From NCBI GenBank assembly GCA_021323945.1, contig JAJPKA010000018.1, forward strand, positions 162,853 to 226,852: a stretch of 64,000 bases of DNA. The letters are read 5' to 3'. Made by a program: the position numbers and the translations under genes. The DNA is from Pseudomonadota bacterium. Lineage in GTDB: Bacteria > Desulfobacterota > Binatia > Binatales > Binataceae. Positions 1 through 64,000 of the stretch are shown here, one piece after another. A model generated the notes under the pieces. It saw only the letters and a list, made by a program, of their open reading frames with translations. It was not told the origin of the DNA and ran no database searches. The number at the start of each line of letters is the position of its first letter. Position 1 is the first letter of the stretch.

Positions 1-1
1 T

Positions 2-163
2 GCGCAAGGCTGCGGAATGGGTGCAACCATCGCAATCGACGCCCGCCAGAAGCTGTTGTCTATTCCCGGTATTAGCGATGCGAACGTAGAGCTTGTATGG
101 GATCCGCCCTGGAATCCACAAATGATTTCACCCGAAGGCCGTGAACGCCTCGGCCTGGACTGA
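2..163 (+). CDS. C-terminal fragment (5' truncated by window edge) of DUF59/MIP18-family Fe-S cluster assembly protein (SufT/PaaD-like)
   Basis: Frame 2 translates to ...CGMGATIAIDARQKLLSIPGISDANVELVWDPPWNPQMISPEGRERLGLD*. The VWDPPW motif is typical of DUF59 proteins. Stop at 161-163. Confidence 0.55.
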   Translation, partial: AQGCGMGATIAIDARQKLLSIPGISDANVELVWDPPWNPQMISPEGRERLGLD

Positions 164-226
164 CTAATCAGGCTCGTTCTCAGTCGAAGTGGACAGCGCA
201 TTTTAAGGGGAGATAAGAAGCTTCCA

Positions 227-610
227 ATGTTTGCAATCATCAAGACCGGTGGGAAGCAGTACAGGGTTGTTCCTGGCGACCAAATAGTGGTCGAACGGCT
301 TGAAGGTGAAGTGGGTGCGGAGGTTTCCCTCGATCAAGTGCTGGCGGTTGGGGACGGCGACTCGGGGGCTATCGGTCGGCCGACGCTACCGGACGCGTGG
401 GTTAGGGCACGCATCGTTCAACAACCTCGCGGCACCAAAATCATCGTGTTCAAGAAAAAGCGACGGAAAAACTATCGGCGCAAACATGGGCATCGTCAGG
501 AGTTAACGGTTTTGCGAATCGAAGAGATAAGGCGGGGCTCCAGCGACCGCGCTACGGCCCCCGAAGCTCTGCCTGAGAAATCCGGTAGTCAATCGGACCA
601 CGAGGTGTGA
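227..610 (+). CDS. rplU: 50S ribosomal protein L21, with a ~22 aa acidic/Ser-rich C-terminal extension
   Basis: [14 protein letters not shown]...[16 protein letters not shown] matches L21 throughout. AAGGGGAG SD upstream. Confidence 0.9.
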
Positions 611-614
611 TGAG

Positions 615-905
615 ATGGCGCACAAGAAGGGACAGGGCTCTACACGCAATGGGCGTGACAGTCCGGGTCAGCGTCGCGGTGTTAAAGTTTATGCAGGTCA
701 AACCGTAAAAGCCGGTAACATTCTGGTTCGCCAACTTGGGACGAGGATTCATCCGGGTCGCAACGTTGGACTCGGCCGTGACTACACGCTCTACGCTAGA
801 ATCGACGGTGTCGTTAAATACGAGAGCTATAGAGGCCGCGGGCGGCGCGTCAGTGTCGAGCCAAACATGTCATCGCATTCCAGCGAAGGACTAACCGCGC
901 AGTAG
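615..905 (+). CDS. rpmA: 50S ribosomal protein L27, with a ~10 aa C-terminal extension
   Basis: [16 protein letters not shown]...GRDYTLYA is the canonical L27 N-terminus. It starts 5 nt after the rplU stop. Confidence 0.9.
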
Positions 906-969
906 CCCGGCGCCGCCGATGAAACGCGTTGCGCAAACACCCAGACAATCGTTGATCGCGATTCGCAAT

Positions 970-990
970 CACGCGGACACGCGTTGTGTT
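970..990 (+). terminator. Possible weak intrinsic terminator after rpmA (5-bp GC stem, GACA loop, TGTGTT tail)
   Basis: acgcg-gaca-cgcgt inverted repeat followed by a U/G-rich tract, in the convergent gap between rpmA and ald. Confidence 0.25.
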
Positions 991-1054
991 CACACCGACT
1001 GTGCGGTCAACTTCCATGCACGAGTCGATCGGTGAAGCGAATAGGGACTGCAGA

Positions 1055-2161
1055 CTAGTTCCACGGCGCGTGAGCTTTTAGTCCCAGTGAATCAGCTACT
1101 GCCGGATGCACTACAGAGCCATTGTAAGTGTTCAGTCCTGAACGCAAAGCTGGATTGCGGTCACAGGCCTCGAGCAATCCGTGATCAGCGATTTCAAGTG
1201 CGTACGAGAGAGTGGCGTTGGTTAACGCGTAAGTGGACGTGTGCGGCACGACGCCGGGCATGTTGGTCACGCAGTAATGGACCACACCCTCACGAATGTA
1301 GATCGGGTTTGAGTGAGTAGTCGGGGAAGAGGTTTCAGAGATGCCCCCCTGGTCAATCGAGATATCGACCAGCGCGGCGCCGCGTTTCATCTTTGAGACC
1401 ATCGAGCGCGTAATGAGTCGAGGTGCTCGTGCACCGGCTACCAGCACCGTCCCCACTACCAGGTCCGCCTGTCTGATCTCTTCCTCTAGGGTCGCGCGGT
1501 TCGACATGACAGTCACCGCACGATTGCTTAAAAGGTCACTGAGATAACGCAGACGCAGCGGATTGACGTCTAGGATTGTCACTTGTGCGCCGACGCCCTC
1601 GGCTACGCGACACGCGTTGAATCCGGCTATGCCACCTCCGATGATCAAAACCTTTCCCGGTCGCACACCGGGAGCGCCACTTAACAGAACTCCTGCCCCC
1701 CCGTTTTGCGCTTCGAGGCACCATCCGCCGACCTGGATGGCGAGACGACCCGCAACCTCGCTCATTGGCGCCAACAATGGCAGACTTGAATCTTCCAACT
1801 GGACGGTTTCATAGCCCAGCGCGGCGACCCGCCGCTTCAGCAGCACGCGTGCCACCTGCGGCTCTGCGGCAAGATGTAGGTAGGTGAAGAGGATGAGACC
1901 CGGGCGCAAGAACTTGAATTCGGAGGGAAGCGGTTCTTTGACCTTGAGCACCAAATCGGCTCGATTCCATACCGCAGATGCCGAGGTGACTACTTGCGCT
2001 CCCGCGGCGCGATACTGCTGGTCGGTAAATCCGCTGCCCAGACCGGCGCCATGTTGAACGTAAACCCGATGTCCATGGCTTACGAATGCGGCTGCGCCGG
2101 CCGGCGTCATCGCAACTCTGCGCTCGTCGGCCTTAATCTCTTTCAAAACTCCCACGATCAT
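1055..2161 (-). CDS. ald: Alanine dehydrogenase
   Basis: 368 aa. MIVGVLKEIKADERRVAMTPAG N-terminus and GGGIAGFNA NAD-binding motif are typical of Ald/PNT family alanine dehydrogenases. Confidence 0.9.
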   Translation of the reverse strand: MIVGVLKEIKADERRVAMTPAGAAAFVSHGHRVYVQHGAGLGSGFTDQQYRAAGAQVVTSASAVWNRADLVLKVKEPLPSEFKFLRPGLILFTYLHLAAEPQVARVLLKRRVAALGYETVQLEDSSLPLLAPMSEVAGRLAIQVGGWCLEAQNGGAGVLLSGAPGVRPGKVLIIGGGIAGFNACRVAEGVGAQVTILDVNPLRLRYLSDLLSNRAVTVMSNRATLEEEIRQADLVVGTVLVAGARAPRLITRSMVSKMKRGAALVDISIDQGGISETSSPTTHSNPIYIREGVVHYCVTNMPGVVPHTSTYALTNATLSYALEIADHGLLEACDRNPALRSGLNTYNGSVVHPAVADSLGLKAHAPWN

Positions 2162-2375
2162 TTTTTTTCAACTGTAGAAGAGCAACCAAAGATCGGCAAG
2201 GAACTGACACCGGTTGCCTTTCTGTGCGCAAGTGGATTGAGTTCGATCGGAAGGTCGCCGTCAGTGCTTGACAACTGCTCTGTTGCCGCGCTTGATGAAC
2301 ACTGAAGCTCATTCAATGTCCGCTGCGCCCGGCTGCTCGATAACGGGCCAGCCGCTAGCGCTTTGGGAGGAGAAG

Positions 2376-2768
2376 ATGGAGGCTCCGCCGGGACTCAAGT
2401 ATTCGAAAGAACATGAATGGGTGTCGACTGAAGACTCGTTAGCTACCATCGGCATTACCGATCACGCTCAGGAACAGCTTGGAGAAATTGTTTACATCGA
2501 GTTACCGTCGGTTGGTGAAAAAGTGAGCAAGGATGACCCCTTCGGAGTTGTCGAGTCAGTCAAGGCGGTCTCTGACATTTACGCGCCGGTCAGCGGCACG
2601 GTAGTTGAGGTCAACGAAGACTTGGCTGAAAGTCCTGAGGTCGTCAATGAAGATCCCTATGGTGACGGCTGGCTGATAAAGGTCAGAGTGAGCGACCCGA
2701 CCGATCTTGACGATCTTATGGATAACGAAGAATACGAGCAGATGATCGCCCGCGAGAAAGAAGAGTAA
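2376..2768 (+). CDS. gcvH: Glycine cleavage system H protein (lipoyl carrier)
   Basis: [16 protein letters not shown]...[16 protein letters not shown] contains the lipoyl-lysine ESVK motif. Start moved to the internal ATG at 2376, preceded by GGGAGGAG SD; the annotated upstream extension is not GcvH-like. Confidence 0.9.
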
Positions 2769-3055
2769 ACACGAGCGTCGAAGCAGCCGCGGGAACGCCC
2801 TTTGGCGGCTGACCCGCGGCGGCCTAAATCAGCGATGCTGCCTCTCGCCATCGGAAAGCGTGGAGAGGGGCATCAAAGCCCGCAGATTCAGTGAGCTCGG
2901 ATGCGTCCCGCGTATCGCGAGGCCGGATACAGCGCTCCAGTCCGCCAGCGTCTCCCAGGCGTGAGTCAGGCTGCTGCAGCGATACGTCCTGCCCTTACTC
3001 ATCAACAGTCGTGCGTAATCGGTACTAAGCTTCGAGCCAGGCTCAGTCCCTGAGA

Positions 3056-4483
3056 TCATGACGCTGACTGTTCAAAGTTAGGGGCCCGGACAGGGATCGC
3101 CTGTGAGACCGAAACCTCATAGCTGTGAGCGGTAGCCGAGGGATTCATCAGCACAATAACGAAGCGGCAAGTCGTCGACGGCTCGAGTACGAAGTTTTTG
3201 GCCGGCTCGAGCTTTTGCAGGAAATCGATTTCATGCGGGGTCATTTGGCCGACCATTCCGGGCGAAACCGAATTGCCACAGTATGCTGAGCCCGATGCCA
3301 CTAACCGACGCTGCAGATCGCGCAGCCCCGCAGAGAGTTGCACGAGGTGTAGTGGCTCGGTGCCGACATTTTCTGCGGTGCCGCTAATCACCAGCGCTCG
3401 CCACGGGCCTTTACCCACTTGATAGGTTGCATCGACATCGCGCAGCGCGACCAGCTTTGCCGGCGTTGTCGGAACGGTAAAACGGTCGCCCACCAGCGGC
3501 AAATAGCTCAGAACCGACGCCGACGCGGCGGGAGCGTTGTGGATCAGCAGGGTGAGCGCCCCGAAGCCGAGCGCAATCAGGAAGATGAGCAGGATAAAGA
3601 AGCGCGACGAGTGAATGATACCGCGGTTGTAGATCGGGGCCTCGGCTTCGTCGATGAACTCGTCGTCGAGCAATTCTGCCCTTTGCCGGCGCCTCCGACC
3701 GCCGCTCCTCCTGGGCGTTTCGTCGCCGAACGTGTCGTCACGAAAGTTTTTTTCCTCGACTGCTCCCGGCGCCGCAAACTCGTCATCACCCACCCGCCAT
3801 CGGCTGCCTTCCACGGTGGGTGGGTCCGCGAGCGAGGTCGGCCGCCGACTCCGTCTGCTTACCTTGAGGGGGTTGGGCTCGGGTTCTTCATCAGTGAAGT
3901 CGAACGATAGGTTCTCTCCGGAGTTGTCTGGCTCACTCCCGGTAAACAGCCGTGAGTAGAATTTTCGCGCCTCCTCTGCTGCGACTCGTGCTGCTGGTTC
4001 AGATGACGACTTACTATTCGACCGCGGGCTCTCGACGCTGGTCGCCGGCGTGCTGGTCCCAGAACGATTTGTCCGCTCTTGCGGGCCTAGACCGTTGGCG
4101 AGGCGCCGCTCGCCGCTCGCCGCGGAGGGTGCCCGACGGACCGCCGAAGATTCGGGGCGCGTCATTTCGTCGAAACCTGGAGGCACCTCTGGAGAAGGTG
4201 TTGCGGGAGCGGCTTGCTCATGATTAGGGAATTCCTTGGCTTGCGCTGCCGGCGCTTGTCCCTCGTCCGTTGCAGGAGAAGGCGGCCGATCATCGGGAGG
4301 TTCGGCCGTGCGTTCTTGCTCAGGCTTAAGCCTCCCATGCTGCGCGGATGCCCGAGACTTCCGCGGTTCACAGCTAAAAACATGACCGCATCGCGAGCAC
4401 TTGAAAGTCGGCAAACCTTCCGGCAGAACCTGTTCATCGATACGGTAACGTGTATGACAGCTGGTACACTGAACTTCTATCAT
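3056..4483 (-). CDS. MJ0042-type zinc-ribbon protein with a long disordered Pro/Glu/Arg/Ser-rich linker, one TM helix and a C-terminal DUF3426-like domain
   Basis: N-terminus MIEVQCTSCHTRYRIDEQVLPEGLPTFKCSRCGHVFS is a CxxC...CxxC zinc ribbon. About 250 aa of low complexity follows, then the TM helix FFILLIFLIALGFGALTLLI and a beta-rich C-terminal domain. Confidence 0.6.
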   Translation of the reverse strand: MIEVQCTSCHTRYRIDEQVLPEGLPTFKCSRCGHVFSCEPRKSRASAQHGRLKPEQERTAEPPDDRPPSPATDEGQAPAAQAKEFPNHEQAAPATPSPEVPPGFDEMTRPESSAVRRAPSAASGERRLANGLGPQERTNRSGTSTPATSVESPRSNSKSSSEPAARVAAEEARKFYSRLFTGSEPDNSGENLSFDFTDEEPEPNPLKVSRRSRRPTSLADPPTVEGSRWRVGDDEFAAPGAVEEKNFRDDTFGDETPRRSGGRRRRQRAELLDDEFIDEAEAPIYNRGIIHSSRFFILLIFLIALGFGALTLLIHNAPAASASVLSYLPLVGDRFTVPTTPAKLVALRDVDATYQVGKGPWRALVISGTAENVGTEPLHLVQLSAGLRDLQRRLVASGSAYCGNSVSPGMVGQMTPHEIDFLQKLEPAKNFVLEPSTTCRFVIVLMNPSATAHSYEVSVSQAIPVRAPNFEQSAS

Positions 4484-4608
4484 CCGCGCGCCTCATCAAC
4501 TGGATTAGACGTTACCACAGTCCCATATTAGGATCAGCCTTGGGTAGTGAGAGCCCTTTGCGCGGACCAGCCACTGGCCGATTGTGGCATGCTTGATTGA
4601 CTCGTGCT

Positions 4609-5721
4609 ATGCGAATTGCCTTGGTAAATCGCCGTTTCGATGCCACCGGTGGCGGTACAGAGCGCGATTTATTGGTTACCGCGCAATTGCTCACCGCCGC
4701 AGGCCATCAAGTTACCATTTATGCCGCGGAAGTTCGCCGGCAAAATCCAGGTGTGGATGTCAGGAGTCTCATGAGTCTGCCCTTCGGCCGAGCCTTGAGA
4801 CTGCTTGTGTTTGGACTCCGCGCGGCGGCGGTGGCGCGCAGAGACGGAGCTGACTTGGTGGTGAGTTTTGCTCGTGCAATAAACGCAGATATTATGCGCT
4901 CGGGGGGAGGGGCGCACAAAAGCTACATTGCCGCAGCACGGCAATGGCAGGGGACCACCGGCCAGGCCCTGATGAGGCTTAGTCCTTACCATCGCGTGCA
5001 GCTTGCGCTAGAGCGAGCCGCGTTCAGGTCACGCCAAACCCGGCGCGTAATTGCAGTCTCGGAACTGGTCCGCCGTGACCTCGTAAGAAGTTTTGGCTTG
5101 CCCGATCCGCGCGTTAAGCTCCTGTACAACGGCGTTGATCTAAGGCGGTTTGTGCCTAGTCGAGACCGATCGCGCTCAAACCCGCTGCGCTCCCGATTAG
5201 GCCTCGGTAGCGCTACCGCAATTGCATTCATCGGAAACGGTTTTGCGCGCAAGGGATTGTGGTTTCTGCTCGAGGCCTGGCCAATGGTCGATTCACGCGC
5301 CCGGCTGCTTGTGGCTGGGGTGGATCGGTCACTCAAAGCCTATCAGCGTCGTGCAACGCAATTGGGAATTGGCGACCGGGTGATTTTTCTTGGCAAATGC
5401 GCCGATGTCGCGGAACTGCTCACCGCGGTGGATGGGTTAGCTTTGCCCTCGTTGTTCGAACCCTTCGGCAACGTTGTAATTGAAGCGATGGCGGCTGGAC
5501 TGCCCGTACTTTGTAGTCAACAGACCGGCGCGGCCGAGCTGATTCCACCGGTGTTACGTGAATTGATCGTGACCGATCCAACCGACGTCGAGGAGCTGGG
5601 ACGGCGGCTCAAGCTGCTGTTGAAGATTGACGGCGACGCGACGCAATTATTGCGGTCGACTGCGGAACAATATAGTTGGGAGCGGTATGGTTGGGAGCTG
5701 CAGCGGATTCTCTCTTTCTAA
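4609..5721 (+). CDS. Glycosyltransferase family 4 (GT-B, group 1)
   Basis: MRIALVNRRFDATGGGTERDLL... N-terminus and the C-terminal EPFGNVVIEAMAAGLPV motif are characteristic of GT4 retaining glycosyltransferases. Start is ATG 4609, inside the annotated 4597 TTG ORF. Confidence 0.8.
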   Translation: MRIALVNRRFDATGGGTERDLLVTAQLLTAAGHQVTIYAAEVRRQNPGVDVRSLMSLPFGRALRLLVFGLRAAAVARRDGADLVVSFARAINADIMRSGGGAHKSYIAAARQWQGTTGQALMRLSPYHRVQLALERAAFRSRQTRRVIAVSELVRRDLVRSFGLPDPRVKLLYNGVDLRRFVPSRDRSRSNPLRSRLGLGSATAIAFIGNGFARKGLWFLLEAWPMVDSRARLLVAGVDRSLKAYQRRATQLGIGDRVIFLGKCADVAELLTAVDGLALPSLFEPFGNVVIEAMAAGLPVLCSQQTGAAELIPPVLRELIVTDPTDVEELGRRLKLLLKIDGDATQLLRSTAEQYSWERYGWELQRILSF

Positions 5722-5783
5722 AAGATATAAAATCGAAGTTGTGACACGCTATGCGGCCGGGCTGTAGCTATCGGATAACAAAT

Positions 5784-6671
5784 TCAGTGAGCGTTCAGAC
5801 GGCGCAATCCGTCGCGCATGCCCTGCGCTATCGCCAGGCGTCTTTCCTCACGGGCAATTCGAGCGACGGGTGCTTTAAGAGCGCGCGCCAGGGCAAGCCG
5901 CAGTGCTGCGAGGGTTAACTTGATAAGCACCTCTCCCCGAGAGTGGCGCTCGTGCAAGGTTCGGCAAAAACCGCGCTCGCGCGCGATCCTGATGAAGCGC
6001 GATCGCACTGCTCGCCTTGAGTCAACCTCGTGCCAAACCAGCGCCCTTGGAGCGTAGCCGATGTGCAGCCCCGCACGACGCAAACGCTGCGAGAGCTCGG
6101 TCTCTTCCTCATGACCCGCGGCGCCTGGCCCCAGGCGCTCGTCGAAAAGTCCAACCATGCGGAGGGCGGAGGCGCGAAAGGCCATGTTCGCGCCGATCAC
6201 CCCGCGCACCTCGATAACCTCCTCTCCATGGTCTACGAGCGGAAGGTCCAGGTAAGCGGCATTTTCACCTGCGGCGACTTCGGGATTCTCCGCAGGGAGA
6301 ATCCGTCCCTTCATCGCGGCAAACTCAGGATGATCCGCAAAGAAAGCTTCGACCGCCTTTAGGTAATCCCTTGCGGGCACAACATCATCATCCAAGAAGA
6401 CGAGAATCTCGCCGGACGTTAGTGCGATCGCCCTATTCTGGATCCTGCATTTGCCGGGTCTTGGATCATGAAGGTGAACGAACTGGAGATCGGGGATGGC
6501 AATTGGAGTGGATGCAACGGTTCCGTTCTCCGCCACTAGCAACTCATGACGGTCGCCCACAAGCTGGGGCGCAAGACTGTGCAATAGACGAGCGAGAGAA
6601 CTTGGTCGTTGATGGCTGGCGACGATAATCGAGAGCTTGGCCACGGGCTGCTCGCCTGCCTGGTTATGCAA
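5784..6671 (-). CDS. Glycosyltransferase family 2 (GT-A)
   Basis: KLSIIVASHQRPSSLARLLHSL and the DDD region LVFLDDDVVP are typical GT2 motifs. Confidence 0.75.
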   Translation of the reverse strand: MHNQAGEQPVAKLSIIVASHQRPSSLARLLHSLAPQLVGDRHELLVAENGTVASTPIAIPDLQFVHLHDPRPGKCRIQNRAIALTSGEILVFLDDDVVPARDYLKAVEAFFADHPEFAAMKGRILPAENPEVAAGENAAYLDLPLVDHGEEVIEVRGVIGANMAFRASALRMVGLFDERLGPGAAGHEEETELSQRLRRAGLHIGYAPRALVWHEVDSRRAVRSRFIRIARERGFCRTLHERHSRGEVLIKLTLAALRLALARALKAPVARIAREERRLAIAQGMRDGLRRLNAH

Positions 6672-6691
6672 AATGTTCTGTCAGCACATCC

Positions 6692-7297
6692 TCAGGACGA
6701 ACCTAGAAGCAGATGCAAAAAATTCATCGTAAGCTCGTAGGTGAGGCCCCAGATAACCTGTTTGTGGTAAAGTATAGCCGGGCGTAGGAGTTCTACATGA
6801 TCGCGCTGCCATCGATGAATTCCTCGGTAGCGCGGATCGGCCAATACCGCAAGAGGCACTTCGAAGATTTCGGCGACCTCCTTTGGATCGGGATGGAGTT
6901 GGGGTTCACCCTTGACGATTCCCACGAAGGGAGTAACGAGGATGTTGGTGCTGCGTGTACGGCGACCCTCGAAGGCTCCGAGAATATCCAACGAATGAGG
7001 TTCGAGACCGATCTCTTCGTGCGCTTCGCGCAACGCCGCACCTAAAAGGTCAGCGTCGCGCTGATCGAAGCGGCCTCCCGGGAACGCAACCTCGCCGCGG
7101 TGGTTAGCGAGGCGATCGGAGCGTCGAGTATAAAGCACCGTAAACTGGTTGTCACGGCGCAGCAACGCGATCAGCACGGCTGCTGACTTGAGTCCGCCGT
7201 CGACGGCTGGACGTTCTACAGAGTCCGCAGGTATGAGTCGCTGCCTCAAACGCTCGAGGCAGGCGTCGATCTCGCAAGCATCTGGCGGCTGATTCAT
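6692..7297 (-). CDS. NUDIX hydrolase, CoA pyrophosphatase-like (NudL family)
   Basis: NUDIX box GGRFDQRDADLLGAALREAHEEIGL, preceded by the LANHRGEVAFPGG motif typical of CoA pyrophosphatases. Confidence 0.75.
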   Translation of the reverse strand: MNQPPDACEIDACLERLRQRLIPADSVERPAVDGGLKSAAVLIALLRRDNQFTVLYTRRSDRLANHRGEVAFPGGRFDQRDADLLGAALREAHEEIGLEPHSLDILGAFEGRRTRSTNILVTPFVGIVKGEPQLHPDPKEVAEIFEVPLAVLADPRYRGIHRWQRDHVELLRPAILYHKQVIWGLTYELTMNFLHLLLGSS

Positions 7298-7440
7298 GTA
7301 GCCTAGATCATCCTTGCATGTCGACAGCTGTGCAAGGATTTAGGCCGTTGGCACTGAACGGTTTGTCCTGGGCTCAGGTGAGCGGAGACCGTTTGATGGA
7401 GTTGTCAAGACAAGGTTGAGAAAGCCGATTAGGCGTCGGG

Positions 7441-8685
7441 GTGCATTTGCGAGCCGTGCGCGAAGGTCATTTTAACAAGGGACAATCGACGAGCGGGACG
7501 CGATATCTCATCGGGCGTTATCACGAGATTACGCTGAAGGGACGTAATCGCTGGCGCTTCGTTCGGCAGCTCAAGCACAATCTCGTCGAAGTCTTCGGAG
7601 ACTATTCTTTAAACCGAATCCACCTGGAAGGCCCGCGAATTATTGTCGAACTGCCCCGTGCACTGACCGATCAGATTGCCACCGAGCGCGCCAAGCTGAT
7701 CTTCGGCCTGCAGAATTTTTCGATCAGCCATGCTGTGCCTCTCGACATAGAAGCGATCAAGCGGCAGGCTGTGGCAATCGCTGCTTGCGGTGTTGCAGCT
7801 TGTCCGGAACGCACTTTTCGCGTCAGCTCACGACGTGCAGAAAAACGCTTCGGCCTGACGTCGATGGAGATCGATCGCGAGGTCGGTGCGGAAGTCAGCT
7901 CAGCGCTGGGGCTCAAAGTGGATCTGGAAAATCCACAAATGACCATCTCCATCGAAATTCTGCCGGGGGTGGCATACGTCTCCGCCGGCAAGATAACGGG
8001 AGCTGGTGGCCTACCAGTCGGAGTAACAGGAAGAGGTCTGGTTCTGCTGTCGGGCGGCATCGATTCCCCGGTGGCTGCTTACCGGATGATGAGGCGGGGA
8101 ATGCGTGTCGATTTCGTCCACTTCCATAGCTATCCTTTGGTATCGAGTGCCAGCCGGGACAAGGCTCGCGAGCTCGCAGCGCATTTGACTCGTTACCAGG
8201 CGAGATCGAGTCTGATGTTAGTCCCGTTTGCAGCTGCGCAACGCGAGATAGTGGCGCGAGTGCCGCGCCCGCTCAGAGTCGTGGTCTATCGGCGAGTAAT
8301 GTTGGCGATCGCCAGTGAACTGGCAGAAAGAGTCGGTGCACAAGTCTTGATCACGGGTGAGAGTCTTGGTCAGGTTGCGTCGCAGACACTGGAAAATATG
8401 ATGATCATTCAACAGGCGGCGAGGCACCCGGTGCTCCGCCCGCTAATCGGTATGGATAAGAATGAGATAGTTAGTGAGGCGCGGCGCTTGTCTACTTTTG
8501 AAACCTCGATCCAGCCCGACGAGGATTGCTGCACGTTGTTCACCCCCGCCCACCCCGAAACGCATGCGCGCTTTGACCAGGTCGCCCAGGCCGAAGCAAT
8601 GCTTGCTATGGATCAGCTCGTCCAGCAGGCTGTGAAGTCTACCGAGATCGTGCTTAATGCTTTCCCTCGCCCAACAACAGAATAG
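7441..8685 (+). CDS. thiI: tRNA 4-thiouridine synthase / thiamine biosynthesis sulfurtransferase ThiI
   Basis: YLIGRYHEITLKGRNRWRF (THUMP N-terminus) and the PP-loop SGGIDSPVAAYRMMRRG. Start codon is uncertain (GTG/TTG candidates at 7441-7456). Confidence 0.85.
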   Translation: MHLRAVREGHFNKGQSTSGTRYLIGRYHEITLKGRNRWRFVRQLKHNLVEVFGDYSLNRIHLEGPRIIVELPRALTDQIATERAKLIFGLQNFSISHAVPLDIEAIKRQAVAIAACGVAACPERTFRVSSRRAEKRFGLTSMEIDREVGAEVSSALGLKVDLENPQMTISIEILPGVAYVSAGKITGAGGLPVGVTGRGLVLLSGGIDSPVAAYRMMRRGMRVDFVHFHSYPLVSSASRDKARELAAHLTRYQARSSLMLVPFAAAQREIVARVPRPLRVVVYRRVMLAIASELAERVGAQVLITGESLGQVASQTLENMMIIQQAARHPVLRPLIGMDKNEIVSEARRLSTFETSIQPDEDCCTLFTPAHPETHARFDQVAQAEAMLAMDQLVQQAVKSTEIVLNAFPRPTTE

Positions 8686-8697
8686 CGAGTAGAGGCC

Positions 8698-9099
8698 ATG
8701 GGAATTCCATTCGTTGTTGCTGAATTGGATCACATTGTGCTGCGATGCCGCCAACAGGATCGGATGCTGGACTTCTACACACGAGTGCTCGGTCTTAAGG
8801 AGGAGAGGAGAATTCCACAGATCGGTCTTATCCAGCTCCGCGCGGGAGCCAGCATGGTCGATCTTGTCCCCACTTGTGAGCCGCGGATGGAAAACGCGCT
8901 CAACGTGGACCATTTCTGTCTGGGCATAGAGACTGACGATCTCAATTTGGCAATCAACTATCTGCGGGCAAACGGCACCGAAGTCATTGGCGAACCAGCC
9001 GCGCGCTATGGCGCCCGTGGGATCGGTAAGTCGATCTACGCGCGCGATCCGGAGGGTAACGTGATTGAACTCAAACAGCTACCCAAAGGATCGGTTTAG
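8698..9099 (+). CDS. VOC family protein (glyoxalase / bleomycin-resistance / dioxygenase fold)
   Basis: 133 aa. The HIVLRCRQQDRMLDFYTRVLGL and DHFCLGIE...GNVIEL pattern matches the paired beta-alpha-beta-beta-beta modules of glyoxalase-I-like proteins. Confidence 0.7.
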   Translation: MGIPFVVAELDHIVLRCRQQDRMLDFYTRVLGLKEERRIPQIGLIQLRAGASMVDLVPTCEPRMENALNVDHFCLGIETDDLNLAINYLRANGTEVIGEPAARYGARGIGKSIYARDPEGNVIELKQLPKGSV

Positions 9100-9135
9100 T
9101 TTTGAGCCCCGAAAACGGACCCGGGCTAAAGTGAA

Positions 9136-10359
9136 ATGAGGTTCCCGACAACCACTCTGCCATTTTCCCTAGGGTCGCTTATTTTGGCGCTGGTGGTGTG
9201 CAGCTGGGGTTGCGTCAAACCGTCGCCGTATCGAATCGCGGAGCGCTATATCGAGAATCTGCGGCAATATAAATACGCGCAATGTTATGCTCTCCTTTCG
9301 GCAAAGGACCGAGAGCAGCGACCCTTGTATCAATTCCTCACTGAGATTCCACTGGCGCCGGAAGTCAGTCCGATTTGGTTTCGCCCGATTTTGCGTGCCA
9401 TGCGTTTCCAACTGAGTGATGAACGTCGCAATTCGGATGGCAGTGCCTATGTAGCTGTGAGAGTGACCGCTCCCGACCTGCCCAGTTGGGAACGTTCACT
9501 CGACGCGAATGCTCGGGACAATGACTCAATAAGCCGACTAGTAGAGCGCTCGCTGGCCGCTGGCACTTACCCCACGATAACCTACGAGGACAGGATTGTC
9601 CTAATAAGGGAATATCATCATTGGCGAGTATTGGTAGGGTTCGAGGCGCGGGACAGTGTTCTCAAGAGGCATCGCCTGGCTCTGAACGATTTCTATGCCG
9701 GACGGCTCGACCAGGCCATTGCCCAATTCAGCTTACTTATTAGAAAGCTGCAGGAAATGCCCGGTACCGGCAATCTGGGAATCGCGGCGCGTTTGCGCTT
9801 GCAGGCTGCCACCTTGCAGCGGCTCAAAGCTGAAGAAAGCGCTCTCGCCGCCTACCGAACCCAGCTCAAGCTCGACCAAGTTGCCATGCGAATGGCAGCG
9901 GAGCGCGTACCCGCAATCTTTGGGACCATTACAAATGGAGGCAATAGGCCAATCGATGAGCTTAGACTGGCCGTAACTTGGTATGAGGGCCGAGGTCGCA
10001 GTCTTAGGGTAGTGCACCGAGAGGAGCACGCGATCGTTGTGACCCCGATTCAGTTCACCGATTTCACGCGTAGGGTAACTCCGTTTTTACCCGGTGAGAA
10101 GCGTCAATTCGGTTTCATTCTGAGCGCGCCTCCCGAGGTGCAGCAGAACGCGACACCGCGTGTGAGTGTTGCCTCGCTCGCGTTTACCGAAATTCCAGCA
10201 GTGCTTCCGATGCTCGCAACGCCTGCGCCCCCGCACACGGCCGGACCCGTGAGCGATTCGGTGCGGCGTTTGCGTGCTACGCCGGCCATGACACCAGGCG
10301 ATGTATCGCTTGCCCCTGACGATCAGACCGGCAAGCTAGCACGCGGAGCCGCGCAATGA
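9136..10359 (+). CDS. Hypothetical lipoprotein (signal peptide with Cys)
   Basis: MRFPTTTLPFSLGSLILALVVCSWGC is a lipoprotein-type signal. I recognise no domain in the remaining ~380 aa. Confidence 0.5.
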   Translation: MRFPTTTLPFSLGSLILALVVCSWGCVKPSPYRIAERYIENLRQYKYAQCYALLSAKDREQRPLYQFLTEIPLAPEVSPIWFRPILRAMRFQLSDERRNSDGSAYVAVRVTAPDLPSWERSLDANARDNDSISRLVERSLAAGTYPTITYEDRIVLIREYHHWRVLVGFEARDSVLKRHRLALNDFYAGRLDQAIAQFSLLIRKLQEMPGTGNLGIAARLRLQAATLQRLKAEESALAAYRTQLKLDQVAMRMAAERVPAIFGTITNGGNRPIDELRLAVTWYEGRGRSLRVVHREEHAIVVTPIQFTDFTRRVTPFLPGEKRQFGFILSAPPEVQQNATPRVSVASLAFTEIPAVLPMLATPAPPHTAGPVSDSVRRLRATPAMTPGDVSLAPDDQTGKLARGAAQ

Positions 10360-10390
10360 TGGGGGAGCCGCGACCTGGGGGAGCGCCACT

Positions 10391-11329
10391 TTGCCAACTC
10401 TGGTTACGATAGCCGTGCCCACTTATAATCGGCGGCATCTCCTCGAAAAGACGCTGGCGAGTATAGCAGCCATAGAGTTGCCCAGCGGGGTCAACGCCGA
10501 GTGCATCGTTGTCGATAATCGTTCGACCGACGATACCCGTCAGTTGGTCGCGGAATTTAGCACCCGCTCCGTATTTCCGACCAACTACGTGTACGAAGAG
10601 AGACCGGGTTCCAGCCACGCGCGCAATCGGGCCGTAGAGGAAGCGCATGGAGAGTTTATCCTTTTTATTGACGATGACGCGGTGGCTGAGCCGAGCTGGG
10701 TCGCTGAGATGCTGAGCGAAATGCAGCGTCGTCAGCTCGACGTAGCTTGCGGCATGGTAGTGCCGCAGTGGTGCCAAACACCTCCTCGCTGGCTCGGGCC
10801 GAGCCTCTACGCGCGCCTAGCAATTCACGACGCCGCGCGACTCCTCAGCGCTGAACCGGCCGAACGTAACAAGATTCATAATTATTTCAGCGCGAACGTT
10901 GGTTTCCGACGGCGAGTCTTCGAACGATTCGGCGGATTTCGAGCGGATTTGGGCGTAGTCGGGAGCAATCCGATCTCGGGGGAAGACACCGAATTATTCA
11001 CCCGCATCGTAGCGGGTGGAGGGCTTATCGGTTTCGCACCACGTGCTCGCGTCCGTCATATCATTCCAGCTGAGCGGATGCGGCGCTATTACCTGTGGCG
11101 AAAGAGTTTTGCCTTTGGTTATGGCAGTGCCCTGCTTGGCGGCCGCACCCATAATCACCTCGACAAGCTCGCGCGCAATGCAGTTCGTTTGCTAGCGGCG
11201 GCGGCGCGGGGTAATGGTGAACGTGTCGTCTATCATGCACTGGAATGTGCTAACTTTTTGGGATATGTACGCGGGCGCTTGGATGTGAGGCTGGCTCGAA
11301 GTCGTGCCGATGGTCGCTCGAGTCGCTAG
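10391..11329 (+). CDS. Glycosyltransferase family 2
   Basis: VTIAVPTYNRRHLLEKTLASI, VVDNRSTDDT and FIDDDAV motifs are canonical GT2 (GT-A, DxD). Confidence 0.75.
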   Translation: MPTLVTIAVPTYNRRHLLEKTLASIAAIELPSGVNAECIVVDNRSTDDTRQLVAEFSTRSVFPTNYVYEERPGSSHARNRAVEEAHGEFILFIDDDAVAEPSWVAEMLSEMQRRQLDVACGMVVPQWCQTPPRWLGPSLYARLAIHDAARLLSAEPAERNKIHNYFSANVGFRRRVFERFGGFRADLGVVGSNPISGEDTELFTRIVAGGGLIGFAPRARVRHIIPAERMRRYYLWRKSFAFGYGSALLGGRTHNHLDKLARNAVRLLAAAARGNGERVVYHALECANFLGYVRGRLDVRLARSRADGRSSR

Positions 11330-11352
11330 CAGCTTAAGGAGTCCCGTAAGAT

Positions 11353-12294
11353 TCAGCGACGGGTGAGTTTATCGATCTCCCCGAGATCCTCATTGGTCAG
11401 CTTCCACGAAGACGCCTTGACATTTTCGCTCACTTGTTCGGGACGCGTGGCACCGCAAATCACACTGGCTACCTGAGGCTGCGCTGCGAGCCAGCTCACG
11501 GCGAGCTCGAGCAGGGTGTGCCCGCGCTCCTTTACGAACGTTTCCAACTTCTGGAGTGTCGCGAAATTTTCTTCAGTCAACACCTGATCGGCTAAGCGCT
11601 GGGTGGAGGCCAGGCGTGTACCCTTCGGAGGTGGCGTATGGGGACGATACTTGCCAGTAAGAAAACCGCTGGCCAATGGAAAATAAGGCACAAGGCCGAT
11701 ATTGAAGTGCTGGCACGCCGGAATTAATTCGCGCTCGATCGAACGGTCCAGCAAATTGTATTGATTTTGGGCGCAGATGTAGGAGGTCAGGTGACATTCG
11801 CGTGAGATACTCAGCGCATTAACCAACTGCCAACCTGAGTAATTGCTACAGCCGATGTAACGAACCTTGCCTGATCGCACCAGGATGTCGAATGCTTCCA
11901 AAGTTTCCTGCTCGGGAGTCGAGGGATCGGGAGTGTGAATGTAGTAGAGGTCGATATAGTCTGTATTGAGGCGGCGCAAACTGGCTTCACACGCTGCGAT
12001 GATATGGCGCCGAGAGGCGCCAGTGTTATAGGGTCCCTCGCCCATTGCCATCCCGACTTTGGTGGCCAGCACGACGTCGTGGCGACGGTTGCCCAATATT
12101 TTGCCAAGCATCTCTTCGGAACGGCCGCGGCCGCCGTAGATATTAGCCTCATCAAAAAAAGAAATGCCCTCGTCCAAAGCTTTGTGCACTACTTCGCGGG
12201 CTTGCTCAAAGTCGATTCGCATCCCGAAATTGTTGCAGCCAAGTCCCGCAAGAGATACTTTCAGACCGGATTTGCCAAGATTGCGAAATTCCAT
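11353..12294 (-). CDS. Aldo/keto reductase
   Basis: MEFRNLGKSGLKVSLAGLGCNNFG...DEANIYGGRGRSEEMLG and the C-terminal region match the AKR superfamily (Tas/YajO-like). Confidence 0.85.
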   Translation of the reverse strand: MEFRNLGKSGLKVSLAGLGCNNFGMRIDFEQAREVVHKALDEGISFFDEANIYGGRGRSEEMLGKILGNRRHDVVLATKVGMAMGEGPYNTGASRRHIIAACEASLRRLNTDYIDLYYIHTPDPSTPEQETLEAFDILVRSGKVRYIGCSNYSGWQLVNALSISRECHLTSYICAQNQYNLLDRSIERELIPACQHFNIGLVPYFPLASGFLTGKYRPHTPPPKGTRLASTQRLADQVLTEENFATLQKLETFVKERGHTLLELAVSWLAAQPQVASVICGATRPEQVSENVKASSWKLTNEDLGEIDKLTRR

Positions 12295-12631
12295 CTGCTT
12301 TCACCGGAATCATAACTCAGGATTCACAACTGCTTGGGGGCTCGCTCGAGCGATGCGGGTCTCGTGGGACCCGCGCTTCATCGCTCTGCTACCGGGTGCT
12401 GCCCCACAGAAAAAAAGCAGCAGGCAACCGAGCAGCGGTGCCATGTCGAGATTTAAAGCATCTGGCCGCCTTCGCGTGCAAGCATTAAAGGCGGCACCGA
12501 CAGCGACTCGATTTGGGTCCGCGCCGACATTTGACAGAAGGCCAAGATTCCTGCGAAACAAACCCTGGGCTGGCGGCCACGAACCAATGCACAACGCGAC
12601 GGGGGCGCCCAGACGACAGAGGAGAAGCACG

Positions 12632-13819
12632 GTGGACTTCAGATTCAGTGAAGAAGACGAGGCTTTTCGCCACGACTTCAGGCGCTGGCTCGAGGCTAAC
12701 TTGCCGCGCGATTGGCGGGATGACGGCGAATTACACGACCCAGAGACCAAGGAGGAATTCGAGCGACGCCGAGCGTGGCATCGTAAGCTTTACGACGCGG
12801 GCTGGATGTGCATCCATTGGCCCAAAGAATACGGGGGTCGCGGCGCAAGCCTTATTCAGCAGTTCATCTATCATCAGGAGCTCGAGCGGGTTAAGGCACC
12901 CCCGACCGTGAACTTTCAGGGCATAGCCCGCGTCGGGCCGACCCTGATGCAGTGGGGCACGTCTGAACAGAAACGGCGCTATCTGCCCAAAATACCACCA
13001 GCCGAGGAGATCTGGTGTCAAGGTTTGTCCGAGCCTAATCACGGCTCCGACCTGGCCGCGGTCGAGACTCGCGCTGTGGACGAGGGTGACCACTTCGTCG
13101 TCAACGGCTGCAAGGTGTGGACCTCCAACGCGCATCATGCGGATTTTACCACCTTGCTATGCCGGACGGATCCGAGCCTGCCGAAGCACAAAGGTTTGAG
13201 CTATCTGCTCGTTGACATGCGCAGCCCCGGGATCACTGTTCGCCCATTGGTGCAAATCACCGGCGAACGAGCCTTCAACCAGGTTTTTTTCGAAGACGTC
13301 AGGGTTCCCAAGACCAACTTGGTGGGCGAGAAGAACCAGGGCTGGCTAGTCGCCATGACCAACATGATGTTCGAGCGCACGATTCACGGTGGTCGCACGG
13401 ATATGATGGTGGAAGTGCGTCAAGTTGTCGAACTGGCCAAAAAGGTCAATTGGAACGGACGTCCAGCCTGGGAGGATGAATACGTTCGACAGCAAATCGC
13501 ACGATTTGCCTGCGAAGCTGAAGGCCTCAAGTACACCAGTTTGCGGCAGCTCACCAGGCAATTGAAAGGATTACCACCCGGTCCCGAAGGCTCAATCATG
13601 AAGCTCGCAACCAGCGACCTCAACCTGCGTCTGCAGATGTTCGCAATGCAGTTGCTCGGACCATATAGCCAATTCGAGTACCGCGCACCGGGCGCTATTG
13701 ATCACGGCAAATGGTCGCATCGAATGCTCGCGGCAAGGCGTGCGACGATCGCAGCCGGAACCAACGAAATCCAGCACAATATCATCGGTGAGCGCGTTCT
13801 GGGACTCCCGAAAGGCTAG
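12632..13819 (+). CDS. Acyl-CoA dehydrogenase family protein
   Basis: DFRFSEEDEAFRHDFRRWL N-terminus and CQGLSEPNHGSDLAAVETRA match ACAD. Start placed at GTG 12632, which has GGAGA 6 nt upstream; alternative ATG at 12578. The annotated 12164 extension overlaps the AKR gene and is rejected. Confidence 0.8.
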   Translation: MDFRFSEEDEAFRHDFRRWLEANLPRDWRDDGELHDPETKEEFERRRAWHRKLYDAGWMCIHWPKEYGGRGASLIQQFIYHQELERVKAPPTVNFQGIARVGPTLMQWGTSEQKRRYLPKIPPAEEIWCQGLSEPNHGSDLAAVETRAVDEGDHFVVNGCKVWTSNAHHADFTTLLCRTDPSLPKHKGLSYLLVDMRSPGITVRPLVQITGERAFNQVFFEDVRVPKTNLVGEKNQGWLVAMTNMMFERTIHGGRTDMMVEVRQVVELAKKVNWNGRPAWEDEYVRQQIARFACEAEGLKYTSLRQLTRQLKGLPPGPEGSIMKLATSDLNLRLQMFAMQLLGPYSQFEYRAPGAIDHGKWSHRMLAARRATIAAGTNEIQHNIIGERVLGLPKG

Positions 13820-13923
13820 AGGCCTCCGCCGGACAGCCCATTGCTACCCAAACAGCCGTAGATGCCTTCGACCCAGGAGGGCGCGGGTCAGAGCCAATAA
13901 GGCGGCGCGCGCATGTTCTGCGC

Positions 13924-15222
13924 TCACTCGAGGCTGCCGGCCGGATCATCGAGTGCCGGCGAGGGCAGGGGAGGATGCGAGCGACGGGCTGACCATAACC
14001 GCTTGAGCCACACCGAGATCAGCAGCGGAATTTCCAAGGCGGTAGGCAATAAGTCGTCGATAGCGAAAACTGCCGGTTGTGTTCGCAAGAACAAACCGCG
14101 AGCGTACGATTTGGGAGAAACCATGCCCTTCCAGATTCCGGCCGTGGCCGCCGGAATATCGGTCACCAGCCGCATCCATCGGCATCCGCTAGCGGCATGG
14201 ATTTCTGTAATGGGCTGCTTGTAAGCGAGTCGCCAGAACAGGTAAGGGAAATCTATTCCGGCCTGTAGGCCGATCGTATGCCAGCCCCAAACACGCGGGT
14301 TTACGTCTAGAATCTTGTATTGCCCATCGCGGGGGTCCTGTTTAAACTCCACCTCAACCAAGCCAGTAAAACGCAAAGCCTGCAGAAATCTGCGGGCATC
14401 ATGCTCAACTCTACTGTTCTCAATGGTCTCGACGTACGAACTCGACCGACCGAAAGCGGTTGGGTATTGACGTAAACGCCGAGCCGTCACGGTAGCCAAC
14501 GGTTTCCCGTCGACACAAAGCGCACCGAAGGCGAACTGATACTCGCCGCAGCCTGGAATCATTTCTTGAATCATGACGGCGTGTGAGCCGACGAGCTTGC
14601 ACGCTTCTTCGTAGCGATCCAAGAGCTGTTCGCGGTTGCGCACCAGCCAGGCTTTGGCCCGGGTGAAGCTATTATCGTTCTCTTTAAATGCTGGTTTGAG
14701 AATTGCCGGAAATGGGAAGTCCAGTGATGCCACTTCCTCAGGACTGCGGGCACATGCTGTGCGAGGGAAGCCGATTTTTAGCGCACGCGCCAGCCTGTAC
14801 GTGAGTCGCTTATCGTATGCCCATTTGAGTACCTTCCAGGGTGAAGTGGCCAACGTGAAGTACTGACCCAGAAAGTTTTGATGCCGGGCAATTAGAGCAG
14901 CATGACCATCGTCGGTAGGTACTAAAAGCCAGTGGCGCAAACGAAACTCGGATGCGAGTTGGGTCAGAAAGCGAAGCTGCGCTGATTCTTCCTGAGGCCA
15001 CGCAAAATGCCTCAGGGCGTACCGCGATTTGGCAGCGATCGATTGCTGGCCGACCAATACCCATACCGGTATGCCCTGGCGCCCCAGACTGCGGACCACC
15101 GTCAGTCCTCTGTAGTCTGCGCCGATTACAATTGCTCCCGGTTTTTCAGCGGCCTCGACGGACTTCGAGTCGCCAGGTTGCGATGGGGCTGCACTAGCCA
15201 AAGCGGCTAACCCCCAAAACAT
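13924..15222 (-). CDS. ATP-grasp domain ligase (pre-ATP-grasp + ATP-grasp, carboxylate-amine ligase type)
   Basis: 432 aa. N-terminal Rossmann-like region GAIVIGADYRGLTVVRSLGRQGIPVWVL, central ILKPAFKENDNS...AVMIQEMIPG ATP-grasp fold and the C-terminal EVEFKQDPRDGQYKILDVNPR Mg/ATP motif. Overlaps the upstream gene by 29 nt. Confidence 0.7.
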   Translation of the reverse strand: MFWGLAALASAAPSQPGDSKSVEAAEKPGAIVIGADYRGLTVVRSLGRQGIPVWVLVGQQSIAAKSRYALRHFAWPQEESAQLRFLTQLASEFRLRHWLLVPTDDGHAALIARHQNFLGQYFTLATSPWKVLKWAYDKRLTYRLARALKIGFPRTACARSPEEVASLDFPFPAILKPAFKENDNSFTRAKAWLVRNREQLLDRYEEACKLVGSHAVMIQEMIPGCGEYQFAFGALCVDGKPLATVTARRLRQYPTAFGRSSSYVETIENSRVEHDARRFLQALRFTGLVEVEFKQDPRDGQYKILDVNPRVWGWHTIGLQAGIDFPYLFWRLAYKQPITEIHAASGCRWMRLVTDIPAATAGIWKGMVSPKSYARGLFLRTQPAVFAIDDLLPTALEIPLLISVWLKRLWSARRSHPPLPSPALDDPAGSLE

Positions 15223-16438
15223 AATTGATCAGTGCACGCGAACTGTACTCGGTGCCGGAAACAAACCGCATCAGGGGGCCGAAGCTCCAGGCCCCACAAG
15301 CACCGAGAAAGTGCAAACCCGAAACCGAAGATTCCAAGCCAGGGCCCAAAACCGGATATCCCTGGACACGGTCAACGGCGCCCAACAGCTGCGGTGCGAG
15401 GAATTCATAGCGGGAAATATCAACCCGATATCCGGTGGCCAAGATGGCGTGATCCACCATCCGCCGAGTTCCGTCGCTCAAAGTTAGTTGAAGCCGACCG
15501 TTCAGCTTTTCGGCCTTACTGATCTCGCGGCCAGTGGTAATAGTCACCCGGCTCAACCGCGGCTTGACCCACGCCGCGCCGGCCGGCCGGATTGCCCTCC
15601 TTACCATCCAGTCGCGCAATCGCGAAGGGAACAGCTTCAGCAGCCTAGGGCGCGAAACAACGTGGGTGAGTATCGGCGGTCCCACATCAGCTCGAGAGCG
15701 CAGCAGCCGATCGGCACCAGTCAGGTCACGTCGCAACCTCGCTTTTCCGGTCAACCAGTAAATGCGCGGGTTTCTAGCGATGAGCTCCACTTGCGCCCCC
15801 GCCTCGCTCAACAGCGCGGCACTTTCGAGTGCACTCTGGCCCCCGCCCACTACGACGACGCTTCGTCCAGCAAAACCGGTGAAATCGCGATGTTGCGAGG
15901 AATGCGTAACCAATTCTTCTGCTAAGCGCACAGAGTCGAAAACCTGCGGTGTGTACGCGAAGGCCTCGATACCGGCAGCGATTATCACGCGGTCGACGCA
16001 GTAGCGTTCGCCGTCTTCCAGGAGTAATGCGAATTCTCTTCCATTGTGTTCGAGTCGCAGTACACGTCGCCGCTGGACGTCGGGAATACCCTGGCTCTGG
16101 AACCACATCCCATAACCAAGGAAGTGACGAAGAGGGATCGGAAGCGAAATCTCCAGCCGATGCTCACGCTCGTACGCATCCAGACTAAGGGCGTGGGCAG
16201 GGTCGGAGATGTTCGAAGCGTACCAGGCGGAACGCAACATCATTCCCTGCGGCATACGGGATTGCCAGAATCCCATCGGTTCACCGAAGACGACCGACTT
16301 GACTCCGGCGGCCCTCAAGTAAGCTGCCGCCGAGAGGCCATACGGGCCAGCGCCAATAACCGCGACCCGTTGCTGCGCGTACTTGGGCACAGCAATCGTG
16401 ATCGACGAACCGTTTGAGATAGCCGCTGCGCGATTCAT
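15194..16438 (-). CDS. FAD/NAD(P)-binding oxidoreductase (flavin monooxygenase / pyridine nucleotide-disulfide oxidoreductase-like)
   Basis: Two dinucleotide-binding motifs: VAVIGAGPYGLSAAAYL (FAD) and VVVVGGGQSALESAALL (NAD(P)), arranged as in class-B flavin monooxygenases / N-hydroxylases. Confidence 0.65.
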   Translation of the reverse strand: MNRAAAISNGSSITIAVPKYAQQRVAVIGAGPYGLSAAAYLRAAGVKSVVFGEPMGFWQSRMPQGMMLRSAWYASNISDPAHALSLDAYEREHRLEISLPIPLRHFLGYGMWFQSQGIPDVQRRRVLRLEHNGREFALLLEDGERYCVDRVIIAAGIEAFAYTPQVFDSVRLAEELVTHSSQHRDFTGFAGRSVVVVGGGQSALESAALLSEAGAQVELIARNPRIYWLTGKARLRRDLTGADRLLRSRADVGPPILTHVVSRPRLLKLFPSRLRDWMVRRAIRPAGAAWVKPRLSRVTITTGREISKAEKLNGRLQLTLSDGTRRMVDHAILATGYRVDISRYEFLAPQLLGAVDRVQGYPVLGPGLESSVSGLHFLGACGAWSFGPLMRFVSGTEYSSRALINYVLGVSRFG

Positions 16439-16832
16439 TTGGTGTTCGAATAACAGGTCCCGACGCCTATACGCTTAGATGGAATTTTGACCTCTCTCTT
16501 TATCGCTTCGCCCTACAGCTGAAATCTGGCGCGACGACCTTTCCCTGGCCAGTTTCATTGAGAGGCTCCTATCGTGCGTCGTCAGCGATTTGCGTTTGCC
16601 TAGCAACCCTCGGCTTCGGGCGGCGAATTGCGAATAATAGTTTCATCCGTCGCCACACGACGATTATAGCCGCTCAAAAAAGTGTACTGGAGACGAATCA
16701 TCTTCAAAACAACCAGCGTCTTGATCGTCAGGATTGCTCACCTGTCCTCGCATTTGCGACCTCTTAAGGTTTCCGGCTCATTCTCAGACGTGAAGCGATT
16801 TTCTGTGTCAGGGCAAAGCCAGGACAGTACCA

Positions 16833-18665
16833 TTACACATTGCGCAGACGTTCGAGGTCGATTGGATGGCCCACCCGCTGGCGGAGCGTGTTAACCTCGT
16901 ACGACGTCGAGTTCTTTCGCTGAACCAAAAAATTATCAAGAAAAAGAAAATCTATGCCGCAATTCAGAAAGGTTTCGAGCGCCTGCTGGGGAGTATTGAC
17001 TATTGGCTGTCCCTTGACATTGAAACTCGTGTTGAGAACCATTTCTCGCCCGGTCACCCGCCCAACTGCCTCAAGCAATGTGTGAAAAGCATGATTATCT
17101 TCGGGCGAGACCGTTTGCAGGCGCGCCGAACCATCAACATGAGTGACGGCGGGCAATGTGCTGCGATGGGCTTCGCGCACGTCGACCGTCGTGATCATAT
17201 ACGGGAGCTCCACGCCGGGAGCTATATCGAACCAGCGAGGCGCTTCCCGCAATGTCACTGCGGGTGCAAACGGCCGAAACGCTTCTCGCATCTTGACCAT
17301 CGCATTTATTCGGTGACGCATATCGGGATCGCCTGGGTCGGCGAGAATACTGCGATGACCGAGTGCGCGCGGCCCAAATTCCATGCGTCCGCGGTACCAG
17401 CCCACGACGCAACCGCCCGCGATGAGTCGAGCAGCCGCCTGCGCAGCTTCGCTCAATCCGCCTAGCTCAACGTAATCGATCCGGTCGCGGAATCTCGCGA
17501 GTGTCTCAACAATGACCCGCTGGCCGTAGCTCGGGCCAAGAAATGGCACCGGAAGTCGCTTATTCTTGATTTCTCCGTGAACTGAAGCTCGAAAAGCGGC
17601 GGCACCTAATGCTGCACCGTCGTCGCCTGCTGCTGGTTGGACGAAGATTTCGTCAAACGCGCCGCTCCGGAGGATGCGACCATTTGCCGTACAGTTCAGC
17701 GCCACTCCACCTGCTAATGCCAGTCGTCGGAGTCCGGTCTTTCTGCCAAACGAGGTGCAGATGTGTAGCATCACTCGATCAAGGCATTGTTGCAGTGCTG
17801 CGGCGACGTCGCGATGGTCCTGGGTAATGTCGTCTTCGGGCTGCCGGGGTTTGACCAACTCCGCTTCGAGCTTACGTCTGGTCGCCGCGTAAGTCTGACG
17901 TTCCGCTGGCGAGCGATTAAGATGGAGAATCGGGACAGAGACGGTCCCGTCGGGATTCAGCTGGACCGCCTTTTCAAAAAATGAACGGAAGCGCTGCGGA
18001 TCACCATAAGGCGCCAGTCCCATTATCTTGTATTCGTCCGCGTTAAAGTCAAAACCGAGGTGTAAGGTCACAACCGAATATAAGATGCCGATCGAATCGC
18101 GGGCTGGAACTTCAATGAGCTTTTGAAGTTTGCCGTCACTCGCTCGGTAGACTGACGCGCTTTGACTTTCGCCCATTCCGTCGATTACCAAGACCAGGCA
18201 TTCGTCCCAGCCCGAGCAGAAATAAGCGCTGGCCGCATGGGCCAGATGATGATCGACATGATGCACTTTCTGGCGCGGGAAACCCTCCAGACATCGCGCG
18301 ACCTGGGCAGCAACCGCATCTGGAGCAAGCACCTCACGATAAAGACGCGCATTCAGGGGATCAAGCGAATAAGCGATCCGGTGGGGACCATAGTTGAAGC
18401 CGTGGACCACCTCGTCGATCGCCTCCAGGGACAGTCCGGCTTCTGCCAGGCAATACTCAATTGCACGTATGGGAAAGGCGCCGCTGTGTTTGCGACGATT
18501 GAACCGCTCCTCAGCGGCGGCCGCGACTATTTCCCCGTCAACGAACAGCGCTGCTGCCGCATCAAGGCCTTGGACAATGCGATACTCACGTTCCGATAAG
18601 CCGGGCCAATGCTGCTGCTTGAACCGGACCGAACCATCAAATCCACTGAATCCCAGAATTTTCAT
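16833..18665 (-). CDS. Carbamoyltransferase, NodU/CmcH/TobZ family
   Basis: MKILGFSGFDGSVRF...AAAEERFNRRKHSGAFP...HHLAHAASAYF is the Carbam_trans_N signature, and the conserved C-terminal domain is present. Start moved to the internal ATG (MKILGF). Confidence 0.85.
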   Translation of the reverse strand: MKILGFSGFDGSVRFKQQHWPGLSEREYRIVQGLDAAAALFVDGEIVAAAAEERFNRRKHSGAFPIRAIEYCLAEAGLSLEAIDEVVHGFNYGPHRIAYSLDPLNARLYREVLAPDAVAAQVARCLEGFPRQKVHHVDHHLAHAASAYFCSGWDECLVLVIDGMGESQSASVYRASDGKLQKLIEVPARDSIGILYSVVTLHLGFDFNADEYKIMGLAPYGDPQRFRSFFEKAVQLNPDGTVSVPILHLNRSPAERQTYAATRRKLEAELVKPRQPEDDITQDHRDVAAALQQCLDRVMLHICTSFGRKTGLRRLALAGGVALNCTANGRILRSGAFDEIFVQPAAGDDGAALGAAAFRASVHGEIKNKRLPVPFLGPSYGQRVIVETLARFRDRIDYVELGGLSEAAQAAARLIAGGCVVGWYRGRMEFGPRALGHRSILADPGDPDMRHRINAMVKMREAFRPFAPAVTLREAPRWFDIAPGVELPYMITTVDVREAHRSTLPAVTHVDGSARLQTVSPEDNHAFHTLLEAVGRVTGREMVLNTSFNVKGQPIVNTPQQALETFLNCGIDFLFLDNFLVQRKNSTSYEVNTLRQRVGHPIDLERLRNV

Positions 18666-18709
18666 ATTGGCACGTTGGCTAAGACCCAAGTATCACTGTC
18701 ACGTGAATC

Positions 18710-19333
18710 TCACGTATCGGGGCAACTCGTTTCGCGTGTGAGCTCACTGGCCTTTGGGACTGCATCGGCTGCCGATGCGCGTGGTTCGAGCGGCTTGAGA
18801 TTCTGATAGAAGACCTTGAGCGGAGTGTCCCATGTCAGCGGTACACCGCAACGGGCAACGGGTTGGGCCGGGTTACCACGCACCATGGTCATAGGTGGGA
18901 CAGAGCGGCTCACGACACTTCCAGCCGTAACCACGGCGCCTCTGCCCAGCCGCACATTGGGTAGGATGATCGCTCCGGGTCCAATATAGACGTCATCCTC
19001 AATACGAACTGAAACGTAGTCCTTTTCGTCTGTTTCGGGTGGCGGCAATGTGTGCATGTGAGCGAGGATCATGCAACGTGCGCCCAGTTGGACATTATTG
19101 CCCACTGATACCCAGTGAGGGTAGGCGGTTTCTATCAAAACATCGGTAGCCACATGGACCCGCTTCCCCATTGCTACACCACGCATTCGATGAGCCCATA
19201 CACGAAAGGTGAACGCGCCGGGCATTGACCTCGCCAGGATTTGCAACAGGCGGTTCTTGATCCCGACGATCAGCCGCTCGCCGGGCATCGCACGCAGCTT
19301 GTAGCCGGCCTGTGATTGGTCGCGCGGGTTCAT
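18710..19333 (-). CDS. Hexapeptide-repeat acyl/acetyltransferase (left-handed beta-helix; WcaF/NodL/LpxA-like)
   Basis: Repeating [LIV]G..xx hexads in VSVGNNVQLGARCMI...VYIGPGAIILPNVRLGRGAVVTAGSVV. Start at MNPRDQ (19333). Confidence 0.8.
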   Translation of the reverse strand: MNPRDQSQAGYKLRAMPGERLIVGIKNRLLQILARSMPGAFTFRVWAHRMRGVAMGKRVHVATDVLIETAYPHWVSVGNNVQLGARCMILAHMHTLPPPETDEKDYVSVRIEDDVYIGPGAIILPNVRLGRGAVVTAGSVVSRSVPPMTMVRGNPAQPVARCGVPLTWDTPLKVFYQNLKPLEPRASAADAVPKASELTRETSCPDT

Positions 19334-19367
19334 GCCAACTTCTCGACGAACATTTCCTGCGTCGGCC

Positions 19368-19661
19368 TTATGCACTGCGCCGCATTTGCGCCGAGTGCAA
19401 ATATTGGCTCTCGATGTAACGGGAAAGAGGTCCCAGAGTGGTCAGCTGCTCGGGGTCGAGCTCCGACAAGTCGATGGTGATCTCAAGCTCCCGCTCCAGT
19501 GCAGCAATCAATTCGACAATGCCCAGCGAGTCGATGAGTCCCGAAGTTAGGAGGTCGAAGTCATCGGTGAGCTCTGCAGGGACGAGCCCCATCTCAGCAA
19601 TCGAGGACCCTAGATGTCGTAGGATGAGCGATCTGACGTATTCTCCGGAACCGCAACTCAT
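19368..19661 (-). CDS. Acyl/peptidyl carrier protein (phosphopantetheine attachment site)
   Basis: 97 aa. GLIDSLGIVELIAALERE contains the DSL Ser attachment motif within a four-helix ACP-like layout. Its ATG overlaps the stop of the upstream adenylation gene (ATGA). Confidence 0.75.
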   Translation of the reverse strand: MSCGSGEYVRSLILRHLGSSIAEMGLVPAELTDDFDLLTSGLIDSLGIVELIAALERELEITIDLSELDPEQLTTLGPLSRYIESQYLHSAQMRRSA

Positions 19662-21253
19662 ATCCCAGCCTCCAGCATTTTGATCAGCTGTCCGCGATCA
19701 ATTTTGCCGCTTCCGTTTAGAGGCCAGCAATCAATCAGGTGTATCCTGCGGGGCACGGCATAACGTGGCAGTCTGGCCTTAAGCCGCTCGCGAAGCGTAT
19801 CAACGTCGACGGCGGTCGAAGTGAGAAATGCTTCAACACTCGCCGCGCCATTGGTGCGCAAGGGCCAGCCGACCGCAACGGCGACGTCCACGCCGGCTTC
19901 GTCTCTGAGAACTGCTTCAATCTCCTGCAATTCAACCCGATAACCTTGTACCTTGATTTGATGGTCGAGGCGCCCGCGGAATTGCAAAGGACTGTCGGAA
20001 CTGTTCTGGCAAACCCGGTCTCCGGTCCGATAATAAATTGATTGCTTCCCGGGTGGGATAACGAATGATTGCGCGGTTTTCTCCGGATCGCGCCAGTAAC
20101 CCAGTGAGACTTGGGGTCCGGAGACGAGCAGTTCACCCTCCTGGCCGTAGGGCACTTCACGCAAATCATCATCGACAATCAGCGTTTTCATGCCAGGAAG
20201 AGGAGCGCCAATTGGCACTATATTGCGCTCAGACTCGGAGGGAGAGCGGTCGTTGTCCCATCTATAAGCCGTACACGCAATGGTCGCTTCAGTGGGCCCG
20301 TAAAGATTTTCGAGCGTGCTCGAGGGAGCGGCCGCGGACCAGGCCACGGCCAGCTCCACCGGTAAGGCCTCGCCGCAGAACAGGCTCCAGCGCAGCGAGG
20401 GAAAAGCCGCCGGCTTTAACGCTCCGAGTTGCTTCATCATCAAGGCAACTGAAGGTACCGAGAACCAGACGGTCAGGGTTGCATCGCGGATAAAATGAGC
20501 CGGGTTTAACAAAGCCTTGCGGCTAGGGCAGCAAACGCATGCACCTCTTTCCCAGGCGACGAACATGTCGAACACGGACAGGTCGAACGTCAAGTCAAAC
20601 GTCTGCGAGAATCGATCGAATTGATTGATTGCGTAACGCTCGGCAGCTGTCCGCACAAAATGAACGACGTTGTTGTGGGAGACGGCGACAGCTTTCGGCT
20701 CTCCGGTTGAACCTGAGGTGAACAACAGATAGGCGAGTGCCTCGGGCGAAGATCCAACCGGAAGACTGGCGCTGCAGGAACTCAGGCTATCTTTACCGAC
20801 AAACACGTGCTGAGGCCACTGACTGACGTATCGGCTGACATCGGCACACTCGGGCATAAGAACAACAATGGGCGCGGTCAAGCCTTCCAACACCTGCCCG
20901 AGTTGAGTCTGCGCGACCTGATCAACGATGATTGAACGGCATTCCGAGCGGCGCAGCATCAGGTTAGTTCGCCCCGGCGGAAAAGCGGGGTTCAGTGGAA
21001 CGTAGCCATGACCTGCCATCAGGCTTCCAAGAACGCCGGCAAATCCGGTTATGGAGCGATCGGCGAAAATCGCGGTCAGTCGCGGTTCAGTGGGCGGCAG
21101 GTTCTCCAACAAGGTCGCCCCAAAGCTTCTCGCAATATTGTAAAGCGCCTGATAGGTGAGGCGCGCCCCGCCGGCTTCGATCGCAACCCGGTCGGGATAA
21201 TGCTCAACCGAGCTCAAGAAACCACCGAGGAGTGAGCGCGTGAGACAGGGCAT
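19658..21253 (-). CDS. Stand-alone NRPS-type adenylation enzyme (amino-acid--carrier-protein ligase, DltA-like)
   Basis: A-domain core motifs seen in sequence: LFTSGSTGEPKAV (A3), YGPTE (A5), GELLVSGPQVSLGYW (A6), YRTGD (A7), GRLDHQIKVQGYRVELQEIE (A8), LPRYAVP (A9), NGSGKIDR (A10). Confidence 0.85.
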   Translation of the reverse strand: MPCLTRSLLGGFLSSVEHYPDRVAIEAGGARLTYQALYNIARSFGATLLENLPPTEPRLTAIFADRSITGFAGVLGSLMAGHGYVPLNPAFPPGRTNLMLRRSECRSIIVDQVAQTQLGQVLEGLTAPIVVLMPECADVSRYVSQWPQHVFVGKDSLSSCSASLPVGSSPEALAYLLFTSGSTGEPKAVAVSHNNVVHFVRTAAERYAINQFDRFSQTFDLTFDLSVFDMFVAWERGACVCCPSRKALLNPAHFIRDATLTVWFSVPSVALMMKQLGALKPAAFPSLRWSLFCGEALPVELAVAWSAAAPSSTLENLYGPTEATIACTAYRWDNDRSPSESERNIVPIGAPLPGMKTLIVDDDLREVPYGQEGELLVSGPQVSLGYWRDPEKTAQSFVIPPGKQSIYYRTGDRVCQNSSDSPLQFRGRLDHQIKVQGYRVELQEIEAVLRDEAGVDVAVAVGWPLRTNGAASVEAFLTSTAVDVDTLRERLKARLPRYAVPRRIHLIDCWPLNGSGKIDRGQLIKMLEAGI

Positions 21254-21335
21254 TAGCGTGATTACTCCGCAAACAGGCGTAAGCGATTCGACGGTGCTAA
21301 ACGAACCAACACTGGCCAGTTCGCCAACGATCTAT

Positions 21336-22397
21336 TCAATCGATGAGGCACGACCTGGCCTTTTCGAGGTACTTGGCCTTGGCCAGCGCAAACGTCTCCG
21401 CTGCCTCTTGCAGATCGGACGGCTGCAAGGGAATGTCTAGGATATAAGTGCTGAACCCAGCCATCATGTATTTTGCCAACTCATCCGCAACCTCATCTCG
21501 GCTGCCGACTAGATACGGGCAGAAGGTATTGTAGTTCTTGAATGGCCACAACCAGTAGAGCCCGTGGTGAGTTTCGCCGCCGGTTGAAATGTCGGATAGC
21601 TGTTTATGCCACTGCGAATCAGAAACTTTCATCGCGAGCATATGCTTCAGTTGACCCGCGCGATCGCCCGGAAAGCGACTATGGGCGGTTTCCCATGCCT
21701 GCTCCGAGGTTTGTGCCGTAATCAGGCCAACCCGAATGCCGCAATTCTTGCGAGGCTCGATGTTGTCGTCGCTATTTTTCGGTTGCGGATACTCTACCGC
21801 AATCGCACCAATTGAATGGGCGGCCTCACGGCCCGCCTCAGATGAACCTGAGATTAACAAACGGGGAAAGAGTTCGGCCGGTAAGCTTGGTTTCAAAACC
21901 AAATTCTTTACCTGGTAATAGTGTCCGGAAAATGAAAAGGGGCGATTCTGCGCCAGTAGACCCTTGATTATTAGGGTATACTCAATCAGTCGGCTGTATC
22001 GTTGGTCATGTGGGGTCTGATCGCATAACGCTAGCAAGTCATTGCGGAAGCCGCCGGCGATCATGTTGAGCGAAATCCGTCGGCCATATAAATATGACAG
22101 AGAAGCGACCATCTTCGCTGCGGCAAAGGGATGCATGTAGACTGGCTGAACCGCTACTAACGGCGAGAGTTTCTCAGTCTGCTCAATCACCAACTGAGCC
22201 GCGAGCCAGGGATCTACCAGCGAATTATCAGAATAAATCAGAATACCGGCACACCCCGCTTCTTCACTCCAGCGTGCTACCTCGGTCAACCGACGGCTAA
22301 AGGACTGCGGTGTATGGTCGGCTGACTGGGGAGCGGTCGAGAACAGTTCAACAGACAAGGCATCCGCCCGCCGGGTACACACTTCACCATATACCAT
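21336..22397 (-). CDS. Luciferase-like monooxygenase (LLM class flavin-dependent oxidoreductase)
   Basis: 353 aa with a TIM-barrel LLM pattern (AGILIYSDNSLVDPW, SLNMIAGG, YLVGSRDEVADEL). First gene of the co-directional cassette. Confidence 0.8.
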   Translation of the reverse strand: MVYGEVCTRRADALSVELFSTAPQSADHTPQSFSRRLTEVARWSEEAGCAGILIYSDNSLVDPWLAAQLVIEQTEKLSPLVAVQPVYMHPFAAAKMVASLSYLYGRRISLNMIAGGFRNDLLALCDQTPHDQRYSRLIEYTLIIKGLLAQNRPFSFSGHYYQVKNLVLKPSLPAELFPRLLISGSSEAGREAAHSIGAIAVEYPQPKNSDDNIEPRKNCGIRVGLITAQTSEQAWETAHSRFPGDRAGQLKHMLAMKVSDSQWHKQLSDISTGGETHHGLYWLWPFKNYNTFCPYLVGSRDEVADELAKYMMAGFSTYILDIPLQPSDLQEAAETFALAKAKYLEKARSCLID

Positions 22398-22762
22398 AGC
22401 ATGTCATCCCTGCCGGATCCGAATGTCATCAGTAAAGTAAAGCCTGTTCAGTAGGTTGAAGATGCCATTAGTTCTCAACAGCCCAAAGAAGGCCTCGGCA
22501 GCTCGCCACTCACCGATACAAGGATATTAAGAACAGGACTCAGGTAAATTGCCAAGTCTAAGGGGAATTTTCCTCAATTACTTAACCGTTGCACGTAAGA
22601 GAAGCAAAAAGTGAACCGTTATAGCTTCGAAAGATCGCGGCCAGAAATTCTCATTAGCTAGCGAGGAGCACATGCTCCATCCCTGCCCGGATGTAGTTTT
22701 TTTTACAGACCCAGCCCCGCAACTATTTGAACCGCCTTTATGTCCCGCGGCCAGCCTTATAT

Positions 22763-23659
22763 TCAGAAGTGGCTAGGTTCCCGCTCCCGACGATTATCCC
22801 GTTCTAGTTGAACGGTCATGTGCCGGATGTTGAACTTGTGTTCAAGCAGAGCAGAAATATCGGAGAGGACGCGATCTTGGTCCGCGTCTTCTGCCACGAC
22901 TGCGTGCGCTGAAAGAGCGAATTGATGGCTGGTCAGACACCAGACATGCAAATCGTGCAGCTCCCTGGTACCGCTGATCTTCAGCAGATCTTTCTTGAGC
23001 TCATCGAGATTGACGCCCGCCGGGACCGATTCCATCAGGATATCCACGCCCTCGCGGATCAGCCCCCAGGAGCCAAAAATTATCAGACAACCGATGAACA
23101 AACTTACAGCCGAGTCTGCTCGTCGCCAGCCGAGGTAGGTGAGCGCCCCCGCGATTAGGACCCCAGCCGAACCTACGAGGTCGGCCAGCGCATGTGTCAT
23201 GATCGCCCGCAGAGCGATCCCGCGCGCCGAGCGGCGAGGTCCGAGCGTTATCCACACGAGGAGAAAATTCATGAGGATTCCGATCCCCGCAATTATCATT
23301 AGGGGCAAACCATTTAGTACTGGTGGGTTGCGCAACCGCTGAACTGCCTCAAGCCACAGGAATGCGACCAGAACCCAAAGAATTAATCCGTTGAAGACTG
23401 CCCCGAGAATTTCTGCGCGAACGTAGCCGTAGGTTTTGCCGGCGCTAGCAGGCCGCGACGAAATCCACAGCGTGAACAGAGCAAGGCACACCGTCGCAAT
23501 GTCGGTCAGCATATGGAGGGCGTCGCTCAACAGAGCCAGACTGTCGATCAACCAGCCGGTGGTCAGCTCCGCGACAAAATAGAGCACGGTAATCGCCAAG
23601 ACGACCTGTAGTCGCCATCGCTGTTCGTTGTGGAGATAATGCGAACGAATCGATTCCAA
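22763..23659 (-). CDS. Cation diffusion facilitator family transporter (CzcD/ZitB-like)
   Basis: Six TM helices. HMLTDIATVCLALF and LGAVFNGLILWVL match the CDF signature, and the C-terminal cytoplasmic domain is present. Confidence 0.85.
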   Translation of the reverse strand: MESIRSHYLHNEQRWRLQVVLAITVLYFVAELTTGWLIDSLALLSDALHMLTDIATVCLALFTLWISSRPASAGKTYGYVRAEILGAVFNGLILWVLVAFLWLEAVQRLRNPPVLNGLPLMIIAGIGILMNFLLVWITLGPRRSARGIALRAIMTHALADLVGSAGVLIAGALTYLGWRRADSAVSLFIGCLIIFGSWGLIREGVDILMESVPAGVNLDELKKDLLKISGTRELHDLHVWCLTSHQFALSAHAVVAEDADQDRVLSDISALLEHKFNIRHMTVQLERDNRREREPSHF

Positions 23660-23743
23660 ATGGCTATTCGACCGGGATACCTAGAGCAAATTAATCTGCA
23701 CGGTCAAGTCGCCCTTCTACAAGCCGACATGCGTGGGGCAGGT

Positions 23744-24265
23744 TCAGTCGTATTCAACCAGTGAAGAGCAAACGATAGGCTCAAGCCTTTGCCGACCGCC
23801 TAAGGCCTTGAGTTCGATTACAAACGCGCAGCCAGCCACTTCGCCCCCCAATTTCTGTACGAGCCTCACGGCTGCCAAAGCAGTTCCCCCAGTCGCCAGA
23901 AGGTCATCGACCACCAAAACTCGCGAACGCCCTGCGAGTCCGTCCTGATGCACATGAAGAGCGGCCGTGCCATATTCAAGCTCGTAGCTCTCCGCGATAG
24001 TTTGGTAGGGCAGTTTGCCGGGCTTGCGGGCGATGGTTAACCCGACGCCTAAGCGGTAAGCCACCGGCGCGCCAATTATAAATCCTCGCGACTCAATTCC
24101 GAGCACCTGGTCGACTTTGCCGAGCCAGGGTTCCGCGATCTGGTCGACGACTGCCGCCAATCCACGCGGATCACTGATAAGAGGCGTGATGTCACGGAAG
24201 AGGATTCCCGGCTGAGGAAAATCCGGGATATCACGAATCATTTGTTTCATTTCATCAGGAGTCAT
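23744..24265 (-). CDS. apt: Adenine phosphoribosyltransferase
   Basis: PDFPQPGILFRDITPL...VLVVDDLLATGGTALAAV (PRPP-binding motif). Start at the internal ATG (MTPDEMK). Confidence 0.85.
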   Translation of the reverse strand: MTPDEMKQMIRDIPDFPQPGILFRDITPLISDPRGLAAVVDQIAEPWLGKVDQVLGIESRGFIIGAPVAYRLGVGLTIARKPGKLPYQTIAESYELEYGTAALHVHQDGLAGRSRVLVVDDLLATGGTALAAVRLVQKLGGEVAGCAFVIELKALGGRQRLEPIVCSSLVEYD

Positions 24266-24446
24266 CGTGACCTCCCACAATCAACTTCCCGAGCCTGCCT
24301 GGTGCCGGGTGTGCTCGATCGCACGAGCTTCTCTCGGCCAACCAACATATCATATCTCATGCATTGACTTGCTCGACGATTCGTCCGTCTTGAGTGGCTA
24401 GCGGGATAAAACCTTACGAGAACAAAGCGGTATGACCAGTGCAGCA

Positions 24447-25199
24447 CTACCACCCGCTGTTGCGGGCGAATTTGACGGTGCCATCGGTCTGCAACGGTGG
24501 CAGGAATGACAAGGGATCCTGAGGTTGGCCATGATAGCGAACCTCGAAGTGAAGATTCGGACCGGTAGTCCGGCCAGTAGCGCCGAGTTCCGCAATTGCC
24601 TGACCTCGCATCACATAGGCGCCACTAGACACAAGGTTACGGCGATTGTGGCCGTACACCGTGACGTAACCGTTTAGATGGCGTAATATTATGGCGTTGC
24701 CGTATCCGCGTAGTCGCCCCGAAAAAATCACAGTGCCTTCGGCGGCCGCATGGACGGGCGTTCCCGCTCCGGCCGCAATGTCGATCCCGTCATGCATTAC
24801 GCCATTGCGCATGCCGAACGGCGAAGACACGTAACCCACATCAACGGGCCACGCGAACAGTCGCCCGGTTCCCGGCAGGAACGGAACGCGTGAGTAGGTC
24901 AAAGGTCGATCGATTGCTGGGCTGGTCGGCACTACCAATACCTCGCCCGCCAGCAACTCCCTAGCATCGGTCAGCCCGTTAGCTTCCATAAGACTTCTGG
25001 CCGTCACTCCGTATGCGTGTGCTATACGATAAATGGTTTCACCGGGCAGGACTCGATGGGTCAGCGGGGAAGCTGGCCGGAAGGGTGACGAGTTGAGCCG
25101 CGGAGTCGGGCTTGCACAGCCCACGATTACGGCAGCCGCAAGCGCCGGCCACGGGACACTCGCAAAGATTCTCCGACCCCGTTCGAACTGCGTAGCCAC
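24447..25199 (-). CDS. LysM domain-containing M23 family metallopeptidase (NlpD-like)
   Basis: LysM: GETIYRIAHAYGVTARSLMEANGL. M23: HDGIDIAAGAGTPVHAAAEGTVIFSG...YGNAIILRH...YGHN. Confidence 0.8.
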   Translation of the reverse strand: MATQFERGRRIFASVPWPALAAAVIVGCASPTPRLNSSPFRPASPLTHRVLPGETIYRIAHAYGVTARSLMEANGLTDARELLAGEVLVVPTSPAIDRPLTYSRVPFLPGTGRLFAWPVDVGYVSSPFGMRNGVMHDGIDIAAGAGTPVHAAAEGTVIFSGRLRGYGNAIILRHLNGYVTVYGHNRRNLVSSGAYVMRGQAIAELGATGRTTGPNLHFEVRYHGQPQDPLSFLPPLQTDGTVKFARNSGW

Positions 25200-25254
25200 C
25201 CCACCTCCACACCACCTCGAGCACCGTGGTTAGCGCTAAGGCTCAACGCAGGTA

Positions 25255-25905
25255 TCAAAACCCGTGTTTACCAGTCATCTTGACGAAACGACATTCACCA
25301 AAATACTGTTCCTGCCACGAACCGTTAATGTTCTGCAGGCGAACAAGCGTTTGTAAATCCTCTTCGCCAATCGGCGCGATCAATTTGCCGCCCGGACTGA
25401 GTTGATCAACTAATGGGCGTGCTATCCCGGGCATGGCAGCAGTGACAAGGATTACATCGAATGGCGCTGCTTCGGGCCAGCCTTCAGAACCATCACCACA
25501 ACGGAGGTGAACATTACGCACCCCGATGGTGTCGAGCGCGCGCCGAGCTCGCTCGAGCAACTCAGGAATTACCTCCATCGAGTAAACCTCTGCTGCCAGC
25601 TGCGAGAGCACGGCTGTCTGGTAGCCTGAACCGGTGCCGATTTCGAGGACGCGCTCGCTGCCTTTGAGTTCGGCTACCTCAGTCATTAAGGCAACAATAT
25701 ATGGTTGAGAAATTGTTTGCGAGGAACCAATTGGTAGCGGTCCATCATCGTAAGCATGGTCGACGTATTCGGGCGGGATGAATCGGTCGCGCTCGACTGT
25801 GCGCATGGCCGCCAGCACACGCGGATCTTTAATGCCGCGCCGTTCAAGCTGTTCGACTACCATCCGCTCGCGTGCCTGATTAAGGTCCAATCGCAAACGC
25901 CCCAT
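25255..25905 (-). CDS. pcm: Protein-L-isoaspartate O-methyltransferase
   Basis: RDRFIPPEY...QTISQPYIVALMTE...VLEIGTGSGYQTAVL are canonical PCMT motifs. Confidence 0.85.
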   Translation of the reverse strand: MGRLRLDLNQARERMVVEQLERRGIKDPRVLAAMRTVERDRFIPPEYVDHAYDDGPLPIGSSQTISQPYIVALMTEVAELKGSERVLEIGTGSGYQTAVLSQLAAEVYSMEVIPELLERARRALDTIGVRNVHLRCGDGSEGWPEAAPFDVILVTAAMPGIARPLVDQLSPGGKLIAPIGEEDLQTLVRLQNINGSWQEQYFGECRFVKMTGKHGF

Positions 25906-25965
25906 GCCCTCGAGCTACTTTAATTATAGCCTTGTCGCTACGACCTCGGTAGGTACTACCGACCC

Positions 25966-27402
25966 TCAATCCGGAAGACCTTCGAGCACGCGTTCCATTT
26001 CGATTCCGCGCGAGCCCTTCACCAGCAACACGTCACCCGCGCGCACGATAGTGCCCGCTAGGAGGGCTGCTGCGGTCGTATCACGTGCGAGGTGAACTCG
26101 GGTGAGCGAAGGGCCGAGGGAGAGCCGATTAACCGCGGCTGTAAACTCGTGGCCGACGGCGATGAATTCTTCGGGTCGTGCATCCAGCACCTCCCGGACG
26201 GCGGCCTCATGCATCGCTGGGGCGAGCTCCCCCAACTCGAGCATATCTCCCAGCGCTACGACGAGACGAGCACGCAGCAGGTCGGCAGTCTCACGCGCCG
26301 CCCGAAGCGCCGCACGCACCGAACGTGGGTTGGCGTTGTAACTGTCGTCGATCACCAAAATCCCGTTTCGATCGTAGACGGATAGTCGCCCCGTCTCTCC
26401 ATGGGCCGAAGCCAACGCCCTGCTGATTGTCGCCATCTGATCCGTCCCGAAAGGCTGAGCCCACGCCGCGGAAGCGGCGGCTATGGCGGCAGCGACATTC
26501 TCAGCGATGGGTTCCCCGATTAGATTTAGCGTTGTCCGGATTCTTGGCGAAATGGTAGGTTCGACCATCCAAGACGCCAGTCCCAATTCAATCTGTTGTT
26601 GACTCGGCCCGATTGGGGCGCGAGACAGGACTTGCACATCAGCGCCAATCCGAGCGCCGAAGGTCGTTAACCGCAACCCTGCGGGCACTCGGGCCATCAG
26701 CAATGGTTCTGAGACCGAAACCACTGCGCACCGGGCGTTACGAAACAGCCCGGCTTCTTCGTCGGCGACGCCGGACAGTGAACCCAGACCCGCTGTATGC
26801 TCAATGTCCACGTTCAGCACCACAGCGATATCCGGTCTCACAATCTCACCGAGCCGTTCGATCTCCCCGCGCTGATTCGTGCCGCACTCAAGCACTGCAG
26901 CGCGATGACGACCTGTCAGTGTCAGCACTGTCATGGGCACGCCGATGAGATTATTTAGATTCCCTGGGGTAGCCAGCACTTCACCGAAAAGGGCGCGCAT
27001 TACCGCTGCGGTAAGCTGCTTGGTTGTGGTCTTGCCAGCCGCGCCACCGATAGCGACTACAGGCAGGGAAGAGACCGCGCGAATGCGCTCGAGATGGTAA
27101 CGCGCGAGTGCCCCTAAAGCCGCCAGCGTGTCGTGGACCTCAAAGCAGGGTAAGGTCGGGTGACGCCGCCCCCGCTCAACCAAGGCGGCCGCTGCTCCTC
27201 TTGCTGCGGCGGCATCAAGAAACTCGTGGCCATCGCGAACGCCGCGGAGGGCCACGAAGAGCGAACCGGGTGCAATCGTCCGCGTGTCGATGCTGACTGC
27301 CTGGACGCGCACGCCACCCGTGTGGGAAAAGCTCGCGCCAGTTGCGCGCAGAATCTCGGCGCTCTCAAAAGCGCACTCATTCACTGGGATGGCTGTCTGC
27401 AT
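25966..27402 (-). CDS. murF: UDP-N-acetylmuramoyl-tripeptide--D-alanyl-D-alanine ligase
   Basis: Mur ligase layout with the GGAAGKTTTKQL P-loop, central domain and C-terminal domain. N-terminus MQTAIPVNECAFESAEILRATGA is typical of MurF. Confidence 0.85.
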   Translation of the reverse strand: MQTAIPVNECAFESAEILRATGASFSHTGGVRVQAVSIDTRTIAPGSLFVALRGVRDGHEFLDAAAARGAAAALVERGRRHPTLPCFEVHDTLAALGALARYHLERIRAVSSLPVVAIGGAAGKTTTKQLTAAVMRALFGEVLATPGNLNNLIGVPMTVLTLTGRHRAAVLECGTNQRGEIERLGEIVRPDIAVVLNVDIEHTAGLGSLSGVADEEAGLFRNARCAVVSVSEPLLMARVPAGLRLTTFGARIGADVQVLSRAPIGPSQQQIELGLASWMVEPTISPRIRTTLNLIGEPIAENVAAAIAAASAAWAQPFGTDQMATISRALASAHGETGRLSVYDRNGILVIDDSYNANPRSVRAALRAARETADLLRARLVVALGDMLELGELAPAMHEAAVREVLDARPEEFIAVGHEFTAAVNRLSLGPSLTRVHLARDTTAAALLAGTIVRAGDVLLVKGSRGIEMERVLEGLPD

Positions 27403-27622
27403 TGGCCGCTTCCTGACAGAACTAAGAGGTGACCTGCGTTGCGGTTGAGGGTAGCAAAATGCAACTGGGGGCAGCGTTTTGCGCGCGGTTAAACCCGCTG
27501 TTGACTGGGAGCTTTTCCTGCCTATCGACCAGCCGGCTTGACTCGAATAGAGTGAATAACCGCATCCAAATCCGTGATATTGAATCCTACATCTTCAATT
27601 CTACCAAGCTTGCCGGAGGCAT

Positions 27623-28120
27623 GTGGCTATGGCTGTGGAAAATCCTCTCGTTGCTATCGTCATGGGCAGTAAGAGCGACTGGGAATATATGGCCGCCGGT
27701 GCAGAGGTTTTGGATCAGCTTCAGGTCTCGCATGAAGTTAGGGTGTTATCAGCGCATCGCACACCGGAGCAAACTCTTGACTATGCATCGGCGGCTGCTG
27801 GCCGTGGGTTGAAGGCAATCATTGCTGGCGCCGGGGGCGCCGCGCATCTCGCAGGAGTAATCGCTGCCAAAACCGTGTTACCGGTGATTGGTGTGCCGAT
27901 CCCGTCCACCACACTCAACGGACTCGATTCGCTACTCTCAATTGTCCAGATGCCCAAGGGGGTGCCAGTCGCTACGATGGCCATTGGAAAAGCCGGGGCG
28001 GCCAACGCGGCGCTGTTCGCCGCTGCGATTCTTGCGCTCGATGATGCTCAATTGGGCCAACGACTGCGAGAATGGCGTGCCGTGCGTGCGCGAGAGGTGC
28101 TCGAGGCAAAACTCCCATGA
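27623..28120 (+). CDS. purE: 5-(carboxyamino)imidazole ribonucleotide mutase
   Basis: LVAIVMGSKSDWEYM...AIIAGAGGAAHLAGVIAAKTVLPVIGVP is the PurE signature. Confidence 0.9.
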   Translation: MAMAVENPLVAIVMGSKSDWEYMAAGAEVLDQLQVSHEVRVLSAHRTPEQTLDYASAAAGRGLKAIIAGAGGAAHLAGVIAAKTVLPVIGVPIPSTTLNGLDSLLSIVQMPKGVPVATMAIGKAGAANAALFAAAILALDDAQLGQRLREWRAVRAREVLEAKLP

Positions 28121-28157
28121 GCGAATTAACCCCGTTTGAATCGATAGGTATCGTTGT

Positions 28158-29039
28158 ATGGCACGGTGGTTTGCACTTGAGGAGCCGGCTGCCCTGAAGC
28201 GAGGTCGATCCATACGTGGAGTGGAATGCCGTTGGCTTGGTTGGTGCAGGCAAGAATTTTTGGGCGTGGCAATATTGACGTTGGTCGTGGCGCCGGCCTC
28301 TGCTCTAGGATTTGAGATTAGGCAAGCCGGCAAGCTTCAGGTCTCACCGAAAGCCCAACTGTTCGCGTTTTCGACTGACCCCATAATCCAAGAGGTGTTG
28401 AGCCAGGATTTTCAAGCTGCCTCACGGAGCTCGATCGTTGGAGCGGCCTCGACCGTGACCGTTTCAGTCAACGTGACCCAACAGGTCCTGCGGCCGGGGA
28501 TTTCGCTCGCCCAAATCGCTCCCGGCGATCCCCAGGTCGCGGATCTGATAAAAGCAGCCGGAGCCAACCCGCCGCCACTGGGTGATACTGGGACCGAATA
28601 CGATCAGGCGGCTCTGGCGCGCAGATTAGCCGCCCGTGACTATATGCCCGAGAACACCATAAGTGACCGCCTGATTAATTCAAGTGCCGGTCCAGAACCT
28701 TACTTCCCTGGCATCGGTCCTCCAATTCCCCTGCCTTGCAGCGCCCAGACGGTTGCGCGACCGGGATGTCCACCGGTGCCGCAAAGCACCGTATCAGCCA
28801 CAACGACCCCCGGTCGCTCAGTTGGCGACATTGACCAATATCTGGCACGCAGAAGCCACGACCGCAATTGGTTTGGGGTTCCAGACAGTAACGACTACGA
28901 TACAATTATAGTCGCGCGGGCGTCTGCAACCGGATCGGCCGAGGAGATGACCCTGGTTGCAGTGGCTCATCCTGGCGAAGACATCGTGATGACAAAGAAA
29001 AACATCGCAGAGCGAATAGCCAGTAGTGTACTCAATTAA
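28158..29039 (+). CDS. Hypothetical secreted/membrane-anchored protein
   Basis: Hydrophobic segment FLGVAILTLVVAPASALG near the N-terminus and a Pro-rich middle region. No domain recognised; start codon uncertain. Confidence 0.4.
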   Translation: MARWFALEEPAALKRGRSIRGVECRWLGWCRQEFLGVAILTLVVAPASALGFEIRQAGKLQVSPKAQLFAFSTDPIIQEVLSQDFQAASRSSIVGAASTVTVSVNVTQQVLRPGISLAQIAPGDPQVADLIKAAGANPPPLGDTGTEYDQAALARRLAARDYMPENTISDRLINSSAGPEPYFPGIGPPIPLPCSAQTVARPGCPPVPQSTVSATTTPGRSVGDIDQYLARRSHDRNWFGVPDSNDYDTIIVARASATGSAEEMTLVAVAHPGEDIVMTKKNIAERIASSVLN

Positions 29040-29120
29040 GTTATCCCAGACATGCTGCTGGACGACAGCGCGTTAATCATGGCGAGCAAACTGACCCAGT
29101 CAGTTCAGTATGGATCCACA

Positions 29121-29564
29121 CTAGCGGGAGTGAATGGGTACTCGACGCGGATGAGATTGCTCGGGCAAGGGAACAATTAATTCCAGCACGCCGTTGTTGT
29201 AAGAAGCACTAATTTGGTCCGGGTTAACTCCACCCGGTAATTTTATGACCCGCTCAAAACTCCCGTATACCACCTCGCGGTGCATGAAATCGCGACCCTT
29301 TTCTTCGTGCTTCTGTTCGCGCTTGCCTCTGATAGTCAGTTGATCACCGCTGGCTGTGATCTCAACATCCTTCGGGTCGACTCCGGGCAAATCGGCTCTT
29401 ACCACCAGGTTGCCACTCTCGACGTACGATTCGAGGGGAGGATGGGGCGTCTGCTCCTGACGAGAAAAACGGCGACCTAAGAACCGGTCAAAAACATCGT
29501 CGAAATCGCGTCGGAAACGGTCCAATTCGCGAAAGGGTGACCACGATTGAGTATCGCTCGCCAT
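29121..29564 (-). CDS. Hsp20/alpha-crystallin family small heat shock protein
   Basis: Alpha-crystallin domain YVESGNLVVRADLPGVDPKDVEI...GVLELIVPLP. AAGGGGAG SD upstream. Confidence 0.85.
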   Translation of the reverse strand: MASDTQSWSPFRELDRFRRDFDDVFDRFLGRRFSRQEQTPHPPLESYVESGNLVVRADLPGVDPKDVEITASGDQLTIRGKREQKHEEKGRDFMHREVVYGSFERVIKLPGGVNPDQISASYNNGVLELIVPLPEQSHPRRVPIHSR

Positions 29565-29781
29565 GATTGCTGCACTCCCCTTTGCACTCGTCTATTTTAA
29601 CCTAATCATCCGGGCAGCATCAGCAAGCATCAGGCTTCGTTGATGCTGCGTGATACCTGACGAGGCAAAGAAATCCGTGGCTGGTCCAGCTACTTCCGGC
29701 AACGTGAGATTGGTGTAACAGAGCGTAAACAATGACCGGCTTGCGCCAAAACAAGTGCAGTCGGGCGCATCCCCTTTGCGC

Positions 29782-30345
29782 CTACCTTCTCCAGTTCCCG
29801 ACGAGGGGTAGCGCGGATGGTTGTGAGTCTTGGGTCTCGGCAGAGGATGGAGCAGAGCTTAGTGCTCCCTGAAAAGTCGGTGCTTCGAGATTGGAATGGC
29901 GAGATTGGACGATGTAAGCGCCGATCATCACCGCAATTAACGCCCCAAAGAGTATTGGTCCCGCCCAATTGCGACGGCGGTGACGCTGACTATTTTCGAA
30001 GGATGGCGCAGAGCCCATCAGCGGTGGGCTGTTATCCGTTTGCTGGACGTGGCGCACTAAACGCATTGCGATTTCGTCCTGATCGATCTCGAGAAAACTC
30101 GCATATTTGCGCAGAAAGGGAAGCAGATAGAGTCGATCAGATATGAGATTGTAATCGTCGTCTTCAAGCATCCGAATGTAATGCGCCGGGATGCGCGTCT
30201 GCTGCACCACCGTTTCACGTGAGAGTCCACGTCGCTCACGGGCTGCGACTAATGATTGACCCAAGCTTGAGTCTTGCCCTTGTTTATTCCTTGCGGCATC
30301 CGGCCGGTTTCCACCCACGCTCCTACCCCTCATCCATGGGTTCAA
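29782..30345 (-). CDS. RodZ-like helix-turn-helix membrane protein (short form, no C-terminal DUF4115)
   Basis: LGQSLVAARERRGLSRETVVQQTRIPAHYIRMLEDDDYNLI...LYLLPFLRKYASFL matches the RodZ HTH N-domain. One TM helix, GPILFGALIAVMIGAYIV. Confidence 0.6.
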   Translation of the reverse strand: MNPWMRGRSVGGNRPDAARNKQGQDSSLGQSLVAARERRGLSRETVVQQTRIPAHYIRMLEDDDYNLISDRLYLLPFLRKYASFLEIDQDEIAMRLVRHVQQTDNSPPLMGSAPSFENSQRHRRRNWAGPILFGALIAVMIGAYIVQSRHSNLEAPTFQGALSSAPSSAETQDSQPSALPLVGNWRR

Positions 30346-30446
30346 TTACGAAGTGACGACTCTCGCGGACTGATAAAATCTTATAGCTGCTGTTATCACC
30401 AAACAATACCTTGTGTCATAATTAAAGGCATGTTCACGCTGATGGA

Positions 30447-32270
30447 TTAGTCGACAGAACACCGAGCATTTCCCCCAGTGTCCGCGTTGGTCAGCGCCAC
30501 TTTCTTACCCTCGCACCCGATCGGTCGCGGCTTGGCTGAGAGTAGCCTCGCTAATTCTGAAACATCCGAGCGGTTAGCGACCAACACGATGCACTGACCG
30601 CTGCGCCACGCATCCCTGAGTTGTACATTTGTTGCAAACACGCTTCCGGTTGCCGCCCGAGGCCCAAACGGTTGGAGCTCTCCGCGATAATTCACCAAGA
30701 CCTCTCTCAATCCCGTGTAGAAAGGCAGCGCCTGCTCGAAATGCCCGAATGACATCAATTTGCAGCGACTGCCAGCGTACCGGCTGATAGCCCCGGCGAG
30801 TTGTCGGTAAGAAACCAGAGAGGCGACTCGCTCGCGCGCATGAATAGCTGTCCCCATTTCCATGAGAACAATGATGACCAGCCCGAGTACCCTCACCGGG
30901 GTCGTGCTCGAAGTGAGAAGCACCGAGACGATTCCCATCGCAATCAAGATCAGCGCGATGATTCGGCTATCGCCGCTGAGGGCCTGCTTTAAAGGCACTG
31001 AGGGAATGACGAAGCCAAGAAGGATTAGGACAAGAGCGGCGGTTATATTGATAGCCGCAAAGACGCGAAAGATTCGCCGGCGCACAATCATCTTGTAATT
31101 GCCCGTGATGAGCAGGCCCCGGCCGGCTAGGATGGCAAGCGGAGGCAGTCCGGGAAGGATGTACTCACCAAGTTTCGAGCGTGGTATTGAGAAAAAGACG
31201 AAAACAACCCCAAACCAGATCGCCAGAAAATGTAAGCCTGCTCGCCAGAATTTCGTCGTACCTTCGAGTGATGGAGCCCCCTCGAGTGAAGCAGTTGATC
31301 CGCCGCAAGTCTTTCCGAAGGGCCAATAGGATTGCAACGTCGCTATCGGGACGACCGCGAACAGAATGAAGTAAAACCAAGGCCACGTCCCTGCGATCGT
31401 AATCGGAACGTAAAACCACAGACCCCAACTGTGTTCAGTGTTCTCGACATACCGCTGAAAATGTTCATGGATTAGAAAGAATTTGACGAAGCCGGGGTTT
31501 CGTAGCCCGACGATCACGAACCATGGCAGCGTCAAACAGAGATACAAGCTTAGGCATCGAAGCCAAGGCAACTCCAGAACGAGCTTCAGACGCCGCTCGA
31601 CCAGCAGCCACAGGAACACGATGACTGCCGCCAGGACCAGAGCTACAGGACCCTTGGTCAACGTTCCCAGGGCGAGCATGCCTGCTCCCGTAACCAGCCA
31701 CTTAACGTCAACACCCCGCGCCCAGTCGCCACCACGGAAGCCGGCATAAACGCATCCCATCGCCGCGGCGAAGAAAAAGGCAAGTGCCGGGTCCGGAGTC
31801 GCAAAACGCGAGAAGGCGAAAAACAGGGGACTGAGTGCCAGCGCGATCCCTGATAGTATGCCAGTCGCAGGCCCGAACATGCGCTCTCCAAGGGCTGCGG
31901 TTATCCCCACCTGGCCCGCACTGGCCAGGGCGGCCTGCAGTCGCACCGCGAATTCGTCGTGCCCAAAGACTCTTAAGCAGGCGGCAGTTATCCAGTACAC
32001 CAGAGGCGGCTTTTCGAGGTACCGGACAAAATTGTTGTGCGGGGTGACATAGTCACCACTGATGACCATCTCGCGAGCAACTTCGGCATAACGCCCCTCG
32101 TCGGGCTCCCATAATGGCGGTCGCCCCAACGCGGGCAAGTATATGATCAGGGCGAAGGCCGCCAACAATAGCCCTCGATGGTTCGAGATCCGAGCGAATG
32201 GCCGGCGATTTCCTGGCACGTTTTTAAGGGTACCGTGAGGGCAAGAAGGATAAAATTGAGCGCTAAACAC
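30447..32270 (-). CDS. arnT: ArnT/PMT_2-family polyprenyl-phosphate-sugar glycosyltransferase (GT83/GT39-like), likely lipid A/core aminoarabinose-type transferase
   Basis: About 12 TM helices. The N-terminal motif PPLWEPDEGRYAEVAREMVISGDYVTP...EKPPLVYW is the ArnT/PMT signature loop. A periplasmic C-terminal domain follows. Confidence 0.7.
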   Translation of the reverse strand: MFSAQFYPSCPHGTLKNVPGNRRPFARISNHRGLLLAAFALIIYLPALGRPPLWEPDEGRYAEVAREMVISGDYVTPHNNFVRYLEKPPLVYWITAACLRVFGHDEFAVRLQAALASAGQVGITAALGERMFGPATGILSGIALALSPLFFAFSRFATPDPALAFFFAAAMGCVYAGFRGGDWARGVDVKWLVTGAGMLALGTLTKGPVALVLAAVIVFLWLLVERRLKLVLELPWLRCLSLYLCLTLPWFVIVGLRNPGFVKFFLIHEHFQRYVENTEHSWGLWFYVPITIAGTWPWFYFILFAVVPIATLQSYWPFGKTCGGSTASLEGAPSLEGTTKFWRAGLHFLAIWFGVVFVFFSIPRSKLGEYILPGLPPLAILAGRGLLITGNYKMIVRRRIFRVFAAINITAALVLILLGFVIPSVPLKQALSGDSRIIALILIAMGIVSVLLTSSTTPVRVLGLVIIVLMEMGTAIHARERVASLVSYRQLAGAISRYAGSRCKLMSFGHFEQALPFYTGLREVLVNYRGELQPFGPRAATGSVFATNVQLRDAWRSGQCIVLVANRSDVSELARLLSAKPRPIGCEGKKVALTNADTGGNARCSVD

Positions 32271-32352
32271 CGATGCTATCTCTGCGATAGAGGTTCAGTG
32301 GGGGGTCGGCTATCCAGAGGCCTGCTTTAATCGCCGGTCTTGGTTTGCCAAA

Positions 32353-33411
32353 ATGGCGGACAATCGCCTGCCGGCGATAAAGATAAAATTGGGGTCTCCA
32401 GCACAAGCACAGAATATTGCTGCGAACGGCGCGCCCGCCAAGCGTGAATCCGTCGCAATCGTAGTCCCCGTATTCAACGAAGCCGCGAACCTGCCCGTGC
32501 TGTGGTCCCGGCTGCAGGGCGTTTTGGCGGATCCGTCACGCGAATGGGAAGTGGTTTTTGTAGATGACGGCTCGACCGATCGCTCGTTGGAGATCCTTCG
32601 CGAATACAGTCAGCAGGACGACCGCGTCCGGGTGGTGGAGCTCGCGCGAAATTTCGGCCAGCATTCGGCACTGCTCGCGGGATTTAGAAACTGCCATGCC
32701 GACGTCATCGTCACGTTGGATGCGGACCTGCAGAATCCCCCGGAGGAAATTCCCAAACTGCTCCGTGCGATCGCAGAAGGCAATGATGTCGTAGGAGGTT
32801 GGCGCGAAGAGCGGCAAGATCGACCGTACCGTCGATTGGCCTCGCGGCTGCACAATCGGATCACTTCTGCGATCGTCGGCGTTCCGATGCATGATTATGG
32901 GTGCATGCTACGTGCCTACCGGCGCCACATTGTTGACACTGTCGTGGCCTGCGACGAAAAGGCCGCTTTCGTACCCGCGTTGGCCAATACGTTTGCCAAA
33001 AAGGTAGCTGAGATTCCGGTAGCACACGCTGCGCGTCTTGATGGCAACTCGAAGTACAACCTGTTTCGCCTGATTCATTTGAGTCTGAATCTGATAACCG
33101 GATTTTCCAATTTTCCGATTCAGGCCATGAGTCTGGCGGCCATCGGAATCTTTCTCCTGGACGCGATTTTTGTTGCTGCTTTGTTGGTTCATCGCCTCGC
33201 CTACGGTCCGCAGCAGGAGGGTGCGGTCTGGGTGCTATTTGCATTCACATTTGCATTGCTGGGTTTGGTCATGCTCGCCCTTGGGCTCATCGGCGAATAT
33301 ATCGGGCGCATCTATCTGGAGGTGCGTCGCCGTCCGACCTACATCGTACGAGCCGTTCATAGTCGCGGGCTCACCGATGGTGAGTTAAAGCGCAATGTGC
33401 TGGATGAATGA
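32353..33411 (+). CDS. arnC: Polyprenyl-phosphate glycosyltransferase, GT2 (undecaprenyl-phosphate 4-deoxy-4-formamido-L-arabinose transferase ArnC-like)
   Basis: VAIVVPVFNEAANLPVLWSRL...VVFVDDGSTDRS...TLDADLQNPPEEIPKLL plus two C-terminal TM helices is the ArnC/DPM1-like architecture. Confidence 0.8.
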   Translation: MADNRLPAIKIKLGSPAQAQNIAANGAPAKRESVAIVVPVFNEAANLPVLWSRLQGVLADPSREWEVVFVDDGSTDRSLEILREYSQQDDRVRVVELARNFGQHSALLAGFRNCHADVIVTLDADLQNPPEEIPKLLRAIAEGNDVVGGWREERQDRPYRRLASRLHNRITSAIVGVPMHDYGCMLRAYRRHIVDTVVACDEKAAFVPALANTFAKKVAEIPVAHAARLDGNSKYNLFRLIHLSLNLITGFSNFPIQAMSLAAIGIFLLDAIFVAALLVHRLAYGPQQEGAVWVLFAFTFALLGLVMLALGLIGEYIGRIYLEVRRRPTYIVRAVHSRGLTDGELKRNVLDE

Positions 33412-33420
33412 GCGCGAGGA

Positions 33421-34374
33421 GTGCTGGTTTCTATGGTTTTGGCGACTGAGGCGCGGTGCGTGCTATTTGCTTATCACGAGATTGGTTACGTGTGCATGAG
33501 CGAATTATTGGCGCTCGACGTGCCGATCGTCGCCCTGTTCACTCATCGCGACGATCCGGCGGAGGAGGTCTGGTGGAGATCGTGTGAGGAGCTCGCGCGC
33601 CGTCACGGGATTCCGGTTTTTGTGACCGAAGATTTCGATTCCGGTTTGATTGCAACTGTCAGACGACTGAGTCCTTCGATTTTATATTCGTTCTTTTATC
33701 GAAGACTGTTGCCGGAAGAGCTGTTGAGAGTTGCGCCCCTGGGCAGTTTCAACTTGCACACATCGCTTTTGCCAAAATATCGGGGCCGATCACCGATCAA
33801 TTGGATGATTATTAATGGTGAGACTCAGGCGGGTGTTACCCTCCATCATATGGTTGCTCGCGCTGACGCCGGCGACATCGTTGCGCAGCTTGCGGTCGAA
33901 CTCACCGAGGACGACACTGCCCTGACTCTCTATCGCAAACTGCTTCCTCTGGCTGCCTCGGTGATTCGGGAATATCACCCGCTAATTGCCGCGGGGTGCG
34001 CACCTCGCCGCGCGCAGGACTTGCGCCAGGGCAGCTATTTCGGCAGGCGCCGCCCAGAGGACGGCCGCATTGACTGGAACTGGCCGGCTCGGCGAATTTA
34101 CAACCTGATTCGTGGCGTGACTCATCCTTACCCCGGGGCCTTTTGCTTTGTCGAAGGACGAAAATTGATGGTCTGGGAGGCTCGCGTTACTCATGACTCG
34201 GGGAGCTTTGGCGAGCACGGCCGCCTCATCAATAGCGATCGGGACTGGGTTGAGGTCGCGGCCGGACAAGGCAGTCTCGCGATCCTACGTGCTCAATTCG
34301 ACGGCGAGGCTGAGGCTGATCCGGTAAGCGTGCTTACCGAAGCAGGCTTCCCATTAACAGTTCGACTGCAATAA
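33421..34374 (+). CDS. Formyltransferase (ArnA N-terminal formyltransferase domain-like, stand-alone)
   Basis: Formyl_trans_N/C fold. The motif SFNLHTSLLPKYRGRSPINWMIINGETQAGVTLHHMVARADAGDIV carries the Fmt/ArnA catalytic N...H...D triad. Confidence 0.75.
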   Translation: MLVSMVLATEARCVLFAYHEIGYVCMSELLALDVPIVALFTHRDDPAEEVWWRSCEELARRHGIPVFVTEDFDSGLIATVRRLSPSILYSFFYRRLLPEELLRVAPLGSFNLHTSLLPKYRGRSPINWMIINGETQAGVTLHHMVARADAGDIVAQLAVELTEDDTALTLYRKLLPLAASVIREYHPLIAAGCAPRRAQDLRQGSYFGRRRPEDGRIDWNWPARRIYNLIRGVTHPYPGAFCFVEGRKLMVWEARVTHDSGSFGEHGRLINSDRDWVEVAAGQGSLAILRAQFDGEAEADPVSVLTEAGFPLTVRLQ

Positions 34375-34408
34375 CAGTCGGAAAAGAATTGTCAGGCGAT
34401 TAGCTTAC

Positions 34409-35374
34409 ATGCGGGTTTTGATCACAGGCGGAGCCGGTTTCCTGGGTTCGCATCTTTCAGACTCATTCATTGAGCGCGGGGATGAAGTGTTCGTGCTTGA
34501 CACCGGCTCGATTGCCAAAGTCCGGCATCTGCTCGACCATCCGCGCTTCCATTATATCCACGACTCGATTTTTAATCTCGAACTACTGGATGGCCTGGCT
34601 GCCAAGGTTGATCTCATCTATCATCTGGCCGCCGTGGTCGGCGTTGAACATTATGTCGCCGATCCGTATGAAACCCTGAACGTCAACGTGAACGGGACTC
34701 AGAACGTTCTCAAAGTTGCTTACAAGTACAATCGTAAACTGGTGTTCAGTTCAACGTCGGAAATCTACGGACGCAACCCCAAAGTCCCATGGCGAGAAGA
34801 TGACGATCGCGTACTGGGCGCGACCACAATTGATCGCTGGTGTTATTCGACCTCCAAAGCGGTGGGCGAACATTTCTGTTTTGCCTACCACAAACTGGGA
34901 TTGCCGGTCACCGTCTTACGGTATTTCAACGTGTACGGTCCGCGGCTCGACCGAGTGGATGTCGGCCGGTTATTCACTATTTTCATGGGGCAGCTACTGC
35001 GCAATGCCGACTTGACGGTCATCGGCGACGGCTCCCAGACTCGCTGTTTCACCTTTGTCAGCGACGCGGTTGCGGCCACCGTCGCTGCCGGACTGAACGA
35101 TGCTGCCAATGGTCATGCAGTGAACGTCGGGGTCGACGTGGAGACCTCGGTGCTGGAATTTGCACAACTGATGCTGGAACTGTATGGCAGTACCAAATCC
35201 AAGATCAGATTCGTGTCGCAGGAAGAAGTCTACGGCGCGGGCTATGAGGATATTCCGCGCCGCGTGCCGGATAACACCAAAATGCGCAATTTGCTCGGAG
35301 TTGAACCGAAAGTGTCCCTGAAAGAGGGCACCAAAATGGCCATCGACTGGTTTCGCCGCGAAGCCAATCGCTAG
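34409..35374 (+). CDS. NAD-dependent epimerase/dehydratase (UDP-glucuronate decarboxylase, ArnA C-domain/UXS-like)
   Basis: MRVLITGGAGFLGSHL Rossmann motif, catalytic YSTSK, and SDR-extended features as in ArnA-DH/UXS. Confidence 0.8.
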   Translation: MRVLITGGAGFLGSHLSDSFIERGDEVFVLDTGSIAKVRHLLDHPRFHYIHDSIFNLELLDGLAAKVDLIYHLAAVVGVEHYVADPYETLNVNVNGTQNVLKVAYKYNRKLVFSSTSEIYGRNPKVPWREDDDRVLGATTIDRWCYSTSKAVGEHFCFAYHKLGLPVTVLRYFNVYGPRLDRVDVGRLFTIFMGQLLRNADLTVIGDGSQTRCFTFVSDAVAATVAAGLNDAANGHAVNVGVDVETSVLEFAQLMLELYGSTKSKIRFVSQEEVYGAGYEDIPRRVPDNTKMRNLLGVEPKVSLKEGTKMAIDWFRREANR

Positions 35375-35394
35375 GCCAGCTTGTCGACCATGCA

Positions 35395-37563
35395 GTGAAC
35401 GCATCAACGGAGCAGCGCCAACAGCTTGAGGGTACTCTCGAACAGATCCTTTTCGCCAACGATAACAATGGCTATGTTGTCGGCCTGCTCGACATTAACG
35501 AAGAGGGACGGCGGCGCCGGATTACAATTGTCGGGAACCTGGGCGGCATTGAGGTAGGCGGCGCGCTCCGCCTTTTCGGTCGTTTTGAGAATCATCCAAA
35601 GTATGGTGAGCAGTTCCGGGTGGAAGAATATGAACTGCTTCGCCCTGCAGGACTGGCAGCACTTGAACGATATTTGGCCGCGGAGATCAAGGGAGTCGGT
35701 CCCGTCTTCGCACGCCGCATCGTGGCCCACTTTGGCGATTCGCTGACAACGGTTTTGGACACTGCGCCAGAGCGATTAAACGAGGTCGTGGGCCTGCCGC
35801 GCCGGGTCGTCCGTCACATCGCAACAGCCTGGCAGGATTCTTCGGGCTTGCGGGAACTGACTGTCTTTTTGCGGGGACACGGAATCGGTGGGATCCACGC
35901 GAAGCGAATTCATGGCGCTTATGGGCGCGACTCACTGGCCAGGATCCGCAGCGATCCTTATATTTTGGCCCGGACGATTAGCGGGATCGGTTTTCGCACC
36001 GCCGATGCGATCGCAGAAAAGCTTGGTATTCCGCGCGACTCACTCCAGCGTGCCCGCGCCGCGCTTGTCTATCTGCTCGAACGTATGGCCGAGAATGGCC
36101 ACGTCTTTGCACCTTTCGAGTATCTCGCGAGCCAGTTTGAATCCGTGTTGGAAATGGACTCGGCACTGGCACGCCAGGCCTTGGACAGCCTTGAGCAGAG
36201 TGGCGAGCTGCGGAGCGAGCTTGCCGACGATTACACGGCCGTCTACCTGCGGCGACTCTACCAAGCCGAAGTTACTGTCGCCGAGCGCGTTCGGATGCTC
36301 TCGGCGGGGCGAGCGATGGGCGAGAATGCCGTTGAACGCGCTGTCAGAACGGCGGCCGAAAATTCTGGTGAACTGAAGTTGACGGATGAACAGCATCGGG
36401 CCCTCAGAGCCGTCCTAAAAAGCAGGACCGCAATCATCACTGGCGGACCGGGAACCGGTAAAACTACACTTTTGCGCTGGCTGCTACGGGCGCTGGATGC
36501 GGCTGGCGTGAAGCCGACCTTGGCGGCGCCCACCGGTCGCGCCGCGCGTCGGCTTGCCGAAACTTGCGGCCGAGAGGCTAAGACGATCCATCGCCTGTTG
36601 GAATACTCCTCAGAAACTGGGAACTTTCTTCGTTCTGAGACCCTGCCCTTGCGCAGTAATTTCCTCGTGATCGATGAGGCTTCGATGATGGACATCGAAC
36701 TGGCATCGAGTGTCTTGCGCGCTCTGATGCCGGGTTCGTCGCTCCTGCTGGTCGGCGACCGCGACCAGTTGCCATCCATCGGACCGGGGACTGTGCTGAA
36801 GGATGCGATTGACTCGGGGATAGCACCAGTCGCGCAGTTGCGCGAGGTGCATCGACAGGCGGGTCGGAGCAAGATCGTGGCCAATGCCCATCGCATCAAT
36901 CGCGGCGAGCTTCCGGAAATCGACAACGACCCAAATGGCGACTTCTTCTTCTTCGAACGCAATGCGCCCGAGGACATCGTGGCGACCATCAAGCAATTGG
37001 TGCATACGCGCCTGGTCGGACACTTCGGCATCGAGGATTCGCGCGACATTCAGATATTGACACCAATGAATCGTGGACCGCTTGGTACACAGTTCCTCAA
37101 CCGCGAACTGCAGCATCTGCTTAATCCGACCGGTCGTGAACTACGCGTCGGTGACCGATTTTTTCGCGAAGGCGACCGTGTAATCCAGCTGCGCAATAAT
37201 TACGAGAAAGCGGTGTTCAACGGTGCGATTGGCCGCGTCGTTTCGGTGGATGTGGCGCGGGGCCGGGTCGCGGTTTCGTTCGAAGAGGGCAGTGCCGAGT
37301 ATGACGTGGCGGAACTCGATGAGTTGGGTCTTGGCTATGCGATCTCGATCCACAAAAGCCAGGGCAGCCAATATCCCGCAGTTGTAATGCCCATTCATCA
37401 GACGCATTACCTGATGCTGCGCCGAAACCTGCTCTATACCGCGGTCACCCGAGCCGAGCGAGTATGCGTGCTGGTCGGCAGTCGTAGCGCATTGGCCCAG
37501 GCCGTGCGCAACGAGGACGAACGTCGCCGATTCAGCCGGCTCGCCGAACGATTACGGCAATAA
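35395..37563 (+). CDS. recD2: ATP-dependent RecD-like DNA helicase (RecD2, SF1B)
   Basis: N-terminal OB/HhH region, Walker A ITGGPGTGKTT, motifs VIDEASMMD, LLLVGDRDQLPSIGPG, SIHKSQGSQY and the C-terminal SH3-like domain. Confidence 0.85.
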   Translation: MNASTEQRQQLEGTLEQILFANDNNGYVVGLLDINEEGRRRRITIVGNLGGIEVGGALRLFGRFENHPKYGEQFRVEEYELLRPAGLAALERYLAAEIKGVGPVFARRIVAHFGDSLTTVLDTAPERLNEVVGLPRRVVRHIATAWQDSSGLRELTVFLRGHGIGGIHAKRIHGAYGRDSLARIRSDPYILARTISGIGFRTADAIAEKLGIPRDSLQRARAALVYLLERMAENGHVFAPFEYLASQFESVLEMDSALARQALDSLEQSGELRSELADDYTAVYLRRLYQAEVTVAERVRMLSAGRAMGENAVERAVRTAAENSGELKLTDEQHRALRAVLKSRTAIITGGPGTGKTTLLRWLLRALDAAGVKPTLAAPTGRAARRLAETCGREAKTIHRLLEYSSETGNFLRSETLPLRSNFLVIDEASMMDIELASSVLRALMPGSSLLLVGDRDQLPSIGPGTVLKDAIDSGIAPVAQLREVHRQAGRSKIVANAHRINRGELPEIDNDPNGDFFFFERNAPEDIVATIKQLVHTRLVGHFGIEDSRDIQILTPMNRGPLGTQFLNRELQHLLNPTGRELRVGDRFFREGDRVIQLRNNYEKAVFNGAIGRVVSVDVARGRVAVSFEEGSAEYDVAELDELGLGYAISIHKSQGSQYPAVVMPIHQTHYLMLRRNLLYTAVTRAERVCVLVGSRSALAQAVRNEDERRRFSRLAERLRQ

Positions 37564-37578
37564 TCCCGATCCCTTCGG

Positions 37579-39618
37579 CTACCGCCGAGGTATGAGCGAC
37601 ACGAGACAGCTTGGGTCAAAGGCGGGGCCATAAATCCGGATGATTGTGCCGTCGCTCGGAGAGCATTCCTTGAGCCAGCGAGCAACTATTGCCATCGGCC
37701 CGAGATCGGCGCGGGCCACCGCGCTCATCCTGTAGCGTTCGAAATTTTCCACAATGAAACGAGCGATTTCTGAAGCAGCCTGAGTTGAGTCGAGCTCGCG
37801 AATCAAGGCGAGCCTCCCGCTCAGCACGACATAGGCAATCGGAAAACAATCACCGAAGCGCCCGTCGATTTGGCCGGCTGTGTGGTGTGCATCGCTTGCC
37901 GGTGAACTCTGGTCGCCTAGTACGATAACCAGGTTGTTTTCGGTCACGACTCGGCTGAGCCTCTCAGTTCGGTGCGCTAAGGTAGTTAACAATCGCAGGT
38001 TCTGATGATGGCGACGAGCTTCCTCAAAGCGCATCGCCGCTGCAGCTCGCTCGCGCGCACGGACGAGTTGCGCAAGCAGTGGGGCGCTATGTCCGCGCAA
38101 AAAGCCGATGGCGCGCATTATTTGCCGACCATAAGCTTCCTGACTCACGGTTAGATTGCACGGTGCGGCACACTGCCCAATCTGGCCATAAATACACGGC
38201 GAGAAATCCGGGTGCGGTTCTAGCCGGCTGGCGCATTGGCGCAGCCCCAGTATCTTGGAAAGAGTTCGCAATGAATTCTCGATACTTCGTCGGCCGATGA
38301 AGGGACCCAGCTGAAGCACCCCGACTCGCGAGGTGAGGTTCCGCGCTGCCTGTAAACGCGGGAATTGGTCATTCAAATCGATCCGAACAAACCATGCCGG
38401 TGCGGCTGATTTGAGCATCCGATTGTAAGGTGGCTTCAATTCTCGAATCAGTTGGGCTTCCAGGAGTGCTGCTTCAAGTGCCGAGCGGGTGAGCCGCGTC
38501 TCGATTTGCCAAACGTGATTGACCAGCTCGGCCGTTTTGCCCTTCCGGTGAACATCATTGGTGAAATAGGCCCGGAGGCGGTCTTTAAGGTGAGCGGCTT
38601 TACCGACATAGAGCAGATCACCCTGCTGATTGCGCATCAGGTAAACGCCCGGTCCATCAGGCATCCGCGCTATCGTTTCGGGCGGGATATGTGGTTCGAT
38701 GCGGCGACCGCAGATTCCACGCGAATGCTGGTCGAGCAGGCGGTCGAGCCGATTTACACCCATCTGCTCTGCGATTTCCAGGAAGATAGATAACAGCTCC
38801 GCCGCCATGCGCGCGTCGCCGAGGCCGCGATGACGCCCAGCGGTCGAAAGACCAAAGTGTTCTGCCAAAAAGTCGAGCCGCCGACGCCGAATTGAGGGCA
38901 GCAGGCGACGTGACATGCGCAGCGTACACAGTACCGGATTCAGCAGACCGATTCCGAACAGTCGCCTGAACTCAAAGTCGAGAAAGGCATGATCGAATTG
39001 AGCGTTGTGGGCGACGAGTACGGCATCGCCCAGAAAACTGCGAAAGCGAGGCAACACGTCCTCGATCGGTGGCGCAGTTGCGACCATTTCATTGGTGATG
39101 GAAGTCAGGCGGGTCACGAACCGAGGAATTGGCATGCGTGGCTTAATCAGGCTCTGAAACGCGTCGAGCATTCGCCGCCCATGCATGCGGTAGGCGCCGA
39201 TCTCAATAATTGCTCCCGCAGCCGGACGGCTAGCGGCGGTTTCCAGGTCAACAACGACAAAATGTGCCTCGTCCAGTGCAACCCGCAACCTCGCGTTTCC
39301 GTTCAGCGACCACAAGCCCGAGTGTGCATCAAATACGAAGTTCGGATCATTTTTCAGGATTCCGTCGATGACTCGTGAGCCGAGCTCCGGATCTGATCCG
39401 ACGCCATTGGAGAGTACGGCAACCAGCTCATGAGCATGCGCGCCGGCCGGGTGGGCGCTTAAATATGCATAAAGCTTCTCCTTGGCCGTGTGCGAGGCCA
39501 GACGTTGCGGCCAAGCTGAGCTGACTCCTTCGCGGCGCGCTTCTCTGACGGAGTTAGACGGCAGGTCAGACGAATCCCCGATCAGCAGGGGACTTGAATT
39601 GGCGTCACGAGCATCCAT
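37579..39618 (-). CDS. DnaQ-like 3'-5' exonuclease fused to GIY-YIG/UvrC-homology nuclease (Cho-like excinuclease homolog)
   Basis: DEDDh exonuclease motifs HFVVVDLETA...VAHNAQFDHAFL. Then GIY-YIG: GVYLMRNQQGDLLYVGKAAHLKDRLRAYF, with UvrC-like downstream region. Confidence 0.7.
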   Translation of the reverse strand: MDARDANSSPLLIGDSSDLPSNSVREARREGVSSAWPQRLASHTAKEKLYAYLSAHPAGAHAHELVAVLSNGVGSDPELGSRVIDGILKNDPNFVFDAHSGLWSLNGNARLRVALDEAHFVVVDLETAASRPAAGAIIEIGAYRMHGRRMLDAFQSLIKPRMPIPRFVTRLTSITNEMVATAPPIEDVLPRFRSFLGDAVLVAHNAQFDHAFLDFEFRRLFGIGLLNPVLCTLRMSRRLLPSIRRRRLDFLAEHFGLSTAGRHRGLGDARMAAELLSIFLEIAEQMGVNRLDRLLDQHSRGICGRRIEPHIPPETIARMPDGPGVYLMRNQQGDLLYVGKAAHLKDRLRAYFTNDVHRKGKTAELVNHVWQIETRLTRSALEAALLEAQLIRELKPPYNRMLKSAAPAWFVRIDLNDQFPRLQAARNLTSRVGVLQLGPFIGRRSIENSLRTLSKILGLRQCASRLEPHPDFSPCIYGQIGQCAAPCNLTVSQEAYGRQIMRAIGFLRGHSAPLLAQLVRARERAAAAMRFEEARRHHQNLRLLTTLAHRTERLSRVVTENNLVIVLGDQSSPASDAHHTAGQIDGRFGDCFPIAYVVLSGRLALIRELDSTQAASEIARFIVENFERYRMSAVARADLGPMAIVARWLKECSPSDGTIIRIYGPAFDPSCLVSLIPRR

Positions 39619-39848
39619 TCGGCCGCCTTGCGTATCTTAATTTCGATCTCTGTTCGCTTAAAATCCCTGATATTCTGTCTAGAGCTTAAGCAAACGCCAA
39701 GGCATTTACCGCAAACAATCCACAGGGCGTTACCCGGCTTGTGGGGTTATGATGAATGCTTCAGGCTGGTAAGAAATTCTTACGATTGCCAGGAGGGATG
39801 GTGCCGAATGGTCGCATGTGAGTTTGAACGTGGGCAAGTTGATCAACC

Positions 39849-41309
39849 ATGACTTCCGAGCTATTCACATTAACAATTACCGAAGCGCGAGAGCGGCTGG
39901 TTAAGCGCGAGCTCTCGGCTGTTGAACTAACACGGGCATGTCTCGATCGGGCGGCAGCGATCGAATCCAGGCTGAACGCGTTCATAACACTGTGTCCGCG
40001 CGAAGCGATCGAACAAGCTGAAGTTGCGGATCGGCTTATTGCGCGCGGCAATTGTTCTTCACTGACCGGGATTCCTCTCGCCATCAAGGATATTTTCGCG
40101 ACCAGGGGGGTACGCACGACGTGTGCCTCAAAAATTCTGGAGGGTTTTGTGCCGCCGTACGACGCCACGGTGATTGAGAGGCTTCGTGCGGCGGGAGCGA
40201 TTTTTCTCGGCAAGACCAACATGGATGAATTCGCGATGGGTTCATCGACCGAAAATTCGTCGTTTGGTCCCACGCGTAATCCTTACGATCTGCGACGGGT
40301 GGCGGGAGGCTCTTCGGGAGGCTCGGCCGCCGCGGTTGCCGCCGACGAATGCATCGCCGCCCTTGGCACCGATACCGGCGGTTCCATTCGTGAACCCGCG
40401 TCGTTTTGCGGTGTCGTGGGATTAAAGCCAACTTACAGTCGAGTCAGCCGCTACGGGGTGATTGCCTACGCGTCTTCGCTCGATCAGGTCGGACCGTTTG
40501 CCAAGACTGTTCGGGACGCAGCGATCTTACTGGGCGAGATTGCGGGGGTGGACCCTCGTGACGCGACCTGCTCGGCGCGACCTGTGCCCGACTACGAAGC
40601 TGCTCTGACCGGAAAGGTCGAAGGCATCCGAATTGGGGTCCCTCGTGAGTTCTTCGTCGAGGGGATGCAGGAGGACGTCGGGTTGGCCGTGCGGTCGGCG
40701 ATTAAGCAATTCGAGTCGCAAGGCTGTCAAGTCCGTGAAATTTCTCTACCTCATACCCAATATGCCGTAGCCGCCTATTATTTAATCGCAACCGCTGAGG
40801 CCAGCGCGAACCTCGCTCGCTACGACGGGATTCGCTACGGGCTTCGTGCCGAAGCGGACAACACCCTAGACCTGTACAATCGCACTCGCGATCGCGGCTT
40901 TGGTCCCGAGGTAAAACGTCGGATCATGCTCGGTACATTCGCGCTATCTGCCGGCTACTACGACGCGTACTACAGAAAAGCGCAGAAAGTGCGCACCTTG
41001 ATCCGGCAGGACTTTTTCCGCGCCTTCAACGACTGCGATATCATTCTGACGCCTGTGGCACCTACCACCGCGTTCGAACTCGGTGAAAAGATCGCCGATC
41101 CCTTGCAAATGTACCTCTCGGATATTTTTACCATCTCCGTCAACCTGGCCGGATTACCTGGTCTTTCGGTGCCTTGCGGATACGATCGCAAAGGTATGCC
41201 CATCGGCTTGCAACTGATCGGCCCGCCCTTTGGTGAAGAAATAATTCTCCGTGCTGGTGACGCCTACGAGAGATCCGGCTGCGTTCAGAGGCAGCCGCCG
41301 CCCCTTTGA
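39849..41309 (+). CDS. gatA: Glutamyl-tRNA(Gln) amidotransferase subunit A
   Basis: Amidase signature [29 protein letters not shown] and typical GatA termini. Confidence 0.9.
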
Positions 41310-41342
41310 GAATTCGCCCATTGTTCAGGTAACGATAATCCT

Positions 41343-42779
41343 ATGACCAGTAGCTCATACGAAGCCGTCATCGGTCTCGAAGTCCATACTCACCTGATGA
41401 CCCGCTCGAAGCTGTTCTGCGGGTGCTCGGCCAGCTTCGGCAGCGGACCCAACGAAAATGTATGCCCGGTGTGCCTGGGGATGCCGGGAGTACTACCGGT
41501 GCTAAATCAGTACGCAGTCGAATTGGCATTGCGGGTGGCCCTGGCTACCCATTCTGAAGTGCAAACCCGATCCGTGTTTGCGCGCAAAAGCTACTTCTAC
41601 CCTGATTTGCCGAAGGGTTATCAAATCAGTCAGTACGAGCTGCCGTTGTGCAAGGGTGGGTATATCGAGATTGCCAATGGCGGTGAGTCGCGGCGAATCC
41701 GTCTAGTCCGCATCCATATGGAAGAGGACGCCGGCAAGAATCTCCATGAGGCAAATTATAGCCTGGTTGATTTCAACCGTTCGGGCGTCCCACTGGTCGA
41801 AATTGTCAGTGAGCCCGACATCCGCTCGGCGGCTGAGGCAGGTGCCTACCTACGGGAATTGCGTGCCATCCTACGTTACGTGGGGGCCTCCGAGGGACGG
41901 ATGGAGGAAGGTGATTTCCGTTGCGACGTAAACGTCTCAGTTCGACGTAAAGGATCGGACGAACTAGGAACCAAGACGGAAATCAAGAACCTGAATTCTT
42001 TCCGCTTCGTTGAAAAGGCTATTACCTACGAGATTGGCCGCCAGATCGAGCTTTTGGAGGCCGGAGGCCGTGTGACCCAGGAGACCCGACTTTGGGACCC
42101 CAATCGCGAGGAGACGCGGCCGATGCGCTCAAAGGAGTTCGCCCACGACTATCGGTACTTCCCCGAACCTGATCTGCCGCCCCTTGAGATTGACGGCCAG
42201 ATGCTTGAGCGCGTACGGGCTGCAATGCCTGAATTACCCGCTGAGCGCCGGCGACGATTTCAGCGCGATCTAGGACTGGGCGCATACGAGACGGCGATCC
42301 TTACCGAGGATCGAGCAATTGCCGATTATTTCGAGGCGCTGCTCAATGGCGGTGTAATCGGCTCCAAGACTGCCGCCAATTGGACCATGACCGAGGTCCT
42401 GCGCATTGTCAACGAAACGGGCAAACCGCTTGAGGAAGCGGTCCCGCCGGCAGCTGAAACCCGGATCCTTCTAAAAATGGTCCAGGACGGCGTAGTTAGT
42501 CTTAATGCTGCCAAAAACGCTTTCTCCGTCATGTGTAAGTCAGGGCAACCCGCGGCGGCCGTCGTGGCCAGGCTAGGACTCGCTCAGGTTTCTGACGAGG
42601 CCGCAATTGCAGCGGCCTGCGATGAGGTAATCGCAGCGGAATCTGCCAAGGTGGCGGAGTATCGTGCAGGCCGTGACAAACTATTCGGCTTTTTCGTCGG
42701 TCAAGTGATGAAAGCCATGGGTGGTAAAGCAAACCCCAAGGTGGTTAATGAGATACTGCGCCAACGACTCCAATCTTAA
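41343..42779 (+). CDS. gatB: Aspartyl/glutamyl-tRNA(Asn/Gln) amidotransferase subunit B
   Basis: YEAVIGLEVHTHL...LFCGCS...CPVCLGMPGVLP N-terminus and the C-terminal YqeY-like domain. Confidence 0.9.
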   Translation: MTSSSYEAVIGLEVHTHLMTRSKLFCGCSASFGSGPNENVCPVCLGMPGVLPVLNQYAVELALRVALATHSEVQTRSVFARKSYFYPDLPKGYQISQYELPLCKGGYIEIANGGESRRIRLVRIHMEEDAGKNLHEANYSLVDFNRSGVPLVEIVSEPDIRSAAEAGAYLRELRAILRYVGASEGRMEEGDFRCDVNVSVRRKGSDELGTKTEIKNLNSFRFVEKAITYEIGRQIELLEAGGRVTQETRLWDPNREETRPMRSKEFAHDYRYFPEPDLPPLEIDGQMLERVRAAMPELPAERRRRFQRDLGLGAYETAILTEDRAIADYFEALLNGGVIGSKTAANWTMTEVLRIVNETGKPLEEAVPPAAETRILLKMVQDGVVSLNAAKNAFSVMCKSGQPAAAVVARLGLAQVSDEAAIAAACDEVIAAESAKVAEYRAGRDKLFGFFVGQVMKAMGGKANPKVVNEILRQRLQS

Positions 42780-42910
42780 AAGCACTGGCGCAGCTCTCGC
42801 GCTCCGCCAGTTGCTCTCGCGACCTTCCGCTGCTCGTTCCAAGAGTTGTCTGCCTGTGCCAGCAAGAATCGATTGCAGGCGGACGCGCTTGTTTCATACT
42901 ATGGCTTTCG

Positions 42911-44257
42911 GTGCGAAACCACGGGCGCAACTCCGTCGGGGGATCCGGAGTCGCCGTGAAGGTCTGCCGAGTGGGGACTAGCGCAGGCCTGTTCGCGACG
43001 CTCTTGCTCACCCCCCTCCAAGTCACTGCTCACCCAAGCGGCGAGTCGGTTCAAACGCCTCCCCAGGCGAGCGCAAATGCCGTCGGCATCAGTACGAGTG
43101 CGGCTCCGATTTGGATCGTCAAAATGAACGACACTGATCCGATGTATAAGCCGAACATTATACGAATCAGCGCTGGCGAAACCGTGGAATGGGAAAACGA
43201 CGGCCAGGTCAGCCATTCCGTCACTGACGATCCGGCTCGGGCCGAGAAGCCCGCCGATGCCTTGCTTCCAGCCGGTGTGAAGCCGTTCAATTCAGGCAGT
43301 GTGATGCCGGGAGGACGCTTTCGCCATACATTCTCAGAGCCAGGTCGTTACCGATATTTCTGCCTCAGTCATGAGAATGATCGGATGATAGGCGAAGTAA
43401 TAGTTGAACCGCGACCGTCGGCGCCTTCCTTCGAGCGCGTTGCTCGGCAAAGCCATCCGGTTCCGGCGGTAACGGCACCGCGGGTCTCGACGGCCGCGCC
43501 GATCCAAATCGTCAAGATGAACGATGACGATCCCATGTATCGTCCTAACGTTGTGCAAATCACTGCAGGCCAAACCGTCGAATGGGAGAATGATGGGCAG
43601 GTAAGTCATTCGGTTACTGACGATCCAGCGCGGGCCAACCAACCAGGCGACGCGTTGCTTCCCGCCGGTGTGAAGCCGTTCAATTCAGGCAGTGTGATGC
43701 CAGGCGGCCGTTTTCGTTATACGTTTATGAGGCCGGGCCGCTACCGGTATTTTTGCCTTACCCACGAAAGCGACAAGATGGTTGGAGAAGTCATCGTGAC
43801 GCCACCAGAGCAGGAACAGCTAGCTCAATCAAGCAATCGAGACGCAGCTGATGAAGGCCTCCCATCAGCGTCGCCTCCGGTCGTAGTCGGCATGTACGAT
43901 GACAAACCTATCTATCGGCCACGTTCAATTCAGATCGTGGCGGGACAGACCGTCGAGTGGAAGAACAAAGGGCAGAACGTTCACTCGGTCAGTGACGATC
44001 CGACTCAGGCGTGGGATCCTATTGATGCGATGCGCCCGGCAGGCGTTCAGCCATTTAGCTCGGGTAATATCATGCCAGGCGGCCATTTTAGTCATACCTT
44101 TATCAAGCCTGGCCGCTACCGCTATTTTTGCCCGACCGCGAAGGCTGCCGATGAAGTGGGCGAGATCGTGGTCAAGCCCAGCGATGAGGAAGCGGCATCT
44201 AGACCCAACAGCAACACTCGGTTGTCGGCTGTTAACAACCCGGCTCTTGCAGAGTAG
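42911..44257 (+). CDS. Secreted protein with three tandem cupredoxin (type-1 blue copper) domains
   Basis: Signal peptide. Three repeats: IVKMND.DPMY.PN...AG.TVEW.N.GQ..HSVTDDP...PFNSGSVMPGGRF...PGRYRYFC. Domains 1 and 2 carry H...C-x2-H-x4-M ligands (CLSHENDRM, CLTHESDKM). Domain 3 has CPTAKAADEV with no His/Met. Start codon uncertain; GTG 42955 has GGAG upstream. Confidence 0.7.
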   Translation: MRNHGRNSVGGSGVAVKVCRVGTSAGLFATLLLTPLQVTAHPSGESVQTPPQASANAVGISTSAAPIWIVKMNDTDPMYKPNIIRISAGETVEWENDGQVSHSVTDDPARAEKPADALLPAGVKPFNSGSVMPGGRFRHTFSEPGRYRYFCLSHENDRMIGEVIVEPRPSAPSFERVARQSHPVPAVTAPRVSTAAPIQIVKMNDDDPMYRPNVVQITAGQTVEWENDGQVSHSVTDDPARANQPGDALLPAGVKPFNSGSVMPGGRFRYTFMRPGRYRYFCLTHESDKMVGEVIVTPPEQEQLAQSSNRDAADEGLPSASPPVVVGMYDDKPIYRPRSIQIVAGQTVEWKNKGQNVHSVSDDPTQAWDPIDAMRPAGVQPFSSGNIMPGGHFSHTFIKPGRYRYFCPTAKAADEVGEIVVKPSDEEAASRPNSNTRLSAVNNPALAE

Positions 44258-44350
44258 TTGCAGCCACGGCGGCCGGCTGTGTTTTCACTCGAGTTGCGGG
44301 GAACGCAAAGCGCGGGCAGCCACGTTTGATCGATCCTCCTTCTCGGGTCA

Positions 44351-45487
44351 TTGTTTGTGACCAGCGTTTTCAGAGCCTTTCGAGCGTTAAGTAGCAGGCC
44401 AAGGACTCCGTTGGAATGGCCGATCACTGTGCGCCCGTGGGTCCGACCGCGACGCGTTGTGGTGAAGGAAGTCAACTGGCTGGGAGACCTCGTTATGAGC
44501 TTACCAGCCCTGCGCATCCTTCGTAGCACCTTTAAAGCGGCAAACCTGTCGGTAGTGGTTCGTCAGGACTTGGCCGGCTTTTTCGATGGCCTCAACTGGA
44601 TCGATGAGGTGATTACCTACTCGGTACGGCCCGGGATATGGAGTCTGATCGACCAACAGAGAATTATCGCTGCCCTTCGCGTGCGGCGCTTCGATTTGGC
44701 CGTCATCTTCCCAAATAGTTTCAGGTCAGCCTTGTGGATGAAGCTTGCGGGAGTCCGGTACCGAGCTGGCTATGCCACCGACGGAAGAGGTCTTCTGCTC
44801 ACGCACCGTGCCATTCCAAGGCCGACGTCGAGGGAGATCCATCAAAGATTCTATTGGATTCAGCTACTGCACGACGCCCTGGGAATTCCGGCGCCGAGAA
44901 CTGATCCATCGGGCGAAAAGTTGGAGGTCTCGCCCTCAAGTATACGTCGGATGCGACAATTTTTGGAGGAACGCCGAAGAGCTACGGGGCCGCTCATAGC
45001 CTTGGCACCAACGGCTGCCTATGGTCCGGCCAAGGAATGGCCCGCACACTATTATGCTGAACTCATAGACCTGCTGGCGTCGTCAGTCGGTGCTGAGTGC
45101 GTACTGCTGGGGACTGCCGCCGATCGGTCGAGGTGCGAACAAGTGGCAGTGATGAGCCGGTCAGAGGCGATTGTGGCTGCCGGCGAGACCGGCGTGGCCG
45201 AACTAAAAGCCTTGCTGTATCTTTGCGATGGGTTTGCAGGCAATGATTCTGGCGCGATGCATCTGGCGGCAGCGATCGGCATACCCTCGATCGGAATTTT
45301 CGGTTCGACCAATCCCCGACGCACCGGGCCTTTCGGGGAGCGGACGAGCGTCATCCATCACCCGATCTCATGCAGCCCCTGTCTGAGGCGAACCTGTCGT
45401 TTTAATCACTATCAGTGTCTGCGCGGGGTTGAGCCGAGTGAGGTCGCCCGGGCGCTCATTGAGATTGGTGGCTTTGCCACCAGCTAA
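44351..45487 (+). CDS. Glycosyltransferase family 9 (ADP-heptose:LPS heptosyltransferase, WaaF/RfaF-like)
   Basis: VKEVNWLGDLVMSLPALRIL N-terminus, DxxAIFPNSFRSAL, and the C-terminal NDSGAMHLAAAIGIPSIGIFGST motif are GT9 hallmarks. The true start is probably a non-ATG codon downstream of 44351. Confidence 0.8.
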   Translation: MFVTSVFRAFRALSSRPRTPLEWPITVRPWVRPRRVVVKEVNWLGDLVMSLPALRILRSTFKAANLSVVVRQDLAGFFDGLNWIDEVITYSVRPGIWSLIDQQRIIAALRVRRFDLAVIFPNSFRSALWMKLAGVRYRAGYATDGRGLLLTHRAIPRPTSREIHQRFYWIQLLHDALGIPAPRTDPSGEKLEVSPSSIRRMRQFLEERRRATGPLIALAPTAAYGPAKEWPAHYYAELIDLLASSVGAECVLLGTAADRSRCEQVAVMSRSEAIVAAGETGVAELKALLYLCDGFAGNDSGAMHLAAAIGIPSIGIFGSTNPRRTGPFGERTSVIHHPISCSPCLRRTCRFNHYQCLRGVEPSEVARALIEIGGFATS

Positions 45488-45546
45488 TCAGCAAGCTTTG
45501 CGTCCCGTGGCATAGAGGTCGCGAAGGGCGCGAGACACGTTGGAGC

Positions 45547-46572
45547 ATGAGGATGAAGTTGAGTGAGTTAGCGTCGCGGCTTGGGCTCGAAATGCGCGGT
45601 GACGGAGAGCTCGAGATCGTCGGCCCCGCACCAATTGAGGCAGCGATCGAGGGTACCATTACCTTCGCCGTTGGTCCGAAGTATAAGGCCAGATTACGTT
45701 CATCGCGCGCCTCGGCCGCGATTGTCACGCAGGAGATGGCGGACGATGCTGAATGCGCGGTGCTGCTAAGTGCGGACCCCGCCTTCGATTTTGCGCGTGT
45801 GCTCGAGCTTTTTTCTCCACCCTATCGACCCGCAACTGGTATTCATCCAACCGCGGTTATCGCCGCGGATGCGCGCATTGGAGAAAATGCCTCAATCGGT
45901 GCGTACTCTGTCATCGGCGGCGGGGTGATCATCGGCCGCAACGCCGTTATCCATCCTCATGTAGTCGTTTACCCTGGCGTGCGCATCGGTGACGATTTCA
46001 CTTGTCATAGCCATGTCTCTATTCGCGAAGGTGTTACGATAGGCAATCGGGTGACATTGCTGAACGGAGCCGTAATCGGTGCCGACGGCTTTGGGTTTAT
46101 TGAACACGATGGCGAGTTGGCCCGAATCCCGCAAATCGGCACCGTGATCATCGAGGATGACGTTGAAATTGGAGCCAACACGACCGTCGACCGAGCGACT
46201 ATGGGTGCCACGATTATCCGACGTGCGGTAAAACTCGATAACTTGATCCAGATTGGTCACAACTGCGAGGTCGGTACTCGGACTCGAATGGCGGCTCAAT
46301 CCGGCCTTGCAGGGTCGGTCAAGATTGGTGAGTGGTGCCAGTTCGGCGGTCAGTCAGGCTGCGCGGATCACGTCCAAGTGGGCGATCGTGTGCGAGTGAT
46401 CGCTCAAGCCGGAATTCATAACAATTTGCCCAATGAGGCTTTGGTAGGCGGTGCGCCCGCGATCGACTTAAAAATTTTCCGTCGGATGGTTGCCGTGATG
46501 CCTCGATTGCCGGCAATCGTTCGACGACTGCGATCGTTGGAGAAGCGGTTACGTGTCGAAGCTGCCGACTAG
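45547..46572 (+). CDS. lpxD: UDP-3-O-(3-hydroxyacyl)glucosamine N-acyltransferase
   Basis: MKLSELASRLGLEMRGDGELEI N-domain, then extended hexapeptide repeats (IGENASIGAYSVIGGGVIIGRNAVIHPHVVV...) and the LpxD C-terminal helix. Confidence 0.85.
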   Translation: MRMKLSELASRLGLEMRGDGELEIVGPAPIEAAIEGTITFAVGPKYKARLRSSRASAAIVTQEMADDAECAVLLSADPAFDFARVLELFSPPYRPATGIHPTAVIAADARIGENASIGAYSVIGGGVIIGRNAVIHPHVVVYPGVRIGDDFTCHSHVSIREGVTIGNRVTLLNGAVIGADGFGFIEHDGELARIPQIGTVIIEDDVEIGANTTVDRATMGATIIRRAVKLDNLIQIGHNCEVGTRTRMAAQSGLAGSVKIGEWCQFGGQSGCADHVQVGDRVRVIAQAGIHNNLPNEALVGGAPAIDLKIFRRMVAVMPRLPAIVRRLRSLEKRLRVEAAD

Positions 46573-46630
46573 ATAAACAATGCCGGCAAACGGAGAACGG
46601 CAAGTCAGGCAGTCCGATCACTGACAGACA

Positions 46631-46682
46631 TCCGCATCAATCACATAATGCATAATTCCGCATCAATCACATAATGCATAAT
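46631..46682. repeat. Perfect tandem direct repeat, 2 x 26 bp (tccgcatcaatcacataatgcataat), AT-rich
   Basis: Copies at 46631-46656 and 46657-46682 read directly from the sequence. Each contains the ATGCAT palindrome. It lies between lpxD and the sigma-54 activator gene. Confidence 0.85.
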
Positions 46683-46934
46683 TATGTTCGGCATGAGGAT
46701 GCACGGCACCCGCTCGTCCGACACGTGCCCCTGTTCTTTATCGTAGCCTTGCTCAGTCTGCTGAGTGTCTGCTGCACAGGTTGCATTTGGTTGGCGGTCC
46801 CCAGTCTCGCCTACGAAGGCTACAAGTACGAACGGCAACTAAAAGCCCCCACCTCTCCCGGCCCTGAATCGGATCGGGCGAGTACGCGCGCCAATTCCGG
46901 AGACTCAACCTCGGATCGCGACCCGGCGAGATAG
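46674..46934 (+). CDS. Putative small membrane/lipo-protein (86 aa), doubtful
   Basis: The ORF starts inside the second repeat copy. It has a hydrophobic stretch PLFFIVALLSLLSVCCTGC followed by a charged Ser/Asp-rich tail. No RBS is evident. Confidence 0.25.
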   Translation: MHNYVRHEDARHPLVRHVPLFFIVALLSLLSVCCTGCIWLAVPSLAYEGYKYERQLKAPTSPGPESDRASTRANSGDSTSDRDPAR

Positions 46935-47027
46935 GCAATAAGAAGCTCAATACACTTTAATCACGTCGAGTTTAGTTCTTACGCTCGCCCTATAGCGTTG
47001 ACTGCAAAAAACGAGTAATCAGCTCTC

Positions 47028-48653
47028 ATGACGACCGAGGGCAATGGTGCGCGTCTGCGTTTGCTTTACGATTTGGGGTGTGCAATCACGTCGCGTATCG
47101 AATTGGATGAACTATTGCCATTTGTCATCGGCAAGTGCCGCGAAGCGCTGTCGGCCGGCGGTGCTGCCGTATTGCTATTGGACCGTGAGACTAACGAGTT
47201 CTATTTTCCCTATGTTGCGGAAAGTGATTCGGAGACCGCGCGACGACTTTCAGGTCATCGATTTTCTGCAAGTCTCGGGTTTGCCGGCTTGGCGCTGAGG
47301 ACTGGTAAATCATTAAAAATCGATCACGTCCAAAATGATCCCCGTCACTACACTGGAACGGATAAGGCTACTGGATTGGCAACCCGCAACCTTATCGCCG
47401 TTCCACTCAACTCGCTTCAGGGCCCAATCGGGGTCATTGAAGTAGTCAATCGCCTGGATGGGCAGGCATTCTCCGAAGACGACGTACATTTTCTAGAAGC
47501 TCTGTCCGGATCTATTGCCATCGCGTTGGACAACGCTCGCTTATATGCTGAGGCGCGCCAAGCCGAGGCACGATTGAGAACCCAGGTAGGAGCGTTAAGA
47601 CGAGATCTCGCCGTTCAGCTCCATTTCGAGGACATGATAGGCACCGGCCCGGCAATGGCTGAGGTGTTCCGCTTAATGGAAACCGCCGCGGGTTCCTCGA
47701 TTACGGTCTTGATAGAAGGCGAGACTGGCACGGGCAAAGAGCTCGTGGCGCGTGGCATCCACCGCGCAAGTGCACGCGCAGATGGGCCCTTCCTGGCGAT
47801 GAACTGCGCGGCGATGCCTGAGGCGCTAATGGAATCCGAATTGTTTGGGCATCGTCGAGGAGCCTTCACGGGCGCGATCCGAGATCAACCCGGCCTCTTT
47901 CGAGCTGCCTCAGGAGGAACCGTCTTCCTCGACGAGGTTGGTGAGATGCCGCCGCTGATGCAAGCGAAGCTTTTGCGCGTGCTTGAGCAGGGCGAAGTAG
48001 TACCGTTAGGCGAAAACTCTCCTACTAAAGTAGATGTCCGGATCGTGTCAGCGACGAATCGTCAATTGAGTGCGGAAGTGAAGGAAGGAAAATTCCGCAG
48101 CGACCTCTTCTATCGCCTTGCCGTGTTTCCAATTAAATTGCCGCCGCTGCGGGAAAGACGTGAAGATATTCCCGCTCTCGTCCAGCGTTTCGTCAAACGC
48201 GCGGCAGAGCGACAAGATAAGACCGTGACGGGTTTCGACGAGTCCGCATTGAGAATCCTCGTAACTTATGACTGGCCAGGAAATATTCGCGAGCTGCAGA
48301 ATGAAGTCGAGCGGGCCGTCGCGATCGCACGTGAGACAACTCTCCTCGGCGTCCAACACATTTCGAGTTCCATCCGGGAAGCCGTAAATTCATCCGGCAA
48401 GACGCAGCCGAGTAGACTCTCAGATTCGCGAGCTCCGGTAGGCGACTCGTATGGCGGCGTCTCCATTGCGATCAGCGAGCTCGTTCCTCCCAAGTATGCT
48501 GAGACGTTTCGAGAAGCGCGAGCCGCTTTTGAAGCACGTTTTATAGCTGATTCCTTGACCCGTTGTCATGGCAACGTCTCACGTGCTGCCAGGTTGATGG
48601 GGCTGTCGAGAGTCCAGCTTCAGCGAAAGCTAAAAGAATACGGTCTGCGTTAG
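47028..48653 (+). CDS. Sigma-54-dependent transcriptional activator with N-terminal GAF sensor domain and C-terminal Fis-type HTH
   Basis: GAF region (residues ~20-170), AAA+ sigma-54 interaction domain with Walker A GETGTGKE, the GAFTGA loop, Walker B VFLDEVGEM, and the C-terminal HTH GNVSRAARLMGLSRVQLQRKL. Confidence 0.85.
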   Translation: MTTEGNGARLRLLYDLGCAITSRIELDELLPFVIGKCREALSAGGAAVLLLDRETNEFYFPYVAESDSETARRLSGHRFSASLGFAGLALRTGKSLKIDHVQNDPRHYTGTDKATGLATRNLIAVPLNSLQGPIGVIEVVNRLDGQAFSEDDVHFLEALSGSIAIALDNARLYAEARQAEARLRTQVGALRRDLAVQLHFEDMIGTGPAMAEVFRLMETAAGSSITVLIEGETGTGKELVARGIHRASARADGPFLAMNCAAMPEALMESELFGHRRGAFTGAIRDQPGLFRAASGGTVFLDEVGEMPPLMQAKLLRVLEQGEVVPLGENSPTKVDVRIVSATNRQLSAEVKEGKFRSDLFYRLAVFPIKLPPLRERREDIPALVQRFVKRAAERQDKTVTGFDESALRILVTYDWPGNIRELQNEVERAVAIARETTLLGVQHISSSIREAVNSSGKTQPSRLSDSRAPVGDSYGGVSIAISELVPPKYAETFREARAAFEARFIADSLTRCHGNVSRAARLMGLSRVQLQRKLKEYGLR

Positions 48654-48962
48654 GGGACGTCACCACCAACCGGGACTCAGGCGCCAGCTGGGCGCAATGG
48701 AGAAAGCGTCCACTGGTGAGACTGTTCTCGGGTCAGGATGGCACTGATCATTCAGGCTGCCCAGCCCTGAGCCATATCGCGGATAAGGCGAGATAAGGCC
48801 GGTGCTGATAACGGGGATGCATCCAGGACGTTCGGTGCTAAGAAGCGGATACACGCCGTAGCGATCAGCAAAAAAACCACATGCTTCACCTAGTACAGGC
48901 AAGGCCAGCATATGCCTCAGTAAGCGCACCTTACCCGGTTCGTATCGCGGATGGCATAGAGG

Positions 48963-49250
48963 TTGCGCTACAGGCGTGCGAGAAACGTTATGCGAAAATC
49001 ATCGCTCCCCAAGCCGTTGATCGCTGCCCTAATCGAAATCGCGAGGGTTCGCTTCGAACTTTTTCACGACCAGTTCGGCCGCGACCCTGAACCTGATGAG
49101 CCCTTGCTGTTCGATCCAAAAAAATGCGTGCCAACCGCGTGTACCAAGGCTGAAGGGCGACTGCAGCTCTTGAGCGCGGCGCTGGCGAGTGACGTTGATC
49201 CCGCCCCGGTTTTGGGCTTGCTTGGTTACGAATTGTCAGCTGACACCTGA
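48963..49250 (+). CDS. Hypothetical small protein (95 aa), uncertain
   Basis: The only plausible ORF in the 640-bp gap after the sigma-54 activator. Its composition looks coding, but I recognise no domain. Confidence 0.25.
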   Translation: MRYRRARNVMRKSSLPKPLIAALIEIARVRFELFHDQFGRDPEPDEPLLFDPKKCVPTACTKAEGRLQLLSAALASDVDPAPVLGLLGYELSADT

Positions 49251-49295
49251 GCGCCTAAGACAGTCTAAGTTGGTGAGGCAGGGGAGAAACGGGAG

Positions 49296-50075
49296 TTATT
49301 TGGGCATGGTTTCGCCTTGGGTTGCCGTCATACGCCGCCAGTGGGTAAAGGGTTCGACCAAATCGATCGGCAGCGGAAAAATCGTGGTTGAGTTCTTTTC
49401 AGTTGCGATCTCGGCCAGCGTCTGTAAGTAACGCAACTGGAGGGTGATAGGGTTGCTACTCATGATTTGGGCTGCATCCGCCAGGCGCTGAGCCGCCTGA
49501 AACTCACCCTCGGCCGCGATAATTTTGGCCCTTCGATCACGCTCCGCCTCGGCCTGCCGAGCTATCGCTCGTTGCATGTCCTGAGGTAGGTCGATGTTGC
49601 GGAGTTCGACCAGCACTACTTTGATACCCCATGGCTCGGTGTGCTGATCGATAATTTTCTGCACCGTCATACTGATCGCTTCACGTTGGCTAAGTATTTC
49701 ATCCAGCTCGTGTTGGCCCGCAGTGGCACGAAGCGTGGTGAGGGCAAGCTCCCGCGTGGCAAAGCGGTAATCAGCCACTTCGTTCACCGCCTTGGGTGCG
49801 TCGATGACTCTGAAATACAGCACTGCGCTCAGCTTGGCGCTGATATTGTCGCGGGTGATAACATCTTGCGCGGCAATTTCCAAAGTAGTGACACGGAGAT
49901 CGACTCGTACCCATCGTTCCAGAATTGGAATAATGAAGACGATGCCGGGTCCTCGTTCGGGCATCAGACGGCCAAGACGAAACACTACGCCGCGCTCATA
50001 CTCGTAAAGCACTCTGATCCCGCTCAGGATGACCGCAATCGCGACCAGGATTGCGATTCCAAGCCCGGTTCCCAT
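49296..50075 (-). CDS. SPFH/band-7 (stomatin-like) membrane protein
   Basis: N-terminal TM helix then the SPFH core [27 protein letters not shown]...[20 protein letters not shown], and a coiled-coil [15 protein letters not shown] tail. Start at the internal ATG (MGTGLG). Confidence 0.8.
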
Positions 50076-50092
50076 GTTGATCTTCCTCCGCT

Positions 50093-51463
50093 TCAGCACC
50101 GCTGCTGCAATCGATTGTTCAAGCGCACCTGGCCTTTGGTCTCTGTCACCTCGAGTTCCAAGCCACGGATTGACCGCACTTGTACCGTTGCGCCACGTTT
50201 AATTGGGGTGTCGCTCACCGCCCGCCATAATTCGCCATGAACGCGTACGCGCCCCGCAGTTTCGGGTGCAATAGCCTCGAGCACTTCTCCCAGTTCACCG
50301 ATCAGTCCTTCTCGCCCGCTGATCGCCGGCCGTCGCCGCTCGCGCATGACTATGTAGCCAAGCCCTAGAATTAGGGCGCTGAAAATTATCGTGACCACTG
50401 CTATCGCGCCGCGATTCACCGCCAGATCGGTCTGTGACGTATCGATCAAAAACAGCGAGCCGAGCGCAAAAGCGAACACCCCGCCGATTCCCAACACGCC
50501 ATAACTGGTGACAAATAGCTCCGAGATGAGAAGTCCCGTCCCCAACAGCAACAACAACAAACCCGCCGTATTTAACGGAATGAATTCGAATGAGGCTAGC
50601 GCGAGTAACAAACAGATCGCGCCGGCCACGCCTGGGAGGTACACGCCTGGATGGGCAAATTCGAAATATAACCCTAGCAGCCCTCCGATCATTAACAGAT
50701 ACATAAGGTTTGGATCGGCTAAGCGGTTAAGGATGCTTTGACCAAGACGCATCTCGCGCCGATATATCGTTGCGTCTGTCAGCGCCAGCACAACTTTTTT
50801 GTCGCCCGGAAGTGATACTCGGCGGCCGCTTGCCATCACAAGCAGGTCGTGCAAGCTGGGTGCAACCAAATCAATCACGTGGAGCTTTAATGCCTCGCGC
50901 TCGTCAATCGCGCTACTATGGCGTACGGCCTCTTCCATCCAAGATTCATTGCGGCCTCGTTGATGAGTGATCGCTTTGGCGAAGGACGCGGTAAAGTTCT
51001 CAATTTTTTGTCCTAAAGCACCTTGTAAAGCACCGCCACCGATTTCGAGTGGATGTGCTGCCCCGATGGTTGTGCCCGGCGCCATTGCGGCGATGTTGGC
51101 GGCTTCGACAATGAAGGTTCCTGCTGAAGCGGCGCTGGCTCCGGAGGGAGTGACATAAGTGATTACCGGTACCCGCGAATTGAGCAAGGCTTTGACCATT
51201 TCCCGAGCGGAGCTAAGCAAGCCGCCCGGAGTGTCGATTTCGATAACTAACGCAGAGGCGTTGTCGGCTTCGGCCTGTCTTATTGAATCGGTGACAAAAT
51301 CGGCTGACGCTGGATTAATGGGTCCGGTGATTTCGATGAGATCGACGTGTCGTGCAATGTTCGACTTTTCGGCGCTCGCCGCTGGTCCGGCCGATAGCTG
51401 ACCTTCGACCAGAATTGCCAACAGCGCGGCTACCACCAGGCTAAGACACCGGCTCGCATTCAC
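50093..51463 (-). CDS. NfeD-family membrane-bound ClpP-class serine protease (stomatin operon partner)
   Basis: Signal peptide, ClpP/crotonase-like domain ([15 protein letters not shown]...[19 protein letters not shown]), multi-TM region and C-terminal OB domain. It overlaps the SPFH gene start by 7 nt. Confidence 0.8.
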
Positions 51464-51666
51464 GCTTATTACCCAAGGCTTTGACTTGAGGTTGCTGCCC
51501 CGAGTTAATCGAATACCCTTCTAGAGCCAGCAGAGAAAGGTTACTTCCGATATCAGGACCCTAAAGCTGCCGAAACTGCCCTATACCGCCGGGCAAACAA
51601 TCAGAAATGCTGCTTTCGGGCCTTCTCGACCTGCCGCGATAGCCTTTGAATCCCGCCTGCTCTTAA

Positions 51667-52572
51667 TTATCGGCGTGTACCTCGCGGGGGAAGCGGATGG
51701 CCCAAAAACTTCATCACTTCCTGTATATCTGCCCATACGAGTCGCTTGTCCGTTGGATTGCGTAGAAGATAGGCAGGATGGAACGTGGGCATCATTTTAA
51801 TCCCACGGACTTCGTGCCATTTGCCGCGCAACTTGCTGATAGGGGCCTTAACCTTGAGTAAAGCTTGGACCGCGAAATTCCCCAAGCCGACGATAACTTT
51901 GGGACGTATCAGGTCAATCTGGCGAAAGAGAAAAGGCTCGCAGGCACTGACCTCATCTGGTTCGGGATTTCGGTTGTCAGGTGGTCGACATTTAATAACG
52001 TTACATATGTACACGTCGCGACGCGAGATGCCGATACCACGTTCGATAATGTCGGTCAACAGCTGTCCGGCTCGGCCGACGAAGGGCTCGCCCTGTAAGT
52101 CCTCATCGGCACCCGGAGCTTCGCCGACAAACATTAGCTCCGCTTTAGGATTGCCAACGCCAAACACCAGATTGGTCCGTTGAGGGGCAAGCTTGCAGCG
52201 AGTGCACGAGCCAATGAAATCGCGCAGCATGGCCAGATCCCGAGTCTTCTCGAGGCCCGGGTATCGGTAAAATAACTCGCCAGGGACACTGGGCCGCAAT
52301 AAGCTCGGCGCTGAGGCTGGCAGCTGGTCGGCCAGAGACTGTGGCCCGGTTGAACCACCGGAGTTAACTTTGCTTACTTCCCTACGAAGTGAAGACGTGT
52401 TTGCGCTGCTCGGGTTCGGGTTTGGCAGACCATCAATTCCCTCTTCGCGCAATTGCTCCAGATAGTCCCGCAAGGAGGCGAGAAGCAGAGTGCGATCGGG
52501 CGGCATTTGCTGCATGGCGATTGGCTGGTGTGATATCAATTCGGGTACATTATTGCAGTGGCTTGCTGCCAT
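51667..52572 (-). CDS. Uracil-DNA glycosylase family 4 with ~110 aa low-complexity N-terminal extension
   Basis: Family-4 UDG motifs [30 protein letters not shown] and FVGRAGQLL...HPAYLLR, in the C-terminal 190 aa. Confidence 0.75.
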
Positions 52573-52677
52573 GTCATCGCGGATAATTCAATATGTCCAA
52601 CTCTGGCGGCCGATAATGCCATAGCTTAATCATCTACTTGCAACGAGCTGCAGGGACGGGTAGCAATAGAGCGCTGT

Positions 52678-52750
52678 GGGCAGGTAGCTCAGTCGGTAGA
52701 GCAGAAGACTGAAAATCTTCGTGTCGGCAGTTCGATTCTGCCCCTGCCCA
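52678..52750 (+). tRNA. tRNA-Phe (anticodon GAA)
   Basis: Hand-folded cloverleaf: acceptor gggcagg/cctgccc, D-arm gctc-agtcggta-gagc, anticodon stem gaaga/tcttc with loop ctGAAaa, T-arm ggcag-ttcgatt-ctgcc, discriminator A. CCA is not encoded. Confidence 0.85.
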
Positions 52751-53087
52751 CCTCATGAGTACTGGCTTTCTGGTCTATGGCTTTTCAGCCGGCTCGAGCC
52801 GGAGGCTAGGTAGCGCAGGCGAAGAGTCGGAGCCGGTTGTTCCACCTACAGTCCCCGCATGTAGAGATGATAGCCCAGCGCCATGAGAGATTGCCGGAGG
52901 GATAACGCATTGCGCTGAAAGGCGGCAGTCGTTGGTCAAGTGCGTCAATGCCGCTGGGTACGTGATGCGGAGCAGCTTGGTACGTGCCGATATCTGCCAC
53001 GGAAGCGAGCATAGTTAATCATTTCCCATCGGTTTAAACAGTGCCCGTGACTGTAAGTAAGATGCTCTACCGCCATCGGAGAGATCG

Positions 53088-53803
53088 TCAGGACAAAACC
53101 CCAGCGAGACCGATGCTGCTCGAATGGCCCTCTGTCACTGCAATTTGGCGGTCGGATCTCGCCCAAAGCCGAATACCAATCACGATGACGAATAGTGAAA
53201 GCCCGAGCGGTAGTGCGATTTGGTTTAATTCCAAACCGACCAGCTCCGCGCCGCTGAGAACGAAGGCGAAAATTACGACGGTCATGCCGAGAAGCCGCGA
53301 TGCCGAGCGGGCCCTGGCTTGCCCGGATACAGCTAGGCGCCGAGCCAGCAAAATAATAACCGTCGAAACCATCTACCAACAGCATCCCCAATGAAAAAGC
53401 GGCTCCAGTGACAAGTGCATTACTCTGCCCTGCAAGCATAAGGGCGGAAAGCTGAGAAGTTGTTTCAAATCCCGCCGCCAGCGAAATGCCTAAGACGAAC
53501 GGCCGAGCAATGGCGAAATGCTTTCGACTGATAACCTGGTTAACGCCACGAATGAGCCTCCACAGATTCAGCCCCACCTGTCAAGACCAAGGACTAAAGT
53601 CCCAGAAACGCAAACCTAATTGGCGAGGACCCTTCCTATGCCGATGGCTAAAGAATCACAACCAGGCCTTGACCCAGGGCGAAGAAAAGGCCGTTGCTGA
53701 CACGAGGGCGAATGCGCGCGAGACCGTTAATGGCGGCCAAGTGATCGGAGTCAGTGCCCTGGCGCATGCCTAAAGCGAAGGCCACGATTATTACGGCATT
53801 CAT
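53088..53803 (-). pseudogene. Disrupted NicO/RcnA/NhlF-family nickel/cobalt transporter (in-frame stop plus at least one frameshift)
   Basis: Hand translation of the minus strand from ATG 53803 gives MNAVIIVAFALGMRQGTDSDHLAAINGLARIRPRVSNGLFFALGQGLVVIL*, which carries the NicO HxxDADH-type motif. Downstream fragments in two other frames carry GFETTSQLSAL (compare GLGFDTATE) and LLVDGFDG. The annotated ORFs 52945-53577 and 53088-53372 are pieces of this gene. Confidence 0.55.
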
Positions 53804-53974
53804 GTGTCGACTGGGAGTTATGCTCGGACGCCAGCGTCGCCCAAAAGATTCAACTGATGCGACTCGCCAGCGCCGTGGCTGCGCCTGCAGGGGAATGAAG
53901 ACTGAGAAAAAATTACTGCGTCCTCACCGTCCGGTAGATGGCCGGGTTGTTCATTTCTTGGCTGTCGAGACTTC

Positions 53975-54328
53975 CTAAACTGCCTCAAGCCGTGCCCTCA
54001 CGGCACGCATGCGCTGGGCAAGATCGGTTTCACTTACCAGACCGCGGCTCAGCATGACGTGAACCAATGCGAGCAGCTGACGCTCTGGTGCAGGAACGTC
54101 GCGATAGACAGTCTCCCCGAGCTCATCTTCGGCCCGGCGCCAGTCGAGTAGCGGAAGAACGCCATTGGCCACGAGACAGTCGCACATGGCTGTGAGGCTT
54201 GTTTTCCACGGTGGATTCGGGTTGGTAACTCCGTAACGTGGCGCAAGGGTCTTCCAGGTTTTGTCCTGGTTACGGAGAGCCTCGAGCAACTGAAACGGGC
54301 CCCGTTCGACGTCGTCCTTGTCGCTCAT
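53975..54328 (-). CDS. Putative nitrile hydratase/thiocyanate hydrolase accessory (activator, P15K-like) protein
   Basis: 117 aa from ATG 54328 (MSDKDDVERGPF...), GGGAGA SD 7 nt upstream, 20 nt after the alpha-subunit stop, same strand. The assignment rests on position and size only. Confidence 0.35.
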   Translation of the reverse strand: MSDKDDVERGPFQLLEALRNQDKTWKTLAPRYGVTNPNPPWKTSLTAMCDCLVANGVLPLLDWRRAEDELGETVYRDVPAPERQLLALVHVMLSRGLVSETDLAQRMRAVRARLEAV

Positions 54329-54347
54329 CGATATTTCTCCCTTAGCG

Positions 54348-55064
54348 TTAAGAACGTTGGACCGGTCGGCGTGCCTTCTGAACTGGATGGACGTCTGCGG
54401 TCCTGCCTGGCCGTGGCAGGGCGACGCCAATCATGCAGTCGCGCGTGACGATGGCCGCCAACTGCTCTTCGGTCCAATTCTCAGTGCCTTCGGGACGCAT
54501 GGGGAGGACCATGAAGCGGCATTTCTGATTGGAATCCTCGACCCGTATCTCAACCTCAGGAGGGAGTATCAGACCGAACTCGGCGAGTACCTGGCGGGGC
54601 CAGCGGACCAGCCGCCGTCGGTAATTTGTTGTACGATACCATTCGGGCGACATCCCGAGCAGCGGGCGTGGATAACACGAACAGAGTGTGCAAACGATCA
54701 CATGATGCAGCGTTGGAGTGTCCTCGAGGACGCGCAGGTTCATATAGTCGCTGGGAGTGCCGAAGCCGGTAGGCTCAGCCCAATCGATCCCGATCTCTTT
54801 GCAGGCTTTAACCGCGTCCTCCAGTAGACGTTTTTTAAAAGCAGGATCGGTCCACGCTTTAGCAACCAACCGGGAACCTGCGGCGGGCCCAATCGACTCA
54901 GCCCATTCAGTAAATCTCCGATGGTCCTCGGCCGTAAAAAGGCCGTGCTCAATTGCAAGCTCGCGCACCGCAATTTCGAGAACCTCGAAGTCGGTTATTT
55001 CTTCCACCATCGGCGCAGCGGGATGGTCGCCCCCGCCATCCCCAGGCGAGTGTGTATGGCTCAT
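54348..55064 (-). CDS. Nitrile hydratase alpha subunit (cobalt type) / thiocyanate hydrolase gamma-like subunit
   Basis: Metal-binding motif VIVCTLCSCYPRPLLG (Co-type CTLCSC, with Thr and Tyr) and conserved flanking NHase-alpha regions. Confidence 0.85.
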   Translation of the reverse strand: MSHTHSPGDGGGDHPAAPMVEEITDFEVLEIAVRELAIEHGLFTAEDHRRFTEWAESIGPAAGSRLVAKAWTDPAFKKRLLEDAVKACKEIGIDWAEPTGFGTPSDYMNLRVLEDTPTLHHVIVCTLCSCYPRPLLGMSPEWYRTTNYRRRLVRWPRQVLAEFGLILPPEVEIRVEDSNQKCRFMVLPMRPEGTENWTEEQLAAIVTRDCMIGVALPRPGRTADVHPVQKARRPVQRS

Positions 55065-55093
55065 GATCTTACTTCCTTTCCATTTCGCTCCGG

Positions 55094-55420
55094 TCAGCTA
55101 TCGACCGGCTCAAGCCAGCGCTCGGGAGATTCGGTCTGAAGCGAGTCGTTTTCGAACGGGTATTCAGGCCAGAGATCCTTCTGCCGGAAGCGTACGATGT
55201 AGTATTGTTCCAGCCGGCCGTCCCGATTGAAGGCCTCATCTTCGGGGAGAACGTCCTGATAGGTTAATGCTGCGATTGTGCCCACTGCGCCACGGACATA
55301 CATTTGCGTGCGGCTGTAGAACAGGTTCGGCAGGTCCTTGACGCGCACGCGGTCGCCGACCTTGAAACGAGCCTCGACCGCCCTCGTACGGTTTTTTGCT
55401 GAAGGCTTATTGCTTGGCAT
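55094..55420 (-). CDS. Nitrile hydratase beta subunit, C-terminal half as separate gene (SCNase alpha-like / ToyK/L-like)
   Basis: ARFKVGDRVRVKDLP...YVRGAVGTIAALTY is the SH3-like C-terminal barrel of NHase beta. Its start overlaps the stop of the upstream gene by 14 nt. Confidence 0.75.
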   Translation of the reverse strand: MPSNKPSAKNRTRAVEARFKVGDRVRVKDLPNLFYSRTQMYVRGAVGTIAALTYQDVLPEDEAFNRDGRLEQYYIVRFRQKDLWPEYPFENDSLQTESPERWLEPVDS

Positions 55421-55833
55421 AGCGGGCTTTCACCTCGGCGATCTTTTCGATCAGTTCCGTCAATGACACATGGTTTTTATCCACGAGCATTCGAGCTGCC
55501 GCCAAAATCCATCGCCCGTAATAGGGGATGCCGAGATAGAGCGTATAGCCCAGATCATTGTCGGCGCGCCGACGCCTTTCCTCCGAGTTCCAGATACCTC
55601 TCCAGCCAAGAACTTCGCACGTAACATACGTGTTCAGTTCCCATTGCTCCTCCTCCTTTTCTTCATAGACCCCGGGCGCGTCGAATTGGCCGCCAACATC
55701 ATGGGGTGGATGCAAGTAAGCCTTGAAAAGGGCGCTGTCCACCTCATAATTCCAGTTCTGCGGCAGATGAAGCGCGGGCTGGATGGCGCCGATAAGTTCC
55801 AGCTGCTGGCGAAGCTCGTCTCGCACGGCCACT
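55407..55833 (-). CDS. Nitrile hydratase beta subunit, N-terminal half as separate gene (SCNase beta-like)
   Basis: Contains the PPHDVGG motif and helical N-half of NHase beta. Start placed at GTG 55833 (VAVRDELRQ...) with GAGGAGG SD about 9 nt upstream. The annotated 248-aa ORF's first ~105 aa look non-coding. Confidence 0.6.
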
Positions 55834-56296
55834 TTATGGAGCCTCCTCTTCCTCTCCGGCTGAGATTGACGGTTTAATACCGTATTCGACGTTTTTACGT
55901 CAAAATCATCTCTTCTCGCAATATCCGATTGTCGCGAGATTTTCCTGACTACAGGAGGGTTCGACTCGATATTGTTCGTGGCTCGAACGAAGCAGATACA
56001 AGTGGTGCTAAGTGGCCGAAGCAGTAGTTTTGGGGAAAAGGTTCTGTTCTGCGATTGTACGTTCGCAAATCGCAGTCTGGTTGGTCTTTGACCGGCGGAG
56101 AACGCTGCACGACCCCCGCAAAAACAGCGGCCCGAAAATCGCATAGACGCCATATAGGCGTGGATACTTGGCCGACGCCGTGAGCTCCAACGGTTGCGCG
56201 GGACCGGCGCAGCTTGGAGACGCGTATTAGGGTCGAAATATGCGGTTAAGCTGGTAGTCCGCTTACCGCATTACCGATTAGGGTCCCCAGTGCGCC

Positions 56297-56935
56297 GTGC
56301 AAAGTTCAGCCCGCGATCTCAATCGGAACGAACATATGAGCGACGCTGCTATGAAACTTAAAACATTTGTGATGAAGCTACGGTCGCGCGCACCGGCAGT
56401 GTCTTCCAAAGTGATACGGACAGCGACACTCCTCCTGATTATCTGTCTGATAACGGTACCAGCTCATTCACAGCGGACTGTTCCCGCCCAGGCTTTGTCC
56501 GCCCACAGTCCCAATGGGGGTTGGTGGACCATCGAAGATGTTTATTCTGCCGCAAAACCGCTATTGGATCCCGATGACGCTGCACGCGGTCACTTTGATG
56601 CATCGCAAACTCCGGAAACCAAGGCGAAGGACTACCCGGACCCTCGACTGCGATTTAACTGGACCAATGTTTCTGCAAACGTTGGCGCAGAGGCCTATGC
56701 CGCAGCCTTGCTAAATACCGAGTACATGAGGATAAATTGGACGCTTTATAGAGGTCTGGCCTTCGCTTCGCTGAACACCAACTATGCCGCTTGGCTCGTT
56801 GGTCTTTCGGATTCCCGATCTCTAACGAACGTTAACGGGATGATTGTCTATCCGCTTTTCGAAATTGACTATGCGCAGTGGCGTCTGCCGGTCGCGCTGT
56901 GCGTACCACCGGCGCGCGAAAGCGGGGTGAAATGA
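56297..56935 (+). CDS. Hypothetical secreted protein
   Basis: Signal peptide (RTATLLLIICLITVPAHSQ). No domain recognised. The real start is probably ATG 56336 or 56351. Confidence 0.4.
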   Translation: MQSSARDLNRNEHMSDAAMKLKTFVMKLRSRAPAVSSKVIRTATLLLIICLITVPAHSQRTVPAQALSAHSPNGGWWTIEDVYSAAKPLLDPDDAARGHFDASQTPETKAKDYPDPRLRFNWTNVSANVGAEAYAAALLNTEYMRINWTLYRGLAFASLNTNYAAWLVGLSDSRSLTNVNGMIVYPLFEIDYAQWRLPVALCVPPARESGVK

Positions 56936-57660
56936 ATAGGTCGCGGCCCAAAATACGAGGCTCGGCCGCGATTGTGCTCATGATTTTGTGCGGCCTGTTG
57001 CCTGGCATGGTCGCAGCCAGCGGCGATAAGATCTGCGACGTGGCTGCGGATCTGGCGTTGGGGAATGAAGACTATCCTGAGGCTATCCTCTTGCACCGTC
57101 GTCTTCTTCAATCTCATCCTCACAACGCACTAGCGCATTATCACCTTGGTTTTGCCTATGGAATGATGGGGTTGAAGCCCAAAGAAATTAATGAATACCG
57201 GACTTCTGTCGGTCTGGGTCTGCGAAGCTGGGATCTGTTCCTAAATCTAGGCCTCGCCTATCTTGACCAGCACCAAATCGCTCAGGCCATCCATGCGCTG
57301 CAAACTGCTGCAGAGCTGGGTCCAGAGCATATGGAAACCCATTTTAATCTTGCAATTGCGTATGAAAGCCGGAACAGGCTCGTCGATGCGTCACGCGAGA
57401 TTGCGATTGCCCAGCGCCTTGCGCCGACGGATCCTGACATCGCCAATATGTCCGCGATCATCTACGCAAAGGCAGGAGATCGGCAGCGTGCGCATCAAAT
57501 CTGGCAGGAAATTGCACGGCATGCTCCGGATTATGAGCCGGCGGCGATCAACTTGGCGCTGTTAAATGCCTCGGGGTTCTGCGATAGTCAGCCCAGCAGT
57601 CTTTCTGAAGCGCCCTGCGCTCCCGCCCGCGCAACATATCACTTCGCCCCGGCGCGCTAA
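56932..57660 (+). CDS. Secreted tetratricopeptide-repeat (TPR) protein
   Basis: Start ATG 56932 overlaps the upstream stop (ATGA). Signal peptide, then TPR-like repeats (AHYHLGFAYGMMG, LFLNLGLAYLDQHQIAQAIHALQTAAELGP, HFNLAIAYESRNR, IYAKAGDRQRAHQIWQE). Confidence 0.65.
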   Translation: MNRSRPKIRGSAAIVLMILCGLLPGMVAASGDKICDVAADLALGNEDYPEAILLHRRLLQSHPHNALAHYHLGFAYGMMGLKPKEINEYRTSVGLGLRSWDLFLNLGLAYLDQHQIAQAIHALQTAAELGPEHMETHFNLAIAYESRNRLVDASREIAIAQRLAPTDPDIANMSAIIYAKAGDRQRAHQIWQEIARHAPDYEPAAINLALLNASGFCDSQPSSLSEAPCAPARATYHFAPAR

Positions 57661-58025
57661 TGCGTCACGAGACGGCGCTACGTGCCTCTCGATGGAAGCT
57701 GACCTCGTTTGCCCCGCGTGAGAAGGCGATTCTGTCTTTCTCGCCCCAACTGGCAAAGCCGTGGTGCTGCGATAGTGTTGCCCGAGCCCGTTTGAAGCCA
57801 ATCTGTCGAACAGTACGGAGTTGCCGTTTTCATCTAAATTGAACTGAGAAACTATCGGTTTAGCGCGCAGGCTCTTTGGTTGATCGCGGCACCGGACGTG
57901 AATTTCAAAAGCCCGAGGCTCTCGATACTCAGGGGTCTGAGTGATTGAAGATTGACCGGGATCGGCACAAAGTTGACTCAAGCGCCGATGCTGGCGTCGA
58001 GCAGGCTGTTGGGAGGATAAGCACC

Positions 58026-58835
58026 ATGGAGCGTGTGCAAGTCAATGGAGTCGATCTAGCCTATCAGCTACGGGGTGTTGGTTCACCGCTGGTAATGATC
58101 CACGGAGCCCAGGGAGATCAAACAATGTTCGATGGCCTCGCTGAGCGATTATCCGATAGTTTTCGCGTCCTCACCTTCGATCAGCGAGGCTCGGGACTAA
58201 GCGAAAAGCCACATTGCGAGTACACTATTGCTCTACTGGCGGACGATACTGCGAGTTTGATGGAACATGTGGGCTTTGAAGCCGCCCACGTGGTCGGCTT
58301 CTCGATGGGAGGAACGATCGCCCAGGAGTTGGCGCTGCGTCATCCGGCCAAGGTTCGTTCTTTGGTTCTGGGATGTACGACACCCGGTGGTACTCGAGCA
58401 GTTCGGATCGAGGGCAACGCGTTTGCCCAGGCCTATTCCACCAAGCCCATGACACCGGAAGAACGGGGCCGAGCACTGGCTGAAGCGGCGTTTACCAAGA
58501 GCTACATTGAGCAGCATCCTGAAGTTGTTCTCGCAATGATCGAGGCGCGCCGTCAGCGACCTTTGGATCCGATCGCCCTAGAGCGCCGGCTGAAGGCCGT
58601 TCTGTCCCACGATGCTTATGATCGTTTGCCCGAGATCGGCTGCCCGACACTAGTAATCACGGGTAGGAATGACGCGCTGGTGGCGTGGCAGAATTCCCAG
58701 TTGCTGGCGGAGCGAATTCCGGGGGCGAGAATAATCGTGTTGGAACCGGCGGGTCACTGCTTCTGGTTGGAGCAGCCGCAGACCACATACGAAGCGATTC
58801 GGGATTTTCTCGACTCGGTTTCTCAACGCAATTAG
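58026..58835 (+). CDS. Alpha/beta-hydrolase fold protein (3-oxoadipate enol-lactonase-like)
   Basis: HGAQGDQTMF (oxyanion region), nucleophile elbow GFSMGG, and the C-terminal PTLVITGRNDALV...AGHCFWLEQP (His). Start at ATG 58026 with GGGAGGA SD. Confidence 0.8.
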   Translation: MERVQVNGVDLAYQLRGVGSPLVMIHGAQGDQTMFDGLAERLSDSFRVLTFDQRGSGLSEKPHCEYTIALLADDTASLMEHVGFEAAHVVGFSMGGTIAQELALRHPAKVRSLVLGCTTPGGTRAVRIEGNAFAQAYSTKPMTPEERGRALAEAAFTKSYIEQHPEVVLAMIEARRQRPLDPIALERRLKAVLSHDAYDRLPEIGCPTLVITGRNDALVAWQNSQLLAERIPGARIIVLEPAGHCFWLEQPQTTYEAIRDFLDSVSQRN

Positions 58836-58959
58836 AGCAATCCGATGGGCGTTCAGCCGAGGCCTAATGTGCTGACAATTAACTCTTCAAATTAAACGCC
58901 AGAGAACAATGGTATCAGCACGCTGCAACTCATGTTTCGAGTTTCACGTGCAATCGCTT

Positions 58960-60129
58960 TTAACCTATGCCCATCATTTCGTTGAAGTTGGTTGCGTAAA
59001 AGCGTTGCTTGGACGCCTCATCAAGGCCTGTCATTGCTTGTTCGAAACGCTTGAGAGGATCTCGCCCTCCCTCAATATGCGGATAGTCTGATGAAAAGAG
59101 GAAAAGTTCGTCGCCAGCCTGCTGAATAATCCAACCGACCGGCTCGGTCGGATGCGGAGTGAACTTAATTTGTCGCCGAACGTAGTCAGACGCCTTGAGC
59201 GGCAGTTTCAAATACGGCTCACTCCGAGCGAATATCTGCTGCGCGATATCGAGGCGCTTGATCCAGGGTACTACCCATAGCGCGCCAAGTTCGATTACTC
59301 CGCATCGCAAGCCAGGAAAGCGTTCGAAGGTTCCGTCGAGCACCATCGCGCTTAGAAACGCCTCCGCCGGCAAGTGCAAAATAGTAAAGTCTTTAGAGTC
59401 GAGATCCTCGCCGCCGCCGAGCCATCCGGTCTTCTCATTTCGCCCATTATTACGGTAGGCGTCTGACATAGGACGGTGACCGCCACCGGGGATCTGACCC
59501 GCCCCTACGTGCAACATGAATGGCACGTGGGCCTCTTGAAGCACTGCCCAGACGCGGTCAAAGACGGGATGGCTGGGGGCGCGCCCTCGAGCAGGCCCCG
59601 CGGGTATCCAGAACGCCTTGCATCCCAGCCGGAGTGCCTCCCTAAGTTCCTGTTCAGCCCGTTCAGGTTCGTCAAGTGGGAGAAACCCGACGGCAATTAG
59701 CCGCGGGTCATTTCGGCAAAAATCGCTGATCCCACGATTGAGGGCCCGCGTCCCTCCGTATAGCAATTCCGGGTCGTACTCGAGCTGTTCATAGAGACCC
59801 CAGAATTGGCTCATCGCCAGGCTCGGAAACACCAGTTGTCGGTTGAAGCCCAACAGGTCGAGCGCGCGGCTGCGCTCAACCGAATCGAAGGCACCGAGCG
59901 CCGCCCAACCTTTGAGCGACATGAAATTTTTTTCGATCTCAACCTGCACCCAGTGGTCTGGAGTCGCGGGGGCGCTTCTCAGGTGTTCTACCATGTTGCC
60001 CGCTTTGGAAAGATCGAGTGGCTTAAGCAAGACCCGTATGTGCGCGTCCGCATACTCGGCCAGCCAATTGGTCGTTTCCATCAGGTGGGCGTCTGCATCG
60101 TTGTAGATACGGCCTTGAGCGTAGGGCAT
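58960..60129 (-). CDS. Amidohydrolase-2 family metal-dependent hydrolase/decarboxylase (ACMSD-like)
   Basis: TIM-barrel amidohydrolase_2 pattern: DADAHLME N-terminal metal-binding HxH-like region, FMLHVG, and SDYPHIEGG near the C-terminus. Confidence 0.7.
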   Translation of the reverse strand: MPYAQGRIYNDADAHLMETTNWLAEYADAHIRVLLKPLDLSKAGNMVEHLRSAPATPDHWVQVEIEKNFMSLKGWAALGAFDSVERSRALDLLGFNRQLVFPSLAMSQFWGLYEQLEYDPELLYGGTRALNRGISDFCRNDPRLIAVGFLPLDEPERAEQELREALRLGCKAFWIPAGPARGRAPSHPVFDRVWAVLQEAHVPFMLHVGAGQIPGGGHRPMSDAYRNNGRNEKTGWLGGGEDLDSKDFTILHLPAEAFLSAMVLDGTFERFPGLRCGVIELGALWVVPWIKRLDIAQQIFARSEPYLKLPLKASDYVRRQIKFTPHPTEPVGWIIQQAGDELFLFSSDYPHIEGGRDPLKRFEQAMTGLDEASKQRFYATNFNEMMGIG

Positions 60130-60288
60130 AGTACCTCAACTGGCTAATCTGTTGGGCGAAAATGCAAGATTGATCGGCGCTTTTGAGCGCCAGGAAGCGC
60201 TCGCGTCACTCGTCTCTTGCCTGACATAGAAAACTGAAGAGTGGGCGATGCACCCATTTCATGATACTCGGCTGGAAAAAGCTCGGAG

Positions 60289-62523
60289 CTACTTGATCAC
60301 CTCGACCGCCACGTTGCCATGACGATCCAGGATCGCCACCGACGAGCCTTCGGGAATCCGGCGCAAAATTAAGGAAACCTTGCCGTCGCCAACCCTCAGA
60401 TTCTCGATTTTGACCCATTCAAGCCATTCTGGCATTTCCGCCGAATCGATGACCAGTTTGCGCTCGAACCCTTTTACCTCGATACCGAGGATCGCCTGTA
60501 AGATCATAAACAGACTAGCGGCGGACCAGGCTTGCGGGTGACAGGCAACCGGATAAGGAACAGGTCCGAGCCGTTCGTCGCGCGGGATGCCACAAAATAA
60601 CTCAGGAAGACTCTCAGTATTGAGATGACCAGCCGCCTCCATGAGCCCCTCGAGGATTCGAATCGCGTCCTGCCGCCTTTTCATGCGTGCCAGTCCCGCC
60701 GCGACCAAGGCGTTATCGTGCGGCCACACGGACCCGTTATGGTAACTCATGGGGTTATAGCGGCGCTCGCGAGAACTAAGAGTTCTAACGCCCCAGCCCG
60801 TGAACATTTCCTCGTCCATCAGCCGGTCGGCCAGTAATTCTGATTGTTCACGGTTGAGCAGGCCAGCGGCAAGACAATGACCAGCGTTTGACGACATCAC
60901 TCGGCACGGCCGCTTATCGCGATCCAGCGCCAATGCGACGGTCCGTTCATCTTCGAGCCAGAAGTCGCGGGAAAAACGGGAGCGTAGCAGTGCGGCACGC
61001 TGGTTGAGCTTGGCTGCCAATTGCGCGTGCCCGAGCCTTTGAGCAACCTCGGCAATGGAGCCATAGGCCGAGTATACGTAAGCCTGCACCTCGCAAAGCG
61101 CGATAGGCGGTTGTGCGAGCGAACCATCGGCGTGCGAGATGGCGTCAAAGGAATCTTTCCATCCTTGGTTGGCCAAGCCGTGGCCCGCCTCACATCGATA
61201 CTCAACGAACATGTCACCGTCGGCATCGCCCCAATGTTCGATCCAGTCCAAGGCGCGCACCGCGTTCGGCCATAATTCCTCAGCCAAGCCGAGATCACCG
61301 GTTGTCTCGACATAGCGGCCTAGCAACCACAAGAACAGTGGCGTTGAATCAACACTGCCATAATAGCGTCCGAAAGGTACCTGGCCCGTGAGCGCCAATT
61401 CGCCGTCGCGGATCTCATGGACGATCTTTCCAGGCTGCTCGTCGCGCTGCTGGTCAATACGCGACCCTTGGAGGCTGGCGAGGCATTTCAGAGTGCCGAC
61501 GGCCAAGGCGGGATTAAACGGGAGCGTGAAAAGGGCTGTGAGAATGCTGTCACGCCCGAATAAAGTTGCATACCAGGGAATTCCAGCCATTAAAAAGGTG
61601 CCCTCGCGAGCGAACCGAATCATCGAAGTCAAGTCTGCCGCCGAGCGACTAAGCAGCAGATTGAAGGATTCGTGGCTGCTCGAGATCCTGGCCCATCCGG
61701 CATCCAGCCGTGCGATCTCGGACCGTCGCTGAGCCAAAGCGTCGGCAAATCGCAGGGGCAATGGTGGGGCTTCACCGCTATCTTCAGTTCCGGCGATGAT
61801 CCGGATCTCAAGATCTCGGTACTCCTCGGGCTGCAAAGTAAAAACGAACGAAGCATGGCGCGGTTGCAACCAGGTGGGCGGCGACTCGAATTCGATTTTG
61901 GTGAATCTGGTTATTGAGTCTGATCCCCGATAGCGGAAGGTTACATTACTGTGTGCGACTCGTGTTTCGTAGTGCCGTGCTGAGTCGGAACGCTTAAATC
62001 CCCGTACCTCGAAGACATCGGCGAAGTCCGCTCCGAAGAGCAGGTCGATCGAGATCTCGACCGGTGTGCGCGCGTAGCTTCGCACCCGCAGCTTGTGAAA
62101 CAGTGCCGGACCCACAATCACACAGCTGCGCTCGAGCTGAATCGAGTTGCGCGGCAGATAGTTTTCTTCACCCCGCGCGCCCAGATCGGGATTGCTCAGA
62201 TTGACGCGCAGTTGCGCATTCTCCTGGCTGACGTCTGAATTAAGGTAGTAGGGCGTTTCACCTGCGATTCTTAGTTCGAAACAACTGAGGTAACGCGTGT
62301 CCCGGTGAAAGAAGCCGAGCGGCTCATCAGGCGACGCAATAATATCGCCACCCGCTTCAAATACCGCGAAGCTTTCGCCGTTGACCAAAACGCGGGTCGC
62401 GCGCCTGGAGAGCCGCACGGAGCTACGAATTTGGAAATCATGATCAGTCTTGCTAACGGGTGGTCCGAATGGCGAATCAACTTGTCCCGAGGTTTGGTCG
62501 CCAATGCTGGGTTGCTTCGTCAC
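60289..62523 (-). CDS. Amylo-alpha-1,6-glucosidase family protein (glycogen-debranching-enzyme-like, GDE_N_bis + GDE_C)
   Basis: N-terminal beta-sandwich (HRDTRYLSCFELRIAGE) and C-terminal (alpha/alpha)6 barrel region with GIPWYATLFGRDS and YHNGSVWPHDNAL motifs. The start is probably a non-ATG codon, since it overlaps the upstream GT4 by 47 nt. Confidence 0.8.
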   Translation of the reverse strand: MTKQPSIGDQTSGQVDSPFGPPVSKTDHDFQIRSSVRLSRRATRVLVNGESFAVFEAGGDIIASPDEPLGFFHRDTRYLSCFELRIAGETPYYLNSDVSQENAQLRVNLSNPDLGARGEENYLPRNSIQLERSCVIVGPALFHKLRVRSYARTPVEISIDLLFGADFADVFEVRGFKRSDSARHYETRVAHSNVTFRYRGSDSITRFTKIEFESPPTWLQPRHASFVFTLQPEEYRDLEIRIIAGTEDSGEAPPLPLRFADALAQRRSEIARLDAGWARISSSHESFNLLLSRSAADLTSMIRFAREGTFLMAGIPWYATLFGRDSILTALFTLPFNPALAVGTLKCLASLQGSRIDQQRDEQPGKIVHEIRDGELALTGQVPFGRYYGSVDSTPLFLWLLGRYVETTGDLGLAEELWPNAVRALDWIEHWGDADGDMFVEYRCEAGHGLANQGWKDSFDAISHADGSLAQPPIALCEVQAYVYSAYGSIAEVAQRLGHAQLAAKLNQRAALLRSRFSRDFWLEDERTVALALDRDKRPCRVMSSNAGHCLAAGLLNREQSELLADRLMDEEMFTGWGVRTLSSRERRYNPMSYHNGSVWPHDNALVAAGLARMKRRQDAIRILEGLMEAAGHLNTESLPELFCGIPRDERLGPVPYPVACHPQAWSAASLFMILQAILGIEVKGFERKLVIDSAEMPEWLEWVKIENLRVGDGKVSLILRRIPEGSSVAILDRHGNVAVEVIK

Positions 62524-63670
62524 CTACGATACCCCCCGTTACAATTTTACCCGTCAACCGGCCGTCTGCGCGAGCCACCGCAAGACGGCCGTCGATTAGG
62601 TCATAATAGATACGTTCGTAATTTGCCGCCATGACGTCGGCGGTAAATCGCGATTCGAATTCAGCCCGACAGCGTTCGCGTGAGAGCGTCGGAATCCGAC
62701 CCACGGCCTGCACGAGCTCCTCAATGGTCGAGCCGATAAATCCCGTTACTCCATCGCGCAATACTTCAGGAACGGACCCGCAGGGGCGCGCGATAACCGG
62801 CGTGCCGCAGGCCAACGCCTCGATCATTACCAAACCAAAAGGCTCGGGCCAGTCGACTGGGAACATAAGGGCGATTGCGTTGCCCAGAAACTCGCTTTTT
62901 TCTCGCTCGCCAATTTCGCCGATAAACTCTATGCCTTCGGCTCCCAGCAGCGGTCGTATTTTACCCTCGAAATATTCCTTATCAGTTGCGTCAACTTTCG
63001 CTGCGATTTTCAAGGGTATCTTGGTGCGCAGCGCGACCTCGATTGCGAGGTCGACGCGCTTCTCGGGGGCTATGCGGCCCAAGAACGCGAGATACTTTCC
63101 TGGCCGCGGATGAAACTGCAGCTGCCCCGGAGGCAAGCCGTGATAAACTGTTCCTACCCAATTTAGCTCCGGCAAAGGCTGCCTTTGAGCGTTACTGATC
63201 GATACCACCGGTGCTTCAGCATAGTACCGATACACCTCAAGCACCTCCGGTATATCGAGACGGCCATGAAGCGTTGCGACGGTGGGCGTGTTTACCAGCC
63301 TCCCAAACGGGAAACTCCAATAATCCAGATGGCAATGGATGATGTCGAAACAACTGGCATTACCGAACACTTCACTGAGCATCGGCAAATGAAGGCTGTT
63401 ACCCCACGGCACCAGTCCCGCAGGTCGGAGAGCATCAGGGCGCATCGGCCGTAACGGAGCAGCCACTGTGGAATCGCCGGATGCGAACAGGGTGACCTCA
63501 TGACCTCGTCGTATCAGTTCCTCCGTCAGGTAGGCGACTACGCGTTCCGTTCCACCATAAAGCTTGGGGGGCACGCTTTCATAAAGCGGGGCAACCTGGG
63601 CAATCCGAAGCCGACGGCGCGGCTGATAGGTTGTGGTTATTTTTTCGTTCATTTGTTGCGTTGTTGCCAT
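62477..63670 (-). CDS. Glycosyltransferase family 4 (GT-B) paired with the GDE-like gene
   Basis: LRIAQVAPLYESVPPKLYGGTERVVAYLTEELIRRGHEVTLFASGDS N-terminal GT4 motif and the C-terminal EPFGLVMIEALACGTPVIA E-x7-E region. Confidence 0.8.
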   Translation of the reverse strand: MATTQQMNEKITTTYQPRRRLRIAQVAPLYESVPPKLYGGTERVVAYLTEELIRRGHEVTLFASGDSTVAAPLRPMRPDALRPAGLVPWGNSLHLPMLSEVFGNASCFDIIHCHLDYWSFPFGRLVNTPTVATLHGRLDIPEVLEVYRYYAEAPVVSISNAQRQPLPELNWVGTVYHGLPPGQLQFHPRPGKYLAFLGRIAPEKRVDLAIEVALRTKIPLKIAAKVDATDKEYFEGKIRPLLGAEGIEFIGEIGEREKSEFLGNAIALMFPVDWPEPFGLVMIEALACGTPVIARPCGSVPEVLRDGVTGFIGSTIEELVQAVGRIPTLSRERCRAEFESRFTADVMAANYERIYYDLIDGRLAVARADGRLTGKIVTGGIVGDEATQHWRPNLGTS

Positions 63671-64000
63671 TCTCCCTAAGGTTGTCGTTCGTGCTTGCGG
63701 CTAGGCTGCGAGGCGCGAGCTGACCAGAACTACATCGCACACACGTCTCGCGCTTCTGCCGGCTCCGCGCCAGATTCGGCGCAGCTGTTAATGCTTCGAT
63801 TAGGCCTTCCTGAGCAAAGCCTAGCCGCCTTGGCATCGGCGGCGAGCGAGAAGTTCTCGCCGCAATCGGGGAGCGAGATCAGCGGACAGTAAAAACCAAC
63901 CGAGCGTCCGAGCGCCTTCCATCGGTGCGCGCTCGTCACCCTGAGTGGACAAAACGTGTACGCCCTTCTTCACAGGATACACGCCCCCTTTGGCGCATGC

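Follow-up and report, generated by a model that had tools for sequence, protein, structure and literature searches.

What does a protein do that carries three copper-protein modules in a row, the last of them with an incomplete metal site, and how did its gene arise? The locus that raises this question belongs to an uncultured soil bacterium, a Candidatus Binataceae, and lies in a 64-kb window (the whole stretch of DNA that was analysed; all features given below are on its + strand). The tri-cupredoxin gene (42911..44257) is a listed open reading frame of 448 aa plus stop with a GTG start at 42911. It is a real and tidy, yet only moderately unusual case of a common single-domain electron carrier that was expanded within one lineage. 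Its product is probably (with a probability of roughly 0.6) a Sec-exported periplasmic type-1 copper electron-transfer protein, consisting of three plastocyanin-like domains on flexible linkers and encoded at a copy-number-variable locus.

Characterised blue copper carriers are single-domain proteins, and the Binataceae locus represents a natural series of one-, two- and three-domain forms at an orthologous position, mixing intact and decayed copper sites within one bacterial family. Such a series suits questions ranging from the benefit of extra tethered redox modules to a respiratory chain, over repeat evolution under gene conversion, to the transition of a metalloprotein domain into a pseudo-metal domain.

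Genomic setting, start codon and 5' segment

The gene is accompanied in the window by gatAB, a GT9 glycosyltransferase gene and lpxD. The order gatA-gatB-cupredoxin is kept at syntenic Binataceae loci for one-, two- and three-domain forms, and only the gatB linkage is general across the variants of the locus. The GT9/lpxD linkage is absent at the sampled two-domain orthologues (L011 and L012), and a role in the LPS pathway was therefore dropped. The earlier note had stressed that no partner oxidoreductase adjoins the gene; this holds for the entire 64-kb window as well as for the syntenic loci. In the whole window, Rfam at gathering threshold detects a tRNA and nothing else. A terminator-like hairpin plus T-run (44265..44291), recognised by consensus match only, follows 8 nt after the stop codon. 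A 'DIX domain' label in the annotation is spurious.

Most gene callers choose an internal GTG (42956) as start, with a GGAG located 6 nt upstream. This choice is contradicted by a comparison of one-, two- and three-domain orthologues (including L004, L005 and L011), in which an in-frame GTG is found exactly 6 codons before the conserved motif N-S-x-x-G-[SP]-G-V. L011 shows no other in-frame start than this GTG, L005 has a GTA at the position of the internal GTG, and L004 contains an in-frame 3-nt insertion. The correction to GTG 42911 is a gain for the annotation of this family.

A promoter-like site (42873..42902) ends 8 nt upstream of the GTG start and is composed of a -35 hexamer TTGCAG (42873-78), an 18-nt spacer and a -10 hexamer TACTAT (42897-902). 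Both hexamers are conserved among six three-domain orthologues, with a variable spacer between them, and a counterpart (TTGCGG-N17-CATATT/CATAGT) is present in the one- and two-domain orthologues. A consensus promoter scan of 42600-44600 returned no call, this site included; on conservation alone, it is taken as a putative promoter.

Downstream of this site, extreme synonymous conservation is observed over the first 17 codons. Amino-acid-invariant codons are identical in 5 orthologues at 12/13 positions in codons 1-17, compared with 24/189 elsewhere (Fisher P = 2e-9). Codons 7-14 enclose a conserved nucleotide motif, AACTCCGTCGGGGGATCCGGAGT (42929..42951), which matches once in the window (0 expected) and could form a hairpin ACUCCG/CGGAGU. 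Of its 37 matches in a metagenome scan, 30 fall at the 5' ends of genes from this cupredoxin family. When the conserved segment was folded as RNA, the energies were no better than those of shuffles (z = +0.5, -0.1, +1.2, -1.4), so that an RNA structure has no thermodynamic support. The consensus AACTCCG-N3-GGGGA-N-CCGGRGT might, e.g., be an RNA or operator that responds to copper or oxygen.

Modular structure, predicted export and copper ligands

The protein starts with a signal-peptide-like N-terminus (42911..43030; aa 1-40), defined by hydropathy scan and orthologue consensus. In line with the secretion proposed earlier, it comprises a single N-terminal hydrophobic segment (aa ~14-38, the sole one of the whole protein) followed by A-x-A-type sites. 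An extended basic n-region with the motif NSVGGSGV precedes this segment, and V-T-A stands before H41, where cleavage is presumed from sequence. In the orthologue consensus the region ends in A-A-A before NPSGE, and in one-domain forms in ANA before K or AYA before N. A length of 40 aa is atypical of a signal region, and a conserved motif lies within it. Next comes a Pro/Ser/Ala-rich, poorly conserved flexible segment (43031..43102; aa 41-64; pLDDT <50).

Three modules of ~103 aa each, separated by linkers of 22-28 aa, were delimited by domain HMM, and their boundaries agree with the approximate positions at which three tandem cupredoxin modules had been suspected: D1 (43103..43411; aa 65-167), D2 (43496..43804; aa 196-298) and D3 (43871..44179; aa 321-423). 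Linker 1 (43412..43495; aa 168-195) is disordered (pLDDT 26-52), shows a dN of 0.43-0.98 and contains a short RVA.S motif; linker 2 (43805..43870; aa 299-320) is likewise disordered and has an EQLA.S motif. The C-terminal tail (44180..44254; aa 424-448) is disordered (pLDDT ~30) with a conserved ...LS...E-COOH ending, of which S and the terminal E are invariant in 32 orthologues and L is nearly so.

The PF00127 profile matches in three stretches (E = 2.3e-27; 95.8 bits, cut-off 21.2), as does PF13473. AlphaFold2 yields three all-beta domains, beta-sandwiches as expected of the Greek-key fold of the family, with pLDDT 72-85 (67-85 for D3), with linkers and termini mostly at pLDDT <50 and a pTM of 0.32. 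Among solved structures, 1pcs is the best sequence match (E = 1e-9), with Cys, His and Met in register. D1 (H102, C151, H154, M159) and D2 (H233, C282, H285, M290) retain complete His...Cys-x2-His-x4-Met sets of the plastocyanin-type type-1 site, as read by the earlier note. In D3, the degenerate loop FCPTAKAADEV is present as well; H358 and C407 are kept, and A410 and E415 stand in place of His and Met, so that two of the four ligands are missing. Because the C-terminal His and the axial Met are lost, D3 is predicted to be most likely copper-free in the window protein.

All 50 matches listed by Foldseek against the PDB are cupredoxin-fold proteins, including multicopper oxidases, NirK, SufI, ceruloplasmin and coagulation factors V/VIII. 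The top ones are three-domain multicopper oxidases and NirK, and laccases also count three cupredoxin domains, as would be expected of an enzyme in which the three domains pack like those of a laccase- or NirK-type multicopper oxidase. That the protein is such an enzyme is very improbable, and the reading was rejected. TM-scores are only 0.14-0.25 at an rmsd of ~20 A, and the match is therefore confined to individual domains. No HxH motif of multicopper oxidases or copper nitrite reductases occurs anywhere in the protein, which thus lacks T2/T3 ligands. In addition, the linkers (22-28 aa) are disordered and diverge rapidly, pTM is 0.32, and one- or two-domain orthologues reside at the same locus.

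Among the curated families, the plastocyanin equivalog TIGR02656, a single domain of ~99 aa, gives 130.2 bits (cut-off 87.85), but this value is the sum over three stretches, and plastocyanins of the PDB align at no better than E = 1e-9. Plastocyanin proper transfers electrons from cytochrome b6f to photosystem I in oxygenic phototrophs, a role that does not apply to a protein from a Candidatus Binataceae; no reaction centre was recognised in Binatota (PMC8262859). Amicyanin (TIGR02657) gives 38.7 bits against a cut-off of 110.2, and the neighbours are not a mau cluster. The scores for pseudoazurin (36.2 vs 109.85 bits), halocyanin (77.5 vs 93.8 bits) and rusticyanin (22.3 vs 146.7 bits) are all below the curated NCBIfam thresholds.

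Origin of the repeats and decay of the third site

An identical DNA stretch shared by D1 and D2 had been taken as a sign of recent intragenic duplication. The block itself is real: 38 nt in D1 (43271..43308) are identical to 38 nt in D2 (43664..43701), and a run of this length is reached in 0.034% of codon-column shuffles (P = 3.4e-4). The proposed recency does not stand. D1 and D2 share 74% of their DNA sequence overall (copies among themselves 70-75%), and their third-codon identity (0.47-0.48) is saturated and does not differ from that of orthologues compared across genomes (0.41-0.66; most 0.41-0.56, with 0.61-0.66 only for the closely related pair L004/L008). In 30/32 proteins, D1 is paired with its counterpart D1 from other genomes, and a neighbor-joining tree of 14 relatives with three domains resolves D1, D2 and D3 as a clade each. 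Given this saturation together with the position-specific pairing and clades, the block is better explained by gene conversion and is best read as a local, patchy conversion tract. Comparable identical tracts are found at other positions in other genomes, and third-position identity of D1 and D2 reaches 0.67-0.70 in L004 and L008. P0001, a protein 99% identical to that of the window, differs solely in a 5-residue patch of D2 copied from D3.

This patch could be a short-read chimera, and assemblers are confusable by the repeats here. That the repeat structure, in whole or in part, is produced by collapse, expansion or inter-repeat chimerism during assembly is nevertheless extremely improbable. 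The three-domain gene with its position-specific D1, D2 and D3 clades is present in >30 independent assemblies, also on long contigs including one of 1.4 Mb, and copies with only 70-75% DNA identity are too divergent for collapse or expansion. The repeat architecture is not an assembly artefact.

Directly downstream of gatB, different Binataceae harbor a one-, two- or three-domain version of the gene. In the domain tree, D1 of L012 is nearly identical to the single-domain protein of L022, and the new D2 of L012 is already degenerate. Judged from such sequence comparisons, at least three independent internal duplications lie behind these variants in domain number. After duplication, occasional gene conversion would homogenise the copies, and the C-terminal copper site would be lost repeatedly.

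The full ligand set (HCHM) is found in D1 of 32/32 orthologues, in D2 of 31/32 and in D3 of 14/32; P0004 is an example with HCHM in D3, for which ~3 Cu per chain would be predicted. Among the remaining orthologues, the D3 ligands have been lost in at least 12 different ways, with variants such as HCAE, HCNA, HCRM, HCRV, YSHM, HSDM, YSNM, RGHM and HGET, and with YCHM common to six. The earlier description of one non-copper domain is thus true of the window protein, but it does not denote a design feature of the family, in which D3 is intact in 14/32. As dS is saturated (>1 or undefined), selection was compared by dN alone. D1 and D2 show a dN of 0.07-0.15 and the linkers 0.43-0.98; D3 lies between them (0.18-0.25 in comparisons with the window protein, 0.12-0.36 over all pairs) and evolves at ~2x the rate of D1/D2. 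Since its dN is below that of the linkers, D3 is still constrained, and by this measure it is under purifying selection.

This selection could also reflect a remodelled site, in which His358, Cys407 and Asp414/Glu415 or an exogenous ligand form a type-2-like, 'red' or open copper centre, or bind another metal, in a catalytic or sensing role. The window protein keeps His and Cys and has a Glu at the axial position with an Asp before it, and the recurrence of YCHM in six orthologues might hint at alternative chemistry. Such remodelling is unlikely, however: the replacements differ by lineage and several variants lack the Cys itself, so that the pattern looks like decay rather than convergence on a new site, and the evolutionary rate of D3 is about double that of D1/D2.

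Proposed role and relation to known systems

A further possibility is copper handling in place of electron transfer, with the protein acting as a CopI-like periplasmic buffer, chaperone or resistance protein whose several cupredoxin modules would be the units that bind Cu. The lack of a redox partner in the neighborhood would be in line with this, as would the variable number of metal sites across the family and a weak match to the CopI equivalog NF051440 (E = 1.5e-4). The latter amounts to 21.6 bits against a cut-off of 280, and His/Met-rich tracts and HxH motifs are absent from the protein. D1 and D2 show canonical plastocyanin ligand spacing, invariant in 32 orthologues, related domains are fused to cytochromes c, and the surroundings of the gene in the 64-kb window contain neither cop or cus genes nor one for a P-type ATPase. 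Copper handling is accordingly regarded as quite unlikely.

As an electron-transfer protein, the product would resemble beads on a string, with three plastocyanin-like modules joined by flexible linkers and exported to the periplasm. D1 and D2 would each bind one predicted Cu and shuttle single electrons, and D3 would be a folded and selected module with no redox function that perhaps helps in docking, spacing or solubility. The additional domains would provide more redox centres per polypeptide; many Binataceae evidently manage with a single-domain orthologue. The protein may act as a soluble housekeeping carrier of an aerobic chain, leading from alternative complex III (ACIII) or periplasmic dehydrogenases to a terminal oxidase, in analogy to auracyanin or plastocyanin. 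Since no redox partner is encoded nearby, the link to ACIII and an oxidase is drawn only from phylum-level literature and analogy, and physiological role and partner are accordingly proposed tentatively. ACIII and complex IV are reported from Binatota genomes with no carrier between them named and with no mention of plastocyanin (PMC8262859); the tri-cupredoxin is a candidate for this unnamed carrier. In the nearest relatives with one such domain, the module is joined to membrane-anchored c-type cytochromes (P0069, P0071, P0078) or to a membrane domain (P0070), which speaks for an electron-transfer role of this domain subfamily. The genomic context of distant relatives reveals no consistent partner: P0076 is encoded beside lipid-A genes, and P0078, the cytochrome c fusion, beside a weak cytochrome P460 match.

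A wider proposal is that soluble cytochrome c has been replaced in Binataceae by a modular blue-copper shuttle of one to three domains. The number of domains would be tuned by recurrent internal duplication and gene conversion, and time and again the C-terminal copy would turn into a docking module free of copper. A family-specific element, overlapping codons 1-17 of a leaderless mRNA, would control expression. Taken jointly, this is speculative and rather doubtful.

The three-domain architecture, called unusual in the earlier note, is so among characterised cupredoxins: the literature on tandem or multi-domain cupredoxin carriers yielded only multicopper oxidases, NirK and plant dicyanin. It is less so among sequences, as the locus itself varies from one to three domains and an exhaustive search retrieved dozens of metagenome proteins with 3-10 matched cupredoxin stretches. 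Like the window protein, these metagenome poly-cupredoxins consist of tandem plastocyanin-like modules with full ligand sets and Pro-rich linkers, e.g. P0082 (7 matched repeats, Tat/lipobox N-terminus) or P0088 and P0110 (3-4 matched repeats, C-terminal membrane anchor). They differ in their anchoring, in having many more repeats and in an identity of only 31-38%, and none is linked to gatB or bears the signature NSxxGxGV at its N-terminus. No experimental characterisation of proteins of this type was found in the literature searched.

Cyanobacterial and chloroplast plastocyanin (PF00127, TIGR02656) shares the fold of the single domain and the identical His...Cys-x2-His-x4-Met spacing, whereas the window protein strings three such domains together by flexible linkers and derives from a bacterium without a recognised photosystem. 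Plastocyanin carries an Asn after the first His ligand, where a Ser is found in the window protein; Ser86 of rusticyanin, at the same position, helps to set its high potential (PMC12723479). By this Ser, a relatively high midpoint potential would be predicted for the window protein. Alignment with plastocyanin further requires gaps in the DDPARA..PF.SG loop. Auracyanin of Chloroflexus/Roseiflexus, which is azurin-like in sequence, differs in being single-domain and membrane-tethered, and no search of this analysis detected a specific similarity of the window protein to it. It is proposed as a functional analogue, namely a periplasmic blue copper acceptor from ACIII, as it is described for Roseiflexus (PMC10873879).

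The top Foldseek matches, i.e. redox-partner-tethered NirK and multicopper oxidases (HdNIR 2dv6/6tfo, N. maritimus MCO 9cck, laccases), likewise contain several cupredoxin domains per chain. Their domains are tightly packed with T2 or T2/T3 copper at the interfaces, whereas the window protein has no T2/T3-type ligands and AlphaFold2 predicts no confident inter-domain packing. SufI/FtsP (2uxt/2uxv), also a structural match, acts in cell division with three compactly packed domains, none of which holds copper, whereas in the window family only D3 is degenerate, and only in some lineages; it sets a precedent for copper-free cupredoxin domains in a non-redox role, as proposed for D3.

Three tandem cupredoxin domains and a degenerate third copper site

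The ORF at 42911-44257 (+), 448 codons long, is predicted from its sequence to encode a real three-domain blue-copper protein, here termed tri-cupredoxin, in which two active sites are predicted and the third is degenerate. This protein is an old expansion, specific to its lineage, of a carrier with one domain, and gene conversion would keep its copies alike in places. Membership in the cupredoxin family is assigned by Pfam, where both PF00127 (Copper-bind, E = 2.3e-27) and PF13473, the models proposed for a check in the earlier note, match the protein in three stretches; the NCBIfam plastocyanin model reaches 130 bits as the sum of three stretches. A domain HMM made from orthologues sets the boundaries on the forward strand at aa 65-167 (D1, nt 43103-43411), aa 196-298 (D2, nt 43496-43804), and aa 321-423 (D3, nt 43871-44179). 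Plastocyanins provide the best PDB-sequence alignment for each module (phmmer; 1pcs, E = 1e-9), and the positions of the Cys, second His, and Met line up. As had been claimed, D1 (H102, C151, H154, M159) and D2 (H233, C282, H285, M290) carry full ligand sets and the metal site of D3 is degenerate, with H358 and C407 kept and A410 and E415 at the remaining two positions. HxH motifs are absent, and the protein has a single hydrophobic segment, aa ~14-38.

AlphaFold2, supplied with a 32-sequence alignment, yields three all-beta domains (pLDDT 72-85) joined by segments below pLDDT 50, with a pTM of 0.32, which points to a beads-on-a-string model. In a Foldseek comparison with the PDB, all 50 matches listed are cupredoxin-fold proteins, aligning domain by domain only (TM-scores <= 0.25). 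The tandem cupredoxin arrangement first read from the sequence is thus confirmed. PF00778, a eukaryotic DIX domain, also scores 34.2 bits against a cut-off of 22.2 at 43316-43399 and at the D2 equivalent. This match covers the strand-loop-strand GRYRYFC..H....M.GEV (aa 136-163 of the translated ORF) and takes in just 29 of the 77 positions of the profile. The precomputed Pfam column lists it for most closer homologues; it is almost certainly spurious and spreads into annotations.

The orthologue set comprises 32 full-length proteins of 59-99% identity, all except the near-identical P0001 at <= 72%. Written as the residues at the first His, Cys, second His, and Met positions, the set HCHM is found in D1 of 32/32, in D2 of 31/32, and in D3 of 14/32. 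The other D3 copies show twelve different patterns: YCHM (six), HCAE (the window protein and P0001), HCNA, HCHT, HCRM, HCRV, HCH-, YSHM, HSDM, YSNM, RGHM, and HGET. The independently duplicated second domain of locus L012 likewise lacks Cys and Met. D3 evolves faster (mean inter-genome identity 72% vs 81-82% for D1/D2), but is not in free decay: its dN of 0.12-0.36 compares with 0.07-0.15 in D1/D2 and 0.43-0.98 in the linkers. Its AlphaFold2 confidence about equals that of D1 and D2. Copper in the C-terminal copy would be dispensable and repeatedly lost, and the folded domain would keep some non-redox value. An altered metal site formed by His358, Cys407, and an Asp/Glu is conceivable; the diversity of the ligand replacements across orthologues speaks against it.

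Age of the repeat and gene conversion

The duplication had been taken as recent, and this dating is contradicted. D1 and D2 share 74% DNA identity, and D3 is 70-75% identical to either. Third-codon-position identity between D1 and D2 (0.47-0.48) equals the level of orthologous domains across genomes (0.41-0.66), so synonymous sites are saturated. In 30 of the 32 orthologues, D1 is closest to the D1 of another genome, and a neighbor-joining tree of 14 three-domain relatives gives one clade each for D1, D2, and D3, with D1 sister to D2; these separate clades argue for a triplication older than the radiation of the three-domain clade.

An identical 38-nt block is shared by D1 (43271-43308) and D2 (43664-43701) and is non-random (P = 3.4e-4, codon-column shuffling). 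Exact D1/D2 runs of 30-42 nt occur at other positions in three of five other genomes compared, and third-position identity between paralogues climbs to 0.67-0.70 at loci L004 and L008, exceeding most orthologous comparisons. P0001, encoded on an 8.2-kb NCBI contig, is identical to the window protein save five clustered D2 residues (aa 252-259 of a 433-aa numbering, window region 43664-43690) that copy D3 sequence (GGHFSHTFIK). Patchy intragenic gene conversion would explain the 38-nt block, the runs in other genomes, the raised identity at L004 and L008, and the P0001 patch. For this patch, a short-read assembly chimera between repeats is an alternative to a D3-to-D2 gene-conversion allele.

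The conserved 5' end and the domain-number series

DNA conservation over the ~90 nt up to and including codons 1-17 lies far above that of the rest of the gene. The conserved region (42863-42960) encompasses the first 17 codons and a promoter-like site at 42873-42902 (TTGCAG, an 18-nt variable spacer, TACTAT), whose -10 element ends 8 nt ahead of the GTG at 42911; one- and two-domain orthologues carry TTGCGG-N17-CATATT/CATAGT 10-11 nt ahead of their GTG. Such proximity suggests that the mRNA is leaderless or nearly so. The start at 42911, as originally placed, is probably right because the GTG lies exactly six codons ahead of the conserved peptide N-S-x-x-G-[SP]-G-V in all forms, L011 offers no other in-frame start, L005 has GTA where the window has an internal GTG (42956), and a 3-nt insertion in L004 is in frame. 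Most database models, starting 15 codons downstream, are probably too short.

Amino-acid-invariant codons are identical in five orthologues at 12/13 positions in codons 1-17 vs 24/189 elsewhere (Fisher P = 2e-9). Gly codons in this stretch are always GGA or GGG; GGC is the commonest in the six window genes counted. The element may be an RNA structure: an ACUCCG/CGGAGU hairpin is possible in its motif, with variants from U-A to U-G in one lineage and from G-C to A-U in another, and against this, its folding energies are not better than those of shuffled controls and no Rfam match to it was found. An operator, a translation-initiation constraint, and a targeting peptide are possible readings as well. 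The sole Rfam match in the window is a tRNA gene at 52678-52750 (+) (RF00005, 72 bits).

The motif AACTCCGNNNGGGGANCCGGRGT occurs once in the window (0 expected) and marks the 5' end of a cupredoxin family member in 30 of the 37 metagenome loci retrieved with it; the upstream sequence, wherever present, encodes gatB. These loci hold one-, two-, and three-domain forms; those with one domain (~198-229 aa) run from a signal through a Pro-rich tether to a single cupredoxin, followed by a conserved tail (EAAR.ASQL.AQPWR). The species-representative genomes with relatives are Candidatus Binataceae MAGs. Three-domain genes show the conserved order gatA-gatB-cupredoxin-GT9-lpxD, and the two-domain relatives P0059 and P0064 directly follow gatCAB. 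The domain tree indicates separate duplications for the L011/L030 pair, L012, and the three-domain lineage; the D1 of L012 hardly differs from the one-domain protein of L022, and the two-domain L023 is a possible intermediate towards the three-domain clade. Given these forms and duplications, tri-cupredoxin is one state of an orthologous gene with variable copy number. The value of the protein lies chiefly in this evolutionary domain-number series and the conserved 5' element.

At L008 (CAVWAA010000028.1, a Binataceae MAG), an in-frame stop near ~6100 interrupts the N-terminal tether (…EVTSA*GSESS…) of an otherwise intact gene; the stop is a sequencing error, or the gene has recently become a pseudogene. 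The distant relative P0076 (L013/L014, 8001-8963), in which a signal peptide and an N-terminal domain of ~100 aa are joined through a long Pro-rich linker to a C-terminal cupredoxin, directly follows fabZ-lpxA-lpxI; the lipid-A neighborhood shared with the window gene near lpxD is probably a coincidence, since sampled two-domain orthologues lack it.

Between lpxD and the Band_7/NfeD genes, a 541-aa ORF (47028-48653, +) looks from its sequence like a sigma-54-dependent activator (GAF-like N-terminus, AAA+ domain, HTH). It is probably a lineage-specific insertion, because the syntenic loci L001, L004, and L005 have no called gene of comparable size there. At 54348-56153 (-), nitrile hydratase alpha (PF02979, 3e-77) and a beta-like subunit (PF21006) are encoded side by side; these genes are absent from the syntenic stretches inspected at other loci. 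The 679-aa protein at 37579-39618 (-), divergent from gatA and conserved immediately upstream, is a predicted UvrC-like fusion, its syntenic orthologues carrying RNase_T-type exonuclease, GIY-YIG, and UvrC_M domains. Two products, of 407 aa among glycosyltransferase genes (9136-10359, +) and 293 aa (28158-29039, +), have no Pfam match at E <= 1e-5.

Predicted function and comparison with other cupredoxins

The N-terminus resembles a signal peptide, its orthologues carrying A-x-A-type sites, and D1 and D2 keep an invariant plastocyanin-type ligand geometry. The earlier note had remarked that no partner oxidoreductase adjoins the gene; indeed, redox or copper-handling enzymes are found neither in the whole 64-kb window nor in syntenic loci. 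An electron-transfer role is supported by the nearest single-domain relatives outside the family, which are fusions to membrane-anchored c-type cytochromes or a membrane domain. A CopI-like role in copper handling is unlikely, as the CopI model gives 21.6 bits where its cut-off is 280, and so is a multicopper oxidase, since T2/T3 ligands are absent. Complexes I, II, alternative complex III (ACIII), and IV are reported for Binatota genomes, in a respiratory scheme that leaves the carrier between ACIII and complex IV unnamed (PMC8262859). Auracyanin is described as the carrier for ACIII in Roseiflexus (PMC10873879). By analogy, tri-cupredoxin is a reasonable candidate for an ACIII-to-complex IV carrier, or for an acceptor of electrons from periplasmic dehydrogenases, because its gene is constitutively placed, universally retained, and adjoins housekeeping genes. 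A Ser replaces the usual Asn directly after the first His ligand in all 96 domains of the 32 orthologues (e.g. H102-S103, 43214-43219). This position corresponds to Ser86 of rusticyanin, which is tied to a raised redox potential, and an Asn-to-Ser change there increases the Em of amicyanin (PMC12723479), a hint that the domains may be of fairly high potential.

The architecture had been called unusual. This stands insofar as no experimental study of multi-repeat cupredoxin carriers was found in the searchable literature. It does not stand as a statement on frequency: 1.84 billion representative proteins, searched exhaustively with HMMER, yielded 5,159 relatives, and among the best 150 of these, dozens have 3-10 matched stretches, so the architecture is uncharacterised yet not rare. 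Public records already label family members 'plastocyanin/azurin family copper-binding protein'. The poly-cupredoxins inspected combine seven or five matched repeats with Tat/lipobox N-termini, or three or four with C-terminal membrane anchors, and have Pro-rich linkers and mostly intact ligand sets. What sets the family of the window gene apart is its linkage to gatB, its polymorphism in domain number, a last copper site that has decayed recurrently, and the 5' signature.

Follow-up and report, generated by a model that had tools for sequence, protein, structure and literature searches.

The 64,000-nucleotide stretch of DNA analyzed here (the window) carries four co-directional ORFs on the minus strand at 53975-55833, a range that an earlier reading made from the sequence alone (the sequence-only reading) had given correctly to within 1 nt. 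In the ORF map, all four were intact and of full length, with ribosome-binding sites (RBSs), and the map, the Pfam domains and the sequence motifs together confirmed the order proposed in that reading, namely, beta N-half, beta C-half, alpha-type subunit, and accessory gene. The genes, designated according to the subunits of thiocyanate hydrolase (SCNase), a relative of nitrile hydratase (NHase), and the adjoining features are as follows:

55407..55832, minus strand: scnB-like gene (141 aa, starting with GTG) for a predicted SCNase beta subunit; counterpart of the NHase beta N-terminal half.
55094..55420, minus strand: scnA-like gene (108 aa, starting with ATG) for a predicted SCNase alpha subunit; counterpart of the NHase beta C-terminal half.
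54348..55064, minus strand: scnC-like gene for a predicted SCNase gamma subunit (catalytic, metal-binding); 238 aa.
53975..54328, minus strand: accessory gene, proposed P15K-type activator; 117 aa.
53145..53803, minus strand: decayed NicO-type nickel/cobalt transporter (pseudogene), with pieces in three frames and several in-frame stops.
55833..56296, minus strand: upstream intergenic region of 464 nt, presumed site of the operon promoter.

The scnB-like gene, for which the gene call was identical in public assemblies, is preceded by the RBS AAGAGGAGG at 55850-55842, with the GTG start 9 nt beyond, and its end overlaps the start of the scnA-like gene by 14 nt (ATGCCAAGCAATAA) in a different frame. 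The overlap of beta and alpha described in the sequence-only reading therefore held as scnB/scnA but not for the catalytic gene, which follows the beta C-half after a gap of 29 nt containing an RBS; the statement was right only in SCNase naming, because the overlapping genes are scnB (beta) and scnA (alpha). A further gap of 19 nt separates the scnC-like stop codon from the accessory gene, which has the RBS AAGGGAG; the longest ORF of this gene, starting at TTG 54430, was rejected as an over-extension, and the gene was taken as 54328..53975.

Both beta-like proteins were closer to SCNase than to NHase subunits. The scnB-like protein matched Pfam NHase_beta_N (6e-17) and contains the motif PPHDVGG, and its best PDB match was 2DD4_B (8.6e-48, 165 bits), whereas the top-scoring NHase beta reached only 17.6 bits. 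Similarly, the scnA-like protein matched NHase_beta_C (1.7e-20), contains FKVGDRVRV, and was closest to 2DD4_A (8.3e-31, 109.5 bits over 92 residues), with NHase beta reaching 38 bits. Against TIGR03888, the model of full-length NHase beta (cut-off 152.2 bits), the two proteins scored 32.5 and 56.9 bits, each over half of the model, and both failed. A single frameshifted beta gene, which the sequence-only reading had named as a possible refutation, was ruled out because the halves were separate ORFs in 77 of the 78 related loci, with the same frame offset in 73, and they are also separate chains in the 2DD4 crystal structure. Thus, the split of beta is native. The same reading had pointed to arginines in the beta N-half that separate SCNase from NHase, and these were indeed present: in the EERRRR cluster of the scnB-like protein, Arg86 and Arg87 correspond to betaArg90 and betaArg91 of Thiobacillus thioparus SCNase and were invariant in the 77 loci from which beta was recovered, and the column of Arg86 is occupied by Phe in the Co-NHase 3QXE_B. 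In addition, Arg43 of alpha (the YxRG arginine) was invariant in the 79 loci from which alpha was recovered.

The predicted catalytic subunit, the scnC-like protein, matched Pfam NHase_alpha (3e-77) and scored 393.4 bits against TIGR03887, the NCBI curated equivalog model "thiocyanate hydrolase subunit gamma" (cut-off 291.45 bits), covering model positions 1-200 of 200, whereas it failed the NHase alpha equivalog TIGR01323 with 220.6 bits (cut-off 249.85 bits). Its best solved relative was 2DD4_C of the T. thioparus SCNase (3.4e-107), with 361 bits versus 226 for NHase. The cobalt-type site noticed in the sequence-only reading was located in gamma, within the motif VCTLCSCYPRP (Cys125-Thr-Leu-Cys128-Ser129-Cys130, followed by Tyr-Pro-Arg133-Pro); the SCNase site likewise reads CTLCSCYPRP, with Cys125..Cys130 aligned to Cys128..Cys133 of T. 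thioparus, and the CTLCSC metal motif was invariant across 80 related loci. Arg133, which corresponds to gammaArg136 of T. thioparus, was likewise invariant in the 80 loci and is replaced by Trp in the cobalt NHases compared. On the alignment, the CxLCSC site and its arginine context were thus complete. A classical two-subunit NHase was ruled out by the failed curated cut-offs together with the SCNase diagnostic residues. On the basis of these comparisons, we concluded with high confidence that the four genes form a complete operon for thiocyanate hydrolase (SCNase, EC 3.5.5.8), with scnB-scnA-scnC followed by a proposed P15K-type activator gene. The sequence-only reading had suggested a three-subunit SCNase- or ToyJKL-like architecture, for which chains B, A, and C of 2DD4 were the best solved relatives, and had left the substrate as thiocyanate, a nitrile, or something new; the passed TIGR03887 model, the closeness to 2DD4, the gene order, and the arginines favor thiocyanate as the probable substrate, and the suggestion of novelty did not stand, the family being curated and its homologs annotated.

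The closest known system is the SCNase of T. thioparus THI115 (PDB 2DD4, 2DD5, 2DXB, 2DXC, 2ZZD, and 3VYG), which likewise consists of three subunits, NHase beta being split in two genes, and has the same gene order with a small gene directly 3' of scnC, and the same CTLCSCYPRP site and SCNase-type gamma and beta arginines. Gamma was 66-69% identical to the T. thioparus protein, whereas the match of alpha was clearly weaker (the 109.5 bits over 92 residues given above), and the window proteins were shorter at the N- or C-termini (alpha, 108 versus 126 aa; beta, 141 versus 157 aa). The hosts also differ: T. thioparus is a sulfur-oxidizing betaproteobacterium, and the window derives from a probably Binataceae-like soil MAG and is without linked sulfur or COS metabolism genes.

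A scan of species-representative genomes yielded relatives in 260 stretches, the closest being Binataceae MAGs. The order scnB-scnA-scnC-activator was kept in 78 of 80 related loci, and the conserved four-gene order spans Binataceae, Alpha-, Beta-, and Gammaproteobacteria, Acidobacteriaceae, Verrucomicrobia, and Actinobacteria. In a neighbour-joining tree of gamma with NHases as the outgroup and ToyJ absent, T. thioparus gamma fell inside the ingroup that holds the window gamma; within it, the soil clade of the window was separate from the Gamma/Betaproteobacterial group containing T. thioparus. This separation is one reason to consider that an enzyme of the SCNase clade might, in soil heterotrophs, act physiologically on some other small pseudohalide or sulfur-nitrile compound, such as selenocyanate, glucosinolate-derived organic thiocyanates, or cyanamide-like compounds, so that the SCNase label would be only approximate. 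The soil clade is present in lineages not known as thiocyanate oxidizers, and it is without the linked genes for sulfur metabolism, cyanase, and ABC transport, of which proteobacterial relatives often carry some; moreover, searchable literature returned no characterized member of the clade and no report of SCNase in Binatota. However, the soil clade and T. thioparus share the pocket arginines and all metal ligands without variation, the whole gamma protein scored well above the curated equivalog threshold, and there was no sequence sign of an altered pocket. We therefore regard a different substrate as improbable and retain thiocyanate as the predicted one.

A second alternative is a three-subunit NHase for an organic nitrile, either ToyJKL-like and belonging to secondary metabolism or an aliphatic or aromatic NHase with a chance split of beta. 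Three-subunit NHases exist, as in toyocamycin nitrile hydratase, and ToyJKL of Streptomyces rimosus is an enzyme of the NHase family with a split beta, like that of the window. Membership in the NHase superfamily and the shared cobalt-type CTLCSC site are compatible with this alternative, and the crystallized SCNase variant 3VYG, which carries R136W exactly at the position of gamma Arg133, suggests that few residues fix specificity. We take gammaArg136 and betaArg90 (here gamma Arg133 and beta Arg86) to be the residues that set the substrate choice of SCNase; both of these discriminating positions carried the SCNase residues without exception in 80 and 77 loci, respectively, which argues against an organic-nitrile NHase, as do the failed NHase alpha and passed SCNase gamma equivalogs and the wide difference in score of the beta half between SCNase beta and any NHase beta. 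The gene context points the same way: ToyJKL lies in a deazapurine nucleoside antibiotic cluster and has a nucleoside nitrile as its substrate, whereas no amidase partner and no nucleoside-antibiotic or deazapurine biosynthesis genes were found among the window ORFs flanking the operon. An organic-nitrile NHase is thus very unlikely. The SCNase operon nevertheless shares much with the Co-type NHases (for example, Pseudonocardia thermophila 1IRE/4OB1 and Bacillus/Geobacillus-type 2DPP/7QOP), including the superfamily fold, the Cys-Thr-Leu-Cys-Ser-Cys cobalt site with oxidized cysteines, and the beta arginines that hold this site. The differences are that these NHases have two subunits instead of three, that Trp and Phe stand at the positions of window gamma Arg133 and beta Arg86, that the window gamma falls below the NHase alpha equivalog cut-off, and that their substrate is an organic nitrile instead of the thiocyanate anion of SCNase.

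The small accessory gene described in the sequence-only reading was found directly 3' of scnC in 79 of 80 related loci, with products 47-77% identical to the accessory protein of the window. The TIGR03889-type accessory model gave no match at E <= 1 for the window protein and 17 homologs, and the only recurrent curated-model match of these same proteins was a weak similarity to nitrile_beta. The accessory family matched the scnB family in a profile-profile comparison (96.7%, E 4.2e-10), and its profile matched PDB 2DD4_B (1e-08). These similarities identified the accessory protein as a truncated SCNase beta paralog (C-terminal ~75 residues). As a beta paralog, it therefore fits a P15K-type activator for cobalt insertion and maturation, and we proposed this role for the 117-aa (~13 kDa) protein, which is likened to T. 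thioparus P15K by gene position and beta paralogy. In Co-type NHases, a beta-like activator is encoded after the alpha-type subunit, a position that the accessory gene also has in the window, and acts by self-subunit swapping (PMC3511329). The truncated beta paralog thus supports a subunit-mimic chaperone mechanism for the maturation of SCNase.

The operon lies among a NicO-type pseudogene, tRNA-Phe, UDG, NfeD/SPFH, a TPR protein, an alpha/beta hydrolase, and an amidohydrolase. The pieces of the pseudogene were 60-71% identical to an intact 242-aa ORF (7751-8479 of locus L011) that matches Pfam NicO (5.6e-13). Sequencing error was ruled out as the source of its lesions, which were identical in three independent public assemblies. 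The pseudogene, located just downstream, probably once served the operon as a partner for cobalt supply; because this adjacent transporter is now a pseudogene, cobalt would have to be supplied from elsewhere. DNA similarity to the closest relatives ended at 53973 and 55856, exactly at the operon borders, and no flank synteny with these relatives was observed at the DNA level. That the operon itself is a decaying or no longer functional remnant of a cassette acquired horizontally, as might be suspected from the clearly pseudogenised neighbor, the abrupt ends of DNA similarity, which suggest an acquired cassette, and the nearby tRNA-Phe gene, is hardly credible, since the four ORFs are intact, the proteins are 73-95% identical to those of the closest relatives, every catalytic residue is retained, and the same intact sequence was found in several independent assemblies. 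Public MAGs and metagenomes that are apparently Binataceae-like already contain the exact proteins of the SCNase operon. In the upstream region 55833..56296, no minus-strand sigma-70-like site was found, and the counts of promoter and terminator sites were not above the shuffled expectation; for RNA elements upstream or in the locus, Rfam gave tRNA-Phe only.

The analysis demonstrates the homology of the subunits, their motifs, the structure of the operon, and its conservation. By analogy with the T. thioparus enzyme, we infer the metal, the cysteine modifications, and the SCNase activity, and propose the following mechanism. Gamma would bind non-corrin Co(III) via Cys125, Cys128, Ser129, and Cys130, as judged by homology, and post-translational oxidation would convert Cys128 to Cys-sulfinic and Cys130 to Cys-sulfenic acid. 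The accessory protein would most likely be the metallochaperone that loads cobalt into gamma, like the self-subunit-swapping activators of Co-NHases; a CXLC(SO2H)SC(SOH) site and cobalt loading mediated by an activator have been described (PMC3511329). Beta and alpha, the two halves of NHase beta, would wrap the metal site, with their arginines holding the oxidized cysteines. Gamma Arg133 and beta Arg86 would give the pocket a positive charge, so that the anion SCN- would be bound instead of an organic nitrile and then hydrated to carbonyl sulfide and ammonia (SCN- + 2 H2O -> COS + NH3 + OH-). The conversion of SCN- to OCS and ammonium has been described as a reaction and pathway (PMC5458468). 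Among 40 window ORFs and two ORFs of locus L011 that were scanned, there were no genes for COS hydrolase, sulfur or sulfide oxidation, cyanase, a thiocyanate transporter, or a regulator; because COS hydrolase, sulfur-oxidation, and cyanase genes are missing from the window, we can only infer the physiological role, which may be the use of thiocyanate for nitrogen and/or sulfur supply, or detoxification.

We regard the assignment as an SCNase operon as correct but ordinary, because public databases already carry labels for this known enzyme family; the family, the split beta, the cobalt site, and the activator are all established. The finding adds little to enzymology, and annotation pipelines already recognize gamma, the close public homologs of which are named "thiocyanate hydrolase subunit gamma". 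An annotation gap is apparent for the alpha, beta, and accessory proteins, which are mostly labelled "hypothetical protein" and are without curated models. Uncultured soil phyla commonly carry SCNase cassettes, a point relevant to the turnover of thiocyanate and the fluxes of carbonyl sulfide in soil. A broader proposal, which we advance tentatively and consider rather doubtful, is that a large clade of soil SCNase operons has spread horizontally through Binataceae, Acidobacteriaceae, Verrucomicrobia, and numerous Alphaproteobacteria outside the sulfur-oxidizing thiocyanate degraders. If active, the clade could provide soil heterotrophs with a widespread route to nitrogen from plant-derived thiocyanate and could be a significant source of soil carbonyl sulfide, or its members may use a substrate other than SCN-. 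The putative SCNase operon forms a compact chromosomal four-gene cassette in an uncultured soil bacterium, probably a relative of Binataceae.

The operon is located on the minus strand and is composed of four genes, with a transporter pseudogene immediately downstream and a tRNA-Phe gene nearby:

55832..55407, minus strand, scnB-like gene (beta; N-half of the nitrile hydratase, NHase, beta subunit), GTG start, 141 aa, motif PPHDVGG
55420..55094, minus strand, scnA-like gene (alpha; C-half of NHase beta), ATG start, 108 aa, motif FKVGDRVRV
55064..54348, minus strand, scnC-like gene (gamma; catalytic), 238 aa, motif VCTLCSCYPRP
54328..53975, minus strand, accessory gene, ATG start after AAGGGAG, 117 aa
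53803..53145, minus strand, NicO-type Ni/Co transporter pseudogene
52678..52752, plus strand, tRNA-Phe gene

Gene calls in public assemblies of identical DNA yielded the same four products (141, 108, 238 and 117 aa), and the first three matched NHase_beta_N (6e-17), NHase_beta_C (1.7e-20) and NHase_alpha (3e-77), respectively, in Pfam; together with the ORF map, these results demonstrated that the coordinates and motifs assigned to the operon by the sequence-only reading were correct. The GTG start of the scnB-like gene lies 9 nt beyond its ribosome-binding site (AAGAGGAGG). For the accessory gene, the ATG at 54328 is the most plausible start, and a longer TTG-initiated ORF was rejected as an over-extension. 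The overlap proposed between the beta and alpha genes holds under the thiocyanate hydrolase (SCNase) naming (scnB/scnA), as the scnA-like ATG is placed within the scnB-like 3' end in another frame (14 nt, ATGCCAAGCAATAA); it does not hold for the catalytic gene, which overlaps nothing and follows a 29-nt spacer containing a ribosome-binding site.

A scan of species-representative genomes yielded 260 stretches that encode a relative, of which the 80 best were retained. Of these 80 loci, 78 kept the order beta-half, alpha-half, gamma and accessory gene; the two halves were separate ORFs in 77 of the 78, with the same frame offset in 73, and they form separate chains (157 and 126 residues) in the crystal structure of the Thiobacillus thioparus SCNase (PDB 2DD4). 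Thus, a frameshift artefact was rejected, and the split beta subunit noted in the initial reading is native. The sole exception was a Solirubrobacteraceae MAG (L067:5157-5996), in which a single ORF of 279 aa joins the halves through a linker of about 45 aa, giving a member of the SCNase clade an architecture like that of NHase beta.

We addressed the assignment to SCNase or NHase by using the NCBIfam equivalog models that separate them. The 238-aa gamma scored 393.4 bits against TIGR03887 (thiocyanate hydrolase subunit gamma), above the cut-off of 291.45, but only 220.6 bits against TIGR01323 (NHase alpha), below the cut-off of 249.85. In a search of all PDB sequences, the best relative of each subunit was its counterpart chain in 2DD4, with 361 bits for gamma compared with 226 for the best NHase, 165 compared with 17.6 for beta, and 109.5 compared with 38 for alpha. 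In a neighbour-joining tree rooted with two NHases, the window gamma grouped with Binataceae and unclassified soil MAGs in a clade of 12 members, and the T. thioparus gamma was placed inside the ingroup beside Gamma- and Betaproteobacterial sequences. The locus fails the defining features of classical NHase, and the genomic context of the toyocamycin nitrile hydratase ToyJKL is absent around the operon, whereas every sequence-testable defining feature of the SCNase subunits is present. These results supported the proposed SCNase/ToyJKL-like three-subunit family and settled the choice toward thiocyanate hydrolase: the locus very probably belongs to the SCNase family, and, with somewhat lower confidence, thiocyanate is its physiological substrate. 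The family is already known and curated, and the locus is a new, uncharacterised member from an uncultured soil lineage. No report tying SCNase to Binatota was found in the searchable literature; nonetheless, annotation pipelines already label such genes.

The residue-level alignment revealed a complete SCNase-type CxLCSC site in gamma (Cys125-Thr-Leu-Cys128-Ser129-Cys130), followed by Tyr-Pro-Arg133-Pro. Arg133 aligned with T. thioparus gammaArg136, a position occupied by Trp in the cobalt NHases compared and changed from Arg to Trp in the SCNase variant PDB 3VYG. In beta, Glu-Glu-Arg86-Arg87-Arg-Arg aligned with T. thioparus Glu-Glu-Arg90-Arg91-Arg-Lys; NHase beta has Phe in place of Arg86 and keeps the second arginine alone, so the arginine check suggested for the beta N-half also gave an SCNase-type result. 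We take betaArg90 and gammaArg136 to be the two pocket arginines that set the selectivity of SCNase for the thiocyanate anion. Among the best 80 of the 260 loci, the pocket arginines and all metal ligands were invariant wherever the subunit was recovered (80 loci for gamma, 77 for beta). By homology, gamma would bind a non-corrin Co(III), with Cys128 oxidized to sulfinic acid and Cys130 to sulfenic acid, as in the described CXLC(SO2H)SC(SOH) motif (PMC3511329). The beta and alpha subunits would complete the pocket, in which the extra arginines would favour SCN-, and hydrolysis would yield carbonyl sulfide and ammonium, a pathway described previously (PMC5458468).

The accessory protein matched no Pfam or NCBIfam family at curated thresholds, and its public records mostly read 'hypothetical protein', now and then 'thiocyanate hydrolase'. 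Its gene followed scnC in 79 of the best 80 of 260 loci, with 47-77% identity. A profile of 18 members aligned with the SCNase beta family profile over 75 columns (hhalign 96.7%, E 4.2e-10) and with 2DD4_B (1e-08); neither the N-terminal part with PHDVGG nor the arginine cluster is present in the protein. P15K is reportedly encoded directly downstream of scnC. It is named as the SCNase activator (Kataoka et al. 2006, as cited in PMC5458468 and PMC3511329), and cobalt NHase activators form a complex with the alpha-type subunit that mediates cobalt insertion (PMC3511329). The accessory gene fits the hallmark of the cobalt NHase activators, a small protein resembling beta whose gene follows that of the metal-binding subunit. 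From its position and type of homology, the accessory protein is a putative P15K family member. An annotation gap was also observed: alpha, beta and the accessory protein (55094-55420, 55407-55832 and 53975-54328) have no curated equivalog model and, with their public homologs, are mostly 'hypothetical protein' at NCBI and JGI, gamma alone being named.

Identity to the window was 100% over 6.7 kb for an 822-kb contig from a JGI metagenome and for the NCBI MAG GCA_037025025.1, and 99.97% for a second MAG. The exact proteins are present in public collections, under cluster names such as 'thiocyanate hydrolase subunit gamma' and, for beta, '[Candidatus Binataceae bacterium]'. Compared with loci L001-L020 (closest, 79%), DNA similarity to all relatives was confined to the operon (53973-55856), with unrelated flanks. 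Similarity that starts and stops at the operon borders suggests that the four genes behave as a transferable, horizontally mobile cassette, in agreement with a published account of extensive SCNase transfer (PMC10098168).

The downstream NicO-type gene is interrupted by several in-frame stops, and its homologous pieces are spread over three reading frames. Because three independent assemblies share identical lesions, an assembly error was ruled out and the gene is a pseudogene. Two Acidobacteriaceae MAGs (L011 and L017) carry an intact homolog of 242 aa behind the operon. Between the accessory gene and this transporter, L011 carries a 155-aa cysteine-rich ORF (7245-7712, plus strand; CRGCCCG...GCLGPC), which has no Pfam match and no counterpart in the window and may encode a metal-handling protein.

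The remainder of the window contains housekeeping and cell-envelope genes, with no COS hydrolase, sulfur-oxidation, cyanase or thiocyanate-transport genes, and neither an RNA element nor a convincing promoter was observed upstream of the operon. In Gamma- and Betaproteobacterial MAGs (loci L062-L080), recurrent ORFs absent from the window often flank the operon; read from sequence without a profile check, they resemble a LysR regulator and a CynS-like cyanase upstream, a DsrE-like protein and a three-component ABC transporter downstream, and, in 13 loci, a full-length NicO/HoxN-type transporter. The absence of these linked genes suggests that the window enzyme may function in acquiring nitrogen or sulfur, or in detoxification, and not in lithotrophic energy metabolism. 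Thiocyanate-nitrogen use with carbonyl sulfide production is a possible ecological role for the large soil clade of SCNase cassettes. A divergent 212-aa ORF (56297-56935, plus strand), with no Pfam match and no evident relation to the operon, has a predicted signal or membrane segment and is followed by a TPR protein gene (56878-57660).
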